Positions 1 to 64,000 of a DNA stretch of 64,000 bases are shown here, piece by piece. The notes under the pieces are model-generated. The model was not told the origin of the DNA and made no database searches. It was given only the letters and a program-made list of their open reading frames with translations. The DNA is taken from sequence record OR836606.1; one strand, 5' to 3'. Source of the stretch: Staphylococcus phage LY01. How positions within the stretch are numbered: the first letter of the stretch is position 1; every line of letters begins with the position of its first letter. The position numbers were made by a program, and so were the translations under genes.

Positions 1-461
1 TGAAAGTCTTCTTCAATTTCAAATATAGATAAATCCATTCCTAAGTGACTTAACATTTTCAATTGAGAATCTTCTTTATTTCTTAGCATTCTAAATTCAA
101 TTAAATGTCCATGAGCTACATGGATAACTTCATGTAGGAATATAGAAACTATTTCTTCATCTTTATCAACCATAGTAGCTAATAATACTGGATTAATGCC
201 AATCTTATAACCTTTTTCTTCATCAAATACTGAAAAAGTTGGTTCTGGAACCTCAATATCAATAATCTTTTCTACAGTCATTAACATTACTCCATAAATA
301 TCAACATCGGAAGTATATAACACAAAAATACTATTTTCAATTAATTCTTTTCCAAGTTTAGTTAATTTCTTTTTATCTAATTGTCTATCATTTACAATTG
401 ATTCTTGTACTTCGTCTAATATTTCTTTTCTAATTACTTTAATTGTTCTATTATCGTTCAT
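1..461 (-). CDS. Partial CDS (N-terminal part in window) with an HExxH motif (HEVIHVAHGH); putative metallopeptidase-like partner of the adjacent MoxR ATPase (DUF2201/VWA-partner-like)
   Basis: Minus-strand ORF starting at ATG 461 with RBS AGGAG (plus-strand 471-480 cactctccta), running off the window start; translation MNDNRTIKVIRKEILDEV...IFLHEVIHVAHGHLIEF. Confidence 0.45.
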   Translation of the reverse strand, partial: MNDNRTIKVIRKEILDEVQESIVNDRQLDKKKLTKLGKELIENSIFVLYTSDVDIYGVMLMTVEKIIDIEVPEPTFSVFDEEKGYKIGINPVLLATMVDKDEEIVSIFLHEVIHVAHGHLIEFRMLRNKEDSQLKMLSHLGMDLSIFEIEEDF

Positions 462-536
462 TATCAAATTCACTCTCCTAATTATAAAAAATAAATGAAG
501 ATAATGGAGACTAATAATCTCCATTATCTATAATTA

Positions 537-2087
537 TTAACCTAAGCTTCCCACCATTTGTTCATATAGTGCAAATGCTTTATCACTGTATAATTCATTA
601 TCAGTGAATTTTTCATATAATTCTTGGTCTGACTCTTCAGTAGATTCTGAAAGTCTAGAAATTAATCTAATTGGCGTAGCATTAGTTTCAACTTTACCTA
701 ATAATAAAGCTTCTACAGCAATTTGAATAACTTGTTCTTCAGTTAAATCAGGATTATTTTTAAGATAGTTAATCATTGAAGTTTTTAATGTTAATTGTCT
801 GATAGTTGATTGACTTTCAATAACTTCAATATGTTGTTTAGCTAATTCTTTACGAGGAACCATTTTACCTTTATCATATTCAAATAAAATATCACTTGGA
901 CGAGGTAATTTAGCTTGTTTTTCAATATAGAATTTAACAAATAAGTTTGCTAAATCACTATTAATTTTACCTTCAGTGAAGAATTGTAACGTATCTTTCT
1001 TTTTACGTTTTTCTTCTTCTCTATTAGAGAATTTAAATAAATCGTCTTCTTCTAATACATATAACATATTAGAAATCATTTCCCAAGAACGTGGGTTAGT
1101 ATCATTGAAATCTTTACCAGCTTCTTTTTGAGGTCTGAATAAATATTCAGTACTCTCTTTTTCTGTAATAAATTCAACAATTGAAGGATGAATATTTTGT
1201 TTTTCTGAATCGTCTTTATATTTAGTTGCAAAATCTACCCAACTTTCAATATCAGGAACCATGTGTACAAATGTAATACGTGAACTTACAGCGTTATCCA
1301 TAGAAGTTGCTGCGTATTCTGAATCTTCAAACCCTGGCATATCTGAAGACGGGTTTTGTGCTAGTGCAATTTTAACATTAGGTGGTAAATGATAACCGTT
1401 TACTTGACGTTCTAATAAGAAGTTCATTAATTCTGATTGAACTTGTTGATCTGTACGTCCAATTTCATCGATGAATAATAAAGTATAAGGTCTTGGAACT
1501 GCTTCTAAAATTTCTTTAATATAGAAACCTTTACCAATTTTATCTCTTAATTCCTTACCAGTTAAATCTACAAAAATTTCATTCAATTCATCAAACGATT
1601 TTTTCATTAAATCATTTTTATTATATTTAACATTTTTAACTCTAGCTTTGTTAAATACTTTATTAACATAGTTTTCATGAGTATCCTCATAATAATCAAC
1701 AATATCTTTACCAGTCAATTTCACATAAATCTCTTTTAATTCATCAATAGATTTTAAAGAAAGATCTTTACGTGAATATTGTTTTCCACCTTCTTTTTGA
1801 TATTCTTTGTATTTTTCAAAAAGGTCATTAGCTAATTTAATTTTATCCATTGGAGCATAGATAACTTCATTATCCTTCTGTGATAACATTGGTAAAGACA
1901 ACTCCCCTTCTTTAAGGTTATTTGCTGCAATTGTAATGAAGTTCATATTGTCCTCTTCAGCAATATCTCTCATCATTTGTGTTTTACCAATTCCTCCGTC
2001 ACCAACTACGTTAATAATTTCATCTGCTCTAAATGCAGCTCTTACCAATAATTTTGTTTGTGAGTATTTTACTTTTGCCATATCCAA
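537..2087 (-). CDS. AAA+ ATPase, MoxR-like (P-loop GDGGIGKTQ; Walker B LLFIDEIGR)
   Basis: 516-aa ORF; Walker A VVGDGGIGKT, Walker B FIDEIG, and a sensor region. Confidence 0.7.
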   Translation of the reverse strand: MDMAKVKYSQTKLLVRAAFRADEIINVVGDGGIGKTQMMRDIAEEDNMNFITIAANNLKEGELSLPMLSQKDNEVIYAPMDKIKLANDLFEKYKEYQKEGGKQYSRKDLSLKSIDELKEIYVKLTGKDIVDYYEDTHENYVNKVFNKARVKNVKYNKNDLMKKSFDELNEIFVDLTGKELRDKIGKGFYIKEILEAVPRPYTLLFIDEIGRTDQQVQSELMNFLLERQVNGYHLPPNVKIALAQNPSSDMPGFEDSEYAATSMDNAVSSRITFVHMVPDIESWVDFATKYKDDSEKQNIHPSIVEFITEKESTEYLFRPQKEAGKDFNDTNPRSWEMISNMLYVLEEDDLFKFSNREEEKRKKKDTLQFFTEGKINSDLANLFVKFYIEKQAKLPRPSDILFEYDKGKMVPRKELAKQHIEVIESQSTIRQLTLKTSMINYLKNNPDLTEEQVIQIAVEALLLGKVETNATPIRLISRLSESTEESDQELYEKFTDNELYSDKAFALYEQMVGSLG

Positions 2088-2264
2088 ATCTCTCCTTATA
2101 ATTAAAAAATTTTATTTTTGAGTATTAAGATTGATTTCATCTCAATCTCATTAAAATAATATATATTTAAAATATTAGTTGAAATTTTTAGTTTTTTATA
2201 ATATGTCTATTCGAACTTTAACATGCATTTATTATAACAAAATAAGAATGGAAGTGAAATAATT

Positions 2265-4493
2265 TTGCTTATTCGTGATGTAGGAAATAACAATATGGGT
2301 AGAAATGATGTACCTGAAATGTCTGATGAAATAGAATATTCCAAGACGAATAAAATATTACTTAATAATATATCAGAATGGTATTTGTTTGAAAAACAAG
2401 CGATCTTTAGTTTACCATTACTAAAAAAATATGAAAATGTGCTTAAAAGAGATTTAATAGATTATGATTTACCAAAATCATATCACTATAGACCTGAATA
2501 TCTATCTAATGAATTATATGGAACTACAGATCTTTGGTATCTTTTACTTTTCGTCAATGATATGCAAACAGTTGATCAATTTAATACAGATACCGTAAAA
2601 ATTTTTCCAGAGGTTGTCATTAATAGTTTAAATAAGATTATTAATGAAGAAAATGAAATACTGGGCACTGAAAATAACCCTAAACCTATTTTTAAACATA
2701 TGATGAAAAGTACTGAAGAAAAATCAGACAGAGTTACTCCGGGATATAACGATCCTAGAATTATACCATTTGTACCTGAAACTGACTTTGAAGATAAATT
2801 AGAAAATATTACTTCAGATAGATACTTAAGAGAAAGACATGAAGTTCACGAGCATAAATTCTATAGACCTGATACGGATAATAAAGATTTGGTAGAGCCA
2901 TTTACACTTAATAATGATGGTTTAAGAACTCTACCACATCTATTTTACAAAAAAGGTTTTTCACGTAAATTTCAAGGTAAAATGTATTTTAAACCGGGGG
3001 AAAGGTATTTATTTGCGCCTTTACAAAATGGTATGTCTAAATTAAAAATAACAGACCGAAAAGGTTTTAATATAATTAATGCTACAGAGAACTATCAATT
3101 TAAAGCACCTACAGCTATATTTGATTTAAGAAAAGCTAATGATGAAGATGTAAGTCATTCTAATCTTGAATCAACAAGATTATCTTCAGTAAGTTTTAAT
3201 CAAGAAACCGGTTTATATGAAGTTAAAGGAGATATTTTAAGTAAATCTGATAAAGAAGATGAAAATTCTGCATCATTTGTTAAAATAACTTTAGATGATG
3301 AAAATGAAAATCCTAGAATGAATATTAAACGTTTATTAAATTATGATTTCTTTGCATTTAATATGGGGTATTCTACGAACTTTAAAGATAATAATCACCC
3401 TACGGCTAAATTAGTTTATGATATCACATTAACATCAAATACTGGTAAAGTTAAAAAAGTAAAGAATATATTCCCTTCAAATAATAAAAATTATAACACA
3501 CAAGGTCAAAAATCATATCTTAAACATATGATGTACAATATAAAGAATATTAAGAAAATGGAAATAGAAGTTAAATTAACAGATTTCATTGATAATGTTG
3601 ATCCAAATGAAATAATTCAAGTTAGTTTAGATGAATTTGAAATTGCAGGAGTTAGTCATAAAGAATTCGATAATACATTTATTGTAACTAAGGAAGATTG
3701 GTATAATATCGAGCTAGAATATAATTATTCACTTAAAAATCCAGATGGGTCGGATTATTTCTATGATGAAAGTAGATCAGGAATATATTTTAATCCTATG
3801 ATAGTTGCATTGAGATCATATGGTACATTTCCTGTAAAAACTCAAACTTATACTGGATTTTATAATAAAACTTTATCTAAACAATCGTTAGGTAATTATG
3901 GGTATATTAGTTTCATGGAAGGAACAACTAAATTTGATGATGACGCATTGAACTATGTGTATAGTCAAAACTTTAAATTCCCTAAAAATTACATTATGAC
4001 ATTTAAATTAATTAATAAGAATAAAACTGGCGGAGCAGGAATTGTATTCGATTATAATACTCAACTTAATTCAGGTTATATGTTTTGGATATCTTCTCAA
4101 CAAGAAAATTGGGATGTTCCTTACTTTGATTTGAATGATGAAGATGTTATGACAGATCCTGACCGTATCATGAAAACTGGTTTCTATGAAATTGATAAAG
4201 TATTTGGAAAACCTAAAGAATTATTCCAAGATGAATCAGAAAAACAATTATTTGTTACTAATCACGTTCCATTGGATATTAATAATAAATATATTAAAAT
4301 AATTAAAAATGAAAATAGAATTAGAGTATTCATAGATAAGAATAAAAATTTTAATTACCGTAAACCAGATATCGATATTAAAGATATTGAAAATATCAAT
4401 ATGGAAGGTAAAATGGGTTTCATTTCTGCATTTTCAGGTTTAGAAGTCCAATTCGATAGTTATTATGAATATAAAGATAAATATGATGACTAA
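2265..4493 (+). CDS. Hypothetical protein (742 aa, N/K-rich); start may be TTG 2265 or ATG 2295
   Basis: Long uninterrupted ORF; AGGAAA RBS before ATG 2295. Confidence 0.55.
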   Translation: MLIRDVGNNNMGRNDVPEMSDEIEYSKTNKILLNNISEWYLFEKQAIFSLPLLKKYENVLKRDLIDYDLPKSYHYRPEYLSNELYGTTDLWYLLLFVNDMQTVDQFNTDTVKIFPEVVINSLNKIINEENEILGTENNPKPIFKHMMKSTEEKSDRVTPGYNDPRIIPFVPETDFEDKLENITSDRYLRERHEVHEHKFYRPDTDNKDLVEPFTLNNDGLRTLPHLFYKKGFSRKFQGKMYFKPGERYLFAPLQNGMSKLKITDRKGFNIINATENYQFKAPTAIFDLRKANDEDVSHSNLESTRLSSVSFNQETGLYEVKGDILSKSDKEDENSASFVKITLDDENENPRMNIKRLLNYDFFAFNMGYSTNFKDNNHPTAKLVYDITLTSNTGKVKKVKNIFPSNNKNYNTQGQKSYLKHMMYNIKNIKKMEIEVKLTDFIDNVDPNEIIQVSLDEFEIAGVSHKEFDNTFIVTKEDWYNIELEYNYSLKNPDGSDYFYDESRSGIYFNPMIVALRSYGTFPVKTQTYTGFYNKTLSKQSLGNYGYISFMEGTTKFDDDALNYVYSQNFKFPKNYIMTFKLINKNKTGGAGIVFDYNTQLNSGYMFWISSQQENWDVPYFDLNDEDVMTDPDRIMKTGFYEIDKVFGKPKELFQDESEKQLFVTNHVPLDINNKYIKIIKNENRIRVFIDKNKNFNYRKPDIDIKDIENINMEGKMGFISAFSGLEVQFDSYYEYKDKYDD

Positions 4494-4513
4494 AAGCAGT
4501 ATAATTGAGGTAA

Positions 4514-4552
4514 TGACATATAATTTGTCATTACCTCTTATTTTTTGCTAAA
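4514..4552. terminator. Bidirectional rho-independent terminator between convergent genes
   Basis: 12-bp stem gaggtaatgaca/tgtcattacctc followed by ttatttttt. Confidence 0.6.
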
Positions 4553-4559
4553 TCAACTT

Positions 4560-4784
4560 TTATTTCATATTTTTTCTAACTAAATAATCTTTTATTTCTT
4601 TAATGTCATATTTTTTAGATACTTCAAACATAAGTTCTCTAAGTTCTTTTAATTCTTTTTCTAGAGAATATTCTTCTTTATCTTTTAATATATCTTTTTC
4701 TACTTGCTTAGCGAATCTAAGTTGCATTCTTGAATAAAGTTCATCCATAGAAGAACCATTATCATTAAAAATATCTGGATTCAT
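4560..4784 (-). CDS. Small hypothetical protein (74 aa)
   Basis: ORF in a co-directional small-gene cluster. Confidence 0.45.
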   Translation of the reverse strand: MNPDIFNDNGSSMDELYSRMQLRFAKQVEKDILKDKEEYSLEKELKELRELMFEVSKKYDIKEIKDYLVRKNMK

Positions 4785-4789
4785 AACTG

Positions 4790-5071
4790 TTATTTCCCTC
4801 CATTTTTATATAATAATCTATTATATCGGGATTTTATGCTTCTGTTATTAATTTTTTCTTTAGATAAAGCTTCTTTTAGCTCTTTAATTTTTCTTTCTTT
4901 TTCTTTATTATCTTCAACAACTTTACTAGCCAAAGATAAAGCTTTATCAACTCTATTATTTAAATTATAAAATTTCTCTTCTGCTTTCTTAGTTCTAGCT
5001 ATAGTTTTCTTTACCGTATTGATAAATTCTTCTGAACTAATTATTCTTTTAATAGCATTCATATACTTCAT
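4790..5071 (-). CDS. Small hypothetical coiled-coil protein (93 aa)
   Basis: ORF, K/E-rich. Confidence 0.45.
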   Translation of the reverse strand: MKYMNAIKRIISSEEFINTVKKTIARTKKAEEKFYNLNNRVDKALSLASKVVEDNKEKERKIKELKEALSKEKINNRSIKSRYNRLLYKNGGK

Positions 5072-5075
5072 TCCT

Positions 5076-5351
5076 TTATTTAAGATTATCTCTGATAAAA
5101 TTCTTTAAATACTTTTTAGTTACTTCAGAATGTGAATTTAATTCGTTAGAAAGACGAACTAATTCTAGTTTCACTTCATTCAATTTCTTTTCATTAGTTT
5201 GATTAGAACTTTCTATTCTATTAATTAATGTACATATGATATCATTTAAATAATGATAATTATCTTTCATAGTATTTAATTTAATTTCATTCATTCTAGT
5301 ACGTTCTTCTAATTCGTCCATACGCTTAATTAAACTTTTTTCATTATTCAA
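5076..5351 (-). CDS. Small hypothetical coiled-coil protein (91 aa)
   Basis: ORF. Confidence 0.45.
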   Translation of the reverse strand: MNNEKSLIKRMDELEERTRMNEIKLNTMKDNYHYLNDIICTLINRIESSNQTNEKKLNEVKLELVRLSNELNSHSEVTKKYLKNFIRDNLK

Positions 5352-5371
5352 AATAAAATCACATCTCTTTA

Positions 5372-5620
5372 TTATTTAAAGTTTTCTTTAACAATTTCGT
5401 TAGACAATTTATTTATATAATCATTCTTAAATTCTGTATGCTTAGAAATTGACACTATTGCTTCTTTAAGAAGTTTATTTTCTTTTTTAAGATTTTCATT
5501 ATATGCATAAAGATTATTTACAGCTTTATTTAATTTTTCAATTTCAAAATTAAGACGATCTAAATTAGCTATGCTCCTAAATTCAATAGTTTTCAATTTT
5601 TCTTTAATTTCTTTATCCAT
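5372..5620 (-). CDS. Small hypothetical coiled-coil protein (82 aa)
   Basis: ORF. Confidence 0.45.
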   Translation of the reverse strand: MDKEIKEKLKTIEFRSIANLDRLNFEIEKLNKAVNNLYAYNENLKKENKLLKEAIVSISKHTEFKNDYINKLSNEIVKENFK

Positions 5621-5632
5621 TTTTAATCACCC

Positions 5633-6088
5633 TTATTTAATTAATTTAAATAAATTACGTCCAAATTCCTTATACTTTTTATTTTCTAATATACTGAAAT
5701 CAACTAAGCTGCTATCAACTCTAAGTAAATATATTGAATCATCTTTTTTATTTTTATTATTTAATATAAAACTTCCAAAATAGATATTACCTTCATTAGG
5801 TTTTTCTTTTTTAACGTTTACTGCATTTTCATTAAATTCAAATTTATAAATGAAACCTAGTAATTGTATTGGACCGTTTTTAAATATATGATAATCGAAA
5901 TTATTTTCAAATTTATGGTCTTCATTATTAATTTTCTCAATTAATTCATCTTTAATAACTTCATTATAAAAAGATTCATCCACTTGACTTAATGGCCTTA
6001 AATATGATTCTTCATCTACCTTTGGTTCTAACATTTTAATTTTTTGATCTAAAGTTAATTCTTTGGCAATAACTTTTTCATTTGACAT
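5633..6088 (-). CDS. Hypothetical protein (151 aa)
   Basis: ORF. Confidence 0.5.
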   Translation of the reverse strand: MSNEKVIAKELTLDQKIKMLEPKVDEESYLRPLSQVDESFYNEVIKDELIEKINNEDHKFENNFDYHIFKNGPIQLLGFIYKFEFNENAVNVKKEKPNEGNIYFGSFILNNKNKKDDSIYLLRVDSSLVDFSILENKKYKEFGRNLFKLIK

Positions 6089-6276
6089 TATTTTAAATTC
6101 TCCTTAACAATTTCATTTACTATTTTATTTAATTCCTTTTCATCATAACCACTATTCTTTTTAATATTAATTATAAATTTTTTTAATTCTTTATTTTCTT
6201 CTTTTATCTTATTTGTATAGAAATTATCTATGCTCATGGAAATACCTTTTGAATTTACGTTTATAATTGAAGACAT
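6088..6276 (-). CDS. Small hypothetical protein (62 aa)
   Basis: ORF overlapping the upstream stop. Confidence 0.4.
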   Translation of the reverse strand: MSSIINVNSKGISMSIDNFYTNKIKEENKELKKFIINIKKNSGYDEKELNKIVNEIVKENLK

Positions 6277-6288
6277 CTTAAATTCCCC

Positions 6289-6552
6289 TTACATGAATTT
6301 TTTATTTAAATCTTTATAAATTAATTTTTTTAATTCTTTTCTATCATATTTATTTTCTTGATATAGTTTAAAAAGGAAACGATTGAGTTCCCTATTCTCT
6401 TCTTTAAGTTTATTAATCTCATCAATTTTATCTCGCCCTGATAAATTTCTACCTATACTATTTATATTTTTAGAAATATTATTCATTGCTGCTTGTAAAT
6501 GATTTTTATTAATTTTACTACTCGCATTATTATTATTATTATTATTATCCAC
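6289..6552 (-). CDS. Small hypothetical protein (87 aa) with a poly-Asn tract
   Basis: ORF. Confidence 0.45.
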   Translation of the reverse strand: MDNNNNNNNASSKINKNHLQAAMNNISKNINSIGRNLSGRDKIDEINKLKEENRELNRFLFKLYQENKYDRKELKKLIYKDLNKKFM

Positions 6553-6572
6553 TTATATCATCCTTATACATA

Positions 6573-7799
6573 TTATTGAACTACAATCAAATTCTTTTTA
6601 GCACGAGTGATAGCTGTGTATAATGACTTAAATCTATCTTTACTCATATTTTCACTAAATACTATTACATTATCAAATTCAGAACCTTGAGATTTATGAA
6701 TAGTGATTCCGTATGCAAAATTAAATGGATTTACTTTCATACCAAAATCAGACATCTCAGTTACATATCGTTTCTTAAATATTTTATTAATTTCATTATC
6801 TCTGTGTCTTAGATCAAATAATTCTTGTTGATCTCCAATAGTGCCTTCAAAAATTAAATCATCATAATATATTCTACTAAATCTTTCCTTTTCAAAACCT
6901 TTAGGTTTAAAATCCATTTGAGTTGATTTAGTCATAGGTTTTTTCTTACCAGATCTAGTTATATTTCCAATTAGACCGTTAGTTAAATATTGAGTTATAT
7001 CACCTTCATTAACTACTTTAGACCAATTATTTTTTAAACACATAATTTTTTCATCCTCTTTAGGGAATGGATTATTTTCAACATCGATATTTAATATTTG
7101 ACTTCTATAGAATCTATTAAATTGATCTACCGTTCTATTATAGCTCATTAAAACTTGATCTGCATTCTTATACATGTCTAAAGTTAATTCATCTGAAGTA
7201 ATTACATGTACATTATCTCCATAAGAACCGTATTCTAAATCTTTACCATTACGAACTAAATTAGCTGCAACAAGTATAGGATTATCTAATGACTGTCTTA
7301 CTGGTTCATCTAAGAATATGTCAGGTTTATCTAATAATTCATTTCTTCCTGATAAGCTTTTAAGCTGTGCGGGGTCTCCTAAACAAAGTATAGGTATACC
7401 AAAACTTTGAATTTCTTCTATCATCTTCATAGGAACCATTGAAACTTCGTCTATGATTATTAACTTAATATCACTTGGTAACTCATCTTTTAATGTAAAA
7501 TTTACTTTACCAGTTTTCTCATCCATAAAATGATTATAAATAGTTCTATGGATTGTAGTTGCATTTAATCCTCTTTTGACTAACACACCTGCAGCCATTC
7601 CTGTATATGCTATAAAAGAAACATTAGCTTCATGTAAACCTAAAGAATCGATTATTTTAGTCATTGTATAGGACTTCCCACTTCCAGCGATGCCTGATAA
7701 TACAAAAGGTCTATGACTATCATTATTATACCATTCTTTAGCTAATCTTAACCCTTCTTCTTGTTTTTTATTTAACCCCATTATCTTAATACACCTCAA
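6573..7799 (-). CDS. SF1 DNA helicase, Dda/RecD-like
   Basis: Walker A GIAGSGKSYT, Walker B LIIIDEVSMV, RecD-like motif ITIHKSQGSEFDNVIV. Confidence 0.85.
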   Translation of the reverse strand: MRCIKIMGLNKKQEEGLRLAKEWYNNDSHRPFVLSGIAGSGKSYTMTKIIDSLGLHEANVSFIAYTGMAAGVLVKRGLNATTIHRTIYNHFMDEKTGKVNFTLKDELPSDIKLIIIDEVSMVPMKMIEEIQSFGIPILCLGDPAQLKSLSGRNELLDKPDIFLDEPVRQSLDNPILVAANLVRNGKDLEYGSYGDNVHVITSDELTLDMYKNADQVLMSYNRTVDQFNRFYRSQILNIDVENNPFPKEDEKIMCLKNNWSKVVNEGDITQYLTNGLIGNITRSGKKKPMTKSTQMDFKPKGFEKERFSRIYYDDLIFEGTIGDQQELFDLRHRDNEINKIFKKRYVTEMSDFGMKVNPFNFAYGITIHKSQGSEFDNVIVFSENMSKDRFKSLYTAITRAKKNLIVVQ

Positions 7800-8125
7800 T
7801 CAAATTTATTATATTTTTAAACGTCATTGATCTTTAATTAATATAAATTGGTTATTCAGATTTTATAAAATTTTTACTTATAAATTTTTAAAATTCTGTA
7901 CTAATATATTACTTATATTAGTAAGTAATTATAAATTTAATAATTAGTATTAATATAAATATTATTAATAAATATATTTTTAATTAATAAAATATATTAA
8001 TACTTTGGATCATAGAAAACTCTAATAATAAAAATTTATAAACTTCAATTAATAATATAAATATATATTATTTTAATGGAGTTAGTAAGAATATTAACTT
8101 CAAATAATTTTATATAAGGAGAGAT
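7800..8125. promoter_or_regulatory. Divergent AT-rich intergenic control region with inverted repeats
   Basis: 12-bp arms agtattaatata ... tatattaatact (~7941-8003) and palindrome ttactta-tattag-taagtaa; separates a minus-strand and a plus-strand gene block. Confidence 0.4.
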
Positions 8126-9016
8126 TTGGATATGGCAATTACAAGAAAGAAAATTACAAAAGAAAAAGAGGATTTAACTGTATTAGAATCGGCTAAGATC
8201 AAATTATCAGAGGAACAAGGATATGAGGGAGATACAATTACATTTGATATCGAAACTATTCCAGAGAAATATGACAGAAAGAATTTAGTTTTAATCCCTG
8301 AAGATGATAATGTTATTAAGATTAATTATGATAAAAAAGAAATTTTCATCAATTCAGATGAACTTAAAGATGTTGAAATTAATCTTAAAGATATTCCAAC
8401 AGAAAGTTCTTATGATAAAGTAACTGTAACAGCTTCAGGTATAAATCCAGAAAAAGCAAAAGAAATTAAGCAAAAAGAAACTAAGCAAGAAGAAGTTAAA
8501 GAAGAAGTTAAGAATCCAGTATTAAAAGAGAAAAAACAAAGTACAAAAGCTAAATCAAATCAGAAGGTTGGTAAAAAGAAAATGACTAATAAAAAGAAGA
8601 ATGTTAAAAAATTCAGTGAGAAATCTTATACTAAAGAAGAACTTATTAACGACTTATTATTAAATCTAGAAGAGAATGAATATTCTAAAAAAGAATTAAG
8701 TGATATTATTAATAAAATTGATGAACTTAGAGAAAATGCATTAGTTAAAGGTAAAACAGTAACTATGAAAAATGTACATTTCTCTCGTAAATTAGTTAAA
8801 GGTCGTATTCATAACGCTAAAATGGAAACAATTAAACAAGCATCATTTGTACCACCTCATATTGCTATGGTAGCTAAAGTGGAAAATGAAGATAAAAAAG
8901 TAATTAAAGGTGAAGAAATTAATAAAGATAACTTTAAAACAGATGATGGTAAAGATATTAAAGTTTCAGATGTCAATGCCAAATATGAAGAAGAATACAA
9001 AAAACGTTTTAGATAA
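8126..9016 (+). CDS. Hypothetical Lys/Glu-rich protein (likely start ATG 8132 with RBS AAGGAGAG)
   Basis: ORF with RBS. Confidence 0.6.
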   Translation: MDMAITRKKITKEKEDLTVLESAKIKLSEEQGYEGDTITFDIETIPEKYDRKNLVLIPEDDNVIKINYDKKEIFINSDELKDVEINLKDIPTESSYDKVTVTASGINPEKAKEIKQKETKQEEVKEEVKNPVLKEKKQSTKAKSNQKVGKKKMTNKKKNVKKFSEKSYTKEELINDLLLNLEENEYSKKELSDIINKIDELRENALVKGKTVTMKNVHFSRKLVKGRIHNAKMETIKQASFVPPHIAMVAKVENEDKKVIKGEEINKDNFKTDDGKDIKVSDVNAKYEEEYKKRFR

Positions 9017-9030
9017 GACCAATTAAAAAT

Positions 9031-9699
9031 ATGGGGGAATTGTCAATGAAACATTTTTATAAGAAAAGAGAATCTATTGAATTAGATTTAAAAGCTATGT
9101 ATACAAATCATGTAGATGTAATTTCTCGTTACGATTTTGGTGATGAGGAGTTACATCAAATGGTAGATAGATTCATACCTCAAATAGTTGAAGAAATTCA
9201 TGAATTCAATTATGAAATAAATCAAATTACTAATAATCCTGAATGCAATCAATCTCGAAAGTTTGAATATATTAATAATGCATCAAAAGAATTATTAGAT
9301 ATTGTCCTTTACTTAATATCTATCAATTCAACATTATTAAGTAAGTATATGGACAATAAATTTCTTCAAAAAGATATTATCAATTATAATGAGACTCTCC
9401 TTTTAGCTAACGATAAAAGTATTAATGATTATAATAGACTTAATGGTATTAAAATGAAATTGAATGAATATTTAGTTGAATATATGGGATTGATTAGACG
9501 TTCATTACCTAATAGAAAATATCATCAAGATAAAGAAGAAATTAGTCAAGAAGAACAAAATAAAATAGTGAATAATTCATTTTATATCACTCACAAAATG
9601 ATCGTATCTTTATTAGATACATTATTTACTAATTTAGTTTATACTAAAAATCTAGATGATGTATTGAATAAAATACAAGATGTAGTTAAAAATAAATAA
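9031..9699 (+). CDS. Hypothetical protein (likely start ATG 9046, MKHFYKK, after GGGGGA RBS)
   Basis: ORF. Confidence 0.6.
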   Translation: MGELSMKHFYKKRESIELDLKAMYTNHVDVISRYDFGDEELHQMVDRFIPQIVEEIHEFNYEINQITNNPECNQSRKFEYINNASKELLDIVLYLISINSTLLSKYMDNKFLQKDIINYNETLLLANDKSINDYNRLNGIKMKLNEYLVEYMGLIRRSLPNRKYHQDKEEISQEEQNKIVNNSFYITHKMIVSLLDTLFTNLVYTKNLDDVLNKIQDVVKNK

Positions 9700-9707
9700 T
9701 ATTAATT

Positions 9708-9772
9708 CATCCTAACACATTTAGTCCTTAACTGGATTATTTGTGTTAGGATGAATATTTTATTTTTTTTTT
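9708..9772 (+). terminator. Rho-independent terminator
   Basis: Stem catcctaacaca/tgtgttaggatg followed by a T-run tttatttttttttt. Confidence 0.65.
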
Positions 9773-9851
9773 ATCTTTTAATTTAATCTATATGATTCTG
9801 ATAGAAACATATATGTATTAAGAAAATCATGTTAGGGGGGAATTATGAAAC

Positions 9852-12800
9852 TTGGCTAAAAATAATAAAAATAAAAAGAATATTAGACAATTAGAAAATA
9901 ACAATAAATCAACTGTTATTAAAAATTCTTCTAAAAATACCGGCCGTATTCTTTTTAATGCGTTTATAAAATCTAACCCGTCATTAGATGCTATAGTGGG
10001 AGATTCAGGTTTAAAATTATTTAACAATGATGAAAGAAGATTAAAAAATTTTTCTGAAGTTAAAGGTTCTACTAATGATCTAATAAAAACTTTAAAAAAT
10101 AAATCTAATGAAAACGATCTTTTTTCAAGTAGTAATGAAAAATTATCTAATGAAAAACCTGAATATGAATCAGTAACAGAATATATTGATAATCCTGATG
10201 GAACTAAATCTGAAATTGTTAGTCTGTCAGATAAAAAGAAATCTAAAATAACAAATTCACCTCTAATAGCGATGAATAATTTGGCTGAGATAAATCAAAG
10301 AGGATTTGTTGGAACGAATATTGCAATGAACAATTATTCTCTATCAATACAAGCAACTAATAGCCTTATATATTCAGCCTTATCAAATTTAAGTACAATA
10401 CAAAATGGTATATATCAAAATACTCTAATGGAAGAAAATACTAAAAGAGATAAACAATCTAAATTACAATCCATAATAAATGGAAATATTAGTTTATTAA
10501 AATATTTAGATGAGAAAACTAATCCTGAAAATTTATTAATGGGTATGATGACCGGAGAACAACTTAAATCAATGTTAATGGGAGTAGCTAAAAACCCTAT
10601 TGAATTTGCTGCAACTCAAGGAGCTAAAATTGCATTTAATAAACTTCTATATGGTGATATTGGCGGGTATGATCCTGAAGGTAGTAATAAAAACATATTT
10701 AACAGATTGAATAAAAGATTTGATCCTCAAAATATAGGATCTATGCTTATTAATAGAAATCTTGTTGAAGATAATAAACTTACTAAAGGTTTAGAAAGAT
10801 TAACCGGTAATGATAATAAGTATATATCTAATTTAGGAAATGCTCTTTCAGATAGACTAAATCAATTAAAAGAAGAAGTATTGGGTGACGGTAAGGGCAG
10901 TATTTCTCTAAAAAATAAACGTAAAAAAGATACTCCGGTTCAATTTGATATGGAATCTCATACGTCTATTAATAAAGTTATACCGGACTTCTTATCTAGA
11001 ATTCAAGGTAATTTGATAGCTAAAAAAGAAGGTCGTTCAGGCGGATTAGCAGATAATGCTGAATTAGGTAGTATTTATAATTATCGAAAAGGTATTTGGG
11101 AAAATCGAAGATCTGCTAAGAAAAATGCATTAGATGAAATTAAATCAGAATCTTTATTCAATTTTAAAGATACTTATTTAGGTAAAGAATTATTATCTAA
11201 ATTAGATAATGATGAAGAAAGAACTAAAGAAGTTTTAACTGAATTAACTAAAATAGACAAACCTATTAAAGAAATTTCTAAACTTAAAGAGATAATTAAT
11301 CAAAAAAATATAAATGTTAGCACTGAATCATTATCGGAAGTGTTTGAAAAGAATTCAGCTAAATTCAATACTGATTTATTCAATATTAAGAAATCTATTT
11401 CAAATACTCTTGATAAAAAAGATAATTCAAGAATAATGTCATTTACTGAAATAGAAGGTTTAAATAAATCTAATTCAACATATTCTAGATCTAACAATGA
11501 TGATGATATTAATCAGATTAAAGATTTTGGCAATATTAACTGGGAAAATAGTGATTTAGAAGAAATTAAAAATATTTTCTTAGAAATAGAAAGAAAATTA
11601 AATAATGACTTCAGTAGCGGTAATATTAATAATAATAAAGAATTTATTAATAATAAAGTCGATACAATCAATAATATTATAGACAAAGGCAAAATTTTCT
11701 CTGTTTTAAGTGGGAATAATGAATCTCATGCTTCTGTAATGGATAAGTTAAATAGTCTTTCTAATGCAGTTAATAAAGCTAAAGAATATAAAGAAAATCC
11801 TACAAGTGCTATTAAAGATATAGCCTCTTCCTTAACTAACAGTGTCAGTCTTCCTCAAGAAAACAACCAATTAATGCGAAATAATGAATATCAATATCAA
11901 AATGTAAATCATCAATCTAGCATTATAGATAATAATCCAGTAATGGATTTAATGAATAATATTCCCGTCTTAAATAGTTTAACGATTAATAACAATGAAG
12001 CTAATAAAGATGCTTACATTAAAGAACCAAGTAAAACTATAGATGATTTAACCAAAGAAGAAAAAGAAAAGAAAGCTAAAAGCACGATAATTGATTTAGT
12101 TAACACTGCTTTTGGTAATGACCCAACTATTAAAAAAGATATGGAAGATTCCCAAGATACTGGAGCTTTAGAAAGAATGAAACAAGGTCTTTCAACTGCT
12201 GATGCTGGAAAACTTGGAGAAAATGTTATGTCTACAATGACTGGGTCTAGTAAGAAAGAAATTGCTGAATCTATTAGAGGTAATATAAACTTTGGAAAAG
12301 GCGGAGAAGCTGAGAAATCTATTGGCACTAAAAAGATGATGAACGGAATGCTTGATTTTAGTAAAATGGGACCAGTTTTATTTGCTGGAACTTCTGCAGC
12401 TGTATTAGGTTCATTAATGAAAGGTAGAAATAGTAAGAAAGATTTAGAAGTCAGTGAAAAAGGATTTTTATCATCTGCTGGAGGATTTTTAGGTAACGCC
12501 GCTATGCTAGGTGCTGGAGGATTCTTGGCTGCTAAATTTGGTCCTAAACTATTATCTAAATTATTACCGGGTGGAGTAGGTAAATTCTTCACTAGTATGC
12601 CTGGTATGTTAGGTAAAATAGGCGGCGGAATTAAAAATATAGCTGGGAAATTTGGATTAGGAAAATTATTTAGAGGTATTAAAGGTGCTCCTAAAAAAAT
12701 AGGTAACGTATTTAAAGGTATTGGAAAATTTGCTAAAGATAAACTACCTACTGTTAAGTCTTTAGGTAAAATGGTTATAGGTAAAGGTGCAGGATTGGTT

Positions 12801-15797
12801 AAAAAGGGATTAAGTACCGGTAAAACTATAGGTAAAGTAGCTAAAAGTGGTATATCTAAGATATTTAATAAAAAGAATGCTTCAGCTGCTACTAAAGGAT
12901 TAAGCAAATTTGCTTCTAAAGGTTTTAACAGAGCTAAATCTATCGGTAAAGGTTTATTTGGTGGTTCTAAGAAACTTGGAGGGAAAGCTTTTGGTGCTAT
13001 AGGTAAAGCTAAAAATAAATTATTTGGTAAAGGTGCAGCGAAAGCTGGAGGAAAATTTGCATTAAAGGCAGGATTGAAAACAGCATTACCATTCATACCA
13101 TTTGTTGGACCAGTGATTGGTGCAGCGATGTGGGCTCCTGATATCATTAAGACTATTAAACACCCTATAGAATCATTAAAACATCCAATTAAAACATTGG
13201 GCAGCTTTTTCGGAATTGGAGAACATCCAGGTGATAAAATAGAAGATGAAGCTAAAAGTAAAGAAGAAAAACATACTGAAGATGAAACAGGTTTAGGACG
13301 ACTAATATTAAGCACGACTAAGCTAATGTTTAGAGCTTCCCCTATGTTCCCACTAGCTAAAGTTGGAGGGAATATGTTTAAAACAGTTACTGATAATAAA
13401 ATGCAATCCGGTCCAAAAGCTGAAGAAAATATTCAAAAAGATATATTCATGAGCACTCCTTTAGGTAGTTTATATCAAATTGCTAAAGGCGGAATCGATT
13501 TCTCTAAATATGGTAAAGGTGAAATTGGAGATTGGTTCAGTCGTTTCTTAGTTAAAATGGAAGAAATGGTTGTTGCAATGTCTAAAATGAGAAATTCTAG
13601 TGGTTCTGGAAGTTCAAGTGGTAGTAGCTCAGGTGGAGATCAGCTTAAAGGAGATGAAATAGAAATAGATAAAAATGCTCCTTCTATTACTTCACAAGGT
13701 ATTTTAAATAAAATACCTGATGACGCTGCCGGCGCTTGGTTGAAGAAACATGAGTTCTGGCAACCATTTGGTAATTATCAAGGATTAGCATTTAATGGAA
13801 GCTCAAAACACTGGGGTATAGATATTGGTATGCCTACAGGAACTGATGTATTGGCAATTGTACCGGGTACTGTTTCTAATGTCTTCGTTGATCATGGCGG
13901 AGGTAATATAATAGAGATTAAAAATGGCGGAATATACACTTGGTATATGCATAATAGTAAAATAATTGCCAAAAAAGGTGACAAAGTCCAAGTAGGTCAA
14001 AAAATCTCAGTTTCAGGTAATACAGGAGCTCAAACAACCGCACCTCACCTTCACTTCCAAGTCATGAAAGGTAGACCTTCAAATGAAACTGCTATAGATC
14101 CAGCACCATATGTTTTCGCAAAAGTTAAAGGAAAAGGCGGAGACAAAGATGATGATAAAAAATCTGATAGTAGTGCTAAAAAAAGTAAGAAGAAAAAAGG
14201 TGATGATGGCGGTGGACACTCTGTTATCGGTGATTTAAATTCACATTCCATTCAGAGGGATATTAAAAGAAAAAGAGCTCAAGATATTAAAAATAGAAAA
14301 ATCCAAGATCGCGTTATTAGACGAGAAGAACAAAGCTTAGCTAAGGCTGAAAGAGAAGACGCATTAAATGTTAAAAAAGTAGCCAAAAAAGTTAATAATA
14401 TATTCAAGAAATTAAAAGATTTAAAAGGAACTAAAGGTACACTTAAATCTTCAAATCAATTTAATAAAGTATTAATTGTTGGTGATGATACAATTAATGA
14501 TGCATCCGTAGATCTTAAAAAGAAAATTAAAGGTGCTAAAGTCGAATCTTCTAATGGTAAAGCATATAGTTTTGGACCATCATCAGGTAGAAAAATACTT
14601 CAAGAAAATGTTTCTGAATATAATAAGAAAGGTATAGCTATTGTTATACAGCTAGGTATGAATGGTGGATTATCGACAGGAGAAGTTACAGAAATACAAC
14701 ATATGTATGATAAAGCACATGTATACTTTGTGACTAATGCAATTAGTAAAAAATTAGAGAATGATACAGAACTATCTAATGCAATAGATGATCTGAATGA
14801 TTCATTAAAGATGTCTGCTGAAAATATAATCGAATGGGATAAAAAAGCATCTGAATCATTGTTTAATGAAGACGGAATCACTCTTAATAATAGAGGTAGA
14901 ATGATCTTTGTTGATCTTATTAAATTGTATATAAACCCATATATTGGCGGAGGCGGTAGCTCTGATGAAGAAAAAATAGATAAGGATATAGATAAAGAAG
15001 AATCTAAAGCTGAGAAGAAAAAATCTAAAGAAAAAGATGAAGAGGAAAATAATGAAGAAACTTCAGATGATGAAGATAAAGGCTCTTCTGCCGAAGGATC
15101 TTCTGAGTATAGTTTTAAAAATGGTACTTGGTACGGATCTATAACTGGAAGAGATGATAGAAGAATGGATGAAGAAGAACAAGAGGAATTAAATGATCGT
15201 TTAATGAAACGATACGCTAAAATTTATGGCATTGATTACGAAGAAGCTAAAAGAATTGATCAAGAACAACAAGAAAAGAAAAAATCTGAAGCAGGAAACA
15301 AAAAGTCTGAATCAAGTGCATCAAGTTCTAATAGCGATAGTTCTTCTGAAAATTCATCAAATAATTCTAGTTCCTCAGCATCAACTTCTAAACCAAATAG
15401 CAATGTAAATATCGGAAACCCTCCTATATTCCAATTACCTACATTAGCTAACAGCGGATTTTCCAATATTAATAGAGGTAATAATACTTTTAATAATCAA
15501 GGTAGTAAAAATACTCAAACAATTAATAATAATTATCAAACCGGACAAAGTGGTATTATTAATAATGAAAAAGTAAATAAAGAATTTATAAAAGGTAAGA
15601 ATAGAGTAACTAACCATTATAATAAAATTGTAAATAATCATAAAAATTCTAAAATTGAAAATGGCAATTCTGGTTATACTTATGATTATGAAAAATTATG
15701 GTATTCAGATGATTTAGTAAGAATGTTAGCTAATATTGATAGAAACACATTAGAGTCTACTAAAGAATTAGATCGTTTATTAGAAGAATTGAAATAG
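9852..15797 (+). CDS. Giant virion-associated cell-wall hydrolase / tape-measure-like protein (1981 aa): Gly/Lys-rich amphipathic repeat region, M23 peptidase domain, GDSL/SGNH-like domain
   Basis: TTG start after RBS GGGGGG. M23 motifs HWGIDIG...HLHFQV (~13800-14060). LIVGDDTIN GDSL-like motif (~14440-14760). GK-rich repeats 12300-13150. Confidence 0.8.
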   Translation: MAKNNKNKKNIRQLENNNKSTVIKNSSKNTGRILFNAFIKSNPSLDAIVGDSGLKLFNNDERRLKNFSEVKGSTNDLIKTLKNKSNENDLFSSSNEKLSNEKPEYESVTEYIDNPDGTKSEIVSLSDKKKSKITNSPLIAMNNLAEINQRGFVGTNIAMNNYSLSIQATNSLIYSALSNLSTIQNGIYQNTLMEENTKRDKQSKLQSIINGNISLLKYLDEKTNPENLLMGMMTGEQLKSMLMGVAKNPIEFAATQGAKIAFNKLLYGDIGGYDPEGSNKNIFNRLNKRFDPQNIGSMLINRNLVEDNKLTKGLERLTGNDNKYISNLGNALSDRLNQLKEEVLGDGKGSISLKNKRKKDTPVQFDMESHTSINKVIPDFLSRIQGNLIAKKEGRSGGLADNAELGSIYNYRKGIWENRRSAKKNALDEIKSESLFNFKDTYLGKELLSKLDNDEERTKEVLTELTKIDKPIKEISKLKEIINQKNINVSTESLSEVFEKNSAKFNTDLFNIKKSISNTLDKKDNSRIMSFTEIEGLNKSNSTYSRSNNDDDINQIKDFGNINWENSDLEEIKNIFLEIERKLNNDFSSGNINNNKEFINNKVDTINNIIDKGKIFSVLSGNNESHASVMDKLNSLSNAVNKAKEYKENPTSAIKDIASSLTNSVSLPQENNQLMRNNEYQYQNVNHQSSIIDNNPVMDLMNNIPVLNSLTINNNEANKDAYIKEPSKTIDDLTKEEKEKKAKSTIIDLVNTAFGNDPTIKKDMEDSQDTGALERMKQGLSTADAGKLGENVMSTMTGSSKKEIAESIRGNINFGKGGEAEKSIGTKKMMNGMLDFSKMGPVLFAGTSAAVLGSLMKGRNSKKDLEVSEKGFLSSAGGFLGNAAMLGAGGFLAAKFGPKLLSKLLPGGVGKFFTSMPGMLGKIGGGIKNIAGKFGLGKLFRGIKGAPKKIGNVFKGIGKFAKDKLPTVKSLGKMVIGKGAGLVKKGLSTGKTIGKVAKSGISKIFNKKNASAATKGLSKFASKGFNRAKSIGKGLFGGSKKLGGKAFGAIGKAKNKLFGKGAAKAGGKFALKAGLKTALPFIPFVGPVIGAAMWAPDIIKTIKHPIESLKHPIKTLGSFFGIGEHPGDKIEDEAKSKEEKHTEDETGLGRLILSTTKLMFRASPMFPLAKVGGNMFKTVTDNKMQSGPKAEENIQKDIFMSTPLGSLYQIAKGGIDFSKYGKGEIGDWFSRFLVKMEEMVVAMSKMRNSSGSGSSSGSSSGGDQLKGDEIEIDKNAPSITSQGILNKIPDDAAGAWLKKHEFWQPFGNYQGLAFNGSSKHWGIDIGMPTGTDVLAIVPGTVSNVFVDHGGGNIIEIKNGGIYTWYMHNSKIIAKKGDKVQVGQKISVSGNTGAQTTAPHLHFQVMKGRPSNETAIDPAPYVFAKVKGKGGDKDDDKKSDSSAKKSKKKKGDDGGGHSVIGDLNSHSIQRDIKRKRAQDIKNRKIQDRVIRREEQSLAKAEREDALNVKKVAKKVNNIFKKLKDLKGTKGTLKSSNQFNKVLIVGDDTINDASVDLKKKIKGAKVESSNGKAYSFGPSSGRKILQENVSEYNKKGIAIVIQLGMNGGLSTGEVTEIQHMYDKAHVYFVTNAISKKLENDTELSNAIDDLNDSLKMSAENIIEWDKKASESLFNEDGITLNNRGRMIFVDLIKLYINPYIGGGGSSDEEKIDKDIDKEESKAEKKKSKEKDEEENNEETSDDEDKGSSAEGSSEYSFKNGTWYGSITGRDDRRMDEEEQEELNDRLMKRYAKIYGIDYEEAKRIDQEQQEKKKSEAGNKKSESSASSSNSDSSSENSSNNSSSSASTSKPNSNVNIGNPPIFQLPTLANSGFSNINRGNNTFNNQGSKNTQTINNNYQTGQSGIINNEKVNKEFIKGKNRVTNHYNKIVNNHKNSKIENGNSGYTYDYEKLWYSDDLVRMLANIDRNTLESTKELDRLLEELK

Positions 15798-15820
15798 ATA
15801 ACAGGAGGTGGAACTAATAA

Positions 15821-18800
15821 TTGGCTAGAAATAAAAAATTTAACACTAGTAAGATAGAGAAGGAGTTTAGAAATAACTCCTCCTCTAAATCTTCTAGAAA
15901 ATATATAGATACTGAATTTAATAAAAATTTAAATAATATAAATTCTAACGATATGAAACGTATGATGGATCAAAACAATCCATTAAAAGCAGTTAAAGAA
16001 TTAAAGAATAAAAAGAAAAAGCAACTACAAAAGATAAGTGAATCAACTAGAGATTTATCTAAAGAAGCTTTAGAATCTACTAAAAATACCTTTAAAACTG
16101 GAGAAACAATTCAAGATAAAGGATCATTAAAAAACTTCAATAGTATGGGTATGGATTTCAGTGGAGATTTTGAAGATTTTAGTTTTGATGATAGTTTTTC
16201 AGATATAGATTCCGACATAGATAATTCTTTAGATGATGGAGATTTCAAATTTGATGACTTTGATAAGGAAGATGATAATAAATCTAAAATAGTGTCTTCC
16301 ACAACAATTATCAATAATGACGGTTCTTCTGCTAAATCTACAGCACTATTAACTTCTTCTGTTTCTAATCTTTCTCAAATAAACACTACTGGATTTACTT
16401 CTATGATTAATAACCTTAATTTAATGAGGGAAGCTAATGATAATATTAGAGAAAGTATGTTCCAGAACTTAAACGGATTAATTCAAACTAGTAATGCTAT
16501 TAGACAAAATACTAAAATTAAAAATATATCCGAAATAAAGAATAGTAATTCATTAGAAGACTTATTTTTATCAAATATAACTTTATCAAATATATTAGAA
16601 GGATCTCAAGAAGAAGGATTTAAAGATAAAGCTAAAGACTTCATCAAAAAACAAGGAACAGAATTACTTAAAGAAGTTATTGGTTCTAAAAAACAAGGAA
16701 TTAAAAGTTCAGGTTTAGTTGATTTAGCTAAAGGTAAAGCTTTTGATTTCCTTAATAATGAAGATACTTTTATAGAGAAAGCGGTTGGCAAATTTGCTAA
16801 TAAAAAACTTAGTCCTTTTAGAGATAATGATAATGGTACTAAACAAAGGAAAAGAGATAAAAGAAGAGATGATTTACTTGAAGACGTTAAATTAGGTAAA
16901 AGCAAGTTAATTGATAAAATATTTGATAATGTAACTGGCGGTATATCAACTGCTAATAAAAAAGATAGAAATCAAAAAGTTGCTTTTGATGTGGAAACTC
17001 ATAATACAATTAATACAGTTATCCCTGGCTATTTATCTAAAATAGTTGGTTTAACTTCAGAAGATGGTCAAGAAATCCACTATGATTATGATTCAGGTTC
17101 TTTTAAAACTTCCAAATCTATTAAAAATGATATAGAAAAAAGAGTTAATAAAACTATCAAAGAATCTAGTTTTACTAAAGAATTTGAAAATATGGCTTCT
17201 GAAATGGGTATTGATCTGTTTAATAATGAAAGTAATAAAAATAAAGCCACATCTAAAATTAAAGAAATTATTTCTAGAAATATTAACAAAAGTGATGAAC
17301 TTGATCAAATTAAATCTAATGACCCAAATGACCCATTTAATATTCTTCTAGATAAAATATTTAATGATAAAGAAGCTAAAACTAGTTTAACTAAAACTAG
17401 AATGCAATTAAATAAAGAATCTAAAGATATTAAGAGAAAATTATCGGGTAGTTCTATAAATGCTCTTAATGACAAGAGTAAAAGAAAAGGTACTTCTAAA
17501 AATATTACATCCAAATTAAGTAATGGAAATAAAAGTGGTATTCTTAGTACTAACAAAGATACTTTATACGATAATATTAACTTTAATATCGTTAATAGAG
17601 ATATAAGTGAGATCAAAAAGATTGTTTCTAGAATAAATAATAAAATACCTGAGAAAAGATATAATAATTCTAACGATAGTAAGTCAAGTGACTTTATTAA
17701 TAATACAAATCAATCTAATGATAATATTTCCAGAGAAATAGATCCTAGAGAGCAAACTTTAAACCAAAATACTTCTTCTAGATCAAATCAGAATAGAGAA
17801 TATGATAATACTAAAAATGGAGATAATGGATCTACTATTATTCCTAATGAACAAATTTTAGAAGATGGACAAACAAAATCGTCTGAAAGTTCAGATAATA
17901 AAGATTTTATAGATAGAATAGAAGAAGCTCAAGATCTTATCGATAGCAATAAATATGTTAAAGAGAAATTTGACAAATATAAAAATAAAGGTAAAAACTT
18001 TGCTAAAGAAAAAATAGGTAAATTGTCCAATACTAAATTAGGTAGTAAAATAACTAGTATGGGCGGTGCTTTAACTGGTAAATTTGCTGCTGGCGGTGCT
18101 TTAATGGCAGGTGCAGGTAGTAGACTTAAAGGAAAACTTAAGGCTAGAGCTACTAGAATGGCTGCTGGAAAAGGTACTAAAAAAGCTATAGGTAAAGGAT
18201 TACTTAAAGCAGGTTCTAAAGTAGGTGCTCGTGTTGGGTTAAATGCTATTCCCGTAGTTGGACAAATTGCATCATTAGCATTAGCCGGTCCAGATATTAT
18301 TAGAACAATAGCCAATCCAATAGAATCGTTAAAACATCCAATTAAAACATTAGGTAGTATTATTGGTTTCAATGACCACCCTTCTAAAACTAAAAAAGAA
18401 CAAGAAAAGTTAGATTCAACTCAACCTGGCGGAGAAAATTTTGCAATTGATCCTTTAGTTGATACTAAAATGAATGGATCTATAGATAAATCTTCAATTA
18501 TTGGAGATTTTATTAAAGATAATCCATTATTAGCTTCCACTCCTTTATTAGGATTAGCAGGAATGGGTTTATATAAATCAATTGTAAAACCGGCATTCGG
18601 TTTAGGTATGAATATGGTTCAAAAAACTACCGGTATGGCTAAGAGTTTTGGAGATCAAACTGATATGGCTATGGAAGAGAAAACAAGTGGCTTTGGCGGT
18701 TTGATTAAAAAAGTTGTCGGCGGTGCTTCTATGTTAATGATGGCACCTTTGGCATTGGCTGGTAAAGGTTTAAGTAATTTAACTGGTATGACTTCAACGC

Positions 18801-21523
18801 TTCTTCAAGGAGGAACTGGTCTAATTAAATCTGGTTGGAATTGGTTAAACGAAAAATTCTCTAGTTATGAAGAAGAAATGGGAAATATGAGTAAAGAAAT
18901 GACTGAAGCTAGTAAAGAAGAATTAAGTTCATATCAAGAAGGAATTGAAAGTGAAGCATCTGATAGAGCTAAAAAAGAGATAGCGGAAATGCAAGGTATG
19001 TCAGATAAAGCTAATAAAGATGCTGAAAAACAAGTAAAAGAATCCGCAGAAAAAACCAGAGACGATATTAAAAAAGATGTAGATGAAACTATGAAGAATT
19101 CACCATTATCAATAATGGGTAGAATTGGTCATCAAATGAATAAATTGATGCCTAAAAATCTTATGAGTAAACTTAAGAAAACTCCTAAAAAATTAGCTGA
19201 AACTATGATGCGTATGTCTCCTTTTTATACTTTATTAAGTAAGAAGAAAAAGAAAAAATCTAAATTAGATATAAATGAGCCAGGCGGAGAAGTAGTTAAT
19301 ACTATTGGAGACTGGTTTGATAAGCTCGGCGGTATGATGAATGATATCATGGCTGGTTTTATGGCCGGCTCTGGATCAAGTTCAGCGGAAGCCTCTGAAA
19401 TCTCAGATGGCGATGCAGCTTCAGTAGGCGGAGAAGGCGCTGAGAAAATATGGAATTTCCTAACTGGTAAGGGACTATCAGAAGAACAAGTTGCAGGTAT
19501 ATTAGGTAACTTTGAACATGAATCTGGAAATAGACCAGATAGAGTTCAAGGAGATGTAGCATTTGACGAAGCAAAAGCAAATAGTTCTATATCAGGTTAT
19601 GGTATAGGTATTGCTCAATGGGATAATGTCCGTAGACAAGGTTTAATGAAGTATGCTAAAAAACAAGGTAAAAAATGGAGTGACTTGGATTTACAATTAG
19701 ATTATTTATGGTATGAATTACAAGGTCCCGAAAGTGCTGCGTTTTCACATCTTAAATCTACTAAAACAGTAGAACAAGCTGCTGCTTCATGGGTGAGTAA
19801 ATATGAAAGAGCGGGTGTACCTGCATTAGGAAACCGTGTATCCTCAGGAAATGCTTTTCTTAAAAAATTTAGTGGTTCTTCTAAAAAATCAACTAAGAAA
19901 AAAGGCGGCGGTGGAGGAGGCTCTAATACAATAGATACTGCTTACTTAAAACAATTTTCTAATATGAGTTCTTCCACTAAAAATATTAATGTAAGAAAAG
20001 TTGCTTATAAAAATAAAGGACTAATTAAAGGAAATCCTCCTATTCAAAAAGGCGGCGGTGGAGGAGGCAGTAGTGGCAACGTTCAAGCTAAAATTAAGAA
20101 AGCTGTAGAATGGGCCAAGAAACAAGTTGGAGCTTCTTACTCACAACCTAACCGTGATGGTGCTAATTCATTTGACTGTTCAAGTTTAGTCTATCGTTCT
20201 TATAGAAAAGCAGGATTAACTGATGTTCCACAAGGTGCTACTACACATACTTTTTGGGATGGAGGTACTCCTTTCGAAAAAATAAACCCTAAAAAAGATG
20301 GATTAAAAGTTGGAGATATTATTTTATGCGCTAATGTGGAACACGTAACAATCTATATCGGTAATGGAAAACAAGTAGAGTCAAATGGAGTTGAAGGCGT
20401 TGTTATCAACAGTGCGAATAAATATAAAAATCAATTTGGTATAGATGGATACATGCGTTATAAAGGCGGCGGACCAAGTGATGGAGGATCTGATAGTGAA
20501 GAGTCTGGAGGAGATTCTCCAGGCGCTTCAGAATACAGCTTTAAAAATGGCACTTGGTACGGATCAATTACTGGTCGTGATGATAACCGTATGGATGAAG
20601 AAGAACAAGAAGCTTTAAATGACCGTTTAATGAAACGTTATGCTCAGATATATGGAATTGATTATGAAGAAGCTAAGAAAATTGACCAAGAACAACAAGA
20701 AAAACTTAAATCTGAAGCTGGCAAGAAAAAATCTGAGTCAGGATCTTCATCTGGTTCGGAAGGATCAACGGGTTCATCTAGTTCAAGTGGATCTGATGGA
20801 AGAGATGGGTCAAATGGACAAGATGGATCATCTTCATCAACTTCAGGTCAATCTCAACAACAAGGTTCAGGAAATTCTTCTGGAGGAAGTACTGTAATTA
20901 ACAATGGAGGAAATACTAATTCTACTATAGTTAATAATAATTATACTTCACCAGGTGCCGCTACTAGTAATTCAACTACCCAACAAATAATTCAAGGGAA
21001 TAATAATACTGTAAGAAATATTTATAATATCACTAATAATTATAATAATTCCACGGTATCTTACAAAAATGGTCCTATGAAAGTTGATAATCAAAAACGC
21101 ATGGATTTAGATGAAATTACTAAGCATACAAGCAATATTGATAAGAATACGGCTAAAATGTTAGAACAGCTTAAGAAAATGTCATTTAAAGGTAATAACT
21201 CTATTATTAATAATAAAGGTAATAATATCTTTAATAACACTACTATCAATGATAAAGGTGACTTAGTTGACCCTAAAGGTAATGTAATTATCAAAGAAAT
21301 TAATAAAGAAATTGATAAAATCATTAAGGACAATTTACAAAATAACCCAGATATTATTAATAATGGTAATATTAATCCTAATGATTCATATAATCCTGGT
21401 ACTGGTGGAAATAACGGTCCTTCACAAGGAGATCCAGATCTTCAAGAAGCTATTAATAGATCTTATGGAGATCAATTTAATATTGACGTGAGATCTGCTA
21501 TACCAGTATTTTCAGGTAAATAA
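15821..21523 (+). CDS. Giant virion-associated peptidoglycan hydrolase (1900 aa): Gly-rich amphipathic region, tail-lysozyme-like domain, CHAP/NlpC-P60 domain; paralog of the upstream gene
   Basis: TTG start after RBS AGGAGGTG. Lysozyme-like segment EKIWNFLTGKGLSEEQVAGILGNFEHESG (~19440-19870). NlpC/P60 with Cys in FDCSSLVYRSY and His in EHVTIYIG (~20080-20410). Confidence 0.85.
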   Translation: MARNKKFNTSKIEKEFRNNSSSKSSRKYIDTEFNKNLNNINSNDMKRMMDQNNPLKAVKELKNKKKKQLQKISESTRDLSKEALESTKNTFKTGETIQDKGSLKNFNSMGMDFSGDFEDFSFDDSFSDIDSDIDNSLDDGDFKFDDFDKEDDNKSKIVSSTTIINNDGSSAKSTALLTSSVSNLSQINTTGFTSMINNLNLMREANDNIRESMFQNLNGLIQTSNAIRQNTKIKNISEIKNSNSLEDLFLSNITLSNILEGSQEEGFKDKAKDFIKKQGTELLKEVIGSKKQGIKSSGLVDLAKGKAFDFLNNEDTFIEKAVGKFANKKLSPFRDNDNGTKQRKRDKRRDDLLEDVKLGKSKLIDKIFDNVTGGISTANKKDRNQKVAFDVETHNTINTVIPGYLSKIVGLTSEDGQEIHYDYDSGSFKTSKSIKNDIEKRVNKTIKESSFTKEFENMASEMGIDLFNNESNKNKATSKIKEIISRNINKSDELDQIKSNDPNDPFNILLDKIFNDKEAKTSLTKTRMQLNKESKDIKRKLSGSSINALNDKSKRKGTSKNITSKLSNGNKSGILSTNKDTLYDNINFNIVNRDISEIKKIVSRINNKIPEKRYNNSNDSKSSDFINNTNQSNDNISREIDPREQTLNQNTSSRSNQNREYDNTKNGDNGSTIIPNEQILEDGQTKSSESSDNKDFIDRIEEAQDLIDSNKYVKEKFDKYKNKGKNFAKEKIGKLSNTKLGSKITSMGGALTGKFAAGGALMAGAGSRLKGKLKARATRMAAGKGTKKAIGKGLLKAGSKVGARVGLNAIPVVGQIASLALAGPDIIRTIANPIESLKHPIKTLGSIIGFNDHPSKTKKEQEKLDSTQPGGENFAIDPLVDTKMNGSIDKSSIIGDFIKDNPLLASTPLLGLAGMGLYKSIVKPAFGLGMNMVQKTTGMAKSFGDQTDMAMEEKTSGFGGLIKKVVGGASMLMMAPLALAGKGLSNLTGMTSTLLQGGTGLIKSGWNWLNEKFSSYEEEMGNMSKEMTEASKEELSSYQEGIESEASDRAKKEIAEMQGMSDKANKDAEKQVKESAEKTRDDIKKDVDETMKNSPLSIMGRIGHQMNKLMPKNLMSKLKKTPKKLAETMMRMSPFYTLLSKKKKKKSKLDINEPGGEVVNTIGDWFDKLGGMMNDIMAGFMAGSGSSSAEASEISDGDAASVGGEGAEKIWNFLTGKGLSEEQVAGILGNFEHESGNRPDRVQGDVAFDEAKANSSISGYGIGIAQWDNVRRQGLMKYAKKQGKKWSDLDLQLDYLWYELQGPESAAFSHLKSTKTVEQAAASWVSKYERAGVPALGNRVSSGNAFLKKFSGSSKKSTKKKGGGGGGSNTIDTAYLKQFSNMSSSTKNINVRKVAYKNKGLIKGNPPIQKGGGGGGSSGNVQAKIKKAVEWAKKQVGASYSQPNRDGANSFDCSSLVYRSYRKAGLTDVPQGATTHTFWDGGTPFEKINPKKDGLKVGDIILCANVEHVTIYIGNGKQVESNGVEGVVINSANKYKNQFGIDGYMRYKGGGPSDGGSDSEESGGDSPGASEYSFKNGTWYGSITGRDDNRMDEEEQEALNDRLMKRYAQIYGIDYEEAKKIDQEQQEKLKSEAGKKKSESGSSSGSEGSTGSSSSSGSDGRDGSNGQDGSSSSTSGQSQQQGSGNSSGGSTVINNGGNTNSTIVNNNYTSPGAATSNSTTQQIIQGNNNTVRNIYNITNNYNNSTVSYKNGPMKVDNQKRMDLDEITKHTSNIDKNTAKMLEQLKKMSFKGNNSIINNKGNNIFNNTTINDKGDLVDPKGNVIIKEINKEIDKIIKDNLQNNPDIINNGNINPNDSYNPGTGGNNGPSQGDPDLQEAINRSYGDQFNIDVRSAIPVFSGK

Positions 21524-21566
21524 AGTTAATGATTTAAATAAATAGAAGAACAACTTTTTTATATAG

Positions 21567-21607
21567 TAAAAATTATGCGGATATGACAATTTATTATATG
21601 TCATATC
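21567..21607 (+). terminator. Hairpin terminator after the giant hydrolase gene
   Basis: Perfect 14-bp inverted repeat ATGCGGATATGACA...TGTCATATCCGCAT. Confidence 0.5.
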
Positions 21608-23142
21608 CGCATATATTATTTCAGAAATTAAAAAAGGATGTGAAATCTAAATTGCCTAATGAAAAAGATATAAAAGAACAAATTGAAAAAGCTGAGAAAA
21701 AAGCCAAAGAAAAAGAAATGGAAAAGCTTAATATTAGAGATGAAGATATAGCATTAATACCTCAGCCTGATGAAGGTAAAGGAGATTACGATTTCCATGA
21801 ATATGATCCTAGTCAAAATGATTTAGGTGTATTTAAAGACGCTACAGGTAATACTCGTGACATTTCTGAGTATGGAGCTTCTGATAAAACTAAATTGAGA
21901 AATGTTAAAGGGGAGTTAGATGTATTTGGAATGCCTATGTACTATTCTAGCTTAGATGATCCTAATAGAAGAATATATAAAAGAACATTTGAGTTAGATT
22001 TGCCTTTAGTATTTATAATGCCAGGTATGCCTAAATTAAATGGTAAACTATTTGGTAAACCGGGTGAAGGAAAATTATGGAGTTTTGGAGAAGGTTTAGA
22101 CAGATTAGCAAATACTACTGCTGGTTTAGTCGGTATAGGTAATACTAAAGATGGGCGTATGGTTAGTTTTGAACCTAAAATGAGTGAGTACTATAAATAC
22201 GTGCAAACTATGGGAAGTCAATTACATGCTTCTATGGGTTTAAAAGGTTCATTTGATTTGGGTGGCTCTCTAGATGATAAAAACTATGGATTAGCTTATT
22301 ATGCTGATAAAGCTACTAGTGTATCTGAATCTGGAATGCATGAATATAATCAATCTGATATAGCTTCTCAAATTAATAATAAAAACCAAGAAATTCGTGA
22401 AGAAAAAGAAATGGCTCGTATTGGAGGAGCTTCTATTTTAGGTAAAATTACAAGATCTATTAAAGATAGTATCAATGATATGGTTGCAAGTATGCCAGTA
22501 TTGGGTGGTATAGTTGGTAACTTTATGGAAAACCTAGATGGTGCGTCTATGTATTATCCTGATATTTGGATGAATTCAACTTTTGACCGTACTTATAATT
22601 TAGAATTTAAATTCTATAGTGCGTATGGAGATCCTCAATCTATTTTTGAAAATGTATACTTGCCATTTATGTCATTATTAGTATTAGCTTTACCTTTACA
22701 AGATTCTATTTTCTCATATAAACAACCATTCATTGTTAGAGCAAATTGTCCTGGTAGATTTGAATGCCATACAGGTATTATAACATCAATGAATATAGTT
22801 CGTGGAGAAGAAGGTACATGGACAGCAGATGGTTTCCCTAGAGAAATAACAGTTTCACTAAATGTAAGAGATATGTACCCTAACTTAATGGCATCAAAAT
22901 CATTCCAACGTATGAAATTTAATACAGGTTTAATTTCTTATATTGATTGTTTAGCAGGTATTAGAAGAGATCAACTATCAATTATAGATAAAGCTCAAAT
23001 TAATATGCAAAATCAATATTCAAGAAGTATGCAAGTGTTAAAAGGAAGAGTATTTAAACAGCAAATAGATGATACAATTTATGGTTATAAATCTCAAACA
23101 AACCCTCATCCTAACAGTGCTATTGGAAGTACATTATCATAA
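21583..23142 (+). CDS. Hypothetical structural protein (true start probably downstream of the hairpin, ~21640-21720)
   Basis: Long ORF; the annotated start overlaps the terminator hairpin. Confidence 0.5.
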   Translation: MTIYYMSYPHILFQKLKKDVKSKLPNEKDIKEQIEKAEKKAKEKEMEKLNIRDEDIALIPQPDEGKGDYDFHEYDPSQNDLGVFKDATGNTRDISEYGASDKTKLRNVKGELDVFGMPMYYSSLDDPNRRIYKRTFELDLPLVFIMPGMPKLNGKLFGKPGEGKLWSFGEGLDRLANTTAGLVGIGNTKDGRMVSFEPKMSEYYKYVQTMGSQLHASMGLKGSFDLGGSLDDKNYGLAYYADKATSVSESGMHEYNQSDIASQINNKNQEIREEKEMARIGGASILGKITRSIKDSINDMVASMPVLGGIVGNFMENLDGASMYYPDIWMNSTFDRTYNLEFKFYSAYGDPQSIFENVYLPFMSLLVLALPLQDSIFSYKQPFIVRANCPGRFECHTGIITSMNIVRGEEGTWTADGFPREITVSLNVRDMYPNLMASKSFQRMKFNTGLISYIDCLAGIRRDQLSIIDKAQINMQNQYSRSMQVLKGRVFKQQIDDTIYGYKSQTNPHPNSAIGSTLS

Positions 23143-23172
23143 AATATTATAGAAAAGAGTTGAGTTATTATA

Positions 23173-25338
23173 ATGAAGCTTTATAGAATAGAAGAATTAA
23201 TTGACAGAAATAATAATGGTGAAATTGTTATTACTAAAATTAAAGATAATGAAAATAGACCATTGATTACAACCAAAACTAAAAAGAAAGAAAAATTATT
23301 ATTAAAAATAGAATTTGATTCTGAAGAATATAAAAAATTATCTTTTAATGAATATGAAGAGGTTAATCTATTTGAATCAACTTCATATATTAAAAAAGAA
23401 TATGGTATTGAAAATCCCATATTAAAACAAAACGAATTAACTAAAGATGTTTTAGTATATGAAGAAAGACCTTATGAATTAATTGGTGAATTAAAATATG
23501 ATTTATTCACTATTTATTATAATTACTTAGGTAAAATGGAAAGAATATACGATACCAACTATATAGGTAATATCGAGTATGAAGATTTAAATTTTAATAA
23601 TTTGGTAGAAAGAGAGGTGAAAATTGAGCCGTATCCGCCAATTTATAGAGATAATAATAAATACCCTAAAGATTATGCGTTTAATCAAAAAATATTAAAA
23701 GAATCTGAATTAGTAGATGGAATTATATATAATGGTTTAATAGAAGATGGAAGAATATTCTATGATGCATATTTAGGAGATACTTATAGAACTAGAGAAA
23801 GTGATTTCGATGGAGCATATAAGCGTAATTCAGGATATGACAGGTTCTTAGGAAAAGGATATGTGACTATAGAAGATGGAATATTAGAAATGAAAATTAA
23901 TATCCCTAAATCTTCTTATTATGAAGTAAGATTTGGTGCTGGAAACCATTATAATAATGGTACAGTAAATAAAGTGTTTATAGATAATGTAGGAAGTTAT
24001 TTTAGAACTCCTACGAATAGAAGTTTAGTTTGGTTTAGATCTATATTAGAAAAATATAATGACACAACAGATGAATATTTTGAAGAGGAACCAATATATT
24101 TAGAAAAAGGAACTCATACATTTAAATTTGAATATGATAAAAACTTCTCTACTAAAGAAAATGATATAGATGTTATATTACTAAAAGAAGTTGAATTTCC
24201 TGAAGCTAAAAATCCTTTCTATTCTAAAAAAGAAAATTATTTCAAAGTAGGAACTAGAACTATAATACCTATCAAAGATTTCTATATAGATAACGATTCT
24301 TATAATCAAGGAACTGGTAAAACTTTAGAGACTTTTAAAATAGATAATAATGCCACGAATATAGAAGAAGTTAGTAGTTTATCTGATAAATTTTCTTTAA
24401 CTACAGGAACTGTCAAGAATATTGTAACTTTAACTGAATCTGGAATGTATGATTTTAAAATATTGTTTAGAAGAAAATTTAATAATGATGAAATAAAGAA
24501 TTCTAAACAAGAGGAAGCTGTAGTAAATATTAATGGTAAAAACTATATTGCTAAGGTTCATGAAGATCATAACAATTTGTGTACTTTAGGTCTTTATAAA
24601 AGATTTCCCGAAATGAATATAGATGAATATATCAATGAAATTTATCTTAGAAAAGAAAATAATATACAAATAACTACAGCTGATGAAAATAATTTCTTAT
24701 TTGATTCTCTTATTATAAATTCAAATACTGTTAAGAAACATTCAGATGTTAATAAAAAGGCATTAGTATATCCTAATATTAAAAATTATTATTTTATATA
24801 TGAAGATTATGTAATGACCAATGGAAATAATGAATTAAATAATATTGATTCAGATACTGACCCTAGATCATTTGATAGTATTCAATCATACAGTAATGAA
24901 GGAATTGAGTATTATATTAAAGAAGAACCAATACATTATGCGCTTAATAATTTTGACTGGAAAGATAAAAAATTAAAATATGAAGTTCATTATAAGAATA
25001 ATATTCAAGGATTAGAAATTAAAGTTCCTATTGAATCTTATTACTTGCCTAAATTATTAATGATTCATGATGATATGGATTTTGATAGATATATGATATT
25101 TAAGCCTTATATATTTGAATCTATCAAATATACATCTAATGATTTAAGTTATGAAAATTATATACAAAAATTTAGTAAATATGATTCTAAATTAGTTCCT
25201 TTACAAAATTATACAGATGAATTATTATCAGAAATGATATATGACCTTGGAGAAGATTGGAAAGATAGACTATTGAACGAGGTAGTAAATCTGGATGACA
25301 TAACATTTTGTCATATTTACAGCAGAATTAATAAATAA
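23173..25338 (+). CDS. Hypothetical protein (721 aa), possibly a baseplate or fibre component
   Basis: Long ORF in the structural block, RBS GAGTTGAG. Confidence 0.5.
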   Translation: MKLYRIEELIDRNNNGEIVITKIKDNENRPLITTKTKKKEKLLLKIEFDSEEYKKLSFNEYEEVNLFESTSYIKKEYGIENPILKQNELTKDVLVYEERPYELIGELKYDLFTIYYNYLGKMERIYDTNYIGNIEYEDLNFNNLVEREVKIEPYPPIYRDNNKYPKDYAFNQKILKESELVDGIIYNGLIEDGRIFYDAYLGDTYRTRESDFDGAYKRNSGYDRFLGKGYVTIEDGILEMKINIPKSSYYEVRFGAGNHYNNGTVNKVFIDNVGSYFRTPTNRSLVWFRSILEKYNDTTDEYFEEEPIYLEKGTHTFKFEYDKNFSTKENDIDVILLKEVEFPEAKNPFYSKKENYFKVGTRTIIPIKDFYIDNDSYNQGTGKTLETFKIDNNATNIEEVSSLSDKFSLTTGTVKNIVTLTESGMYDFKILFRRKFNNDEIKNSKQEEAVVNINGKNYIAKVHEDHNNLCTLGLYKRFPEMNIDEYINEIYLRKENNIQITTADENNFLFDSLIINSNTVKKHSDVNKKALVYPNIKNYYFIYEDYVMTNGNNELNNIDSDTDPRSFDSIQSYSNEGIEYYIKEEPIHYALNNFDWKDKKLKYEVHYKNNIQGLEIKVPIESYYLPKLLMIHDDMDFDRYMIFKPYIFESIKYTSNDLSYENYIQKFSKYDSKLVPLQNYTDELLSEMIYDLGEDWKDRLLNEVVNLDDITFCHIYSRINK

Positions 25339-25350
25339 TTCAAAAATATT

Positions 25351-25390
25351 CCCCTAATACTAAATTAATAGTATTAGGGGATTTTATTTG
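25351..25390. terminator. Bidirectional terminator between convergent genes
   Basis: Stem cccctaatacta/tagtattagggg followed by attttattt. Confidence 0.6.
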
Positions 25391-25400
25391 AGAAAATCTA

Positions 25401-26207
25401 TTATTTAAGATCTCCGTTACCAGAGCCGGTGATTCCGCCTTTATTATAGTCGAAATCAGATAAGTTGTCACCAGCAGTTTTAGGTGCAGCTGGATCGAAC
25501 ATACCTTGTTCAGTGAAGCTGTAAATTTCATTAAGTTTAGATTTAGCAAAATCATTTACACGTGAAGAGATTTCCATATTACCTGCAAAGTCTTGCTCAA
25601 TTTGTGCTTCTTCATGAGTTTCCATAGTGTAGTTATGGTGATCAAGAGAAATACGAGTAGGCATTACTGCAGTGTAATAAGCAGCGAATTCAATATTATT
25701 TTTAGATGTATTATTAGCATCCGGACGAGTTTGGATATATAATAATTCACCTGTATGGTTTTTAGCAGCATATTCTAAATTATGAATTTTAGGATAAGTT
25801 GCAATACCAGTACGAGGATCACGGATACCAGATACCCAATATTGATACATATTTTTAATTGGACTACCAGAAAATTCTTGGTGAGTCATTTGGAAACCAG
25901 TGTTTCCTTTTGTAATACTAGCGGCTGTACGATAGTTATTACCATTAAACGTATGCATATATTCATTTGTAGTCATTTCAATATTTTCTAAACCTTGGAA
26001 TGATTTAAAGTTCTTTTGTGTCATAGCTTTAAATCCAGGGAATTGTTTTTCAACCCAAGAAGGAATTTTAGTCCATACTATGAACGAATAACCAGTTACG
26101 AATGGATCAAACTCAAGAGTTTGAAGGTTCATATGTCCATTATAGAACCATTTGTTCTTAGCGATGTTATTGTCAAACACACGCTGATTTTTACTTGGTA
26201 AAATCAT
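25401..26207 (-). CDS. Putative tail tube protein (268 aa)
   Basis: Immediately downstream of the sheath gene on the same strand; size and composition are typical of myovirus tube proteins. Confidence 0.45.
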   Translation of the reverse strand: MILPSKNQRVFDNNIAKNKWFYNGHMNLQTLEFDPFVTGYSFIVWTKIPSWVEKQFPGFKAMTQKNFKSFQGLENIEMTTNEYMHTFNGNNYRTAASITKGNTGFQMTHQEFSGSPIKNMYQYWVSGIRDPRTGIATYPKIHNLEYAAKNHTGELLYIQTRPDANNTSKNNIEFAAYYTAVMPTRISLDHHNYTMETHEEAQIEQDFAGNMEISSRVNDFAKSKLNEIYSFTEQGMFDPAAPKTAGDNLSDFDYNKGGITGSGNGDLK

Positions 26208-26360
26208 ATATTATTTTCTCCTTTTCATTAATCTTATTTACATAAATGTATATTATAGAAGTTTATATATCATCTTCATACTTATAATTTAATATAAGAT
26301 CTTTATTTATATAATAAAATAGGATACGACTGTATATTAAGTCGTATCCTATAAATTTAA

Positions 26361-29300
26361 TTATTTTTCAACATTAATGTCAATGAAGATACGTTCAATA
26401 ACATTATTGAATTTAACAGAAATTTTAATACGTACAATACGTTGAGATTTATCATATTCATCTGCGCTAACTTCAGCTTGAATAGTTTCACAGCTACGGT
26501 TAGATACATAACGAGTAAGATAAGCATTCAACTCTGTACTCATAATTGAACGAGTTTCATCATCATTTAATTCAAATTGGTAATCAGAAACAAGAGTTTC
26601 TGCATCACGTTTAATTTGGTTTAATGTAAAGATATTATTCAAGTTAGATAATGGACCATCAGATTTAATAGAAGTCATCTGTGCACCAAATTTAGTTTTA
26701 TCAATATCTTTTTCAATGTAGTTGATTTTAGAAGTATAAAGTTTTTCTTTATAAGGTTCATTAGGAGCCCAAGATAAAGCTTTATGGCCTTCAACTAAAC
26801 CACGTCTAGGACCCGCAATTGGGAAATGTAAACCAGAGTTAACAGCTTGATAAGGAATCATTGAAGCTAAACGATAAGTTGGAGTGAAACGAATGTCTCT
26901 ACCAGTGTACTCATCATAATAAGTTAAATCTTGAGAGTAAATAGCTGTATACTCAGAAGAAACAGCAAATTCTTCTTTTCTCCATCTAATTGCATCTTCA
27001 GGACTAACTGGATAACGATCAGTAACTGTGTCGGCTAAGAATACAAAGTCTTTACGAACATTTTTAGCTAATTCAGAGATAGCGAACTTAACTTCATTAG
27101 AATAACGAGCATCAAGTACAACATCAAATGGATAAGCTTTAGTGTTTGTAATTTCTTCGTCTACTAAACCTTTATAAGCTTTAATTAATTCACGATTAAC
27201 TGCATTTTTACGATCCTTATATGAAATATCTTCAGCATATGAGAAGTCGCCATCAGAACCGAATAAGAATTTAACTGGACTAGAAATATCAATAAGGTTT
27301 GTATTGAAGTATTTAGAGTTAGCCTTATTCAAGTTAGCAACTGCTAATTCAATATTTTGATGAGCGTTTAATGTAATATCTCTTTCTGTATAGTTAGAAC
27401 GAGTTTGAATCATTTCGTCAATATTTTTACGGAAGATAGAAATATCATAATAGATTGTATTAACCGCAATACGGACTGCACGAGCAACTTTGTATACAGA
27501 AGCCACTGATACAGCTCTATTAATTAAATCTACTAATTGATTAGCAATTTCATTACAAGTTACGAATACTTCTTCACGGTTAACAGCGTTATCTTCCATT
27601 AATCCTAATGTAATATCGTCAACTAACATTTGTTTGTCAGCCAATGAATTTAACATGGATTCTGGAGAAACTAAGTCACGTTCTGAATCTTCATCGTCAC
27701 CATCAGGAGTAGTGTTAATAAAATTAATTGCTTCTTCAGGGAGTCCTTCACGTACTGCTGGCATTAAGTTATCTATTACATAACGTAATTCTGTTTCAGT
27801 ATCATTTAATACTTTAGCCATTCCTTCTAAGTTAGTTACAGATTTCATACCAATACGTAATTCAGCGATATCATTTGTAATATCTAAGATATTAGATTTA
27901 TGTTGAATACCGAAGATACGGATTTGGTCTTTCTGAGCTAATACATCACGTAATTCTTTAACATCAGCTTGATATTTAGGATTTGAAGAAATACCTGAAT
28001 TAGATTTATAAACTAATTCGTAAGCAGCATTAAGTTTATTACCATTATCTAAGAATTCATTTAATAATAAAGAACCAATTTCTTCTGTTCCAGAAAGAAC
28101 TGCAGAAAGGTTTTCTTCATTTGAATCTTCAAAATAAGTGTTATAATCTTGAACTAAACGTTCAGCTGCTCCAGCAGGTTTACCACCGAAATTAATTTCA
28201 GAAGGTTTGAATTTTCCAGCTAATTCTTCTTCAACTGCTTCTGCATCATTAATATCTGCAGATACATCTTCTTGATTTAATTTTTCAGAAACTAAATTAT
28301 CTTTAATAATTTTAGGTAAGTTACCTGTATCATCATCAAATAAACCATTAGATGGCACAATAATTTTATTCAATAATGATTTAAATTCTGTAAAATTATC
28401 AGAACGTAAAGTTTTGTATTGATCTCTCATATAAGAAAGACGGTCTGAATCTGTAACGAAAGTTTTTTCACGCATACCATTATCTAATGAAATTAATGCG
28501 TTTTCAACTGGATCATTAAAATCAGGTTTATTCAATACGTGTTTACCACTAATAGTTACTGGTAGACCTTTGTTATTATAACGGTGTAAAGCAATATGAA
28601 CATCTTCCGTTTGTTTAGTTTCTTCTGAATAGAAAGTTTCAGGAGTTCCATCAATACTAATTTTAGATTTACCAGAAATAACATCAATACTTGCAGGATG
28701 TACATTAGGGTTAATTTCTTTAGCTAGATTTTGGAAGTTTTCTAGATTAAATTTGATGTTAATGTATTTAGAATAACGATTAACAACTTCTTCAATAAAC
28801 ATTGATTCACCGGTATCTGAAATCGAATCTGGATCAAATGTAACTAAGAATGGACCATCAATTACGTTAACGTTACCAAAATCATCAAATTCAAGAACTT
28901 CTAAGTTGTAAACACGTTCAGTACGACCACTAGTGTCATAAGAAGTATTTAGAGTTAAACGAATACCTAAATCATTATAAGATTCACCACGACCATTAGG
29001 ATAAGCTAAAAGTAAGAAGTTATTGTTATAACCATCTACTGTTTGCTCATTACCACGGTCTAAAGTAATTTCATTAACTAATTCTTCAATATTTCTATTA
29101 TTTTTCTTAACAAATGCAATTGTTGGACGAATTTTGACATCGTCAATTTTAACCAATTCATTTGATTCTGTTAAAACTTTTTTACCATCTTTTTGTACTC
29201 TACTTTGTACGTTTAATATAGCATGTGAATAAGTTGCATTTTGCGGTAGAATACGTAATACATAAGCTTGACCACCAGAACGTAACCAGTTCACGATGTT

Positions 29301-29513
29301 ATAAGCAGATTGACCGTATTTCGTATAGTTTGGTTCACCATATTTAAAAATAAATTCTTCTTCAGTACCTACAAAATCAATAACTCCATCTTTACCTTTT
29401 TCAAAAGTGTCTGCAGCAAATAATGTTACTGGACCTTCAGCTGTTTGATAACTATTTTGATAAGAGTTGATTTGTGTTTGTACAGAAGGATGGAGATACA
29501 TAAAGTCTGCCAT
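26361..29513 (-). CDS. Putative tail sheath protein (1050 aa)
   Basis: N-terminal region resembles sheath proteins (YVLRILPQNATYSHAI, cf. T4 gp18 LRVVRAVDRD); gene order sheath then tube. Confidence 0.6.
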   Translation of the reverse strand: MADFMYLHPSVQTQINSYQNSYQTAEGPVTLFAADTFEKGKDGVIDFVGTEEEFIFKYGEPNYTKYGQSAYNIVNWLRSGGQAYVLRILPQNATYSHAILNVQSRVQKDGKKVLTESNELVKIDDVKIRPTIAFVKKNNRNIEELVNEITLDRGNEQTVDGYNNNFLLLAYPNGRGESYNDLGIRLTLNTSYDTSGRTERVYNLEVLEFDDFGNVNVIDGPFLVTFDPDSISDTGESMFIEEVVNRYSKYINIKFNLENFQNLAKEINPNVHPASIDVISGKSKISIDGTPETFYSEETKQTEDVHIALHRYNNKGLPVTISGKHVLNKPDFNDPVENALISLDNGMREKTFVTDSDRLSYMRDQYKTLRSDNFTEFKSLLNKIIVPSNGLFDDDTGNLPKIIKDNLVSEKLNQEDVSADINDAEAVEEELAGKFKPSEINFGGKPAGAAERLVQDYNTYFEDSNEENLSAVLSGTEEIGSLLLNEFLDNGNKLNAAYELVYKSNSGISSNPKYQADVKELRDVLAQKDQIRIFGIQHKSNILDITNDIAELRIGMKSVTNLEGMAKVLNDTETELRYVIDNLMPAVREGLPEEAINFINTTPDGDDEDSERDLVSPESMLNSLADKQMLVDDITLGLMEDNAVNREEVFVTCNEIANQLVDLINRAVSVASVYKVARAVRIAVNTIYYDISIFRKNIDEMIQTRSNYTERDITLNAHQNIELAVANLNKANSKYFNTNLIDISSPVKFLFGSDGDFSYAEDISYKDRKNAVNRELIKAYKGLVDEEITNTKAYPFDVVLDARYSNEVKFAISELAKNVRKDFVFLADTVTDRYPVSPEDAIRWRKEEFAVSSEYTAIYSQDLTYYDEYTGRDIRFTPTYRLASMIPYQAVNSGLHFPIAGPRRGLVEGHKALSWAPNEPYKEKLYTSKINYIEKDIDKTKFGAQMTSIKSDGPLSNLNNIFTLNQIKRDAETLVSDYQFELNDDETRSIMSTELNAYLTRYVSNRSCETIQAEVSADEYDKSQRIVRIKISVKFNNVIERIFIDINVEK

Positions 29514-29862
29514 ATGTTTTGTAACCTTCCTTTCGAATATTTACATCTATGTGATTAATTTCAATAGATTTTATATTATAATCAAATTTTATAATAGTAT
29601 GTTTAATTTAGAAAACTATATACAGCGATGTGTTTTATGTTTATTTTAAACTTTCTTCCATTATTCTTAAAACTTCATCCTTAAATTCATCAGGTATTTG
29701 GTTCCAATTAATTATCTCATGAAATAATAAGAATGACAAATAAGGAGGATATTTCTTTTTATTAAAGTTAAACTCAATAAATGTTAATACACTTCTAGAT
29801 AATTTAAGTAATACTTTTGATACTTTCCAGAATATTTCCATAATATATTTCACTTCCATTAA

Positions 29863-30609
29863 TTAGTATTTCATAACATCTTCTAAAGGAGATCGTTTCT
29901 CTTTACCACCCTTAGCAGTTCTACCTATAGATGTTACAATTGTATCATCCATGCCTTCAAATGTAAATGAAGCAAATGTGGAGTTAAGGTTAGGTAATTT
30001 CTTAAGGTTATAGTTAATATAATCTAAAGGTCCAACATTCTGATTTTTATTTAAAGCTATTCTGTAAGGTGTTTCTACATTTTCTTTATATCTACATAAT
30101 TCAGCAATAATCAATTCATAAGTTAATGAATTAGATTTAAGGTTTACTTTATTACTATCTAATACATCATAATGGAGTTTAATAATATCATTATAATCTA
30201 TGAAGGTAGGTAGTTTCCCTGCATGGAATAAGAATAAGAAATTTTTAACCGTTTCAGCAGATTGTTCAATGTTAACATTAGCTACAAATTGACAACCTGT
30301 TCTTAATCTAAAAACTTCATACTGTATTGAATCCATATTGTCTGATAATTTTCCATCAAACTTAAAATTCTCTACATAATTAAAATCAATAGGATTAGGA
30401 TATTTCATCTTTCTTAGTACACCTTGTTTACCTTCTTCAGCCTGTTTTTCAGTTTTAATTTCAAATTGGAACATTCCATAAGTATTAATATATTCACCAC
30501 GGTGTTCAGATAAACCTTTTTTAAATTGCTCCCTTGGAATATAAATGTCTAATATTTCACCAGTGAATATAATAGAATTTCCATCTCTTTTAAGTTCTTT
30601 AAGTTTCAA
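29863..30609 (-). CDS. Hypothetical protein (248 aa)
   Basis: ORF. Confidence 0.5.
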   Translation of the reverse strand: MKLKELKRDGNSIIFTGEILDIYIPREQFKKGLSEHRGEYINTYGMFQFEIKTEKQAEEGKQGVLRKMKYPNPIDFNYVENFKFDGKLSDNMDSIQYEVFRLRTGCQFVANVNIEQSAETVKNFLFLFHAGKLPTFIDYNDIIKLHYDVLDSNKVNLKSNSLTYELIIAELCRYKENVETPYRIALNKNQNVGPLDYINYNLKKLPNLNSTFASFTFEGMDDTIVTSIGRTAKGGKEKRSPLEDVMKY

Positions 30610-30681
30610 TCCATTTTATCTCCTTTCTCATTAATTGAATTAATATATCTTTGTTACAGATCAAAATTTAGCGTAAAAAAT

Positions 30682-30713
30682 CCCCTAACAATCAATTAAG
30701 AATGTTAGGGGAA
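30682..30713 (-). terminator. Hairpin terminator downstream of nrdF
   Basis: Stem cccctaaca/tgttagggg. Confidence 0.5.
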
Positions 30714-30723
30714 TACATGTAAA

Positions 30724-31794
30724 TTAATCTATATAATAACTATGACTAAATCTATCATCCGCTTTATTTTTATATGAATCGATTATATTCTTATTAAGTT
30801 CATTAATATCAATTGAATCATAATCTTCTTCTTTAGTATTTTCAGCTTTACCTAATAAATAACCATTTCCTTCTTGAGAGAAGAAATCGTGATTTCCAGT
30901 TGATGTCTTTAATCCTGCCATTACAATAGGATTTACATCTTCGTCAGTAGTTTCGAAAATAGGATCTAATTTAAGGTTTAATAATGCTTTATTGGCATTG
31001 TATTGAGCAAACAATTTAACATCTTCAGCCCAACCAATTTCAGTATAAACTTCTTCAATGAATTCACATTCAACTTGATAAAGTTCAAATAGTAAGTTAG
31101 TTACCCACATTTTAGTTTCATTTTTTTCTTCTTCACTTAATTTTTCAAATCTCTTACTGAATTTATATCCAATATATGAACCATGAACAGACTCATCTCT
31201 TAAAATTAATTTTATAATTTCAAGAACTGATTTAAGACTATCTTTCAATCTTAAAGGAGTATAGAAACCTGAATAGAATAAGAATGATTCTAAAAATACT
31301 GAAGCTGCTTGAACTTTAAGAATGTCTCCAGATTGATAAGCTTCATTTATTAATTTAATTTTCTTTTGTACATATTTATTATTTTCTGCCCATTCAAAGT
31401 TTTCATCTACTTCTTTTGAAGTACATAATGTAGTAAAAATAGTACTATAACTACGAGCATGAATTGATTCCATAAAACCAATATTTCTTAATACGTCTTC
31501 TTCTAATGTAGTTAATGCGCTATGCATTAAAGCATCAGAACCTTCACGAGACTGAAGTGTATCTAAAATAGTTAATTCAGCAAATACTTTATTAACTACC
31601 CCTTTAGTAACATCATCAGTGTTAGACCAAGCTTTAATATCATTTGAGACTGGAATACGTGTTGATGTCCAAAATTGAGACACTAAAGTATCATATGTCA
31701 TAATATCTACATAATCATCTACTCTATTCCAGTTTACAGGTGTATAATAACCTTTATCTTTTGTATAACTTGTTAAGAAATCTCCTCTATCCAT
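30724..31794 (-). CDS. nrdF: Ribonucleotide reductase class Ib beta subunit (R2F)
   Basis: Di-iron ligand motifs (ESIHARSYSTIF; E..H pairs). Confidence 0.9.
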   Translation of the reverse strand: MDRGDFLTSYTKDKGYYTPVNWNRVDDYVDIMTYDTLVSQFWTSTRIPVSNDIKAWSNTDDVTKGVVNKVFAELTILDTLQSREGSDALMHSALTTLEEDVLRNIGFMESIHARSYSTIFTTLCTSKEVDENFEWAENNKYVQKKIKLINEAYQSGDILKVQAASVFLESFLFYSGFYTPLRLKDSLKSVLEIIKLILRDESVHGSYIGYKFSKRFEKLSEEEKNETKMWVTNLLFELYQVECEFIEEVYTEIGWAEDVKLFAQYNANKALLNLKLDPIFETTDEDVNPIVMAGLKTSTGNHDFFSQEGNGYLLGKAENTKEEDYDSIDINELNKNIIDSYKNKADDRFSHSYYID

Positions 31795-31872
31795 ATTATC
31801 TTAAACTCCTTCTTTTAATTTTAAATATTATGAATTAGGATAGAATAAACATCTATCCTAATATTTCATTAA

Positions 31873-33327
31873 TTATATACTACAGCTTTCACATTCAACA
31901 ATACCTTGAGAACTTTCATCATGATCAGGTGAATAAATACGAGTATAATACATAGATTTAATACCTTTACTATAAGCATAGTTACGTAATCTACTAATAT
32001 CACGAGTAGTAGTTTCTTTATCTAAAGAATCTTTTTTCCATTCATAAAGTTCTGGATCAAGTTCATTCATTAAGTAAATATTCATAGAAATACCTTGATC
32101 TACGTGATATTGAGCTTCTGAATATAAATCAATCATATCTCTCATATCTAATTGGTAAGCATTTTTCTTAAAGTATTCAAAGTTGTCTGGTGTAATACCT
32201 GGCGCTGGATAGAAAGTAGTGCCTGTTTTACCTTCTACACGTTCTTCAATTAACTCAACAATAGGATGAATTGAAGGCGATACTTCTCTAACATAGCCAA
32301 TAGACCCATTAGGAGCTACAGCTAATCTATTCTGATTGTATAAACCATCCATAACAATATTATTTCTTAATTGTTCCCAATCGCTATCAGATGGAATAAA
32401 AATGTCTTTAAATAATTCTTTAACTTTTTCAGTACGTGGTTGAATATTTTTACCAATATAACGTTTATCAAAATAAGAACCATCAGCATATTCAGTTTTC
32501 TCAAATAAATAGAATGATTCATTTTTCTCTTTAGCAATTTTATTTGATTCAACTAATGTCCAATAATTTAATAACATGAAATAAATATTAGTGAAATCTT
32601 TAGATTCTTCAGAACCATATTGAATGTGGTTTTCAGCTAAGAAAGTGTGTAATCCCATAGCACCTAAACCAACTGTATGAAATAAATCATTTCCTTTTTT
32701 AATTGTAGGTACAGCTTCGATATTAGATTTTTCAGATACTGAATTTAAACTTCTTAACATAGTTCCTACTGATTTACCAAAATCTTCCGATTTCATTAAA
32801 CCGGATACAATAGTTGAAGCTAAGTTACATGAAATATCTGTTCCTGTTTTAACATATTGTTGATTATCATCAACTAATGAAGGATATTGTACCTGCAAAA
32901 TTTCTGAACACAAATTACTCATTTTAATTTTACCATGACTGATTGGATTAGCTCTATTAGCTGTATCAATATTAATGATATAAGGATATCCAGATTCTTG
33001 TTGTAATTTACTAATTGTGGTTTCTAAATCACGAGCATACATTTTATCTTTACTAATACGTTTATCATCTACAAAGATATCATAATAAGTATTAAAGTCA
33101 ATACTGTCGAAATCCAAATCGTAATATTTTTTAATGTCATATGGGCTAAATGTATATAATGATTTATTTTCTTTAACTAACTGATAATATTTGTCTGGAA
33201 CGGTTAAACCTAATGAAATAGTTTTTAATCTCACTTTCTCATCAGCATTTTCTTTCTTAGTATCTAAGAATTTCACTACATCTTTATGGAAAATATTTAA
33301 ATAGAGCGCACCTGCACCATTACGTTG
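31873..33327 (-). CDS. nrdE: Ribonucleotide reductase class Ib alpha subunit, exon 2
   Basis: GAGALYLNIFH and NLCSEI active-site motifs, C-terminal CESCSI. Joins exon 1 across a group I intron to give ...VNQLG-QRNGAGALYL. Confidence 0.85.
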   Translation of the reverse strand, partial: QRNGAGALYLNIFHKDVVKFLDTKKENADEKVRLKTISLGLTVPDKYYQLVKENKSLYTFSPYDIKKYYDLDFDSIDFNTYYDIFVDDKRISKDKMYARDLETTISKLQQESGYPYIINIDTANRANPISHGKIKMSNLCSEILQVQYPSLVDDNQQYVKTGTDISCNLASTIVSGLMKSEDFGKSVGTMLRSLNSVSEKSNIEAVPTIKKGNDLFHTVGLGAMGLHTFLAENHIQYGSEESKDFTNIYFMLLNYWTLVESNKIAKEKNESFYLFEKTEYADGSYFDKRYIGKNIQPRTEKVKELFKDIFIPSDSDWEQLRNNIVMDGLYNQNRLAVAPNGSIGYVREVSPSIHPIVELIEERVEGKTGTTFYPAPGITPDNFEYFKKNAYQLDMRDMIDLYSEAQYHVDQGISMNIYLMNELDPELYEWKKDSLDKETTTRDISRLRNYAYSKGIKSMYYTRIYSPDHDESSQGIVECESCSI

Positions 33328-33489
33328 CATTTATATTAACTATATGAATTTCATATAGATTAGACTATATCTTATACTTCTAATAAGTATTATTATATTT
33401 AATCGTTGGACAATCATAAAGATTGATGCTGATTAAGTTTATAAACTTTTCCAGCAATTAATAATATTTATACTGAGCCATTAAAATTA
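33328..33489 (-). ncRNA. Miniature group I intron (~162 nt) in nrdE
   Basis: On the minus strand: P AATTGCTGGAAAAG, Q AATCAGCATC, R GTCCAACGATTAAA, S AAGATATAGTCTA. The IGS GGCTCAG pairs with the exon end CTGGGT. The intron starts UAA and ends G. Confidence 0.8.
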
Positions 33490-34236
33490 ACCCAGTTGAT
33501 TTACATATGATAATGTATCTTCAAATACTTTCATAACCGGAACTACTCCTGAAGCGGCACCTTCTACACCTTTAATTGGATCATTATCTGCACGTAGATT
33601 TGATAAACTGATTCCACAGCCTCCGCCTCTTTTACTTAATTGAGCTACGTTAGTAACAGTTCTATAAATTGAAGCTAGAGAATCTTCCATTGTAACTAAG
33701 AAACAACTTATTAACTCACCAGAACGTTTTCTACCTGAATTGAGAAATGTCGGTGTAGCGGGTTGGAAAGTTCCTGTAATGATTTCTTTAGCGATATTCT
33801 TAGCTAATTCTTCATCTCCATCAGCTAAATATAAAGCTACAAATAAAATTCTATCTTCATATAGTTCTAATAAAATCTCCCCAGCATCATCTTTCATTGC
33901 ATACTGTTCATAGAATTTTTTAGCCCCCAATAAGCGAGTAAATCTATGCTTATAAGCCATTAATTCTTTCATTAATCCTTTAATGAACTCAAAATCATAA
34001 TTATTGATCATATCGCCATCAATATAATCATTATCAACTAGATAATTAATTTTTTCTTTATATGTTTTAAAGTATCTTACATTCTTATTAACTGAATCTA
34101 AGAAATATTTTTTAACTGAAGCTAATTCAAATTCTAAATCTAAATTACCGTCTTTTAATTGTGACCCTCTTGAGTTTAATTCGTTATATGAATAATCTTT
34201 AAATTTTTCTGAAGTTAAATCAATTTCTTTTGGCAT
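33490..34236 (-). CDS. nrdE: Ribonucleotide reductase class Ib alpha subunit, exon 1
   Basis: N-terminal ATP-cone-less NrdE region; the ORF continues into the intron and stops at the intron's first codon, TAA. Confidence 0.85.
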
Positions 34237-34265
34237 TTTATTAAAGTCTCCTTTTATATAGCTTA

Positions 34266-34979
34266 TTAATTTATTTCTTGTATTGCTTTTAAAATTTCTC
34301 TTTTATTATAATTTATCATTTCTTTATCATACTTCATGATAACTTTTTCCAAATTCTTTACAATATCTTCGAAAATTTTTTCTGACTTTGGATATTTTAA
34401 ACCAAATCTTGTTGGTTCATAAACTAATATATGTTCGATACTACTTAAAGTGTTAGAAAAAGAGTACCAAAATGATATTTGATCTGAAGATTTCCTAAAA
34501 GATAAAGTTCTTAAATCTTTTATCTTAGATTTTTTAGATATTTTTGTAGGTTTACCATTTGGTTTAAAATAATATGATACGTCTGAAGAGTTTATTTTCT
34601 TATCCTTCAAAAAACCTCCATTTTTATTAATTTCAGAAATTCCTTCTTTTATATAATTCGGAGAATTTTCTATAAAATTAATCATAAGTTTTTTACCGGA
34701 TTTCTGAAATTGTTCATGGTCCATTGTATTTAATTTATCTTCTTTTAATTCATTCCATTTATCAATAAATAATTTTAATATATTTTCTTCTATATGAGAA
34801 TTGGAGGTTTTTATAGAAAATGAATTATTTTTTATATTTCCATTCTTTTTATAATCTTCATTTACTTTTTGATAATATTTTAATATACCCTTACTGATAT
34901 TATCATTTTCATTTTCTATTTTTTGACTATTGTTTTTAAATGATTTAACTGAGCTGTAATGAATTATATTTTCTTCCAT
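34266..34979 (-). CDS. Hypothetical protein (237 aa)
   Basis: ORF between nrdI and nrdE. Confidence 0.5.
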   Translation of the reverse strand: MEENIIHYSSVKSFKNNSQKIENENDNISKGILKYYQKVNEDYKKNGNIKNNSFSIKTSNSHIEENILKLFIDKWNELKEDKLNTMDHEQFQKSGKKLMINFIENSPNYIKEGISEINKNGGFLKDKKINSSDVSYYFKPNGKPTKISKKSKIKDLRTLSFRKSSDQISFWYSFSNTLSSIEHILVYEPTRFGLKYPKSEKIFEDIVKNLEKVIMKYDKEMINYNKREILKAIQEIN

Positions 34980-35003
34980 ATTTTAAATTCTCCTTACGGT
35001 ATG

Positions 35004-35408
35004 TTAACTTATAATACTAGAGTTACTTAACATTTCTAATTTTTTATTTAATTCTAAATGCTCATTTTTTATTCCATGAAGCTCAATTCCCATTATTAAT
35101 TTTTTATTGAAATCTTTACATAATTTTTTAGGTGTAGTCAAGAATTCATAATTGAGATTTCTATTACCTGAACCAACTATACCTACACAGTTCATTAAAT
35201 TATTACCCTTATTAAAGAATTTTTCTATATGATTATATACTGCATGCGGAGTATTATAAGAACCGCAAATAAGAACATATTCTTCATTAATTTCTATATC
35301 TTCACAATTATTTTTATTAAGTTCAATAGGTTCGCCGATTATTGATTTATCTAATTTATGTGCAAATATTTTACTATTACCTGTTAATGTAAAATAAACT
35401 AATCTCAT
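35004..35408 (-). CDS. nrdI: NrdI flavodoxin-like protein
   Basis: YFTLTGNSKIF and GSGNRNLNYEF motifs. Confidence 0.75.
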   Translation of the reverse strand: MRLVYFTLTGNSKIFAHKLDKSIIGEPIELNKNNCEDIEINEEYVLICGSYNTPHAVYNHIEKFFNKGNNLMNCVGIVGSGNRNLNYEFLTTPKKLCKDFNKKLIMGIELHGIKNEHLELNKKLEMLSNSSIIS

Positions 35409-35489
35409 TTAAATCTCTCCAAAATATAAAATTTTTCGTTAAAAAGAGATCCATCATAGGTTATCCCTATGATAGATCAATTATATTTC

Positions 35490-35690
35490 TTAATATCCTA
35501 CTTGACGATAATCCCATTTCCAATAAGTTCCATCTGATGAGAATGAATAATTCCAACCTTCAATACTAAAGTTATAGTTGTATTCTCCTTCATGAACAGC
35601 TTTTGTATTTAATTCATTATCGTTATTTCTAGCTTTCTCAGCTAATTTTTTAAAATCCACTTCTTCTGGACTGTTAAAAATAGTTTGCAT
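35490..35690 (-). CDS. Small hypothetical protein (66 aa)
   Basis: ORF. Confidence 0.4.
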   Translation of the reverse strand: MQTIFNSPEEVDFKKLAEKARNNDNELNTKAVHEGEYNYNFSIEGWNYSFSSDGTYWKWDYRQVGY

Positions 35691-35716
35691 AACTAAAATC
35701 TCCTTTATTATATTAA

Positions 35717-35956
35717 TTAAGCATTAACTGTAGATAAAATTTGATTTAATTTAGCAGGATCATTACCAACGATTACATCTGTTCCAAAATCAATTACAGG
35801 CAATGATTGATAACCTTTAGATAAAAGTTCTTCTTTAGCACTTTCATCTTCATCAATATTAATTTCAGTATAATCAACACCTTTATTATTTAAAAACATT
35901 TTACTGAAACCACATTTAGCGCAGTTATTCTTAGTATAAAATTTAATTTGTTCCAT
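35717..35956 (-). CDS. nrdH: NrdH-like glutaredoxin (CxxC: NCAKC)
   Basis: 79 aa with a CAKC redox motif, upstream of nrdI-nrdE-nrdF. Confidence 0.7.
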   Translation of the reverse strand: MEQIKFYTKNNCAKCGFSKMFLNNKGVDYTEINIDEDESAKEELLSKGYQSLPVIDFGTDVIVGNDPAKLNQILSTVNA

Positions 35957-35998
35957 CTTTTAATCAAACCTCTTTCTTATAATTTTTAATAATATATT

Positions 35999-36745
35999 TT
36001 AGTATTTCTTAAGAATACCATTTATTACTTTGATAAAGTCTTCGTTCTGATCTAATTTATTGCCGAATTTTCCAATATAGTCAACATTTTCAGAAAGAGA
36101 TTTTATATAGTAAGGATATTTTTCATAATTTTGCGACATGTATGAACCTAATGAACACATAAATTTGTATAATATATTTGATTCTTTAAAACTATCATTA
36201 TCTAAAGCATTTTTTAAATTATCATAAATTCCTTCTAAATCAATGTAGTTATATTCATTATTTTCATTTCCATGTAACTTATTATATCTATAAATTTTCA
36301 TATTTAATTTTTCATTTAATTTTTTAAGTTTATTTTCACTAACAGGCAATTTACTAATATTAATATTCTCTACAAGATGTTTAGCTTCTTTACTATCTTT
36401 AATTTGCTGAATAATATTTTCAATATATTTAGTGTCTTTTATCTTTATATTTTTAAGAGGTTTAAGTCTTTCAGGAATATCATCTTCACTATCAAAACTT
36501 AAATCACCATTGATAAAGTCCAATTTTTCTTGGTATCTATTAACTTTAGCATCTACTGAAATAGTATCATTAAGACTAATACTGTCTTTACCATAATATG
36601 AAGCTATTTCTTTATTAATCTTTTCTTTAGTTTCTTCTAATTCTTTCTCAATTTTTTCATTTTCTTTTTCAAATTCCTCATTAGCCCGTTCTATATCTTG
36701 TTCTAATTTTTCTAAATTCAATTCTTTGTTCTTATCTTCAGTCAT
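35999..36745 (-). CDS. Hypothetical coiled-coil protein (248 aa)
   Basis: ORF. Confidence 0.5.
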   Translation of the reverse strand: MTEDKNKELNLEKLEQDIERANEEFEKENEKIEKELEETKEKINKEIASYYGKDSISLNDTISVDAKVNRYQEKLDFINGDLSFDSEDDIPERLKPLKNIKIKDTKYIENIIQQIKDSKEAKHLVENINISKLPVSENKLKKLNEKLNMKIYRYNKLHGNENNEYNYIDLEGIYDNLKNALDNDSFKESNILYKFMCSLGSYMSQNYEKYPYYIKSLSENVDYIGKFGNKLDQNEDFIKVINGILKKY

Positions 36746-36769
36746 TTTAGTTTTTCTCCTTATATATTA

Positions 36770-37579
36770 TTATTTATACTTATTTATAAAATAATATTGA
36801 ACTTCTCGATGTAATACATTATTTTCTATAAAAGAATCTTTAAATACATTAATTAAATGGTTTTCAAATCTAACATCTGTTACAGACTGTTCTACTAACA
36901 TTCTATCAATTTGATAGTTGTTTAATTCAGATTCTTCATCATAGATAATGGTCTCTATTACATCTTCATTATCAGGAATATGAATACTGTCAATAATCTC
37001 AGGAATGGAATATACTAAAGGAGTATAATCGTTATCAATAACTTTCTTTAAGTTATTATATGAAAGAGAATTAATGACATCATCGTCCATACTGTCTTTA
37101 TAAGTTTTAGCTAATTGCATTATATTCTTTTCAATATAGTTAATAAATAAATTATTTAAAGTTTCTTTTTTATTTAATACAAAGAAATTATACAATGATT
37201 TAATGTATTGAGCTTTATCTTCAATTAAAATATCTTCTGGAAATTCTAAAGAAAACTGGTAAGTAGTTTCAATAGATTCTTGAATTTCATTAAGAATATC
37301 ATGATAAACTTGTTTAGTTTTAATTAAAATATCATTATCTTCTTTATATCTTTCTAAAATAAATTTAAATCTAATTTCAAAGTATTCAAAAAAATCTTTA
37401 TGGTATTGATTAATATAAAATTGTCTTGTATTTGAATTTTCAATTTGTTCCTTAATATTATCAATCATAATATCTTCAGATATATTCATAATGACTTCAT
37501 CATATTCTTCTTTTACCATTTCTAAATCATCTTTATCGTCAATTAAATATGTTTTTGTCAATTTATTTTCACCATCCAT
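36770..37579 (-). CDS. Hypothetical protein (269 aa)
   Basis: ORF. Confidence 0.5.
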   Translation of the reverse strand: MDGENKLTKTYLIDDKDDLEMVKEEYDEVIMNISEDIMIDNIKEQIENSNTRQFYINQYHKDFFEYFEIRFKFILERYKEDNDILIKTKQVYHDILNEIQESIETTYQFSLEFPEDILIEDKAQYIKSLYNFFVLNKKETLNNLFINYIEKNIMQLAKTYKDSMDDDVINSLSYNNLKKVIDNDYTPLVYSIPEIIDSIHIPDNEDVIETIIYDEESELNNYQIDRMLVEQSVTDVRFENHLINVFKDSFIENNVLHREVQYYFINKYK

Positions 37580-37643
37580 TTTTTATATACTATTTTACTA
37601 AAATATCTAATACAATCTAGTTAGATTTGTTTTATAAAAATTT

Positions 37644-37680
37644 GCGATAATAAATAGGTAATGACAAATAATATGTCATT
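37644..37680 (-). terminator. Hairpin terminator downstream of terL
   Basis: Stem aggtaatgaca/tgtcattacct; same motif family as the hairpin at 4514. Confidence 0.5.
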
Positions 37681-37693
37681 ACCTATAATATAT

Positions 37694-38098
37694 TTAATCT
37701 AATAGATTCATTATTCTTTTTGATTTCTGATCTGGAGAAGAATTGTTATTCTGTAATAAAGGATTACTAGGGAGATTACCATCAATAATTCCACTAATAC
37801 GTTTCATGGATGCAATATCTTTTCTTCTAGCTTGTCTTTCTTTTTCAATTTCTTCTGCATTATCTCCATCTGCAGATACCATTGAACCGTATTTAACTTT
37901 AACAAATTTCTTAATGTCTTTCTCATAGTAATAAGCATATAAACAAAATAGATAACTCATAAGTAAATCGTCATGTCCGCCATCAGGGTGATCAATTCTA
38001 CCTTTTTTCATTTGAAGGGATTTTATTTGTTGGAATAATGGTTTATTATTAACTAAATAAGGTTTTTCTTCAACAATCATTGATAAAATTTCATTGAG
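37694..38098 (-). CDS. terL: Terminase large subunit, final exon (nuclease-domain C-terminus, GGHDDLLMS)
   Basis: HPDGGHDDLLMSYLF resembles the terminal catalytic Asp motif of TerL RNase-H-like nucleases. In frame upstream only to 38119, so a 3' splice site lies at ~38099-38119. Confidence 0.6.
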   Translation of the reverse strand, partial: LNEILSMIVEEKPYLVNNKPLFQQIKSLQMKKGRIDHPDGGHDDLLMSYLFCLYAYYYEKDIKKFVKVKYGSMVSADGDNAEEIEKERQARRKDIASMKRISGIIDGNLPSNPLLQNNNSSPDQKSKRIMNLLD

Positions 38099-38099
38099 C

Positions 38100-38286
38100 A
38101 TTAGATCTGCTATATAAATTCATGAGTTTAATTTAATTAAAATGAATTTATTCGACTTCGTCATCACTCTGACTTACTTTGCACTTTAAGTTTTTTCGTT
38201 ATAAACTACTTCAACAGAAAGCTTTAATCAAAGCAGAGGTTAAAGCTCTTAAGTCATCGCATTTGGACATTTAGAGGAATAAGACC
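38100..38286 (-). ncRNA. Predicted TnpB omega-RNA scaffold / IS right end, with the guide abutting terL exon 5
   Basis: Immediately 3' of the tnpB stop; stem-loop AGCTTTAA-n12-TTAAAGCT plus further structured sequence; an omega-RNA is expected for IS605 TnpB loci. Confidence 0.4.
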
Positions 38287-39456
38287 TCATTTAGCCTGCC
38301 CAACAAAACGCTTACCATACAGTTTTAAATTGACAGCAGCGTTATAATCTCTATCCATTTTATGTCCACAATCACAGGAATACCATCTATCTGATAGTTT
38401 CAACTTATCTTCTTTAGTTAGAATTTGGCCACAATTAGAACATAATTGAGTTGATGGAAACCATCTGTCAGCTACAATAATAGTATTACCATTGCTTTCA
38501 GCTTTTTGTTCAAGTAAAGTCCTAAACTGTCTCCAATTGGACTGTGCGATTGATTTGGATAGTTTTCTATTTTTAATCATATTTGAAACCTGTAAATCTT
38601 CAATAGTTATATATTGATAATTGTTAATCAAGTTAGTAGTAATCTTATGAAGATAATCTTTTTTAATATTATTAATTCTATACCATACTTTTTGTATTTT
38701 GGTTTTCAATACATTGTATTTATTAGAACCATAAACTTTTTTAGATAATCTTTTTTGGTAGTATTTGATTTTATTATAGAGTGAGATTAGTTTATTATTT
38801 AATGAATGGTATTTTTTAAATTTACCGAAATCATCATTAATAATAGCTAAATCTTTTACACCTAAATCAATACCTACATGACTATTGTTATGAATTAATT
38901 TTTTACTGTTATCAACTTTCATTACTATCGAAGCGAAATACCTACCAGCATATTTGGATATAGTTACTTCTTGTATAGAATTATAATCTTTGTTTAAAGG
39001 TTCTTTCATTTTAATTAATGAATTTACACCACGCAATTTAAGTTTATTATTTTTCTCACCTTTAATTTGAATAGCGTAAGGATCTTTCCTATAGAACCTT
39101 GCTCTTAATTTAGATTTCTTTTTAGATTTAAATTTAGGATATTTACCATATCCTTTCCACATCATATTAAATGCTTTACCTAGATCTTCTGTAGAAGTTT
39201 CAATTATCATGATAATTTGATCTTTCTCCCAATCTTCTTTACATTTTTTAAGTTCATCACGAACTCTACGATGAGTTGGTTTTGGTAAAGATTTATCAAT
39301 TTGATAATTATTCCACATATATTTCCATTTATTAAGTGCCTTGTTATAAATATAACGACTATATCCAAAAGCTTGATTAAATATCTCTCGTTGTTCTTTA
39401 TTAGGTTTCAATTCGATTTTTATAGATTTGTACATGTGATTTTCACCTCGATTCAT
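38287..39456 (-). CDS. tnpB: TnpB (IS605 OrfB family RNA-guided endonuclease)
   Basis: N-terminal ELKPNKEQREIFNQAFGYSRYIYNKAL. RuvC-I HVGIDLGVKDLA, RuvC-II ITIEDLQV, zinc finger CSNCG...CDCGH, RuvC-III DRDYNAAVNL. Confidence 0.9.
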   Translation of the reverse strand: MNRGENHMYKSIKIELKPNKEQREIFNQAFGYSRYIYNKALNKWKYMWNNYQIDKSLPKPTHRRVRDELKKCKEDWEKDQIIMIIETSTEDLGKAFNMMWKGYGKYPKFKSKKKSKLRARFYRKDPYAIQIKGEKNNKLKLRGVNSLIKMKEPLNKDYNSIQEVTISKYAGRYFASIVMKVDNSKKLIHNNSHVGIDLGVKDLAIINDDFGKFKKYHSLNNKLISLYNKIKYYQKRLSKKVYGSNKYNVLKTKIQKVWYRINNIKKDYLHKITTNLINNYQYITIEDLQVSNMIKNRKLSKSIAQSNWRQFRTLLEQKAESNGNTIIVADRWFPSTQLCSNCGQILTKEDKLKLSDRWYSCDCGHKMDRDYNAAVNLKLYGKRFVGQAK

Positions 39457-40037
39457 ATTTCTAAATGATTTAGAATTTATAATTCATTGTTTAATATATC
39501 GAGGTAAAAATTATTTTAATTAAATTAAACTCACGAATTCCAGAAATCCCTTTCAGGTTCTGTTAAATAGCAAGACTATATCATGATCCATTAAATCAAT
39601 GGACCCCTCGCACTTCGAAAAACTTCTGATGAAGTTAATCTACTCTACTCACTTCACATAGTATTTCAACTATGCTTATTCAGGTTAATCAAACCTGTGC
39701 TTTCGATAGTCGTTGAACGTTTATCCATCATGTGGACACTTCGCTGCTAGACTTCCCATTGTTTACAAACTTTAGCGATCTAGGGTTTTCACCTAGACTT
39801 GTTTTCAGCATAGTTCATCTTAGAGATTTTTTCTGTCTTTCGACTGCATGTCACGCTATCCATTACTGGCATACGTTGTAGCTCTCTAAGCTTTAGGGTT
39901 TTACAAGCAATTCACGAGGTATTTTTACCACTAATTTCATGAATTAAAATTAGTTTAATTTACTTATATAGTAGCAGAGCGTGAAACATGAATTAATAAG
40001 AATTTAAGTCTTAATTCACTTAAAATATCTTAAATTA
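39457..40037 (-). ncRNA. Group I intron ribozyme portion of the IStron
   Basis: On the minus strand: P GAATTGCTTGTAAAACC, Q AAAACAAGTCT, R GTTCAACGACTATC, S CATGATATAGTCTTG. Confidence 0.65.
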
Positions 40038-40877
40038 AAACTGTTTCGTTACTCTAGATTTTTTAGTTGTATCAATACCATATCTTCTTACTTGTTTGGT
40101 AACTTTATTAGTGCTATTTCTAGGAATTTCATTAAATACTTGCTTATTAACTTCAACTTGTTTTTCTGCTACTCTATTCTTTAATGAGTAGAAAATATTG
40201 TCTCCAATACCATCAGTTTGAATCATATCTTCTATCATTACAGTACCTGCATAGTTACGTTCAGGTATTAATACTGCATTAGGTATATAAAGCGTAATAA
40301 GTTCTTTAATTAATTTTCTAAAAGTAGGTCCATTAATTACATTATTTTGGAAAATCATTACAGGCTCTAATGTACCTGGATCAACTACAGTAAATGCAGT
40401 ATTATCTCGACCAAGACCACCAGATATATCAATACCAACAAGCCAGTTCTTTTCATGCATATTATCCATCTTTTTAACCATATAAACATAATAAGTTTTA
40501 CCATTTATTTTAAAATCAATAGTATTATATATCTCTTTATTTGCATATAATGATAATTCTGACATTTGTTGTTCATCAAATAAAGAATCATCGTTACTAA
40601 ACGCCCATTCAAGAAGTATCTCACGTTTAACTGCTTCTAAAGAACCAATTTGACGTTTTTGCTTTTCTAACCAAGCATCATCTTTACCTAATTCTTTATA
40701 TGAATATTCTATATAGATGAATGAATTGCCTGAATTACTTTCCATATACTCTTCTAATTTTTCATTACCCTCTTCTTCAGAATTAATGTAATAATCATAT
40801 ATTTTTTCTGTCCATTGTGCTGCATCATTCATTTGCTCAAAGAAGAACTGTCCTTGAGGTACATCCAAAGTACTCAT
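40038..40877 (-). CDS. terL: Terminase large subunit, exon 4 (nuclease domain). The 5' end (3' splice site of intron A) lies near 40877-40890
   Basis: LVGIDISGGLGRDNTAFTVVD RNase-H-like nuclease motif. PQGQFFFEQMNDAAQW resembles TerL PNGxNhFYdiW. Ends ...VTKQF followed by TAA, the first codon of the IStron. Confidence 0.7.
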
Positions 40878-41035
40878 ATTTTTTATCCTATATTAATTTA
40901 ATATAGATAAGACTATATCTTAGTATATTATAATACCATTTATTATTTAGTCGTTAAACAAGTATTATCAACTTGATGCTGATTGTCTTAATAAAGATTT
41001 TCCAGCAATTAAATAAATAAGCCCAGTTTAATTTT
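40878..41035 (-). ncRNA. Miniature group I intron A in terL (~150-158 nt)
   Basis: Minus strand: IGS GGGC pairs with exon GCCU. P AATTGCTGGAAAA, Q ATCAGCATC, R GTTTAACGACTAAA, S AAGATATAGTCTTA; P3, P5, P6 and P9 hairpins identifiable. Confidence 0.7.
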
Positions 41036-41107
41036 AGGCGTTGTTGTAATTAGAAGACCATAAGGTGTGCCATTTTTCTTAGCTATTGCAGATGCTGTAG
41101 AAACTGC
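41036..41107 (-). CDS. terL: Terminase large subunit micro-exon 3 (72 nt; AVSTASAIAKKNGTPYGLLITTTP)
   Basis: In phase between introns B and A; contains the TerL motif III ITTTP. Confidence 0.65.
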
Positions 41108-41267
41108 CTTTTAATATTAATCTACATGGATTCCATATAGAATAGACTATATCTTAGTATTATATTAATACTATTTATTATTTAGTCGTTGAACACTATA
41201 AATAGCGATGCTGATCGTCTTAATAAAGATTTTCCAGCAATTAAATAAATAAGCCCGCATTAATTTC
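41108..41267 (-). ncRNA. Miniature group I intron B in terL (160 nt); ~90% identical to intron A
   Basis: P, Q, R and S elements present. 5' splice site after AGGCCU with IGS GGGC; 3' end ...TTAATATTAAAAG. Confidence 0.7.
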
Positions 41268-41330
41268 AGGCCTCATTGCTTCAAACATTGTTTGGTTGTG
41301 TGGAATGAATGCCCACTCATCCAACCAGAC
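41268..41330 (-). CDS. terL: Terminase large subunit micro-exon 2 (63 nt; VWLDEWAFIPHNQTMFEAMRP = Walker B)
   Basis: hhhhDE-aafIP Walker B signature of TerL ATPases; in phase 0. Confidence 0.65.
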
Positions 41331-41634
41331 CATAGGTCATTATGTTAACTATATTTAAAAAATATAGATCAGACTATATCATACTCATATAAATAAGTGA
41401 ATATATTTAGTCGTTGAACACTATAATTAGTGATGCTGATTAAGATAATAATCTATTCCAGCAATTAATATTCTTTTACTACTGCAACTATCTACAGTAG
41501 AACCACGCTATTTTAGACTATATCTTCAATTTTATAATTGTCTTTTATTTAGTCGTTGAACACATATGTGATGCTGATCAAATTAAATAATTTGTCCCAG
41601 CAATTAAAAAGATTTATAGCAAGCCATGATATTA
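41331..41634 (-). ncRNA. Composite intron in terL: two tandem group I cores (D at ~41480-41634, C at ~41331-41500) with no exon between them
   Basis: D: the intron starts TAA after the exon ...AGCAGGT, IGS GGCTTGCT, P/Q/R/S, P9 ctactg..cagtag. C: P AATTGCTGGAATAG follows immediately, then Q/R/S/P9. The 3' splice site was chosen to restore the VWLDE frame. Confidence 0.55.
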
Positions 41635-42276
41635 ACCTGCTTTATTTGCACTCTCACTGTTAGTCGGAGGTGAAACTGTTTTAATAGTATTGTTATTACT
41701 AGCTAATTGAAATTCGTTGATCTTATCTCTATCATTTTTATCTCCAAAATTAGCTAATACATATTCAGGTAAACATTTCTCTTTAAATAAGTTTTTAAGA
41801 CGTTTTAAGTTCTCAGTTGTATCTGAATAAGATTTGTGTGTAAATAACATTGTATAGTTACTACCTACTAATAACATTATCCATGAATAATAACATACTG
41901 CTGAATATGTTTTATAGTGCTGACGTGGAAGCATTATAGCTGTATCTAAATTGTGTAACATACAAAATGTCATCGCCATATTACCTCTATGAAGTTCATA
42001 CATAACCTTACCGCCAGGAACAGGAACTCTTATAACTTCCCTTAAATAAAACCATATATTAATTTTAGCTTCCCTTAATACACGGGTTTTCATTTCATCA
42101 GAAAGTTCAGGATCCCAAGGATCTACTCCTACAAGATTTTTATCATATAGAGTTAATGGAATCCCATAATTTCTGACGTTGTTCTTCTTAAGATCCCTAG
42201 CCACTCTTAAAAAACTAACATTATTAGTTTTATAATCGTAATAAACTTTTTTCTTTAATTTTGGTTTAATTGTCAT
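41635..42276 (-). CDS. terL: Terminase large subunit, exon 1 (ATPase N-terminal region, Walker A-like PRQHYKT)
   Basis: MLPRQHYKTYSAVCYYSWIMLL P-loop-like; the ORF terminates at the intron's first codon, TAA. Confidence 0.7.
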
Positions 42277-42295
42277 ATTTATTTCAACTCACTTT

Positions 42296-43459
42296 CTATA
42301 CATTTAATCTATCTGATTTTTTAATTAATGTTTGAATATCAGAAAGTTGTTGTTTTAATTCATTTTTAACTTCTTTATCATTATTAGGGTTACTTATTTC
42401 AAATTTTAATGTTTTAATAATAGCTTCAATTGAATCCGTTGGATAGTCTCTATAGTCTCTAATAAACAATCTACTTGGATATAATAATTTCCTAACAATT
42501 TTACCTAATAAAGTTTTACCTTTTTTATTTTCAGATTTAGTTCTAAATGATTTGTATATGATATCATAAAAATTTATAATTTCAGTAGAATAACCGTATA
42601 ACGTAGGTAACTGATTAGCCGATCTTTCTGAAAGGTTGTAGTTCATTTTACCCACTCTTTCATTATCTAAAAGATTTAAAGTTACATTAGCTATAAAAGA
42701 ACTGCCTAACACCAGTGGTAATACTCCTGTCAATGAAGTTAATCCAGCAACTAAAACTGTCATAGCTATAATCATAGGACCTGCGAATTTTAAATTTCTA
42801 GTTGTATCAGATTCAATGTCCTTAGTATACTGAAATTGAACTGGCTTGTTATCTTTATATTTTAATTCAAAAGCGGGTTCTTTTCCTTGGCTTAATACTT
42901 TAATTTCGATAGGTAAAAATAGATTATGTCCCATTTCATGCAATAATAATGCAGTACACATTCTTTCATTAAAATTACTAAAAGTCACTTCTTTAGAAGA
43001 TTTTTTCTTTTCTAAAAAGTATCTTATTGAAGATAACTCAATAAATACCTCAATTTCCCTAGGTTTAGCGTAATGTATACCATTTTTCTCTTCCATAACT
43101 ATTTTTGTTATGCCATCAATAGTATCTCTTATTTGTTCTGGCTTAATTAAAGTATAAGCCACTGATCTTACTCTAAATTTATCTTTACCTTTAGGATCAG
43201 CTTCAACAAATTTTAATTGCATATTAGCATTAAATAATTTTTTAGTAATTTTAGAAATATTATTAGCTATTTTATTTATTTCATGTTTATCAATTAAATC
43301 AAATTCAGATTTATCGAAATTATAGCTATCTAATAAAGTTTTAAATTCTTCATCTATTTCTCTAAGTAATGAAGTATTTTTACTGAAATTAAAAGCATCT
43401 TCATTAATATTCATTATTTTATTAATTTTATTCAATTGGCATTCTTTTCGTAAATCCAT
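42296..43459 (-). CDS. Putative membrane-associated HExxH zinc metallopeptidase (387 aa), paralog 1
   Basis: LLHEMGHNLFLP motif; hydrophobic TM segments; paralogous to the adjacent gene. Confidence 0.55.
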   Translation of the reverse strand: MDLRKECQLNKINKIMNINEDAFNFSKNTSLLREIDEEFKTLLDSYNFDKSEFDLIDKHEINKIANNISKITKKLFNANMQLKFVEADPKGKDKFRVRSVAYTLIKPEQIRDTIDGITKIVMEEKNGIHYAKPREIEVFIELSSIRYFLEKKKSSKEVTFSNFNERMCTALLLHEMGHNLFLPIEIKVLSQGKEPAFELKYKDNKPVQFQYTKDIESDTTRNLKFAGPMIIAMTVLVAGLTSLTGVLPLVLGSSFIANVTLNLLDNERVGKMNYNLSERSANQLPTLYGYSTEIINFYDIIYKSFRTKSENKKGKTLLGKIVRKLLYPSRLFIRDYRDYPTDSIEAIIKTLKFEISNPNNDKEVKNELKQQLSDIQTLIKKSDRLNV

Positions 43460-43486
43460 AATTAAATAATAATCTCCCTTCTTTAT

Positions 43487-44593
43487 TTATATATCAGGTG
43501 TTAACCTATCAGACATTTTTATTAATTTCTGAATGTCACTAATAGTTTTCTTTATTTCTTCTTTAGTTTTAGCATCATTATTACTATTAGATAATTCTTT
43601 TTGTAATATTTTCACATTACTCTCTATTATATCTGTTTCCCAATCTTTATAATCTCTTATAAAAAGGTTGAAAGGATATAATAATTTATTTTTAATTTTA
43701 TTAATTTTACTGTTGTTATATATTGGTGGTTTACTACCTTCTAATTTATCTATCTCTCTAACTATTATTGTAGTTTTAGTTAATTCTCTAGCATAACCAT
43801 ATAAATTAGGAAGATAATCTGCAGTTCTTTCAGTTAAATTATAATCTTTATTATTTTTATTTTTCTTTATATTTCTGTTTAAAAAAACAGTTGTAACCAT
43901 TCCACTTCCGATACCTATAGGTGCATTAACAATACTTAAAAAGATAAAGAATAAAGTCATAGCAGATATCATAGGTATAGCAAATTTTTTATTTCTTTTT
44001 TCATCTTCTTCAATATCTTTTGAGTAAGAAAACATTTGAGGTGGATTATCTTTATATTTCAATTCAAATTTAGGAGTTTTTCCTTTATTAAGTACATTTA
44101 ATTCTAAAGGTAAAATTAAATTATGTCCTATTTCATGAAGTAAGACTGAAGTTAATAAACTTCCATCAAATAGATTGTCTATTATTTTATTTTTACCTTT
44201 TAATAAAATACAGTATCTTATAAAGTTTAACTCCATATCAACTATTATTTTAGTCGGTTTAGCATAATATATCCCATTTTTTTCTTCAGAGACTATTTTT
44301 AATAATCCCAATGCTATATCTTTTGCTTGTTTTTCATTCCATCTTGTTTGACCTATGAAATTACATGAATAATATTTAGAATCATTCAATTCTAAGAAAT
44401 TAAATCTCAAATCAGTGTTAAATAATTCATTACATATTTTCTCTATTTCTTTTTCTTTATTTTTAAAATTAAAGTCAATAAATTCTTCTTTATTAAGATC
44501 ATATGAATTTATTAATTCATTAAATACATTATCAATTAATTTTAGCTTATTCTTATTTTTACTATTAATAAACATATCTTCGTTAAGAAGCAA
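43487..44593 (-). CDS. Putative membrane-associated HExxH zinc metallopeptidase (368 aa), paralog 2
   Basis: VLLHEIGHNLILP motif; shares an extended block ...GKxPxFELKYKDNxP... with paralog 1. Confidence 0.55.
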   Translation of the reverse strand: MLLNEDMFINSKNKNKLKLIDNVFNELINSYDLNKEEFIDFNFKNKEKEIEKICNELFNTDLRFNFLELNDSKYYSCNFIGQTRWNEKQAKDIALGLLKIVSEEKNGIYYAKPTKIIVDMELNFIRYCILLKGKNKIIDNLFDGSLLTSVLLHEIGHNLILPLELNVLNKGKTPKFELKYKDNPPQMFSYSKDIEEDEKRNKKFAIPMISAMTLFFIFLSIVNAPIGIGSGMVTTVFLNRNIKKNKNNKDYNLTERTADYLPNLYGYARELTKTTIIVREIDKLEGSKPPIYNNSKINKIKNKLLYPFNLFIRDYKDWETDIIESNVKILQKELSNSNNDAKTKEEIKKTISDIQKLIKMSDRLTPDI

Positions 44594-44628
44594 GTTCTCT
44601 CACACCTTTTTCTTTTTATAAAATAAAC

Positions 44629-44656
44629 CCATACATTCACTAAGGAATGTATGGGT
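44629..44656 (-). terminator. Hairpin terminator downstream of the putative capsid gene
   Basis: Stem cccatacattc/gaatgtatggg followed by T-rich sequence on the minus strand. Confidence 0.5.
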
Positions 44657-44686
44657 AATATAAATAACAAAAATAAAGTATTACTC

Positions 44687-46291
44687 TTATCGAGCGTATA
44701 CTGAACCGTTGTTGTTTTTGATTGTAATACGTCCAATGATCGGAACGAATGATTCAACTGTATATCTACGAGTCATCATCATGTTAGGAACATTAGGGTT
44801 ACGAGTATTTAAGTAACCTCCACCATTTACAACATTGAATGTGTAAGGGTAGAACATAAATGTTTTATAGTTATCTTGTTGAGGGACAGCAATAATAGTC
44901 AATTCACCTTGACGAACTAAGTCAGAACCGATAATACGGTAGTTAGCAGTACCTGAAGCAGCACCTAATGAATAGTTAATTTTGATTCCGTTAGAATACG
45001 CATCAGCGTTACGGTCTCCACCATTGAAAGTCCAAGAAACGTTAGGAATTAAACGAACGTCTAATGGGTTACCAACGATAACGAATTGAACATCATATAA
45101 TTTATAATCATTTTTCATTGATTGAGTAGTGTGGTCGATTACTTCACGTAAACCTTCTAACCAATCTTTAGGATGTGCGCTGTAATCACTATGTGGGAAT
45201 ACATCGAAGCTGAAATGATATTTAGCATCAGTTTCTTTATATTCACGATCTAAGAATTCAATAATGTCTAAGTCAACTTTTTGACTAGATAATTGAGACA
45301 TAGTTTCTGATAAACGAGCAACGCCATCGATATCATAAGTAGCTTTCATATCTTGAATTACTTCAAGAGGTACTGTAGCTTCGATGTGTTGAGCTGTATC
45401 AATAACAACATCTTTACGAGTTAATCCAAGTTCAACGTTTGTAGCTGAAGTATGTTGTTCTGAAGCTACATAACCTTTGACTTTAACATCAGTTAATTTA
45501 CCTGAAGCAGAAGTCAAAGTAAGTTCACCTGAAGAAACATCCACTTTACCTAAGATAGTGTCAGTTTCAACTTCACCATCACCATTTGTAGGATATTTAA
45601 TTTGTCCTACTAATGTGTCATTGTCTTGTAATTTAACTACGTTAGAACCTAATTCAACGAATCCAGCTTCAGAAGTACGTTCATCATATGAATCGCTCCA
45701 TTTAGCTTCAACGATTTTGAATTTACGATCTAAACGGTCAATACCTTTACGAACTTCTTTACCTTCTTTTAATCCAGTAAATAAATCGTAGTCAGTAATT
45801 TTTCCACCGTCAACTTGGATATCTTCTTTAATTTGAACTAATCCAACTAGAGTTTCAGGAGTGTTGTTAATTGATTCTGGTAAAGCATGTCGGTTACCAT
45901 CTGCATCTACAACATATGGAGTTAAGATTGGAACTGTAAAGTTTGGTTTATTAGCAACTTGAGTTGGTAGAGCTTCAGTTAAAGCTAAACGAGCCCATAG
46001 TTTAACTAAAATAGGCATAGAAAGTGAAGCGTAAGGTTGGATAGGACCCATTGAAGATTCCATTAAGATTTCTTCACGAGTATTGTCTAACATTCCAGCT
46101 AAAGCTTCTCCTTCAGCAGCGTCAAAACCTTCTAATAATTGATCTTTATAACTTTCAAATACTGCATCATCAGTAGCAATAGCAGCGAAATCTCCGCCGA
46201 TAGTACTAAGATTATATGATTCATTAATAGAATTTTCAATATCTTCTAAACGAATCGAAAATTCATCTTTAATTCTGTTTGGGTTTAACAT
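44687..46291 (-). CDS. Putative major capsid protein (534 aa)
   Basis: Less compositionally biased than its neighbours (highly expressed-like); sits in the head-morphogenesis block; has its own terminator. Confidence 0.45.
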   Translation of the reverse strand: MLNPNRIKDEFSIRLEDIENSINESYNLSTIGGDFAAIATDDAVFESYKDQLLEGFDAAEGEALAGMLDNTREEILMESSMGPIQPYASLSMPILVKLWARLALTEALPTQVANKPNFTVPILTPYVVDADGNRHALPESINNTPETLVGLVQIKEDIQVDGGKITDYDLFTGLKEGKEVRKGIDRLDRKFKIVEAKWSDSYDERTSEAGFVELGSNVVKLQDNDTLVGQIKYPTNGDGEVETDTILGKVDVSSGELTLTSASGKLTDVKVKGYVASEQHTSATNVELGLTRKDVVIDTAQHIEATVPLEVIQDMKATYDIDGVARLSETMSQLSSQKVDLDIIEFLDREYKETDAKYHFSFDVFPHSDYSAHPKDWLEGLREVIDHTTQSMKNDYKLYDVQFVIVGNPLDVRLIPNVSWTFNGGDRNADAYSNGIKINYSLGAASGTANYRIIGSDLVRQGELTIIAVPQQDNYKTFMFYPYTFNVVNGGGYLNTRNPNVPNMMMTRRYTVESFVPIIGRITIKNNNGSVYAR

Positions 46292-46478
46292 AAATTTTTT
46301 CTGCTCCTTTTCTTAAATATATTAGCGTGTAGTTTATATTTATTAATTTTATTATATAAATTTGTTTATAAAAAATAATCATTATTTGTAATGAAATATT
46401 TCTTTTTATATGTTAATGTTATTAATGTTATTAATTTTATAAATATTAACAAAAAAGAATAAAATCTGAAATATAAAA

Positions 46479-47087
46479 CTATTTGCTTTTTTTGTCTTTA
46501 TTCAATTTATTATATTCTTTTAAATAAATATTGAAGATTTCATTATAAGTATTTTCAAACTTCTTATAAAGTTTTTTACATTTATCAGCATCAATATTAT
46601 TTATAAATTTATTGTTAAATAAATTAATACTGTCAATTAAACTGTCTAAGTTATTTGAAGTTTGTATTGTAATTTCATTCATTTTTTCTTTTTCATTTTT
46701 ATCAAATAATTTCATATTTTTTTCATTTATAATATCTTTAAATTTTAATGAAACAGATATCAAATCATTTAGTTTATTAAATATTTGTAATTTTAGATAT
46801 TTATCAGAATTAGTTTCTTTAGGTTCATTATTTTCTTCTTCAGATTGATCATCTTCATTATTGTTATCTTGACTATCTTCTTCGGTTTCTGTATTTTCTT
46901 CTGAAGATTCTTCATTATCACTATTGGCATCTTCAGAACTTGTATCATCTGTATTAGTATCTGGAGAATCATTATTAGTTTCATCATCTTCAGCTTCATT
47001 AAGAATATTATTACCATTTAATAATTTTTTAATTGATTCAGATAAAAGATCTCTATTATTAATAGTCATATGATGACCCACTATCAT
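46479..47087 (-). CDS. Acidic low-complexity protein (D/E/S/N-rich; possibly scaffold or internal protein)
   Basis: ORF upstream of the capsid gene. Confidence 0.45.
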   Translation of the reverse strand: MIVGHHMTINNRDLLSESIKKLLNGNNILNEAEDDETNNDSPDTNTDDTSSEDANSDNEESSEENTETEEDSQDNNNEDDQSEEENNEPKETNSDKYLKLQIFNKLNDLISVSLKFKDIINEKNMKLFDKNEKEKMNEITIQTSNNLDSLIDSINLFNNKFINNIDADKCKKLYKKFENTYNEIFNIYLKEYNKLNKDKKSK

Positions 47088-48078
47088 TTACATCTCCACG
47101 AGAAATCGCATTCTTAGTTTTTTCAATAGATTTCTTTTGGAAATTAGCTTTCTTAAGTTGAACTTCTAAATCTGATTTTAATATTCTTAATTCTTTTCTT
47201 TTTTCTTCATCATCAGTTGAATCAATTCTGTTTTCTAAAGTTTGAATTCTTTCTTCTAATACAATGATAAGTCTATTAAGTTCATTACCTTTAGTTGCAT
47301 TATAAACAATTACAGTCAATAAACCTATTAAAGCCGTTTTAGCTTTACCAATACCTGCTGAACTAATTTTTAAACCAATACAGAATAAAATTCCAGTTAA
47401 TAGAGCTCTTACGAATCTAATACGATTAGCTTTAGCTAATTGTTTATCATTCATATTTTTAGAAGAAGCTGTTGCTTTTTTAACAGAGCTAATTAATTTA
47501 TTTAAATTTTTTTCAGCAACTTTGGGGTCTTTAGAAGTTTCAAAACTACTATCAAGACCATCAAGATAATCTTCATCATCGTCATCATCATAAGCTTCAT
47601 TAAGATAATTCATATTACCCTCCATTAAGAAGTTAATAACAGCTTTTCTTTCTAATTTAGAATCAGCAGGGCTTTCAGCTAGTGCTACAGTCAATTGTTT
47701 AAAATTAAATTCTGTATTAATATTAGAACTAAAATCTTCTTTATATAAACTATCTATGTATCCGTTATTTGGGACACGTTTATTAATATAAAGAGTGTTA
47801 TATTTATCTTTTAAAAATTCTATTTTATGAAGAACCATATTAACTGCCATTTCAGACTGTTCATTTTCAATTTCAAATCTTTCTAACGAATCTTTTAAAG
47901 TAACAAGATATTTAACAGATTTTCTAACTTGATCGCTTGTAAAAGAATCCACATCTGCATACTTTTCAATGTCAATTAATTTATCATATAAATCAACAGG
48001 AAAAGAATCATTATCTGTTTGTTCTATGAAATATTTTAAATCACTTTCTACTTCATTGAAATTCTTCAAGTATTTCAC
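47059..48078 (-). CDS. Hypothetical membrane protein (339 aa, one TM segment)
   Basis: ORF; hydrophobic stretch FVRALLTGILFCIGL...LIGLLTVIVY. Confidence 0.5.
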   Translation of the reverse strand: MKYLKNFNEVESDLKYFIEQTDNDSFPVDLYDKLIDIEKYADVDSFTSDQVRKSVKYLVTLKDSLERFEIENEQSEMAVNMVLHKIEFLKDKYNTLYINKRVPNNGYIDSLYKEDFSSNINTEFNFKQLTVALAESPADSKLERKAVINFLMEGNMNYLNEAYDDDDDEDYLDGLDSSFETSKDPKVAEKNLNKLISSVKKATASSKNMNDKQLAKANRIRFVRALLTGILFCIGLKISSAGIGKAKTALIGLLTVIVYNATKGNELNRLIIVLEERIQTLENRIDSTDDEEKRKELRILKSDLEVQLKKANFQKKSIEKTKNAISRGDVNDSGSSYDY

Positions 48079-48180
48079 ATCCTATTCATATTTTCATTAA
48101 GGTTAATATTCTATTGTTAAAATTGCTTATCAAACATTTAAATATTCTAAATTTAATATATGAAAGGAAGTTAAATAAAT

Positions 48181-48404
48181 ATGTCTAAAGATATAAAAGC
48201 TTATCTTATTAATGAATCTAACACAACTTCTCAACCAGAAGTAGTTCAAGATAATAATAAATCGGTTAGATTCATTGCTGAGTTACAAGAAGCTGATAGA
48301 CAAAACCGTAATGGTCGTGTTTATCGTAAAGATGTTATTCAAAGTGGTTTAGATAGTCCAGTAATACAAGAAAAATTAGCAAGAAAAACTTTTTATGGTG
48401 AGTT
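48181..48404 (+). CDS. Prohead core protease (T4 gp21-like), exon 1
   Basis: NGRVYRK and YGE(L)HP align to T4 gp21 RLYPK / GELNHP; the exon ends GTGAGTT, which pairs with the IGS GGCTCAC. Confidence 0.65.
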
Positions 48405-48561
48405 TTAGGTTAAATGGCTCACATTAAATTATATTAATTGCTGGAAAAGATTATTATCTTAATCAGCATCAACTTAATACAAGTTGTTCAACGACTAAAT
48501 ATATAGCCTAGATGATATAGTCTAACCTTTATTAAAATGATAAAGAATAATAATTTGCAGG
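48405..48561 (+). ncRNA. Miniature group I intron 1 in the protease gene (157 nt)
   Basis: Plus strand: P AATTGCTGGAAAAG, Q AATCAGCATC, R GTTCAACGACTAAA, S GATGATATAGTCTAA, P9 ctttat..ataaag. Confidence 0.75.
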
Positions 48562-48817
48562 ACATCCTTTAAGTGATGAACCTAAACGACAAATGTATAT
48601 TGATCAACGTAATATTTCTCATATCGTTACTAGAACATGGTGGAATGGTAATAAATTAATGGCAGAAGTAGAAACGGCACAAACAGCAGCTGGTAAAGAT
48701 ATGAAAGGTTTAATCGGACAAAAGTCTGACGTATCTTTCTCAATGCGTGGTTTCAGTAAAATTAATAGAACACCTTCTGGCGAAGTTGAAGTTACTAAAC
48801 CTTTAAGATTAATCTGT
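48562..48817 (+). CDS. Prohead core protease, exon 2 (HPLSDEPKRQ...TWWNGN...SFSMRGFS)
   Basis: Aligns to T4 gp21 MWWKGN and the catalytic-Ser region SSRGLGS; ends phase 0 before the TAA that starts the intron. Confidence 0.65.
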
Positions 48818-48998
48818 TAAATTGTAGCAGCTTTATATAGAAATATATATTGAAAAAGAATATTAATTGCTAAGAAGTTTAATTAAGCCAATTAGCATCA
48901 ACTTAATACAAGTTGTTCAACGACTAAATATATTTACTCTTAATAAGAGTATGATATAGTCTAATCTTAATAGTAAGATCTATTAAGTTAATATAATG
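48818..48998 (+). ncRNA. Miniature group I intron 2 in the protease gene (181 nt), P4 covariant
   Basis: P AATTGCTAAGAAG with Q AATTAGCATC: compensatory GCUAAG/UUAGC versus GCUGG/CCAGC in the other introns. R GTTCAACGACTAAA, S ATGATATAGTCTAA. IGS GCAG pairs with exon CUGU. Confidence 0.75.
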
Positions 48999-49025
48999 TA
49001 CGATAAAATAAACCTTGTCGCTTCT
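48999..49025 (+). CDS. Prohead core protease micro-exon 3 (27 nt; YDKINLVAS)
   Basis: In-frame segment between intron 2 (3' end at G48998) and the TAA that starts intron 3. Confidence 0.5.
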
Positions 49026-49188
49026 TAAAGCAATTTAAGAATGATAAAACTATTAATTGCTAAAATCTTTTATTAAAGTAATTAGCATCAACTTAATAAA
49101 AGTTGTTCAAAGACTAAATATAGTTTATCCTTTTATAGGATAATGATATAGTCTGATCTATATTATACTAATATAGATAACATAAATG
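49026..49188 (+). ncRNA. Miniature group I intron 3 in the protease gene (163 nt)
   Basis: P AATTGCTAAAATC, Q ATTAGCATC, R GTTCAAAGACTAAA, S ATGATATAGTCTGA, P9 ctatattatactaatatag; ends ...CATAAATG. Confidence 0.7.
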
Positions 49189-49542
49189 TGGGTAGTAATT
49201 CCATCTCATCAAGATTCTTACATTCAAAATATTATTTCAGAAGGACACAATAATTATAATCCTAATGATTTACAAATGGTAAATGAATCAATTGATATGT
49301 TCACTAATGGTAAAATTACTGAATTTTCTCCTAGAGAAGTTTTAACTTATATTAAAGAAAATTCAGATAATGTAAAATACATTGCTGAAGATATGGGGTT
49401 TGCTGGAGTTGATGAATCTAATATCAGTTATGATAAAGGATCTCAATTAGCTTCAATTAGAGAAAGTAATAAAACTATTAAAGTTTTCTTAGAAGAATCT
49501 GTTCTTAATGGACTTGATGATTTCTATAGAAACTTTAAATAA
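49189..49542 (+). CDS. Prohead core protease, exon 4
   Basis: WVVIPSHQDSY... in phase 0 after intron 3. Confidence 0.6.
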   Translation, partial: WVVIPSHQDSYIQNIISEGHNNYNPNDLQMVNESIDMFTNGKITEFSPREVLTYIKENSDNVKYIAEDMGFAGVDESNISYDKGSQLASIRESNKTIKVFLEESVLNGLDDFYRNFK

Positions 49543-49566
49543 TATGTATGGATGTGATTAAAGGTT

Positions 49567-50280
49567 ATGTTAACCAATACAGAAATACTTAATTATATTG
49601 AACGTGATGTAGGTTTCATGTTCACTGATTTAGAATTAAAACCTGATGATATTATTAAAACAGTGGAAAGATTCACTATTCCTACATTTAGTAAATTTCA
49701 TCCTAAACAAGAAAGAGTAATTGTAAAACCAGAAGATAAAGTAGAAGGTACTACAAATATATATTATATTGATTCTGAAAATCCTATAGTTAATATTAAT
49801 AGAGTAATTGGAGCTAATAATCCTATTACTAATTTAACAGGGTATGCAGGTAACATGAGCTCTTATGCAGGATTTGCTATGGGTAACCCAATTGATGGAC
49901 AAATGATGTCTGATTTAATGGCGATCAATTTATCTCCATCTACTTTTAGATATCATCATCCTAATAAAATAGAAATATTGAATTCTGCTGTAATCGGTTC
50001 AGTTAATTTACTAATTGTTCTAAATACTTATCATGATAAACATTTTGGTTCTATACCAAATAATATGCATGATTATTTCTTAGAATTAGCTTCTTATGAT
50101 GTTCAAATATCATTATATGCTATGAGAAGTAGATTCCAGAACTTACAAACTACTTTTGGAGAGTTAAATCTTAATATGGATGATTTACGTGAAGCAAAAG
50201 ATAAACGTAAAGAATTAGTAGAAAAGATGGAAAATTATTCTATATTTAATAGTAACAGAAAGAAATTATATTTCGGTTAA
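49567..50280 (+). CDS. Hypothetical protein (237 aa)
   Basis: ORF with RBS. Confidence 0.55.
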   Translation: MLTNTEILNYIERDVGFMFTDLELKPDDIIKTVERFTIPTFSKFHPKQERVIVKPEDKVEGTTNIYYIDSENPIVNINRVIGANNPITNLTGYAGNMSSYAGFAMGNPIDGQMMSDLMAINLSPSTFRYHHPNKIEILNSAVIGSVNLLIVLNTYHDKHFGSIPNNMHDYFLELASYDVQISLYAMRSRFQNLQTTFGELNLNMDDLREAKDKRKELVEKMENYSIFNSNRKKLYFG

Positions 50281-50285
50281 TAAAA

Positions 50286-50330
50286 TACCCCAATACCATT
50301 TTTCTATGGTATTGGGGATTTATTTTTTAT
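50286..50330 (+). terminator. Rho-independent terminator
   Basis: Stem ccccaatacca/tggtattgggg followed by atttatttttt. Confidence 0.65.
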
Positions 50331-50649
50331 TTATATAAGGAGTAAATCATAAATAAAGATTAAAATAGAAATTTAATCATTAAGCGAGCAATTTTTTATT
50401 ATAAAAACTTAATACGCTAATATATTGTAAGTTATTTATAAATTTGACATGGCAGTTTGTCCAATAAAGCTTATAAGCTTTATCAAATTAGCTAAAAAAA
50501 TTATAAATAGCAAAGTTTTATACTATACGAAGTTAATAGCAAAATGACTTTGAAATCAGAGCACAAACATAAGACAAAACAAAAGGTAAAACAATATAGA
50601 AATCTAAATTTCTATATTTATATTGTTAGTAACAAAATATAAATAAATT

Positions 50650-51273
50650 TTATTTCATTACATTATAAATATTAAATTGATTTTTTAATCGCTGTTTATC
50701 AAATCTATTCATAGGTTTAGTTTCAAAACGATTTTCATCAAGATGATCGAGATAATCATCTCTATAAATTTCATCTAACAATTTTATCTCATGAAAACTT
50801 AATCTATGTCTTTTACATAAAGGTACTAGTAATTTATCTGCTAAATGTTTAAACATACGCGTATCAGGGTTATATAAATTAAAATCATCAGCTATAGCTA
50901 TTAAAAGACTATTCCTATACTTCTGAGGTATAATTCCTTTATCTGCTAATTCTTGAAGATAATAACTAGGTTTATAATCAGATAATCCTTCCATAACAGC
51001 GTAATCTTTATCTATCAATTCTACATAATAGTGCATAGGTAATGCTCTAATATTAGCATGTCTAATTAGATAATTCTGAACTTTACCCCAAGAATATTTA
51101 TAAGATCCTTTAAGTAAATCTCTATCACTAAATTTATTTTCCTTAAGTATTAAATTATTCATATGAGTAATTATTACATGTGTTTGAAAAGTATTACTTC
51201 TTCTTCGTCTATCTTGTTTAATTTCATAATACATTTTTTTAGTAACCTCGTTTCTAACAATAACTAATTGCAT
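50650..51273 (-). CDS. Hypothetical protein (207 aa), possibly an enzymatic domain partner of the upstream PG-binding protein
   Basis: ORF overlapping the upstream ORF by 20 nt. Confidence 0.45.
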   Translation of the reverse strand: MQLVIVRNEVTKKMYYEIKQDRRRRSNTFQTHVIITHMNNLILKENKFSDRDLLKGSYKYSWGKVQNYLIRHANIRALPMHYYVELIDKDYAVMEGLSDYKPSYYLQELADKGIIPQKYRNSLLIAIADDFNLYNPDTRMFKHLADKLLVPLCKRHRLSFHEIKLLDEIYRDDYLDHLDENRFETKPMNRFDKQRLKNQFNIYNVMK

Positions 51274-51922
51274 TGTATTTTTCTATTAATTTGTTAAATG
51301 TAATTGGGCCAACTTCTCCATCTTGTTTAAGGTTATTATCTTTTTGGAATTGTAATAATGATTCTAACATAGTTCTATCGAATATATAGTTTTTACTATC
51401 ATATTTATTGACAGAATATCCTAGACCATACAATGTTATTCCTACTACATTAACGTCATTTCCTGTCATGTTTTCTTCTCTATACATAAGCAATCTATAA
51501 TAATTCCCTTTTATTTGTCTTCTATTAGGAATATGAGGTTCTTCAGGTTTATATTTTCTTGGAAGATGCATGTCATAATAGTATGGAAATTTAGGATTTC
51601 CATTATGGAATTTAAGTAAAACTCTGTCATATAATTCAGGTTTTCTTAAAGGTTTATCAAGATCATTATTCATCAAAGGTTGACAAACTAAATAATTTCC
51701 AATATCAATATTCTCAGATATATTTAAATCTTCTATATTGATAATATTCGATGCATATAGGTTTCTTTTGATATTTCTTGGGGAATCCTGCAAGTTAGTC
51801 ATTATCAGCTCAAACACAAATAGCTTAACTTCATATTTTGTATCAAAATCTGAGTTATCTATAACTACGGCTTCAAAATCCCTTCCGAAGTCAAATTCTT
51901 TAAACGATTTTTTATAATTCAT
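51254..51922 (-). CDS. Protein with a C-terminal peptidoglycan-binding-like domain (possible lysin component)
   Basis: C-terminal LESLLQFQKDNNLKQDGEVGPITFNKL matches the PG_binding_1 consensus (DGxxGxxT). Confidence 0.5.
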   Translation of the reverse strand: MNYKKSFKEFDFGRDFEAVVIDNSDFDTKYEVKLFVFELIMTNLQDSPRNIKRNLYASNIINIEDLNISENIDIGNYLVCQPLMNNDLDKPLRKPELYDRVLLKFHNGNPKFPYYYDMHLPRKYKPEEPHIPNRRQIKGNYYRLLMYREENMTGNDVNVVGITLYGLGYSVNKYDSKNYIFDRTMLESLLQFQKDNNLKQDGEVGPITFNKLIEKYNAISYC

Positions 51923-51991
51923 AGTATCTTCATCAATGCTCCTTTTTTCTATAAATTTTTTCTATAATGTAAGTACTGGAGGAAAACGCTA

Positions 51992-52210
51992 TTGATACAG
52001 CTTATTATCCTTTGCCTCTTAATATATTTCTTATTGATAAGTCTACCATTAATTATAAGAACTAAATTAATTCTTAATTATTTAGAAGACATATCTATAA
52101 GAATTAATATAATAGAAAAAGAAAATAGAAATCAAAGAAAAATAATAGATAAATTATCTACTTTTAATGAAATCTTGTTAGAAGAGATAAAAGAACAAGA
52201 TAAAAAATAA
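51992..52210 (+). CDS. Small TM protein (72 aa), holin-like candidate
   Basis: N-terminal hydrophobic segment plus charged C-terminus; divergently adjacent to the PG-binding protein. Confidence 0.3.
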   Translation: MIQLIILCLLIYFLLISLPLIIRTKLILNYLEDISIRINIIEKENRNQRKIIDKLSTFNEILLEEIKEQDKK

Positions 52211-52216
52211 ATATAC

Positions 52217-52250
52217 CACAACGATATCAATTTATCGTTGTGGTTATTTT
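52217..52250. terminator. Bidirectional hairpin terminator
   Basis: Stem ccacaacgata/atcgttgtgg followed by ttatttt. Confidence 0.55.
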
Positions 52251-52251
52251 A

Positions 52252-53088
52252 TTAAATATAAATAATATATTCTATATCTAATCCATCTGATAAGTTCTTC
52301 AAAGAACGACTATCAAATGTAAGTCTTGTAGCCAATTCAGTACCATCAAATTTATTTTCATTTTCATTATATTTAGCTAACCATAAACCTAACTCATTTA
52401 CAATAGAACCTCTAGCTTCATCTGGTTCCACTGACATTTTTAATGAAAATGCAACTGATCCATCTTCATTATCAATAATCCATCCTTTTGAATCTCCAAG
52501 AGGATTTTCTTTAGTCGCATTAGTAAAACGTTTACCATAGAAACTAGTAGTTCCATCTTGTTTATCTTCAGGGAGATAATATTTTTTTCTCTGTTCTTCA
52601 GATAATTCTTCAATCATACTAGGATTATTTGCAGTTAAATCGGAATTTTCTTTATCCGGATTTTCTACTACAAATGGAATTGGTCTGTTTAATTTTTGAT
52701 CTGAATACTTAACCGTATAAGGTGAAAAGGCGGCATTGTTAACATCCGCACCACCTGACCCAATTGAAAATAAACAAATTGTACGATCAGGGGTATCATC
52801 TGCATTATAATTTGAAGGTACACCTTTACCAAATAATTTTTCTAATAACCAAACACGAGTTCTCATTAAAACTAAATTTTCTTCTTGATGTATTAATTCA
52901 CCCGTTTTAGGATTAGAAAATTTAACAATACCTTTAATATAATTCCCGATATTTTCTTTAAAATCTGATTTGTTATCAATAGCATTAGACACTCTTGATT
53001 CTACTCTTGAGCTTATCTCATCTATTTTTTCTTGTTCCATAGCTTTACTTTCAACAAGTCTTCTTGAAAATCTATCAAAATTAAACAA
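52252..53088 (-). CDS. Hypothetical protein (278 aa)
   Basis: ORF. Confidence 0.5.
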   Translation of the reverse strand: MFNFDRFSRRLVESKAMEQEKIDEISSRVESRVSNAIDNKSDFKENIGNYIKGIVKFSNPKTGELIHQEENLVLMRTRVWLLEKLFGKGVPSNYNADDTPDRTICLFSIGSGGADVNNAAFSPYTVKYSDQKLNRPIPFVVENPDKENSDLTANNPSMIEELSEEQRKKYYLPEDKQDGTTSFYGKRFTNATKENPLGDSKGWIIDNEDGSVAFSLKMSVEPDEARGSIVNELGLWLAKYNENENKFDGTELATRLTFDSRSLKNLSDGLDIEYIIYI

Positions 53089-53092
53089 GCTT

Positions 53093-55657
53093 TTAATCTC
53101 CCTTCTTAACTATTGAGAATTTCAGTTCATCTCTAATCTCAATATTTTCTTTTCTATTAATTTTGTCAGTAATATTTTTATTATCAAGCGTATTTATTTT
53201 ATCTACTTTTTTAGAGTTTCCATTATATTTAATATTAGATTCATCTATCAAATTTATACTATTTTCAAATTTATCATCTAATTTAAATAATAGACTAGTA
53301 TAAATTAAATCAGTTGAATAGGATTTAAATAATGTAATTAAAATAGTGATATAGTCTCTGATAAAATTAACTATACCTACAAAATTACTATTAGTAAAAT
53401 ACTGTTCTTTTAAATTTAAATGGTTATCAATACTGCTGACTAATTCAAAAATCCGTTCTCTAAAAATAGTTTCTCTATCAAATGTATCTTCATCGTATAT
53501 TTCCGATTCTACAATAGTATAATAATACAAATCAGGTTCTTTAAATTTAAGATAATCTGAATAAGTCTTAAAACCATTAAATACATCATTACTAGAATTA
53601 TTAATAAATAGTTGTTTATGCAGTGTAATAAATTTTTTTCTTAAATGTGGATCATCTGCATTATATATTAGTTCTTCTAGTTCTTTACGGAATTTCTCAT
53701 TATGTTTATACATATCAATAATATCATAAATATTTATTAAGTCTTTATCAGAATCATCGTAAACTAATATATCTGAAATATATGATTTTAATGCAGGATA
53801 TCTAGATATTTGTTTTTTAGAAGTGTATTGATTATTTTTAATTGAATAATCTATAGATTTCCTAATTGCATTAACTATATTTTCGATAGTTTCTCCATTT
53901 TTATTATCTTTATATCTTTTATATGATTCATTTAAAAATCTAACATTCATAACTTTAACAAAATCTTTTAATTCTTTATCAATTGAATCATCTTCAATCA
54001 TTATTTTATATACATCTTCTCTATTAATTCTTCCATCTCTTACCATTACATTTAAGAATTTCTTATATATTTTCATAAAGTTTTCATAATAAGAAATATT
54101 TTTAAATAAAAAGTTTCTTTCTGGTTTTGATATTTGAGTCCATAAATATCTCATGCCATCAATGATTAAATCATTTTCAATATAATATTCTAATTGTGTT
54201 GATCCATTTTCACCAGTTAGCATTTCAGAAATAAATTTAAATTGTCTTTGAGCTAAATCAGAAGATTCATATTCATTTATAATATCTTCATAACTTAATG
54301 TATTTCTATTTTTAAATTTCTTAATATTAAGAAAATTTAGTTCTCTAGCAAAAACGATATAATCCGATTTATCAAATTGTCTAGAATAAATATAACTACG
54401 AATATCATCTACAGTTTCTTTTATATCTGAATTAAAATTATACGCATATATATTCATATTTTTATCATTTTTAATTCTATCATTCCATTTAATATAATTT
54501 ATGACAAGAGTATTAAGCGTAACAATTCCGTCAAAAACATTAAACTTCCTAGAACTAATTCTTGTATTAGTCATATTAAAACTATCATCTTCAATAATAT
54601 TTTTATCTTCTTTCATTGAGTTAATTAAACTGTATAGAAATGATAAAGATTTACTATTATTAATTATATCTATGACAGCATCAGTAGAAAGATATTTAGT
54701 TTGTATTACGTTAAATGCTTTATCCATAATTTCTTCTTTAGTATTTCTCCAATATGGATCAAGATCAACAATTTCATTGTAACTATACTGATTATCTTTA
54801 TATGGATTAAAATTGTCATTTACATTGGTTTTATAAAATTTTAAATCATTTGAATGTTTAGCTAAGTAATATTTATTAATATCAATAGAATTAATAGAGA
54901 ATATTTCTTCAATTATAGGAAATATTTCATTAGTGCCTTTATTTCTAATTAATTCATTTAATCTCTTGTAAGTTCTTCTTTGATATTCAAGCGGGAACTC
55001 GTCAAAATAATCCAAACCATTAGATATAAATGCATTTTTAAGATCCCTCTTTGTATATCTATCAACATCAAATATTCTATACATAGTTTTATTAATATAT
55101 CTATGTAAAGTTGCATTAATTAGATACATATAAAACATTTCTCTGTAATATATTTGATTATTAAATGCTCTAGTGTGAGTTACTTTTTTAAAATATTCAA
55201 CTGATTCTGTATAGCTTTCCAATAATAAAGATTCTTCTTTACTATCTAGAGTCTTATTAAGTGCCTTTATTATTTGAAAATCACTAGTCGTTCTTGAATC
55301 GTACGGATCAATATTATATAAATTTTTTAACTTACCATAATATGGATTTTTTTCTTTATATGTTCTTAATATACTATCTCTATCGAAAACTGAATAATAA
55401 TCGTCAAGAGTGTTATCTTTAGCTCTTATATATAAATCAGATTCCATCATTGAATCATTTGATTCTAATTTATCTGCCATTGATTGATCTTTAATAATTA
55501 GACCTTGACAATACTTAATGACATCATCTAAATTTTCTATATCTTCTTCAGTAAATGCTTTATAAAAATAGAGAGGATTGTATTTTCTTAAATCATCTTT
55601 ACTGAATCTATTAAAATCATTAAATTCTATAGCCATTATATCTCTTTTAATCCTCAC
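53093..55657 (-). CDS. Hypothetical large protein (854 aa)
   Basis: ORF. Confidence 0.55.
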   Translation of the reverse strand: MRIKRDIMAIEFNDFNRFSKDDLRKYNPLYFYKAFTEEDIENLDDVIKYCQGLIIKDQSMADKLESNDSMMESDLYIRAKDNTLDDYYSVFDRDSILRTYKEKNPYYGKLKNLYNIDPYDSRTTSDFQIIKALNKTLDSKEESLLLESYTESVEYFKKVTHTRAFNNQIYYREMFYMYLINATLHRYINKTMYRIFDVDRYTKRDLKNAFISNGLDYFDEFPLEYQRRTYKRLNELIRNKGTNEIFPIIEEIFSINSIDINKYYLAKHSNDLKFYKTNVNDNFNPYKDNQYSYNEIVDLDPYWRNTKEEIMDKAFNVIQTKYLSTDAVIDIINNSKSLSFLYSLINSMKEDKNIIEDDSFNMTNTRISSRKFNVFDGIVTLNTLVINYIKWNDRIKNDKNMNIYAYNFNSDIKETVDDIRSYIYSRQFDKSDYIVFARELNFLNIKKFKNRNTLSYEDIINEYESSDLAQRQFKFISEMLTGENGSTQLEYYIENDLIIDGMRYLWTQISKPERNFLFKNISYYENFMKIYKKFLNVMVRDGRINREDVYKIMIEDDSIDKELKDFVKVMNVRFLNESYKRYKDNKNGETIENIVNAIRKSIDYSIKNNQYTSKKQISRYPALKSYISDILVYDDSDKDLINIYDIIDMYKHNEKFRKELEELIYNADDPHLRKKFITLHKQLFINNSSNDVFNGFKTYSDYLKFKEPDLYYYTIVESEIYDEDTFDRETIFRERIFELVSSIDNHLNLKEQYFTNSNFVGIVNFIRDYITILITLFKSYSTDLIYTSLLFKLDDKFENSINLIDESNIKYNGNSKKVDKINTLDNKNITDKINRKENIEIRDELKFSIVKKGD

Positions 55658-56082
55658 TTTCTTATTTTATATTTAATAAAAAGTTGTTAAGTAACATTAT
55701 ATATTTTATATAATATTTTAATTTATTATAAAGGTATCAGGATAATACATATATAAGAAATCTTCTTACAATTATATTAACTTGATATAGATTTATTAAA
55801 ACTTAATATTATAAAGAAGAATTAATATATTTATATTTAAATATAAATATATTAATTCACACTTTTAATTTTTTATAATTAAAGAATCTTTATTAAGTTA
55901 ATATAAATTACTGTATTTATTAATTTTATCATAATTTTTTTAATAATTGAATTAATAATTAATTATAGTTGCTTTTGAATAACTATTTAAATATAAATTT
56001 TTAATAAATTGATATAATAATTATATATAGATTAGTAAATAATAATTTTTAAAAATAAGGGGGATTAGGGGGTAGAAAATTT

Positions 56083-56175
56083 TTTAATAAATATATTTTT
56101 AATTAATAAATTTTTAATAAATATATTTTTAATTAATAAATTTTTAATAAATATATTTTTAATTAATAAAAAGGA
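56083..56175. repeat. Three tandem copies of a 30-31-bp AT repeat (aatttttaataaatatatttttaattaataa) in a divergent promoter region
   Basis: Direct visual repeat; preceded by the G-tract gggggattagggggtag (56058-56074). Confidence 0.7.
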
Positions 56176-56176
56176 T

Positions 56177-56821
56177 TTGATAAATAAAATGAATAATATA
56201 GATATAAAATACAAAAGTGATAATATTAATAATAAAGTTAAATTAAATAGAAATAATAGAATCAATAATATATTAATTAAAAAAGATTCAAATAATAATA
56301 CAACATTAGTAAATAAAAAAAGTAAATTTCAAATATCAAGTTTATACTTTGAAATAGAATCAGAAAATAGTTTAAAGAAATTTATTAAGAATGTAGAAGG
56401 ATTGGTAAGAAGATCAAATGAATATAAAAAGTATTTATCAATATTAAAAGAAGAATATAATTTAAAAAATGATATAACAATGTCAAATTTATCGGATGAT
56501 ATGGTTACAATGGAATATCATCACTTTCCTTTTACATTATATGAAATTGTAGAAATAGTAGTTAATAGAGCTATTATGGAAGACGAACAATTCACATCAA
56601 TAGATATAGCAGAAAGAGTTATGAAATTACATTTCGATAATAAAGTAGGCTTAGTATTATTATCCAAAACAAATCATCAATTAGCTCATGCAGGTAAAAT
56701 TATCATTCCACTATCTTCAATATTTGGTAAAGTAAATGAATTTGTTTCGTATTATAAAGACTATATGTTAGATCATCAAATAGAACAGTATAATGAATTA
56801 TTAGACGCTTCAAATATATAA
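56177..56821 (+). CDS. Hypothetical protein (214 aa)
   Basis: ORF with RBS AAAAGGA. Confidence 0.5.
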   Translation: MINKMNNIDIKYKSDNINNKVKLNRNNRINNILIKKDSNNNTTLVNKKSKFQISSLYFEIESENSLKKFIKNVEGLVRRSNEYKKYLSILKEEYNLKNDITMSNLSDDMVTMEYHHFPFTLYEIVEIVVNRAIMEDEQFTSIDIAERVMKLHFDNKVGLVLLSKTNHQLAHAGKIIIPLSSIFGKVNEFVSYYKDYMLDHQIEQYNELLDASNI

Positions 56822-56901
56822 TAAAATTATAAACATTATTTAAATATATATTATATAAATGAGATTAATAATAGTTAAATAATCTTAAATAATTTTTATA
56901 A

Positions 56902-57705
56902 ATGGAGATGAAATGGATAATGGAAGAATTAAACCAAGCAATTGAATTATTTAATAATGACTTAGAAAGAATTAATGAAGATATTTCAAATGTATTAATG
57001 AAAGAGATGAAAGAAGAATCTAATAGAAAAGAATTAGAAATCTTAGAAGAACGATTAGGTTCAACTGGAGATAGTAAAACATTTAGAGATTTTTATAGTA
57101 TGAAAATGATTAGAAGAAAATCAGATAATATTACTGGTTTGTCATATTCTGATTTTATTAAATTCTTTACTGATGAAAATGAATTAAACAGTGAAGAAAA
57201 TTTTGCAAGAAATATTATGGATTTCTTATCTATGTCTAGAAGTGTAAATATTAGTGAATTTCTTCCAGAAGGACAAAGTAATATTAGTGAAAGAGTATTT
57301 GCATTAATGTTAAGTTATACCGATGAAAATATGGGAACTAATTTAAACTTTCAAGAAATATATAATATAATTTTAGTGACTTATATTGATTTATTTGTAT
57401 ACTATAATAAATCAGATTTAATTAAAGGTAATGATATCACTAAAAAAGATAATAAAATTATTAAGAATTTTTCAGATTCAATTATTAATGAATTTTTAAA
57501 TGAATCTATTAAAGCCATGCAAGCTAGTGAAGCTATTAAAATTAATTCAAGAAAAATTCCTAAGAATATTAATCCGATAGAAATGATATCTTTAGAACAA
57601 ATAGGCAAAATTAAAGCTGAAGAAGCTGAAGGAACTTCTAAAGAATTAAATGCTAATATGCTTTTAGTAAAAACTATTCTTGAATATAGAGCTAATGTAA
57701 AATAA
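56902..57705 (+). CDS. Hypothetical protein (267 aa)
   Basis: ORF with RBS AATGGAGATG. Confidence 0.5.
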   Translation: MEMKWIMEELNQAIELFNNDLERINEDISNVLMKEMKEESNRKELEILEERLGSTGDSKTFRDFYSMKMIRRKSDNITGLSYSDFIKFFTDENELNSEENFARNIMDFLSMSRSVNISEFLPEGQSNISERVFALMLSYTDENMGTNLNFQEIYNIILVTYIDLFVYYNKSDLIKGNDITKKDNKIIKNFSDSIINEFLNESIKAMQASEAIKINSRKIPKNINPIEMISLEQIGKIKAEEAEGTSKELNANMLLVKTILEYRANVK

Positions 57706-57710
57706 TAAAA

Positions 57711-57760
57711 TTGAGGTAACTATCATTAATTTGATAGTTACCTCTAATATTTTATTTTTT
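57711..57760. terminator. Bidirectional terminator
   Basis: Stem gaggtaactatca/tgatagttacctc followed by a T-run. Confidence 0.6.
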
Positions 57761-59023
57761 TTAAAATATATCCATTTTGTATAAATCTTTTTTTCTTCCT
57801 TGATTTATTAATTCATTTATCATATTAATCTTACGTGTATCTGTATACATTACAAGTGTATGAACTTTATTATCTTCAGGTTCTTTTACAATTAATTCAA
57901 AAGTATCATAATCAACAAAATATTCATTTTTACTCATAGGTTTATTATTCTTAAATAGTTTAAATTCTACAATTTTTTGAATATCTCCATTAATTTTATT
58001 AATCTCTTTAATTGAGTTTATAACATCTTTTTCCAATATTTCTTCAATCTGAGTTGAATCAAATTTAACATTCATTTCAGTATTAAAGTTTCTTTCTAAT
58101 AGTAACTTCATTCCTCTTTCATTCTCTTTAGGAATCATATCTTGTAAAATAGCAATATCAAATTGTAAAACATCATCTGAAATTGAATCAATTTCTCTTT
58201 GAATATTAAAGTCATCTTCAATTTCTAATATATAGCTACCAGGTACCCACAATTCAGCAGATATCGCATATCTAACCGAAGCTGATTTATTTATTAAATT
58301 AGTTATTTCTTTTTCATAATTAGTTAAATCAGGGTAATTTAATAATATATTAGTGGTATAATCATAAGTATATTTTTCTTTGCCTGTAGATAAATCTTTT
58401 TTATTAGTAATTGGACCTAATCCATTTGTCATTAAATAATCATTCAATTGCATTCTATCTTTATTGTTATTAATATCTAAACCTAATTTTCTACATATAT
58501 TAACAATAAATATCTCTGGTAATTTTGTTGGTATTCTTATTCCGTTAGCGTAATTATATCCACCATTTTCAAATGTTTGATTAATGTGATTAAGAACATT
58601 CCAAGCGCCCATTTCTGTTTGTAATAATATACCATAATTAAATACTATTTTATATCTTTGAGGTACTGTATATATTCTAATTCCTCTTGTATCATCTTCA
58701 AATATTAATCTATAATTTCTTTTAAGATTTTTCATTATAAATCTATCAGTTTTATGCCACATAGGTAAACCTGACATAAAACCATCTCCTAATTCAAATT
58801 GAGTATTCATTGATAAATGAGGAAATCCTCTTTTACGTTCTTTCATATCTTTTAATGAATTTGAATTAAGGGAAGTATTTACATAAGTTGAAACAAAAAA
58901 ATTGCTAGGGAACATTGATTTAAAATAGTTCCACATAAATGATTGCACTCCTGATATAACGCTAGATAATGAAGGCGATGCAGTACACATGGAATAACCA
59001 TTTTCTTTTCCTAAATGAGGCAT
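57761..59023 (-). CDS. Hypothetical protein (420 aa)
   Basis: ORF. Confidence 0.5.
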   Translation of the reverse strand: MPHLGKENGYSMCTASPSLSSVISGVQSFMWNYFKSMFPSNFFVSTYVNTSLNSNSLKDMKERKRGFPHLSMNTQFELGDGFMSGLPMWHKTDRFIMKNLKRNYRLIFEDDTRGIRIYTVPQRYKIVFNYGILLQTEMGAWNVLNHINQTFENGGYNYANGIRIPTKLPEIFIVNICRKLGLDINNNKDRMQLNDYLMTNGLGPITNKKDLSTGKEKYTYDYTTNILLNYPDLTNYEKEITNLINKSASVRYAISAELWVPGSYILEIEDDFNIQREIDSISDDVLQFDIAILQDMIPKENERGMKLLLERNFNTEMNVKFDSTQIEEILEKDVINSIKEINKINGDIQKIVEFKLFKNNKPMSKNEYFVDYDTFELIVKEPEDNKVHTLVMYTDTRKINMINELINQGRKKDLYKMDIF

Positions 59024-59140
59024 ATATCTCTACCTACTTTCTATTAGTTTCATAATAAATAAAATGTTGAGTAATTTTTTAAAATGCTATAATAACTTAA
59101 TTTATATTATAAATATTAATTTAAAAGGAGTTTTCTAAAA

Positions 59141-59563
59141 ATGGTAGAAACAATTGAACAAGTTACAATTAAAAATAAAGATTTGCAAACTGTATATGAT
59201 GTGTTATTTAACATCCCACTTAATGGTAATAAATCTAGACATAGAACTAAATTTGTAAATAATATCAAAGAGGCGTATGAAGAATATGCTAAAGATAGAC
59301 AAGATATGATTAATGAATTTTCTAAAAAAGATGAAAATGGTAATATTATTAAAGATCCTAAAGACTCAAGAAGTATCATCCTTAATATAGATGAATTTCC
59401 GAATGCTAAAGAAGATATATTGGCTATTGATGAAGAAAAAGCAGTAATTGTTGTTAGAGATAAATATATTTTATTAGATATTATTGATAATATGGAAATT
59501 CAACTATCAGGGGAAAAAGCTATTATTATTGATACGTTAGCTGAACAATTAGAAGAATATTAA
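59141..59563 (+). CDS. Hypothetical protein (140 aa)
   Basis: ORF with RBS AAAAGGAG. Confidence 0.5.
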   Translation: MVETIEQVTIKNKDLQTVYDVLFNIPLNGNKSRHRTKFVNNIKEAYEEYAKDRQDMINEFSKKDENGNIIKDPKDSRSIILNIDEFPNAKEDILAIDEEKAVIVVRDKYILLDIIDNMEIQLSGEKAIIIDTLAEQLEEY

Positions 59564-59618
59564 TAATTGATATGAAACACATTAATATCAATTAAATGAA
59601 AGGATGGTGAATTAAATT

Positions 59619-62600
59619 TGATTAGTATTCTAGATAAAGAACGTAAAAGAATTGAAGGTAAATTAGTTTCAGGAACTTTTGAAAATGTAATTTCCTACGA
59701 GAAATTAGTATATGATTTTAGTAAGAAAACTGAAATCATTAACATTGAATTCAAAAGTAAAAACTATATTTCAGAAAATACACATATAATTATTAAAGAT
59801 GAAAGCAAGAATAATTCTGAATTTGTATGTATTAAAGAAGATGGTTTAAAATCTTCATTAATCCCTGCTTATGTAAAAGATTTAAATAATATTTTTATGA
59901 ATTCCAATAAAGAATTAAAGGGACAATTAAAATCAATATTGAGTACTTTATTACTAAATACAGGATATAATATCGAGTATAATGATTTGGTTGTTGATGA
60001 AGAAATTACTTTATCTAAAAGTAATAAATCAGTATTCGAAAAATTATTGGATATTTTATTTGAAAAAGATTTATCTATTAGACATAAGTATGATATTAAT
60101 ACAAATGAAAGAGCTTTAATAATTAATAAAGGTAAAGATTTAAGAAAATCTAATCCTAAAGAAATTTCTGGTAGAATTCCTGGTTTTGAATTTAATGTAG
60201 ATAAACCAAATATTAAAACTGGTTTAATTATGTATAATGAAAATAACGAATCTATTACCGTTAAAGATTCATTAAACCAAGCTAGATTTATTAAAGATGA
60301 AAATTATATATTTGATACTATGGAAGTTAAAGGAAAAACCAGAGATGAAATGGAAGAAATCGCTTTTAAGTACCTCAATGACAGTTCTTTGAATGCTATA
60401 GATTTAAAAATGACTGGTTTAGTATTAAGAAATTGGACTAACTGTCATTATAATAAATTTATATCAAGTCAAATATTCATCAATTATAAAAATATAAAAC
60501 CTGAATTAATCGCAGGTTTTCAAATATATAAATTAGAGAGAAGTTTATTCGATTACAATATAGAGAAATTTAACTTCTTTGCTAAGTATAAAAATTCTAA
60601 TGAAATTTATAAACCTGAAATGTTAGAGAATTATACTAAATATGCTAATGATGACATCTTTATTAAAGACAATACATCTTCTAAAAATAATAATGTTAAA
60701 TTAGTTGAATCTTTAGTTAATAAACAATTAGAATCATTTAAAAATTATATTAATGATATTAGCGGTGATAAATATAATGGCGTAGATGGATTAAGTGTAT
60801 TGCAATCAAATAAAGAACTTAATTTTGATGCCATTATTTCCGATTTTAATTTAATTAAATCTCAAAAAGATCAAGTTGTTAACCAATTAAAATCTATATT
60901 TGATTCAGCTTATCTTAAAGAAGATTCAATTAAGATTCAAGTTAGAGATAAAATTAATGAGATTGATAATGAATTTAATAAAATTAAATCTGAAGTTAAT
61001 AAGCTTAATAGGGCCGACCAAAATGAATCATTAATGAAAGATATTAATAAATCTTTTGTAGAATTCTATTTTGTAGTTAATAGTACCAAACGTATTATTG
61101 AGTTATCTAATGAAGCTATTAATTTGGAAATGAATAAACTTCAAAATGAATATTCTCATGGCATTAAAGATAGTGTGTTTTCTGAAATTGGAAGAGTTTT
61201 AGGATTATCTTATGATAGTAAAACTCAAAAATTAACAGGAGATATTAATGTAACTGAAGATATCAATGAAGTAAAAACTTCTTTAGAATTAATGAAAATT
61301 AAAGTTGCTAGAATTGAAAATGAACTTAATGATTCTGATAGAGAACTAAAAGAAAGCTTAATTCAATTAAAAGAAAATATATCAAAAGTATTAGGTTTAC
61401 CTCTTAACTCTGAATCTGGTTTAATAGATGGTACTATAGATAAACAGGATACGTTTGATCTTATCCAAGAACATATTCAAAAAACTAAAGATGAAATTGC
61501 TGAAACTAAATCCAACTTAGAGAATGCTAAAACAGAATTAGAAAAACAAAAAGATGAATTAGATCAAAAATCTAAAGACATAGATAAAGCTATGGCTGAA
61601 GCTAATAGAGTTAGAGAAGATTTAGGTCAAGAATTAGAATTATCAAAGAAAGAATTTAATTATTACATGGATTCTCGTGGAGATAATTTAATTTTTAACG
61701 GTAATGCAGATCAAGGAGATGAATCAAACTTTCCTGGAATGTATTATGATAATTCAGATGCCTTCCAATCAGCAGCTTCATTTAGAATGGAAGGATTTAA
61801 CGCTACCGTTTCTTCTGAAAGATTAATACCAATTAATCCGGAGAAAACATACAAACTCTCTATGTTTATGAAAAATAATACTTCTCTTCCTTCTTCTATA
61901 GGTCATTTAAGTTATGATAAAGACGGACAATTGATAGAATCTCAACATGTAATGGGTAGTGAGAAACCTGTAATTGAACTAGCTCAAGAATTAAGACAAG
62001 GAGATAAAGTTATTTATTTCAAAAGTCTTGATGGTCTCGATGACACTTATAGATTTCAATCTGCACCTTTAGAAGATGAAGATGATACACCTGTTTATGA
62101 TTATGATAGAGGTGGATCGGTTATATTACCTAGTGATGCAGACGATATTCTTTCTATAGATGATCCTAACGCATTACCTGATGAAGAAGATAAAGTGATA
62201 TATGCAGATGATACTCCTGAAGAAGATAAAACTATAGAACCTGATGTCCCGATGCCTGATTCTGATCAACCAGTTGAAACTAATTCAACACCTTTAGATG
62301 AAGAAGAAGCTATTAAAAATATGACTAATAACTACAACGTATCTAATGCTGGAATTATTAATAGAAATATTAATCCTAATTTAACAGATTATAATGATAA
62401 TCATTCATTAGTTATTTGGAATTTCAAGAGTAATGATGGTTATAATTATGGAGAATCAACATATTCTAGAAATGTATTCATGAACGGTTGGGATTTTGGA
62501 GCTATTGATAGAGAAAATAATTGTATCTATTTAAATAGACCTTTTGATTTAATTAACTATGATTCTGAAGATGGAAGTTTCCCTGCTGACACTAAAGTAT

Positions 62601-64000
62601 CAGGAACATTTACTGACAGTAATGTAGAATGGTCTTTAATTAAGGATGAAGATATTCCTAATGCAGAAGAAGATGATGATCCTGAAGAATTTAATGGATG
62701 GTATCATCGTCAAAGTTTAATAACTAAAGAGAATGTTAGAGGCACTAATGGTTTTCTATATGGCGCTTTTTACATGACTTTATACTTTAAAGTAAACCAA
62801 TCTGAAGATTCAGATATAATTGAATTTGAAGATGGATCGAATGAACCTAAATTCTGGGTTACTAATTTAGAAATGTATGACGTTACTGGATTAGAGTCAG
62901 TTAAGAAAACAGTCATAGATACCAATGAATTAGTTGCCACTATGATGACTAAAAAAGAAATGGATGATTATCGTAAACAAGTGGTTGATAGTTTCTCTAA
63001 CGTTAGTCAAACAGTGGAAGCTATTAGACAAGAAGTAACTAAAAAAATAGAAGATCTAGATGATGAAATAATTAGAGATATAAGTTCTAGACTAGAAACT
63101 GTTGCAGGAGAAATTTCTGCTATATCTGAAGAACAAAAAGTAACTAAAGAAAATATTACTAATTTAGAGGGTAGTCTAAAAGTAGCCACTGATAATATCA
63201 CAACATTAGTTTCTAGAATAGATAGAAGTGATGAAAATTATTCATCTCTATTTACTGAAGTAGAACAACTTGATAATAGATATACAGTTACTGCTGAAAA
63301 AGTTGAAAAACAAGGTGAGAATATTACGGACCTCTCAGGTAAATTAACAGTTGCTAATGATACCATAACTCAAGAAGTCATAGATAGAAAATCTGCGGTT
63401 AATGACGTTATGGAATCTTCTAAAGCTCTAATTAAAGTTGAATCCGATAGAATTACTAATTTGGTAACTAGACAAGAAGCTACAGATAATACTGTATCTA
63501 ATTTAGAAACTAATATTACTGCTGAAATTGGTAGAATTGATCAAAGAGTTACTTCTGAAACTAGTACTGAAGCTCTAGCAGGTAAAATTAAAATTGGTAC
63601 TAAGAATATGCTATCTGGTACTGAAAAATTTGATTTACCTTTTTTAGCTAGCATTACTAAAAGAGATAATAATGGTATTACTTATGCTAATACTAAAACA
63701 GGTTTAGCTGAAGTTTCTCAAATAGTTGCAGTTAAACCTAATACGAATTATGTGTTAAGTTATGATGCTTATTCAGCAGCCGCCTCTCCAGTAATTAAAA
63801 CACCTATTACAAGAGCTTCAAGTCTAACTAATGAGATTTCACCTAAAGATTATCTTATTACTATGGCTGAATCTGCTAAGACATTGACAACAACTCCTAC
63901 TCGTTATGAGCTGAGATTCAATTCTAGAACAAACAATTTCATTAAAATTCAGTTCACTGCAGATAATGCGACTAAAGATACTTATGTGGGTCATATTCAA
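59619..64000 (+). CDS. Very large structural protein (>1460 aa, runs off the window): coiled-coil region plus C-terminal carbohydrate-binding-like module; tail fibre or receptor-binding candidate
   Basis: TTG start after RBS AAAGGATGGTGA. Read in one frame to the window end without encountering a stop. Long heptad-like LxxL/N-T repeats ~62900-63560. C-terminal segment GTKNMLSGTEKFD...YVLSYDAYS typical of phage receptor-binding proteins. Confidence 0.55.

Follow-up and report, generated by a model that had tools for sequence, protein, structure and literature searches.

To our knowledge, no elements other than IStrons unite a ribozyme, a transposon and an RNA-guided nuclease in a single RNA, and nearly all published IStrons are bacterial, the additions being two clostridial phages. 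The IS200/IS605 elements of group A, represented by CdISt1/CdiIStron of Clostridioides difficile, carry a 5′ ribozyme and an internal tnpB, as does the element studied here, but differ from it in having a target of the TTGAT type, U as the last base of the 5′ exon, a TnpA of the Y1 kind and DNA hairpins in subterminal position. In group B, the last base of the 5′ exon is a G paired to C, and U is intron base 1, with the U-G pair displaced by one position (PMC4227781, PMC13565253). Group B IStrons are reported with a GG flank and a CGG terminus (PMC13565253), and ORF A is frequently missing from published members. For BcISt1 of Bacillus cereus, a chromosomal group B element with the target AGGG, splicing after G with U at +1 was shown experimentally in vivo (PMC4227781). 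CbISt4 and CbISt3, also of group B, reside in the C. botulinum phages c-st and D-1873 and are ordered as ribozyme, tnpB (tnpA being deleted in CbISt4) and structured 3′ end (Tourasse et al. 2014, PMC4227781). The IS607-family CboIStron of C. botulinum has a TnpB and an omega-RNA scaffold overlapping the 3′ splice site, and its intron and guide-RNA folds are mutually exclusive (Zedaveinyte et al., 10.1101/2023.11.20.567912; PMC13521648). Conventional phage group I introns with homing-endonuclease ORFs (IMG/VR L010 and L006; Twort-like and AR9-like phages) also lie in essential phage genes and are expected to spread via double-strand-break repair in co-infection, as would the present element; their nuclease is a protein recognising DNA directly, in contrast to an RNA-guided TnpB between transposon ends.

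We analysed a 64,000-nucleotide stretch (the window) of the Staphylococcus jumbo phage LY01 (OR836606.1), in which the large-terminase gene terL consists of six exons interrupted by five group I introns. The largest of the five is an IStron made up, from 5′ to 3′, of a group I ribozyme, an intact tnpB and a conserved structured 3′ end (Table 1). This composition within a phage terL had been recognised in a sequence-only reading of the window, and is borne out by covariation in the ribozyme, by the TerL restored in silico and by homology with IStrons already published. The accompanying remark that an IStron is unusual inside an essential phage packaging gene is not supported: phage IStrons (c-st, D-1873) have been in the literature since 2014, and in LY01's clade terL is an already known intron hot spot. 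Comparison with eight intron-less terL alleles (phages S6, PALS_2, Madawaska, MarsHill, Machias, SA1, PB50 and AH12) provided eight empty sites, which defined the insertion site and placed the junctions at ...AAATCTAGAG/TAACGAAAC... (5′) and ...TATATAGCAG/ATCTAATGC... (3′), with a predicted ligated exon junction of ...AAATCTAGAG/ATCTAATGCTC.... The span first proposed, 40037 to 38099, was thereby corrected to 40051 to 38107 (1945 nt, minus strand); the exon end ...CAGTTT/TAA given for it is just an ORF reading through into the intron, 14 nt off the 5′ junction. When all five introns were removed in silico, the reading frame was restored, yielding a TerL of 2034 nt (677 aa) that aligns gap-free with the uninterrupted TerL of phage S6 at 656 of 677 identical residues (97%). 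Cleavage directly 3′ of the U in the U-G pair was considered and rejected: it shifted the frame, and no combination with the terminal G restored TerL. We found no further terL pieces in the window, and no convincing complementarity of exon 6 to the guide region from which a P10 could form. The published genomes of the relatives have one terL each. In silico, each end of the element falls on a splice site, and cutting the element out gives back the host gene; the layout envisaged earlier, a ribozyme followed by an insertion sequence with its own left end, gives way to one in which transposon ends and splice sites are the same.

Table 1. Features of the LY01 IStron and its flanking exons (window coordinates; all on the minus strand, listed 5′ to 3′).
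Feature	Position	Strand	Description and basis
terL exon 5	40052..40874	(-)	823 nt; 3′ end ...AAA TCT AGA G; blastn vs S6 terL, spliced translation
Whole IStron	38107..40051	(-)	1945 nt; starts TAACGAAACAG..., finishes ...TATATAGCAG, last base G (omegaG)
P1 5′ strand	40051..40056	(-)	exon UAGAG + intron base 1 (U); splice site after G 40052
Internal guide sequence GCUCUG (P1 3′ strand)	39975..39980	(-)	MFE fold
P2 hairpin	39930..39954	(-)	MFE fold
P3 5′ strand CCUCGUG	39913..39919	(-)	partner 39612-39606; RNAalifold, 4/7 pairs change on both sides
P4 5′ strand TTGCTTG (earlier 'P')	39904..39910	(-)	RNAalifold and pair counts
P5 and extension (P5a-c-like)	39752..39903	(-)	helices 3-8 of alignment, most with compensatory changes
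P4 3′ strand UCUAGCA (true 'Q')	39745..39751	(-)	alignment, RNAalifold
P6 hairpin	39717..39744	(-)	helices 9-10; 7/9 pairs change on both sides
P7 5′ strand GACUAU (within earlier 'R')	39706..39711	(-)	partner 39579-39574; invariant in 7/7 aligned sequences
Extra helices between P7 and P3′ (P7.1/P7.2 position)	39613..39705	(-)	alignment A3; RNAalifold calls only one short helix
P3 3′ strand UGCGAGG	39606..39612	(-)	RNAalifold and pair counts
P8 hairpin	39585..39605	(-)	helix 13; 4/5 pairs change on both sides
P7 3′ strand AUAGUC (within earlier 'S')	39574..39579	(-)	alignment
P9.0-like 5′ strand UGCUAUUUAA	39563..39572	(-)	pairs with the element's last bases (38117-38108)
P9a hairpin (CAGAA...UUCUG)	39541..39562	(-)	read from sequence only
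Long AU-rich inverted repeat, 5′ arm	39507..39539	(-)	33 nt, 91% complementary to 38117-38149
Hairpin ACCUCGA...UCGAGGU	39445..39505	(-)	3′ arm covers tnpB Shine-Dalgarno GAGGT
tnpB	38287..39435	(-)	382 aa from likely start ATG 39435; ORF reaches further, to ATG 39456
Right end, candidate omega-RNA scaffold with conserved stems	38107..38300	(-)	covariation
Long AU-rich inverted repeat, 3′ arm	38117..38149	(-)	complementarity, duplex energy
Exon 6 first 20 nt, putative omega-RNA guide / TnpB target	38087..38106	(-)	position relative to right end
terL exon 6	37694..38106	(-)	413 nt including stop codon; starts AT CTA ATG CTC; same basis as exon 5

The GC-richer segment described earlier was seen, with a GC content of 0.40-0.41 at 39600-39899 as compared with 0.2-0.3 in the surroundings. 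Covariation of the ribozyme was assessed with RNAalifold on seven homologous sequences, to which the P7 pseudoknot was added, with slid-partner and shuffle controls. RNAalifold recovered P3, P4, P5, P6 and P8. The model including P7 has 62 pairs, in which 96.8% of cells were paired, as compared with 31-40% with slid partners; 31 pairs showed changes on both sides, and none of 500 shuffles matched the observed value. P7 crosses P3 to form the group I pseudoknot, a topology readable from the alignment. The MFE fold pairs the P1 5′ strand with GCUCUG (z = -4.6), the two P1 strands being separated by a hairpin extension of ~70 nt, and flank and guide sequence covary: GAGG/U faces GCCUC in c-st, and GGAG faces CUCC in the related elements of Listeria phage LPJP1 and L048. 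In the latter two the +1 base is A and the U(+1)-G pair is therefore missing, so that a U(+1)-G rule for the 5′ splice site is at most provisional in the lineage. On this covariation, a group I ribozyme core is predicted for the 5′ part of the element: P3 to P8, the pseudoknot of P3 and P7, and a P1 to which the 5′ exon contributes. A GNRA hairpin (GUCGAAAGAC, 39844-39835) lies within the P5 extension, and 93 nt containing hairpins lie where P7.1/P7.2 would be expected in a ribozyme of subclass IA2. The P9.0-like duplex is kept in five elements, with a compensatory change in L034 (CUGUCAU / AUGACAG). Among the conserved motifs named earlier, P (TTGCTTG, 39910-39904) was placed correctly, and R (GTTCAACGACTA, 39718-39707) and S (GATATAGTCT, 39582-39573) are present, the window containing nine copies of the R motif where 0.31 would be expected. 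Q (AAAACAAGTCT, 39805-39795) was misassigned: P pairs with TCTAGCA (39751-39745), which forms the 3′ strand of P4.

The Rfam covariance models to which the sequence-only reading had looked for confirmation matched nothing in the region: cmscan of the whole window gave no hit at the gathering score, Intron_gpI and IS605-orfB included, and group I and IS605-orfB matches were also absent from 37600-42400 at E<=10. Since Rfam likewise missed eight small introns nearby, the non-detection reflects model sensitivity, and in view of the strong covariation among homologues we rejected it as evidence against a ribozyme. With Rfam blank and splicing a prediction, the insertion might also be decaying and no longer splice, terL being a pseudogene or TerL being made in some other way. 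We regard this as barely credible, as all core helices are intact in the LY01 copy, the exact junctions give a full-length TerL 97% identical to that of S6, the window holds no other terL piece where published relatives have a single terL, and the protein record names the isolated phage LY01.

Downstream of the ribozyme, the arms of the long inverted repeat lie 1357 nt apart and form a predicted duplex of -37.7 kcal/mol from which tnpB is looped out; duplexes were also found in five related elements. The encoded TnpB shows 100% identity to the protein recorded as 'mobile element protein' in Staphylococcus phage LY01, contains the Pfam domains HTH_OrfB_IS605, OrfB_IS605 and Cas12f1-like_TNB, and matches solved TnpB structures with E values of 1.7e-49 to 7.5e-41. 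The RuvC residues D (GIDLG), E (TIEDL) and D (DRDYNAA) and the zinc finger CSNCG...CDCGH align with those structures, indicating that tnpB is intact and complete, as had been read from its RuvC-I/II/III and zinc-finger motifs. In contrast, tnpA is absent from the LY01 copy, merely ~78 nt separating the inverted-repeat arm from tnpB, so that this copy cannot transpose alone. LY01 encodes a second TnpB (P0002), 81% identical, and the element is single-copy within the window. A TnpB of phage Machias (38% identity) was rejected as an IStron, being free-standing with its own ribosome-binding site and an upstream terminator. An IMG/VR locus search with TnpB alone found nothing, a search with a TnpB alignment found only relatives of 25-34%, and the metagenome scan provided three useful short contigs.

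The hairpin ACCUCGA...UCGAGGU, formerly taken for the left end of the insertion sequence, does exist (39505-39445), but it lies inside the element, as a stem that to all appearances sequesters the ribosome-binding site of tnpB, and is not a transposon end. The same stem is built from other bases in L036 and L038 (UUACCUCC / GGAGGUAA), and also in L046 and L034. The conservation of a stem over the tnpB translation signal suggests regulation.

These features bear on the type of the element, which in our judgement is very probably an IS607-type (group B) IStron without tnpA in the LY01 large-terminase gene. The predicted splice follows a G, with U as intron base +1 and UAGAG/U paired with GCUCUG, as in CbISt4/CbISt3, where the 5′ exon ends in G and U at +1 is paired to a guide G, and as in BcISt1, which also splices after G with U first. 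The long AU-rich inverted repeat around the ORF region is a group B feature, described also for BcISt1. The LY01 left end (TAACGAAACAGTT) is similar to that of c-st CbISt4 (TAACTAACAGTT); CbISt4/CbISt3 and LY01 both start with TAAC.AACAGTT and have in common the ribozyme block CCTAAAGCT...CTACAAC. The homologue in LPJP1 combines the same ribozyme and right end with tnpB and a Resolvase-domain ORF, that is, a serine-recombinase tnpA (E 3.3e-18). The initial assignment to IS605 is contradicted by the splice after G, the AU-rich stem, the CbISt4-like left end and the tnpA of LPJP1. A group A element of the C. difficile kind, with a ribozyme followed by an IS200/IS605 unit having its own subterminal left-end hairpin and a Y1/HUH TnpA, would account for the hairpin just upstream of tnpB and for the match to Pfam OrfB_IS605, a domain common to ORF B of IS605 and IS607. 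That hairpin, however, is internal, set ~550 nt into the element, and takes in the Shine-Dalgarno of tnpB. Where group A would call for a T-rich pentanucleotide (TTGAT, for instance) with U as the last exon base, and for TCAG at the 3′ end (PMC13565253), LY01 has the flank CTAGAG, with G as the last exon base, and GCAG. Together with a left end homologous to the IS607-type CbISt4 and an LPJP1 element that has a serine recombinase and no Y1 transposase, this makes a group A identity highly improbable.

The group B elements and LY01 nevertheless differ at their ends. Flank and terminus are AGAG and GCAG in LY01, and GGAG and GCAG in LPJP1 and L048, so that the dinucleotide common to flank and terminus is AG, not GG, as compared with GAGG and ACGG in CbISt4/CbISt3. 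For CboIStron the TAM is TGGG and the scaffold ends in UCGG, whereas LY01-type elements have T[A/G]GAG as their flank consensus and end in GCAG. The target AGGG and the chromosomal location of BcISt1 likewise set it apart. LY01 shares phage residence and gene order with CbISt4/CbISt3, but its TnpB has a mere 34% identity to those of the c-st/D-1873 IStrons, and its host is a lytic Staphylococcus jumbo phage, with terL as the host gene, in place of clostridial prophage-like phages.

The stretch from the tnpB stop to the element 3′ end measures 180 nt, close to the ~185 nt of structured right end proposed earlier. In this structure 92% of cells were paired, as compared with 31-42% in slid controls, and 14 pairs had changed on both sides; the MFE of the right end alone was not unusual (z = -1.0). 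For UAGC at the 3′ terminus, two alternative pairing partners were found: the post-P7 strand, and a GCUA located at the tnpB stop (about 38296). Both partners change together in L034, and the choice between them parallels the mutually exclusive folds of CboIStron; LY01 resembles that element also in its IS607-type affiliation, its TnpB and a predicted scaffold that overlaps the 3′ splice site. The boundary ...ATAGCAG is identical in eight independent insertions, with unrelated sequence beyond each. The guide was placed by analogy with IS607 and IStron TnpB (10.1101/2023.11.20.567912), and the putative 20-nt guide sequence occurs once in the window. The right end is thus a candidate OMEGA RNA, in which a structured RNA from the tnpB 3′ end to the element end is followed by a variable guide. 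A scan of IMG/VR and 185,579 genomes with the right-end motif GACGAAGTYGAWTAAATTC returned only chance matches in unrelated contexts.

The LY01 ribozyme is closely related to those of conventional phage introns (alignment A3), among them the endonuclease-ORF intron L010. This relationship, the lack of tnpA, the single copy in the window and the absence of the element from all eight relatives would suit an ordinary phage group I intron, never or no longer a transposon, that captured tnpB in the peripheral loop where a homing endonuclease would otherwise lie, and that has descended only vertically. Such an origin appears unlikely to us, since the same ribozyme, tnpB and right end recur in unrelated places (within terL, ahead of groL in LPJP1, beside nrdD pieces in L036, and others), all of these copies end in ...ATAGCAG, one of them has a serine-recombinase tnpA, and LY01 has the second, 81% identical TnpB.

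For the IS607-type IStron that we favour, the following mechanism may be proposed. The 5′ half of the intron in the terL transcript would fold as a group I ribozyme, with UAGAG and U pairing with the guide GCUCUG as P1. The far 3′ end would be returned to the core by the P9.0-like pairing and the 33-bp AU-rich stem looping out tnpB, and the terminal G would act as omegaG. Splicing would join ...AGAG to AUCUAAUG... and, with the four small upstream introns removed, would produce the 677-aa TerL. Alternatively, the same 3′ end may fold as the omega-RNA scaffold of TnpB, with the first ~16-20 nt of exon 6 as the guide; one 3′ end having two folds, splicing and guide-RNA production would compete for a single transcript. 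TnpB may then cut empty sites bearing the right flanking motif, and repair from the occupied genome would copy the element, which amounts to RNA-guided intron homing. Homing is classically associated with co-infection by phages. Activity has been measured for CboIStron; for LY01 we infer splicing, guide-RNA production, nuclease activity and homing from the anatomy, homology, covariation and in-silico exon restoration observed here.

The insertion site is empty in 8/8 published relatives. The 5′ flank is TCGTG in all eight, as compared with TAGAG in LY01, and this position is at once that of the P1 pairing and that of the expected TAM. The relatives also carry one to five mismatches to the would-be guide; the LY01 site reads TAGAG followed by ATCTAATGCTCAATGA, and the allele of Madawaska and MarsHill reads TCGTG followed by ATCTAATGCTTAATGA. 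As the relatives are without the TAGAG flank, no natural homing target was found among them. The suggestion that the element serves as a weapon against intron-less relatives is accordingly kept here as a hypothesis. More broadly, the phage might have co-opted TnpB, which would then assist in splicing, act as a regulator or attack competing phages with its nuclease, and not serve the upkeep of the element. In keeping with this, tnpB stays intact without tnpA, its translation signal lies within a conserved stem suggesting regulation, and phage-intron endonucleases can confer a competitive advantage (reviewed in PMC13565253). Nothing, however, separates such a co-opted TnpB from selfish homing, the sole guide available is the element's own 3′ flank, and the known relatives differ in the flank motif and by one to five guide mismatches; we give co-option a low probability.

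Related elements were found in Staphylococcus LY01, Listeria LPJP1 and many metagenomic phage genomes of ~240 kb. We tentatively propose that they form an undescribed lineage of tnpA-less, IS607-derived IStrons in lytic jumbo phages, having an AG in place of a GG junction and a T[A/G]GAG flank. During co-infection these elements might pass from phage to phage by TnpB/omega-RNA-guided homing, with uracil-containing DNA as a possible substrate, and the terminal UAGC might switch between the splicing and the guide-RNA fold. The exact terL exon map is now given, where the published description of the phage clade had failed to reconstruct terL. A 2026 OMEGA review (PMC13565253) puts forward, as a proposal 'awaiting experimental validation', that an IStron can be kept and propagated through homing by TnpB on its own. 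LY01, a lytic phage with a tnpA-less copy in its one essential terL, offers a natural test of this proposal, and empty alleles for a homing test already exist in cultured relatives. The present work adds a set of related jumbo-phage elements, and their AG junction could widen the known TAM range of compact TnpB nucleases.

The DNA surrounding the element is 84-92% identical to that of the Staphylococcus jumbo phages S6, PALS_2, UFV_DC4, Madawaska, MarsHill and SA1, and ~76% identical to that of Machias, PB50 and AH12. These relatives are AR9/PBS1-like phages, whose DNA is reportedly presumed to contain uracil and many of whose genes are split by introns; terL introns were already known in this clade, where reconstruction of TerL had failed (bioRxiv 10.1101/2020.12.14.422802). 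The S6 terL gene is uninterrupted (677 aa), and its alignment to the minus strand of the window gave six exons (see the table), which when joined in silico comprise 2034 nt encoding 677 aa, 656 of them identical to S6 TerL without a gap. Interruptions 1-4, each 127-161 nt long, are very small group I introns, and the fifth is the element, which extends from 40051 to 38107 on the minus strand (1945 nt). Its 5' junction reads ...AAA TCT AGA G|TAACGAAACAG... and its 3' junction ...AATTTATATAGCAG|AT CTA ATG CTC. Comparison with intron-less terL alleles set the insertion site, as all eight published relatives carry the empty site, AAATCTCGTG|AT[C/A/T]TAATG. The element is a real IStron, and the sequence-only reading that had placed one inside terL described it mostly well, except for the 5' junction, the ribozyme segment Q and the IS605 subtype. 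The junction it gave, CAGTTT|TAA at 40038, is merely a stop met within the intron by the exon 5 reading frame.

Rfam covariance models, suggested as a check on the ribozyme, gave no match for this region in searches of the window. An 18-nt core motif of the element, GCAGTCGAAAGACAGAAA, pulled 13 phage contigs from IMG/VR, several of which have phage genes interrupted by clearly homologous introns. In an alignment (A3) of the window core with five IMG/VR introns and the element of Listeria phage LPJP1, RNAalifold recovered the long-range P3, P4, P5 with its extension, P6 and P8, and adding the invariant P7 (GACUAU/AUAGUC) produced the P3/P7 pseudoknot usually seen in group I introns, in agreement with the proposed group I fold. 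Pairing was found in 96.8% of 433 cells, as compared with 31-40% when partners were slid by 1-3 columns; with P7 included, 31 of 62 pairs showed changes on both sides, and the observed pair values were reached by none of 500 shuffles. These helices and pair counts bear out the P, R and S elements assigned earlier and replace Q, the partner of P being UCUAGCA (39751-39745). P1 was seen in the MFE fold (z = -4.6), with exon UAGAG plus intron U (40056-40051) paired to GCUCUG (39980-39975) and a ~70-nt hairpin between the strands. It covaries across homologous elements (GAGG|U with GCCUC in phage c-st; GGAG with CUCC in LPJP1 and the metagenomic IStron L048). In Klebsiella phage Miami, 100 nt (2501-2600) are 78% identical to the P4-P5 region; this stretch sits in a 1.4-kb gap that follows gene 282 and has no annotation, with a free-standing tnpB ~3 kb downstream.

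The terL reading frame is restored only if the 5' cut follows G 40052 and the element ends with G 38107; therefore, the last base of the 5' exon is a G, which pairs with C, and the intron opens with a U, which pairs with G. The same odd splice site has been shown experimentally for BcISt1, a group B (IS607-type) IStron (PMC4227781; PMC13565253), which the element resembles in its site after G with U at +1. An AU-rich inverted repeat (39539-39507/38149-38117; 33 nt, 91% complementary) loops out the ORF, a group B trait, and the left end, TAACGAAACAGTT, resembles that of CbISt4 of phage c-st, TAACTAACAGTT. The homologous LPJP1 element, having the ribozyme and the right end ...AATTTATATAGCAG| in common with the window copy, carries a Resolvase-domain ORF followed by tnpB. 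These four traits point to group B rather than to the IS605 type originally assigned. The window copy has no room for a tnpA. However, its flank AGAG| and terminus GCAG| differ from the GG| and CGG| reported for group B, and in the window, LPJP1 and L048 alike, flank and right end have the dinucleotide AG in common. The LPJP1 IStron (~268-2710), with its serine-recombinase tnpA, lies between the RBS and start codon of the phage groL, and its tnpB is shortened by an in-frame stop (TGT TGT TGA).

The encoded TnpB matches the 'mobile element protein' of Staphylococcus phage LY01 along its entire length with 100% identity, and the start of tnpB is most likely ATG 39435, seven bases after GAGGTGA. 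We found all three Pfam domains, matches to solved TnpB structures, and the RuvC D, E and D residues and zinc finger in place, confirming that tnpB is complete. The hairpin ACCUCGA...UCGAGGU (39505-39445, minus strand), previously taken for an IS605 left end, instead holds the tnpB Shine-Dalgarno (SD) sequence in its 3' arm. This stem recurs with compensatory base changes in four related metagenomic IStrons, which suggests translational control of TnpB.

The right end, predicted to be structured over ~185 nt, comprises the 180 nt between the tnpB stop and the end of the element and has conserved stems: in an alignment with five related elements, 92% of cells were paired, as compared with 31-42% when slid, and 14 pairs had changed on both sides. 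For the last bases, ...UAUAGCAG, one possible partner is UGCUAU, directly 3' of P7, in a P9.0-like pairing that would place the terminal G at the catalytic core; their alternative partner is GCUA at the tnpB stop. All three segments are changed together (GUCA/UGAC) in the metagenomic IStron L034. Judged from this one compensatory event only, the alternative pairings would match the way in which the intron fold and the omega-RNA fold are reported to oppose each other in IStrons (10.1101/2023.11.20.567912).

Close TnpB relatives are 57-76% identical on metagenomic contigs and 41% in LPJP1; their elements all end ...A[T/A]ATAGCAG|, and the sequence beyond is unrelated. More than 100 further TnpBs of ~60% identity lie on metagenomic jumbo-phage-sized contigs of 235-250 kb, and the only one inspected, L034 (ENA scaffold, 239,371 bp), has a homologous IStron at 2900-4835 ending ...TATATGACAGG|. 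A second LY01 TnpB (P0002), outside the window, is 81% identical to that of the element and presumably belongs to a second IStron elsewhere in the genome; within the window, ribozyme core, right end and guide occur once each. L048 (JGI24503J29689_10025773, 1445-2290) shows a ribozyme, directly an ORF-less right end (...TTTAGATAGCAG|) and then tnpB, an arrangement that is tandem or nested, or a miniature derivative. In L036 (Logan SRR26805165_475), downstream of a related IStron, the gene for the anaerobic ribonucleotide reductase NrdD (2882-5081) was called as three fragments; further introns probably interrupt it.

Exons, small introns, ribosome-binding-site (RBS) stems and 3' flanks of the elements
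Feature	Position	Strand	Remark
terL exon 1	42276-41635	-	alignment to S6 terL
terL exon 2	41507-41494	-	14-nt micro-exon, alignment to S6 terL
terL exon 3	41337-41268	-	alignment to S6 terL
terL exon 4	41107-41036	-	alignment to S6 terL
terL exon 5	40874-40052	-	alignment to S6 terL
terL exon 6	38106-37694	-	alignment to S6 terL
Small intron	41634-41508	-	terL
Small intron	41493-41338	-	terL
Small intron	41267-41108	-	terL
Small intron	41035-40875	-	terL
Small intron	48404-48557	+	outside terL
Small intron	48818-48998	+	outside terL
Small intron	49005-49188	+	outside terL
Small intron	33489-33328	-	outside terL
RBS stem, L036	340-425		SD buried by stem
RBS stem, L038	350-430		SD buried by stem
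RBS stem, L046	125-195		SD buried by stem
RBS stem, L034	3435-3500		SD buried by stem
3' flank, window			ATCTAATG
3' flank, L037			ATCTAACA
3' flank, L036			TTCATATA
3' flank, L038			AGAAGATA
3' flank, LPJP1			CGTGGAAA
3' flank, L046			TATGAATA
3' flank, L047			AAAAAATT
3' flank, L048			TTACAATG

Eight very small group I introns of 127-184 nt lie in terL, the prohead scaffold/protease gene and, probably, the RNR alpha gene; a length of 127 nt would be unusually short for a group I intron found in nature. Each follows a U paired with a nearby guide G and ends in a terminal G. All have P/Q/R/S elements and can form P1, P3, P4, P5, P6, P7 and P8 with differing sequences, and all but the 127-nt I1 can form a P9 hairpin; P2 and P7.1/7.2 are absent, and Rfam detected none of the eight. 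Two micro-exons, each flanked by a pair of adjacent small introns, were confirmed by comparison with S6 and PALS_2, whose alleles are intron-less: the 14-nt terL exon (...RGSTV...) and TACGAT (6 nt, Tyr-Asp; 48999-49004, plus strand) in the protease gene. The third and fourth terL introns are near-identical, including the guide GGGC, and both follow ...GCCU, which looks like spread to a second guide-matching site by reverse splicing or ectopic homing.

Descriptions of IStrons date back to 2000. A 2014 study listed group B members in phages c-st and D-1873 (PMC4227781), and papers on what TnpB does in IStrons appeared in 2023-2026 (10.1101/2023.11.20.567912; PMC13565253). No paper dealing with IStrons in jumbo phages or in terL, or with phage LY01, turned up in our literature searches; the AG junction, RBS stem and jumbo-phage lineage are modest variant features of the element. 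Characterised IS607 and IStron TnpBs suggest, by analogy, that the guide would comprise the first ~16-20 nt of exon 6 and that the 5' flank would act as the TAM. This flank conforms to T[A/G]GAG in homologous elements, being TAGAG in the window and TGGAG in LPJP1 and L048. All eight relatives have TCGTG at the flank, with a synonymous Arg codon (CGT vs AGA in LY01, 40056-40052); the two differing bases are exactly the P1 guide-sequence-pairing and presumed TAM positions, and the surrounding 60 nt hold only 1-2 other differences from the closest relatives. Mismatches to the guide number one in Madawaska and MarsHill, three in S6 and PALS_2, and 4-5 in Machias, SA1, PB50 and AH12. Homing or competition against intron-less phages, proposed earlier for the element, is plausible in principle, and spread of TnpA-less IStrons by intron homing is a published hypothesis (PMC13565253); given the TCGTG flank and the guide mismatches, no natural target was found among the known relatives. 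If the inferred TAM is correct, these relatives would escape cleavage and would also be unable to splice the element, which may explain why LY01 is its sole carrier.

Follow-up and report, generated by a model that had tools for sequence, protein, structure and literature searches.

The C. botulinum IStron (CboIStron; IS607 family) carries a 5′ group I intron core, tnpB, and a right-end omega-RNA whose guide is taken from the exon flank. Its TAM is TGGG and its own end is TCGG, and position −3 was shown to discriminate between them; published work on IStrons also covers homing by TnpB plus omega-RNA and an omega-RNA that overlaps the 3′ splice site (Zedaveinyte et al., 10.1101/2023.11.20.567912). 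IStrons in C. botulinum phages and IStrons with ORF B only have been catalogued (PMC4227781). Group A IStrons insert at TTGAT... and end in TCAG. For group B (IS607-type) IStrons the insertion site is GG, the end is CGG, and pairing of the −1 G with C has been described; a 2026 review considered that intron homing could spread TnpA-less IStrons (PMC13565253). Clostridial IStrons and the conflict between guide and intron were thus known beforehand, and homing of TnpA-less IStrons had been proposed but not shown. Neither for terL nor for a lytic jumbo phage did we find such an element described in the literature.

Phage group I introns with homing endonucleases invade intron-less alleles in mixed infections, and the flanks are co-converted. 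The T4 td/I-TevI, Twort, and SPO1 introns resemble the element described below, each being a self-splicing intron within a conserved part of an essential gene, with a nuclease ORF in a peripheral helix. However, phage homing endonucleases are proteins reading 14-40 bp, whereas recognition by the present element would depend on an exon-derived RNA guide plus a short TAM.

The DNA analyzed here (the window) is a stretch of 64,000 nucleotides from Staphylococcus phage LY01 (OR836606.1), with ~92% nucleotide identity to Staphylococcus jumbo phages of the S6/MarsHill/PALS_2 group. Comparison with the uninterrupted terL of S6 (L002 3125-5158), combined with direct sequence inspection, gave a corrected terL gene model of six exons, with the element between the last two:

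42276-41635, minus strand: terL exon 1.
41507-41494, minus strand: terL exon 2, a 14-nt micro-exon.
41337-41268, minus strand: terL exon 3.
41107-41036, minus strand: terL exon 4.
40874-40052, minus strand: terL exon 5, from blastn/tblastn against S6 terL; its 3′ end reads ...AAA UCU AGA G.
40051-38107, minus strand: IStron insertion of 1,945 nt without tnpA, from junction mapping.
38106-37694, minus strand: terL exon 6, stop codon included, from comparison with S6 terL and the spliced CDS.

Translation of the six joined exons gives a TerL of 677 aa that aligns with S6 TerL without gaps at 96.9% identity. A protein search with the exon-6 product gave no matches. The exons on either side of the element had been numbered 4 and 5 in an earlier note on this DNA; they are exons 5 and 6, the micro-exon having been missed. 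According to the S6 terL alignment and the translated spliced CDS, the junction is ...AAATCTAGAG, ending at 40052, joined to ATCTAATGCTC, starting at 38106. Exon 6 therefore begins with AUCUA at 38106, upstream of AUG, and the uninterrupted sequence to be recognized is ...AAA UCU AGA G/AU CUA AUG CUC AAU GA.... When the element was removed in silico by joining 40052 to 38106, the terL ORF was restored, i.e., the borders of the element coincide with the predicted splice sites, their exact positions being ambiguous by a common G/AG. A 5′ splice site after U (UCU/AGAG) was rejected because any G-terminated 3′ site resulted in a stop codon or loss of conserved residues. The insertion was absent from this terL site in all nine sequenced relatives.

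Within the insertion, a group I intron core is followed by an intact tnpB and then by a conserved structured RNA at ~38301-38107. We consider, with moderate confidence, that the insertion is a TnpA-less IS607-type IStron whose tail switches between splicing and formation of a TnpB guide RNA, which would enable homing.

The earlier note placed the element in IS605. Evidence on family comes from Listeria phage LPJP1, which has the same intron core, a Resolvase-domain ORF (L174 892-1521), tnpB, and the same RNA, in that order. Judged by its domain, this ORF encodes a serine recombinase of the IS607 TnpA type, and LPJP1 carries an autonomous relative. Both LY01 junctions have the dinucleotide AG (GAG/ on the left, CAG/ on the right), and the 5′ exon ends in G. 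The LPJP1 serine recombinase, the G end of the 5′ exon, and AG at both junctions argue for IS607 rather than IS605. No tnpA was found in the LY01 window, and the gap between ribozyme and tnpB is only ~100 nt. In the absence of a serine-recombinase gene in the window, the LY01 copy appears to be a non-autonomous, ORF-B-only IStron of IS607 type. Assignment to IS200/IS605 (group A, Y1) was rejected: the left flank UCUAGAG is not TTGAT-like, there are no TnpA remnants, and the exon is not T-ended. The NCBIfam models did not decide the matter, both scores being below cut-off (IS200_TnpB 259 bits, cut-off 425; IS607_TnpB 184 bits, cut-off 350).

Instead of the group B hallmarks, a GG insertion site (AGGG/TGGG/GAGG) and a CGG 3′ end, the LY01 element has GAG and CAG; it is therefore a sequence variant of group B outside the described subgroups. 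Those group B IStrons that carry ORF B only, such as CsISt1 (Tourasse et al. 2014, PMC4227781), are similar to it in having a group I intron with only a TnpB-type ORF, IS607 affinity, and no autonomy, but the LY01 family inserts after GAG, ends in CAG, and resides in jumbo phages. Group A IStrons (CdISt1, C. difficile) share the combination of intron, TnpB, and omega-RNA in the tnpB 3′ UTR and a ...CAG terminus; however, they have a TTGAT-like pentanucleotide site, a T-ended 5′ exon, and Y1 TnpA remnants. CboIStron corresponds to LY01 in its order of parts (5′ group I core, tnpB, right-end omega-RNA with exon-flank guide), in a 5′ exon ending in G, and in a TAM that differs from its own end at −3, G versus C. 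It differs in that LY01 lacks tnpA, has junctions GAG/...CAG/ as opposed to TGGG/...CGG/, and encodes a distant TnpB. The hosts also differ: LY01 is a lytic jumbo phage, probably with uracil DNA, whereas CboIStron resides in a plasmid-like prophage.

The features of the intron part are as follows:

39975-39979, minus strand: internal guide sequence CUCUG, by sequence reading; inferred partner of exon UAGAG (helix P1, G-1:C).
39554-39956, minus strand: group I intron catalytic core (Rfam RF00028, full model).
39718-39699, minus strand: R box (GUUCAACGACUAUCGAAAGC), of classical type.
39584-39574, minus strand: S box (AUGAUAUAGUC), of classical type.
39567-39573, minus strand: UUGCUAU, just 3′ of P7, P9.0-type partner of the last 7 nt, AUAGCAG.
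39508-39540, minus strand: segment X, 5′ arm of a 33-nt long-range stem around tnpB, an inverted repeat with 38149-38117.
38116-38149, minus strand: segment Y, the dual-use tail, forming a local hairpin (omega-RNA form) or a 33-bp duplex with X (intron form).

RF00028 matched 39956-39554 with 26.1 bits (E = 1.3e-4), below the gathering score and in a 581-nt search only; no Rfam match to a group I intron was obtained over the whole window (gathering threshold) or over 5 kb (E ≤ 10), and detection required reduction of the search space to <1 kb. The core is kept upstream of tnpB in nine relatives (L004, L006, L007, L008, L163, L165, L167, L176, and LPJP1). CUC of the internal guide sequence can pair with GAG, with the G at −1 opposite C, and relatives whose exons end in GGAG carry CUCCC at the corresponding position. 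The AGA codon at the LY01 junction also contributes to P1 pairing. The LY01 element is predicted to be self-splicing.

The nuclease gene is located between the arms of the long-range stem:

38287-39435, minus strand: tnpB, 382 aa, starting with ATG after GAGGUG, with Pfam, NCBIfam, and PDB matches.

The ORF extends from 39456/39435 to 38287, with the stop codon at 38289-38287. LY01 TnpB has the Pfam domains OrfB_IS605, Cas12f1-like_TNB, and HTH_OrfB_IS605, scored 236 bits against NCBIfam guided_TnpB (cut-off 100), and matched solved TnpB structures in PDB with E = 1e-41 to 1e-49. ISDra2 TnpB (PDB 8H1J, 8EXA; E = 6e-41) has the same fold and RuvC triad positions, and its guide RNA likewise comes from the tnpB 3′ end plus right end; however, ISDra2 belongs to IS605, has Y1 TnpA, uses a TTGAT TAM, and lacks an intron. 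The RuvC residues of LY01 TnpB lie in GIDLG (D190), TIEDL (E279), and DRDYNAA (D361/D363), and the zinc finger CxxC...CxC is complete, with both cysteine pairs there. By these motifs the triad D190/E279/D363 and the zinc finger are intact, in agreement with the earlier note, which had seen no catalytic RuvC substitution. The corresponding ISDra2 triad is D191/E278/D361. The database entry for the protein, 100% identical, is annotated "mobile element protein [Staphylococcus phage LY01]". LY01 has two diverged TnpB copies; the second (P0002), 81% identical, was sought on contigs and not located on any. A TnpB-based scan of viral contigs gave no matches.

Homologous elements were taken from metagenome contigs, and their tnpB 3′ regions were aligned (alignments A1-A3). 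The RNA was conserved in 11-13 elements, and covariation was evaluated over 11. The following features were defined:

38107-38301, minus strand: predicted omega-RNA scaffold, 195 nt, from alignments A1-A3, RNAalifold, pair counts, and model R1.
38295-38292 (GCUA) with 38112-38109 (UAGC), minus strand: closing, pseudoknot-like helix of the consensus structure.
38288-38274, minus strand: scaffold stem-loop of the consensus structure.
38256-38251 (UGACUU) with 38158-38153 (AAGUCG), minus strand: long-range helix of the consensus structure.
Inside 38149-38116, minus strand: terminal hairpin of the consensus structure.
Minus strand, no coordinates given: variable stem-loops of the consensus structure.

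The scaffold comprises the last 15 nt of the tnpB ORF plus the 180 nt between the stop codon and the terL exon; its 5′ end is uncertain and could reach ~38310. Conservation spanned the last tnpB codons to ...AUA(G/U)(G/A)CAG (...AUAGCAG in LY01) and ended there abruptly: mean pairwise identity was 73% for the last 20 nt inside the elements versus 32% for the first 20 nt outside. In a comparison of the two clades, synonymous sites in tnpB were constrained only from codon ~376 onward; the conserved RNA therefore begins at ~38310-38301, reaching back ~24 nt into the ORF. The RNAalifold consensus had 5 helices with 31 base pairs, 17 of which showed compensatory changes, coming largely from two clades and representing few independent events. 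On the named structure 94.7% of cells were paired versus 79% in shuffles; none of 500 shuffles equalled the observed paired fraction or covariation score (remaining counts: 0-5/500), and a control in which helix partners were slid by 1-3 columns gave 38-51% paired. The closing helix GCUA:UAGC, which stops 2 nt short of the guide, covaries to GUCA:UGAC.

R1, a covariance model built from the alignment, scored 137.6 bits at the LY01 locus; it found one copy per tnpB in the window and no other matches. LPJP1, which contributed no sequence to R1 and has a TnpB with only 41% identity to that of LY01, also matched R1 over its full length at the tnpB 3′ end (89 bits, E = 3e-16). The case for the RNA is comparative; taken singly, the LY01 sequence shows no folding advantage over its shuffled versions (z = −0.94). 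The Rfam 15 curated omega-RNA families, searched at the gathering threshold and at E ≤ 10, gave no match, and Rfam may lack such a family. Motif scans for the RNA in viral contigs and genome contigs gave no matches or chance matches only, and none of 120 loci from a metagenome motif scan proved genuine on inspection. The Machias TnpB (38% identical) was considered as a relative with the same RNA and rejected: no R1-type RNA was found, and it therefore belongs to another family. No terminator was seen between tnpB and exon 6 in a promoter/terminator scan that is uninformative in such phages, which use their own RNA polymerases. The conserved scaffold, the covarying helices, and the R1 match in LPJP1 bear out the core prediction of the earlier note, an omega-RNA at the tnpB 3′ end; region 38301-38107 has the anatomy of a TnpB omega-RNA, which would be expressed, processed, bound by TnpB, and used for guided cleavage.

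Directly after the CAG end, the 13 family members have mutually unrelated flanks (13/13). The LY01 RNA would extend into the right flank, and the recognition elements would be:

38091-38106, minus strand: predicted guide AUCUAAUGCUCAAUGA of 16 nt, taken from the very start of terL exon 6, directly after the CAG end.
40052-40054, minus strand: GAG, probable TAM and exon strand of intron helix P1, adjoining the 5′ side of the element.

The guide length (16 nt, perhaps 20 nt to 38087) was derived from known TnpB systems. The start of the downstream terL exon had already been proposed as guide source; the exon was correct, but the register was off by 5 nt. Because the junction maps to 40052/38106, the guide begins 5 nt upstream of "ATGCTCAATG", i.e., at 38106 and not at ATG. 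The proposal that "AAACAGTTT" supplies the TAM fails, since this sequence (40046-40038) lies inside the element and the real left flank ends in GAG at 40054-40052; for the same reason, joining the two flanks named there would not rebuild uninterrupted terL. These errors arose because ORF ends had been used instead of splice sites.

Left flanks ended in GAG at all seven mapped junctions of the family (LY01 UAGAG, L163 UGGAG, L008 AAGAG, L167 GUGAG, L165 AAGAG, LPJP1 UGGAG, L176 AGGAG), and right ends were CAG in 13/13 elements. GAG is therefore probably the TAM of the LY01 family. An empty site thus has GAG ahead of the target, and the occupied site has CAG; the two differ at position −3, which parallels TGGG/TCGG in the C. 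botulinum IStron. The resident copy is predicted to be protected, as had been proposed, because the insertion separates the TAM from the target by 1,945 nt and because the end of the element is CAG, not GAG.

The earlier note also expected the guide to target IStron-free terL alleles of relatives. The sequenced empty alleles, from nine phages ~80-94% identical, do not support this: 9/9 have CGTG at the TAM position, where LY01 has AGAG, and 1-3 mismatches in the 16 nt. The Arg codon at the junction is CGT in all nine and AGA in LY01, a two-base synonymous change. In MarsHill and Madawaska 15/16 target positions match, with the mismatch at position 11; the remaining alleles match at 13/16 (3 mismatches). 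The protein sequence of the target segment is identical across relatives. No natural target with a perfect TAM is known among the nine alleles, and viral and genome collections yielded no further terL alleles across the junction. Known IStron-free alleles may thus resist, having GTG for GAG plus 1-3 guide mismatches, and the TAM-position codon makes homing into known relatives doubtful. The CGT/AGA difference may mean that the element entered a GAG-bearing allele, that AGA was co-converted, or that the empty alleles are TAM escapes. No second phage was found with the same IStron at the terL site; homing at terL is therefore without direct support.

These data bear on an alternative that we regard as unlikely: TnpB and the omega-RNA are functional, but the element, having reached a GAG site by serine-recombinase transposition or arrived with co-converted exon sequence, is stranded at terL and inherited vertically, since circulating relatives lack the TAM that it would need for homing, its nuclease being a relic or rarely used. 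The replacement of AGA by CGT exactly at the junction in 9/9 empty alleles would fit, as would the occurrence of 13 family members at 13 different sites, as transposition predicts, and the existence of an autonomous relative with TnpA. However, the window encodes no TnpA, the ORF and the RNA are without decay, the empty-allele sample is the nine sequenced relatives only, and a sister lineage shows recent same-site spread without TnpA.

In this lineage (L157 type), six phage contigs carry an element at the same site. The element differs between contigs at 1-6 positions in ~1,430 nt (0.07-0.4%), whereas its flanks and adjacent genes differ by ~3.5-10%; the TnpB element is thus 10-60 times less diverged, and over 21 kb no other extended run of 300-nt bins is near-identical. 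On the right side divergence returns 22-33 nt past the end, just beyond the guide-length segment; on the left side there is a low-divergence tract of ~550 nt. L157 and L163 are too diverged for an empty-site comparison to set the left end of the L157-type element. Homing with co-conversion predicts such a pattern, which could also come from ordinary mosaic recombination. The proposal of TnpB-mediated homing made in the earlier note thus gains a population signature in a sister lineage, but the known terL alleles lack GAG; homing of the LY01 IStron is plausible.

The 3′ end of the element covaries with two other segments. The last seven nucleotides are AUAGCAG in the LY01 clade and AUGACAG in the other clade; the J7/9 segment changes with them (CUGCUAU:AUAGCAG versus CUGUCAU:AUGACAG), and, at the tnpB stop codon, so does the 5′ segment of the scaffold (GGCUA in the LY01 clade, GGUCA in the other). 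From one clade to the other the three segments change in concert. X and Y form an inverted repeat at 31/33 positions (39540-39508 versus 38149-38117), and an equivalent pairing with other sequence is present in L004, L006, L007, and L008. The X:Y duplex is incompatible with the local terminal hairpin of the scaffold. These comparative data show that the intron 3′ end can take part in both a splicing fold and an omega-RNA fold. As in CboIStron, pseudoknot-type pairing beside the guide overlaps nucleotides of 3′ splice-site recognition; splicing and guide formation would therefore be mutually exclusive, the same conflict as was shown experimentally for the C. botulinum IStron.

The terL pre-mRNA running through the element would thus have two mutually exclusive fates. 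For splicing, the 5′ group I ribozyme would fold, the X:Y stem and the 7-bp P9.0-type pairing UUGCUAU:AUAGCAG would deliver the terminal G to the core, and splicing at AGAG/...CAG/ would give intact terL. For guide formation, the last ~195 nt would refold into the omega-RNA scaffold, in which AUAGC now pairs with the GGCUA located at the tnpB stop codon; the ~16 nt of exon 6 that follow the scaffold (AUCUAAUGCUCAAUGA) would serve as its guide. Loaded TnpB would cut terL alleles with GAG directly before the target (ATCTAATGCTCAATGAAATT), i.e., IStron-free ones. In a mixed infection, repair off the IStron-bearing genome would then copy the element in, which is homing.

Pairing of the tail with the region upstream of tnpB, pairing of the last 7 nt with ribozyme J7/9, and the lack of a match to an Rfam omega-RNA family would also suit an account in which RNA 38301-38107 belongs solely to the group I intron, as a 3′ domain that combines a P9-type extension with recognition of the 3′ splice site, and TnpB is a passenger lacking a guide-RNA function. 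We consider this improbable. L157-type elements have lost the ribozyme core but kept the RNA beside tnpB, which suggests that the RNA serves TnpB and not the ribozyme alone. Moreover, the 5′ strand of the RNA, located in the region of the tnpB stop codon, shows covariation with the 3′ end, TnpB is intact and present in LY01 as two diverged copies, and the layout is that of the experimentally studied C. botulinum IStron. Use of the nuclease mainly as a weapon (marker exclusion), directed at the essential terL of co-infecting competitors and not at intron spread, is very unlikely: the target does lie in a conserved segment of an essential gene, encoding the same protein sequence in the relatives, and homing endonucleases that kill competitors have been described for phages (PMC13565253), but the TAM and mismatch problem is the same as for homing, and a cut beside a homologous donor normally also converts, so that the two outcomes are not exclusive.

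Under the preferred reading, that of a TnpA-less IStron with a switching tail, the LY01 locus is of value mainly as a clean experimental system. It is a tractable test locus in a cultivable lytic phage, with one intact TnpB, a 16-20-nt guide, and a candidate 3-nt TAM. MarsHill and Madawaska provide near-cognate empty alleles (15/16, GTG), in which one synonymous codon change would yield perfect targets.

In S6 DNA uracil replaces thymine, and MarsHill-like phages are presumed to be the same (10.1101/2020.12.14.422802); TnpB would therefore probably act on U-DNA here. Whether TnpB can cut U-DNA, and whether a T-free TAM is relevant to it, is a matter of speculation. We tentatively suggest that TnpA-less TnpB/IStrons with exon guides and a T-free GAG TAM may carry out RNA-guided homing in uracil-DNA jumbo phages of Firmicutes, some of them as IStrons in essential genes such as terL, cpn60, and nrdD. 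If true, RNA-guided intron homing would here be seen for the first time in a virus in nature, as a super-Mendelian spread of group I introns between co-infecting lytic phages, and the CGT-for-AGA codon in all IStron-free relatives would be a TAM-escape allele. The locus also marks out a TnpB/omega-RNA subfamily for which the substrate may have to be DNA containing uracil.

The Arg codon at the IStron junction of terL (window 40052-40057) is AGA in LY01, whereas it is CGT in all nine relatives, which are sequenced Staphylococcus jumbo phages whose terL has no IStron at this site. CGT was found even in relatives only ~80% identical. The two codons are synonymous and differ by two bases, a change that coincides exactly with the P1 pairing (the intron helix formed with the 5′ exon end) and the presumed TAM.

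Four further group I introns, all very small, were observed in terL (window 40875-41634, minus strand), two of them flanking a micro-exon:
41634-41508, minus strand, small intron of 127 nt
41507-41494, minus strand, micro-exon of 14 nt, CGTGGTTCTACTGT
41493-41338, minus strand, small intron of 156 nt
41267-41108, minus strand, small intron of 160 nt
41035-40875, minus strand, small intron of 161 nt
P/Q/R/S-like boxes were present in all four, and in each case the 5′ exon ends in U and the intron in G. The Rfam group I model RF00028 gave scores of 17-48 bits, under the gathering score, and did so only when the search space was small. Such compactness is unusual among group I introns.

LY01 encodes a second TnpB, P0002, outside the window; it is 81% identical to the TnpB of the terL IStron. 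The closest metagenomic relative is carried by contig L005 (TnpB identity 76%), and the genes interrupted in L005 and LY01 appear unrelated. The right flank in L005 (1329-1334) and the predicted LY01 guide (window 38106-38101) have their first six nucleotides, AUCUAA, in common; this match could reflect either chance or a target preference on the 3′ side.

IStrons belonging to the family of the LY01 element were also found interrupting other phage genes, in metagenome/ENA contigs L165, L004/L006, L163, L167, and L176:
L165 ~2270-3942, IStron interrupting a Cpn60 gene at codon 6
L004, IStron near a split nrdD
L163, L167, and L176, IStrons interrupting unnamed ORFs
In L006, a second group-I-like 5′ region (GUGAAUUGCUUGUAAA...; ~1830-2015) starts ~100 nt 3′ of the IStron right end, a sequence arrangement that suggests tandem introns in the IStron-bearing gene. 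In the TnpB hit list, many ~240-kb ENA contigs appear as sources of at least two distinct TnpB variants each.

Listeria phage LPJP1 (L174, MZ422438.1 219003-223580) harbors an IS607-type IStron that is complete and belongs to the same family as the LY01 element; its insertion site is GUGGAG|...CAG|, 13 nt 5′ of the groL start codon:
L174 ~260-2710, complete IStron (intron core, serine-recombinase ORF, tnpB, and omega-like RNA)
L174 892-1521, serine-recombinase ORF, annotated as "hypothetical protein"
L174 2577-2710, omega-like RNA
Its tnpB is annotated as truncated.

A TnpB element having neither ribozyme core nor TnpA was found in L157-L162 (ENA phage contigs, ~140-240 kb):
L157 ~9879-11316, intergenic TnpB element
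It is 99.6-99.9% identical across contigs, and the flanking genes there are 90-96% identical. A ~550-nt tract of low divergence lies to its left; to its right, divergence returns 22-33 nt past the element end. This pattern looks like a case of recent spread at the same site.

Follow-up and report, generated by a model that had tools for sequence, protein, structure and literature searches.

Identification of a split prohead protease gene

The 64-kb window analysed here, that is, the whole stretch of DNA under study, comes from Staphylococcus phage LY01, an AR9-like jumbo phage of the genus Madawaskavirus. On its + strand, three open reading frames occupy positions 48181-48408, 48593-48820 and 49186-49542, exactly where the initial annotation had placed them, and judging from profile matches and colinearity with relatives, the region 48181-49542 (+) is a single gene for a T4 gp21-type head-maturation (prohead) protease, carried as exons between introns. 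Indeed, ligation of the exons in silico gives an 843-nt ORF encoding 280 aa, and this product scored 35.4 bits against the Pfam profile PF03420 (Peptidase_S77; gathering cut-off 27), covering residues 37-178, in agreement with the proposal of a gp21-like protease. None of the single ORF fragments rose above the PF03420 cut-off on its own in the profile search. The spliced product also matched the PHROG head maturation protease profile with 78 bits. Direct similarity to T4 gp21 (PDB 5JBL) was weak in a phmmer comparison (E = 0.05), with H77, S136 and D163 falling on the triad positions. These three residues are invariant in an alignment of 10 family sequences, and we predict that His77/Ser136/Asp163 form the catalytic triad of the LY01 protease. 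Tailed phages cannot mature their heads without the prohead protease, and the gene was single-copy in every locus that we compared. It sits in a head-morphogenesis module: the genes for the major head precursor and terL adjoin it in annotated relatives, and terL lies at about 37.7-42.3 kb of the window. A His/Ser/Asp triad has been described for prohead proteases (PMC5694885), and the DC4 orthologue of the protease was found in virions by LC-MS (PMC10638138).

The intron-less genes of PALS_2, DC4 and SA1 allowed us to place the junctions by gapless colinearity. The spliced LY01 DNA aligns to PALS_2 without gaps, with 808 of 843 nt and 277 of 280 aa identical; the 35 nucleotide differences thus change only 3 amino acids and introduce no frameshift and no stop. 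The spliced ORF is likewise gaplessly colinear with the DC4 and SA1 genes. According to this comparison, exon 1 (48181-48403, +) carries codons 1-74 and the first base of Ser75, and ends in U48403 in accordance with both the ORF and the PALS_2 alignment. It is followed by intron 1 (48404-48557, +; 154 nt), which ends in the omega-G G48557. Exon 2 (48558-48817, +) supplies the rest of Ser75 and continues from Gly76-His77 through Cys161, thereby including His77 and Ser136, with U48817 as its last base; intron 2 (48818-48998, +; 181 nt) ends in the omega-G G48998. Next comes a micro-exon of only 6 nt, TACGAT (48999-49004, +), which encodes Tyr162-Asp163, as in the intron-less orthologues that read ...LICYDWVV.... 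Intron 3 (49005-49188, +; 184 nt; omega-G G49188) separates it from exon 4 (49189-49542, +), which extends from Trp164 to Lys280 and the stop codon, again as indicated by the ORF and by PALS_2.

The ligated junctions that we propose are GAGU|CAGG, CUGU|UACGAU and UACGAU|UGGG, and the predicted junction peptides are TFYGESGHPLSDEPK and LICYDWVVIPSHQDSYIQ.... Other loci speak for them. In MarsHill, the DNA is unbroken across junction 1, and its sequence GAGTCAGGT is identical to the ligated LY01 junction. In Madawaska and PB50, of introns 2 and 3 only intron 3 is present, inserted at GAT|TGG, and the micro-exon hexamer is contiguous with exon 2. Furthermore, the Asp163 residue supplied by the micro-exon aligns with the Asp of the T4 gp21 motif GVDAV and is invariant in the family alignment. 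A direct join of exon 2 to exon 4 that bypasses the micro-exon was rejected, as it lowered the Pfam score to 32.2 bits and lost the invariant Asp. From these data we infer that all three introns are spliced.

The initial annotation had already proposed three + strand mini introns of group I, and their number and type hold up. It had also called for a micro-exon, which exists, but of 6 nt and not of 27 nt. Checked against the orthologues, two of its three junction sets turn out to differ. At junction 1 it read E-L-HP, whereas the actual boundaries are GAGU|...G|CAGG and give E-S-G-H-P, as in ...FYGESGHPL... of the intron-less orthologues. For the micro-exon it took nine codons, YDKINLVAS, and arrived at a product of 286 aa, 6 aa longer than colinearity indicates. 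The frame is indeed open through 49025, and the junctions of that version are of the expected U-ending/G-ending type. However, the intron-less orthologues have CYDWVV (...LICYDWVVIPS...), so the extra 7 aa are absent from them, and the GAT|TGG insertion site in Madawaska and PB50 also conflicts with it; the nine codons appear to be read-through of intron 3 up to an in-frame TAA. The longer exon costs 3.7 bits with Pfam (31.7 vs 35.4) and 11-14 bits with the PHROG profiles (phrog_207, 66.6 vs 78; phrog_3014, 60.3 vs 74.8). Finally, the unusual U-A pair that it invoked at the 5' splice site of intron 3 is unnecessary, as a normal U.G pair is available at U49004.G49017, and the GCUUCU/AGAA pairing that it used is predicted to be the base of the P2 stem of intron 3, and not P1. 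We regard that version as refuted in silico and almost certainly wrong.

Compact group I ribozyme cores in the three introns

A plus-strand group I core in each gap, as had been suggested, was recovered by two covariance models. In a local scan of 1.5 kb, Rfam RF00028 matched introns 1, 2 and 3 with 40.5, 33.3 and 27.8 bits (E = 1.7e-8, 2.3e-6 and 1.1e-4). All three scores lie below the gathering threshold of 50 bits, which is an operational and not a structural definition; they are low because the peripheral positions and the P2/P8 positions of the 253-position model are missing. Scanning the whole window with RF00028 gave no match at the gathering threshold or at E <= 0.01, and such scans at genome scale miss these introns altogether. 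A purpose-built covariance model, R1, scored 125.4 bits for intron 1 (48426-48557), 124.8 bits for intron 2 and 130.6 bits for intron 3. The Rfam alignments fit the consensus at AAUUGC..GGAAA, UAAUC.GCA, GUUCAA.GACUAAA and GAUAUAGUCUAA.

The R-element motif of the family occurs 8 times in the 64-kb window against 0.66 expected, and none of 100 shuffles reached 8. The S-element matches at 39356, 39573 and 53348 do not belong to the mini-intron family by model R1 and had no Rfam match; the one at 39573 is part of a larger ribozyme preceding a TnpB gene. In IMG/VR, the strict family pattern P4...P4'...R had no matches, the looser R...S motif is widespread, and the single match to the tandem junction ATGTAYGAYAAAATAAACC was a chance one in an unrelated contig.

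Across 13 intron copies, 95.7% of cells in the core fold were paired, and 21 of the 40 pairs showed double-sided changes; none of 500 shuffles scored as high, and slid controls gave 30-44%. Covariation thus backs the P3-P9 core including the P3/P7 pseudoknot, with the exception of P8 of intron 1, where a 5-nt linker takes its place. P7 itself is 100% paired and nearly invariant. The joining segments J3/4, J4/5, J6/7 and J8/7 agree with the group I consensus, as does P7. Each intron ends in G and shows a U.G wobble at its 5' splice site. The introns have a G+C content of 19-23% and very A+U-rich helices. The ORF list shows no meaningful ORF, and hence no homing endonuclease ORF, inside any of them, and in-frame stops occur 0-7 codons into each.

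In intron 1, P1 would form between 48398-48404 and the internal guide sequence (IGS) 48416-48422, with the wobble at U48403.G48417. There is no P2, and the linker CCUAG (48507-48511) replaces P8; active group I cores are seldom built this way. In intron 2, P1 pairs 48814-48819 with 48825-48830 (U48817.G48827), and P2 (48834-48849) is capped by a GAAA tetraloop; GAAA, GUGA and GUAA occur at L2 across three variants, all of them GNRA. A P10 helix between 48999-49001 and 48824-48826 is indicated by one compensatory change (G-C to A-U), namely GUA/UAC in LY01 vs AUA/UAU in Machias and the assembly contig L131. In intron 3, P1 pairs 49001-49006 with 49015-49020 (U49004.G49017), and the Rfam alignment of this intron itself pairs CGAUAA with UUGUCG. 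Its P2 (49022-49029 with 49034-49041) carries a GCAA tetraloop, and the L2 variants GCAA and GUAA are both GNRA. The copies of intron 3 in Madawaska and PB50 occupy the same site and show compensatory changes in P9 and P6. Introns 2 and 3 share 74% identity.

The introns may be excised in vivo without being autonomous, relying for folding and splicing on a protein of phage or host origin (a chaperone or a maturase-like factor) or on the ribosome. We lean against this possibility but give it some weight: the stabilising periphery is missing, with no P2 or P8 in intron 1 and none of the three having peripheral domains; the G+C content is low; and the stops 0-7 codons inside each intron are in keeping with folding assisted by the ribosome, as described for T4 td. 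In organelles, reduced group I introns rely on proteins such as CYT-18 or Mrs1 (e.g. PMC2813881, PMC4275181). Against such dependence, the joining segments and P7 follow the group I consensus, the GNRA L2 loops of introns 2 and 3 suggest tertiary contacts made by RNA only, and we identified no candidate cofactor. We are slightly more doubtful about a joint reading at the other extreme, in which the introns self-splice autonomously as the smallest characterised group I introns, a CCUAG-UUAGG pairing docks P1 of intron 1, and introns 2 and 3 fire in a fixed order around the 6-nt exon because both ribozymes need C49001. Here, the partner of the CCUAG linker that stands in for P8 would be UUAGG (48405-48409), intron bases +2 to +6.

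Distribution of the introns in related phages

We compared intron occupancy at eleven loci, consisting of ten named phages and one assembly contig (Logan contig L131). Five insertion sites were found, each independently occupied and polymorphic for presence or absence, and they are concentrated within 5 and 12 nt around the codons for the catalytic His and Asp. Orthologues of intron 1 (site 223/224) are present in Madawaska, Machias, AH12 and PB50. Intron 2 (site 483/484) is present in Machias, AH12 and L131 and absent from Madawaska and PB50, where the intron 3 site (489/490) is occupied. Among the loci compared, sites 483/484 and 489/490 are combined only in LY01, and this accounts for the 6-nt exon; the corresponding micro-exon of Machias and AH12 is 11 nt. 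A LAGLIDADG gene occurs only in MarsHill and S6, in an unrelated intron of 1.17 kb at their site 219/220. The occupancy pattern suggests that mobile elements may have invaded the gene repeatedly around its catalytic His and Asp codons, and that the introns are their remnants.

LY01, Madawaska, Machias, AH12 and PB50 are all named phages with complete genome records that carry members of these introns in this single-copy gene, which argues for the viability of phages with the interrupted gene. It is also relevant to whether the LY01 gene is a decaying pseudogene in which at least one intron no longer splices. One candidate would be intron 1, which lacks P8 whereas the PB50 copy retains a P8 hairpin, and the sub-threshold Rfam scores could be read the same way. 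However, the P8-less form has also been kept by Madawaska, Machias and AH12, the exons differ from PALS_2 at 35 nt yet retain an intact frame with 3 aa changes, and the gene provides an essential function from a single copy. Decay thus seems highly improbable.

In the database records of LY01 and AH12 the gene is split into unrelated 'hypothetical protein' fragments, and in that of PB50 its pieces are named 'terminase' and 'homing endonuclease'. The Machias record gives a 277-aa protein that lacks the catalytic Asp and reads LIC-RV-IPS; its 11-nt micro-exon, and with it the Asp, was therefore missed.

A model for splicing around a 6-nt exon

Taken together, we consider it very likely that the protease pre-mRNA contains three group I ribozymes without ORFs, 154, 181 and 184 nt long, whose removal with exact ligation yields the 280-aa protein. 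Each intron would be excised by the standard two-step guanosine-initiated pathway, and exact ligation restores the 843-nt ORF and the His77/Ser136/Asp163 triad, as colinearity shows. Because introns 2 and 3 are only 6 nt apart, TACGAT must be ligated on both sides. Its first three bases would pair with the intron 2 guide sequence as P10, and bases 3-6 would enter P1 of intron 3; C49001 is thus wanted by both ribozymes, and introns 2 and 3 therefore most likely act in succession.

Skipping of the micro-exon could in principle be a functional output, as loss of 6 nt keeps the frame and would give a protein without Tyr162-Asp163 that is dead as a protease and serves only as core scaffold. The 74% identity of introns 2 and 3 would favour it, and there are precedents: Twort orf142 with its 23-nt exon (PMC10136302); two identical Tetrahymena introns around a 24-nt exon, where skipping is the major pattern (PMC10136302); and a Bastillevirinae polymerase gene, with 47% skipping (PMC11878797). 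However, the P3 strands are not interchangeable, being C-G in intron 3 vs A-U in intron 2. With the 11-nt exon of Machias and AH12, moreover, skipping shifts the frame, and most relatives lack one or both introns, so that a conserved skipped isoform is unlikely. We therefore find a role for skipping very unlikely in LY01.

For RNA biology, the locus offers a natural pair of closely related ribozymes sharing the same six nucleotides, and would make a compact test bed for ordered splicing vs exon skipping. For evolution, it is a clean case of repeated intron targeting of active-site codons. If active in vitro, such short introns would be of interest for work on minimal ribozymes and for circular-RNA engineering.

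Comparison with known systems

Disruption of the protease gene by introns in this clade has already been published. The published annotations concern the same gene, clade, intron family and sites (223/224 in Madawaska and Machias, 489/490 in Madawaska, 483/484 in Machias), and were built from protein alignment only, without ribozyme analysis. The published junction 1 gives EAGHP, for which the 5' exon would end in G and the intron in U. In the literature searched, we found no description of a 6-nt exon or of an intron lacking P2 and P8.

T4 gp21 (PF03420/MEROPS S77; PDB 5JBL) belongs to the same family by profile score and has the same triad positions, but the two proteins have very low direct similarity, and the LY01 protease is extended by about 100 aa at its C terminus. 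To our knowledge, T4 gene 21 has no introns, and a 6-nt exon flanked by two group I ribozymes is without known precedent in phages or bacteria. In PMC10136302, the shortest exons cited between group I introns are those of Twort (23 nt) and Coxiella (34 nt). According to the same paper (citing Landthaler & Shub 1999), Twort orf142 has three introns of group I within a single gene, with the 23-nt exon between two similar IA2 introns, and thus shares with LY01 a staphylococcal myophage structural gene, three group I introns and a short exon between closely related ribozymes. Splicing and exon skipping in Twort were shown by experiment, whereas splicing in LY01 is predicted from sequence. The Twort exon is 23 nt vs 6 nt in LY01, and the LY01 introns are much smaller. 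Twort introns are about 250 nt. The alignment of LY01-type introns contains no P7.1/P7.2-type insertion between P3' and P8.

Even shorter exons are known from organelles, namely 3 nt in Podospora and 1 nt in placozoan cox1, according to PMC8971849 (citing Cummings 1990, Osigus 2017). These cases also involve tandem group I introns and an exon of a few nucleotides ligated on both sides, but they are mitochondrial, with large and often protein-assisted introns and no coupled translation, whereas LY01 has ORF-less introns of ~180 nt in a phage mRNA. Short ORF-less group I introns likewise break essential genes in the Jug huge phages, where many are found in terL, nrd and polymerase genes with an average of about 206 nt, and where neither micro-exons nor a protease gene were described (PMC12363816). 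The LY01 introns measure 154-184 nt, and one in terL only 127 nt, vs this average. At least 120 IMG/VR loci contain the R/S core motif, frequently in tandem.

The Azoarcus pre-tRNA-Ile intron, at about 205 nt, is the one usually named as smallest among self-splicing group I introns. The predicted LY01 ribozymes resemble it in that their core is minimal, with a GNRA tetraloop at L2 and few elements at the periphery, but are 20-50 nt shorter, and intron 1 dispenses with both P2 and P8.

Joining of four exons restores the protease reading frame

Three plus-strand ORFs lie in the prohead protease region of LY01 (48181-48408, 48593-48820 and 49186-49542), at coordinates identical to those of the initial annotation. 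The gene is uninterrupted (843 nt) in PALS_2, DC4 and SA1, and joining 48181-48403, 48558-48817, 48999-49004 and 49189-49542 gives an 843-nt ORF that aligns without gaps to that of PALS_2 (808/843 nt and 277/280 aa identical). The four exons thereby restore the conserved ORF exactly in silico, and the product is 280 aa long instead of the 286 aa first proposed.

Junction 1 is GAGU|...UUUG|CAGG, which encodes E-S-G-H-P. The earlier reading, E-L-HP, is wrong because the DNA of MarsHill, which has a different intron of its own 4 nt upstream, is unbroken across this point and reads GAGTCAGGT; colinearity with PALS_2 gives the same result. The GenBank proteins of Madawaska and Machias have EAGHP in place of the expected ESGHP, a junction that we also rejected, as the 5' exon would end in G and the intron in U. 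Madawaska and PB50 contain intron 3 and lack intron 2; both have ...TGTTACGAT without a break, and intron 3 begins after GAT. This makes the micro-exon 6 nt long (TACGAT, 48999-49004, Tyr162-Asp163) and not 27 nt, and the peptide YDKINLVAS, previously taken as an exon, is intron 3 translated as far as its in-frame TAA. The 27-nt candidate adds seven residues found in no homologue and loses 3.7 bits against Pfam and 11–14 bits against PHROG profiles.

The spliced product with corrected junctions scored 35.4 bits against Pfam Peptidase_S77 (cut-off 27), a cut-off exceeded by no single exon fragment, and PHROG 'head maturation protease' families also matched it, in agreement with the proposed identity as a T4 gp21-like prohead protease. 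Phmmer aligned it weakly to T4 gp21 (PDB 5JBL, E = 0.05), pairing GESGHP with GELNAP, FSMRG with VASRG and CYDWVVIPS with VGVDAVWGPS. In this weak alignment, His77, Ser136 and Asp163 fall on the positions of the gp21 His/Ser/Asp triad (PMC5694885), and none of the three varies in the family alignment (10 sequences). Identity across the protease region is 94–95% with Madawaska, MarsHill, PALS_2, DC4 and S6, which are Staphylococcus jumbo phages, and about 84% with Machias and AH12.

Public annotation of the gene is inconsistent across these relatives. Exon fragments are entered as separate hypothetical proteins in AH12, S6 and LY01 (Madawaskavirus LY01); the LY01 record lists two proteins identical to ORF products of the window only as 'hypothetical protein' fragments, and the exon fragments of PB50 are labelled 'terminase large subunit' and 'homing endonuclease'. 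The Machias protein (277 aa, ...LIC-RV-IPS...) misses an 11-nt micro-exon and lacks the catalytic Asp.

The gaps contain compact group I introns

As anticipated, each gap has a plus-strand group I core. Scanned locally with Rfam, 48100-49600 gave three plus-strand RF00028 matches (40.5, 33.3 and 27.8 bits; E = 1.7e-8, 2.3e-6 and 1.1e-4), all below the 50-bit gathering score, and the gaps share a conserved block, ATTAATTGCT..AGCATCAACTTAATAMAAGTTGTTCAAMGACTAAATATA..ATGATATAGTCT, that constitutes the P/Q/R/S elements of the core. The 64-kb window has 8 occurrences of the R-element motif, with 0.66 expected. Whole-window Rfam scans, run at the gathering threshold or at E <= 0.01 across the 64 kb, missed all of its group I introns, which number eight or more and appear only in short-stretch scans with relaxed filters.

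Given the corrected junctions, all three plus-strand introns obey the group I splice-site rules: intron 1 (48404-48557, 154 nt) with wobble U48403.G48417 and terminal G48557, intron 2 (48818-48998, 181 nt) with U48817.G48827 and G48998, and intron 3 (49005-49188, 184 nt) with U49004.G49017 and G49188. In silico, the cores are complete and the splice sites canonical. At intron 3, where an unusual U-A pair had been suggested, CGAUAA is paired with UUGUCG in Rfam's own alignment and the wobble is normal; the proposed pairing of GCUUCU with AGAA is the base of the P2 stem (8 bp, 49022-49029 with 49034-49041, GCAA loop). Intron 1 has no P2, and its P8 position holds only CCUAG; the PB50 copy retains the P8 hairpin. 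This CCUAG linker (48507-48511) could pair along its full length with UUAGG at positions +2 to +6 of the intron (48405-48409), within the P1 loop. Both motifs are the same in Madawaska, Machias and AH12, and chance is a plausible explanation for their complementarity.

Thirteen copies, of which 8 are from the window and 5 from Madawaska and Machias, were aligned, and pairs were counted on the P3-P9 structure, P3/P7 pseudoknot included. Standard pairs made up 95.7% of cells, a percentage lowered, not raised, by misregistration of P3 and P8 in three copies of the MAFFT alignment, and double-sided changes occurred at 21/40 pairs, counts that take in paralogous and orthologous copies with common ancestry. 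None of 500 shuffles reached any pairing measure, and sliding the 3' partners reduced pairing to 30–44%. P9 of intron 3 is CUAUAUU/AAUAUAG in the window and CUGUAUU/AAUACAG in Madawaska, P6 in PB50 is CCUC/GAGG, and L2 is always GNRA in both intron 2 (GAAA, GUGA, GUAA) and intron 3 (GCAA, GUAA). The intron 2 guide is GUAGCAG where the micro-exon begins UAC and AUAGCAG where it begins UAU (Machias, AH12 and the Logan assembly contig L131), a compensatory P10 change that gives independent support to the 3' splice site.

Each intron would be removed from the late transcript by guanosine-initiated self-splicing. The 6-nt exon provides the UAC that pairs in P10 of intron 2 and the CGAU that pairs in P1 of intron 3. 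Because C49001 is common to both helices and only 6 nt separate the reactive phosphates, the exon is unlikely to be docked in both active sites at once, and sequential splicing of introns 2 and 3 is the simplest expectation. In-frame stops occur 0–7 codons into each intron, and other phage introns likewise have them near the intron start. Skipping of the micro-exon would keep the frame in the window; in Machias it would be frameshifting, which counts against a conserved isoform.

Insertion sites and other introns of the family

The comparison took in eleven loci, from ten named phages and one assembly contig, and in this set introns occupy five sites of the protease gene, numbered here on the CDS. 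Site 219/220 holds a 1.17-kb intron with a LAGLIDADG gene in MarsHill and S6; 223/224 is occupied in the window, Madawaska, Machias, AH12 and PB50, 483/484 in the window, Machias, AH12 and L131, 489/490 in the window, Madawaska and PB50, and 494/495 in Machias and AH12. No site is occupied in PALS_2, DC4 or SA1. Insertion sites are clustered beside the codon for His77 and around that for Asp163. Occupation of 483/484 together with 489/490 is seen in the window alone, and the micro-exon of Machias and AH12 is 11 nt (TATGACTGGGT).

The core covariance model found exactly eight mini-intron copies in the window: three in the protease gene, four in terL and one in nrdE. The large terminase gene terL (42276-37694, minus) is divided by introns A (41634-41508), B (41493-41338), C (41267-41108) and D (41035-40875), all on the minus strand; A is only 127 nt and ends directly after P7, without P9. 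A and B are separated by a 14-nt exon (41507-41494, CGTGGTTCTACTGT), and the product from the proposed junctions is colinear with the intron-less DC4 TerL. The nrdE copy (33489-33328, minus) is a 162-nt intron in the gene for the alpha subunit of a class Ib ribonucleotide reductase (...INQLG|QRNGAG...).

In the minus-strand stretch at about 40050-38104, the terL exon with a stop at 40035 is followed by a ribozyme that is group I-like but larger, with AATTGCTTG at about 39912, an R element, GTTCAACGACTAT, at about 39717 and an S element, GATATAGTCTTG, at about 39582; it had no Rfam match, and a canonical U/G splice-site pair was not found. Directly after it comes a TnpB/IS605 OrfB-like ORF (389 aa, 39456-38287, minus), and the last terL exon restarts near 38106. 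Ribozyme and ORF together look like an IStron within a phage terminase gene.

Synonymous codon differences of the intron-less alleles fall exactly at insertion sites. Protease Ser75 (within 48400-48403 joined to 48558-48562) is AGT in PALS_2, DC4 and SA1 and T|CA in intron-bearing alleles, and Arg and Ser of the terL micro-exon (41507-41494) are CGT and TCT in the window versus AGA and AGT in DC4. Since several bases must change between AGT and TCA, simple precise deletion does not account for the intron-less alleles; the flanks could reflect co-conversion, or a recoding against homing.

At least 120 IMG/VR loci share the R/S core of this family, many on 200–400 kb contigs, with compact cores in tandem. 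Cores matching R1, our covariance model of the mini-intron core, occur at loci L010-L089 (e.g. L085 12382-12696, L063 1253-4203, L053 6898-7701); they span 96–206 nt from P3 to the 3' end and form dense tandem arrays on 200–400 kb viral contigs. Between two compact cores in L085 lies an exon of about 14 nt (UGACACUUUCCCAU). Judging from these sequences, mini introns in tandem, with tiny exons between them, seem to be common among huge phages.

Comparison with known systems

The Azoarcus intron, commonly given as the smallest known group I intron, is about 205 nt. Genomes of huge gut phages have about 18 small group I introns each, with a mean of about 206 nt (PMC12363816). That introns disrupt the prohead scaffold/protease gene of phages in this clade has been published (Korn et al.), with intron calls from protein alignment only and a text without ribozyme or micro-exon analysis, and the DC4 paper states that Rfam returned no introns. 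Examples of short exons include the 23-nt internal exon of Twort orf142, which has three group I introns and exon skipping, the 34-nt exon of the Coxiella 23S gene (both in PMC10136302), and, in mitochondria, mini-exons of 3 nt and 1 nt (among those in PMC8971849). Introns of this type within a gene are thus of a known kind. The present gene contributes a 6-nt internal exon, the shortest between two group I introns of a phage or bacterium in the literature searched, together with a group I intron without P2 and P8 (intron 1) and corrected junctions for the public records.
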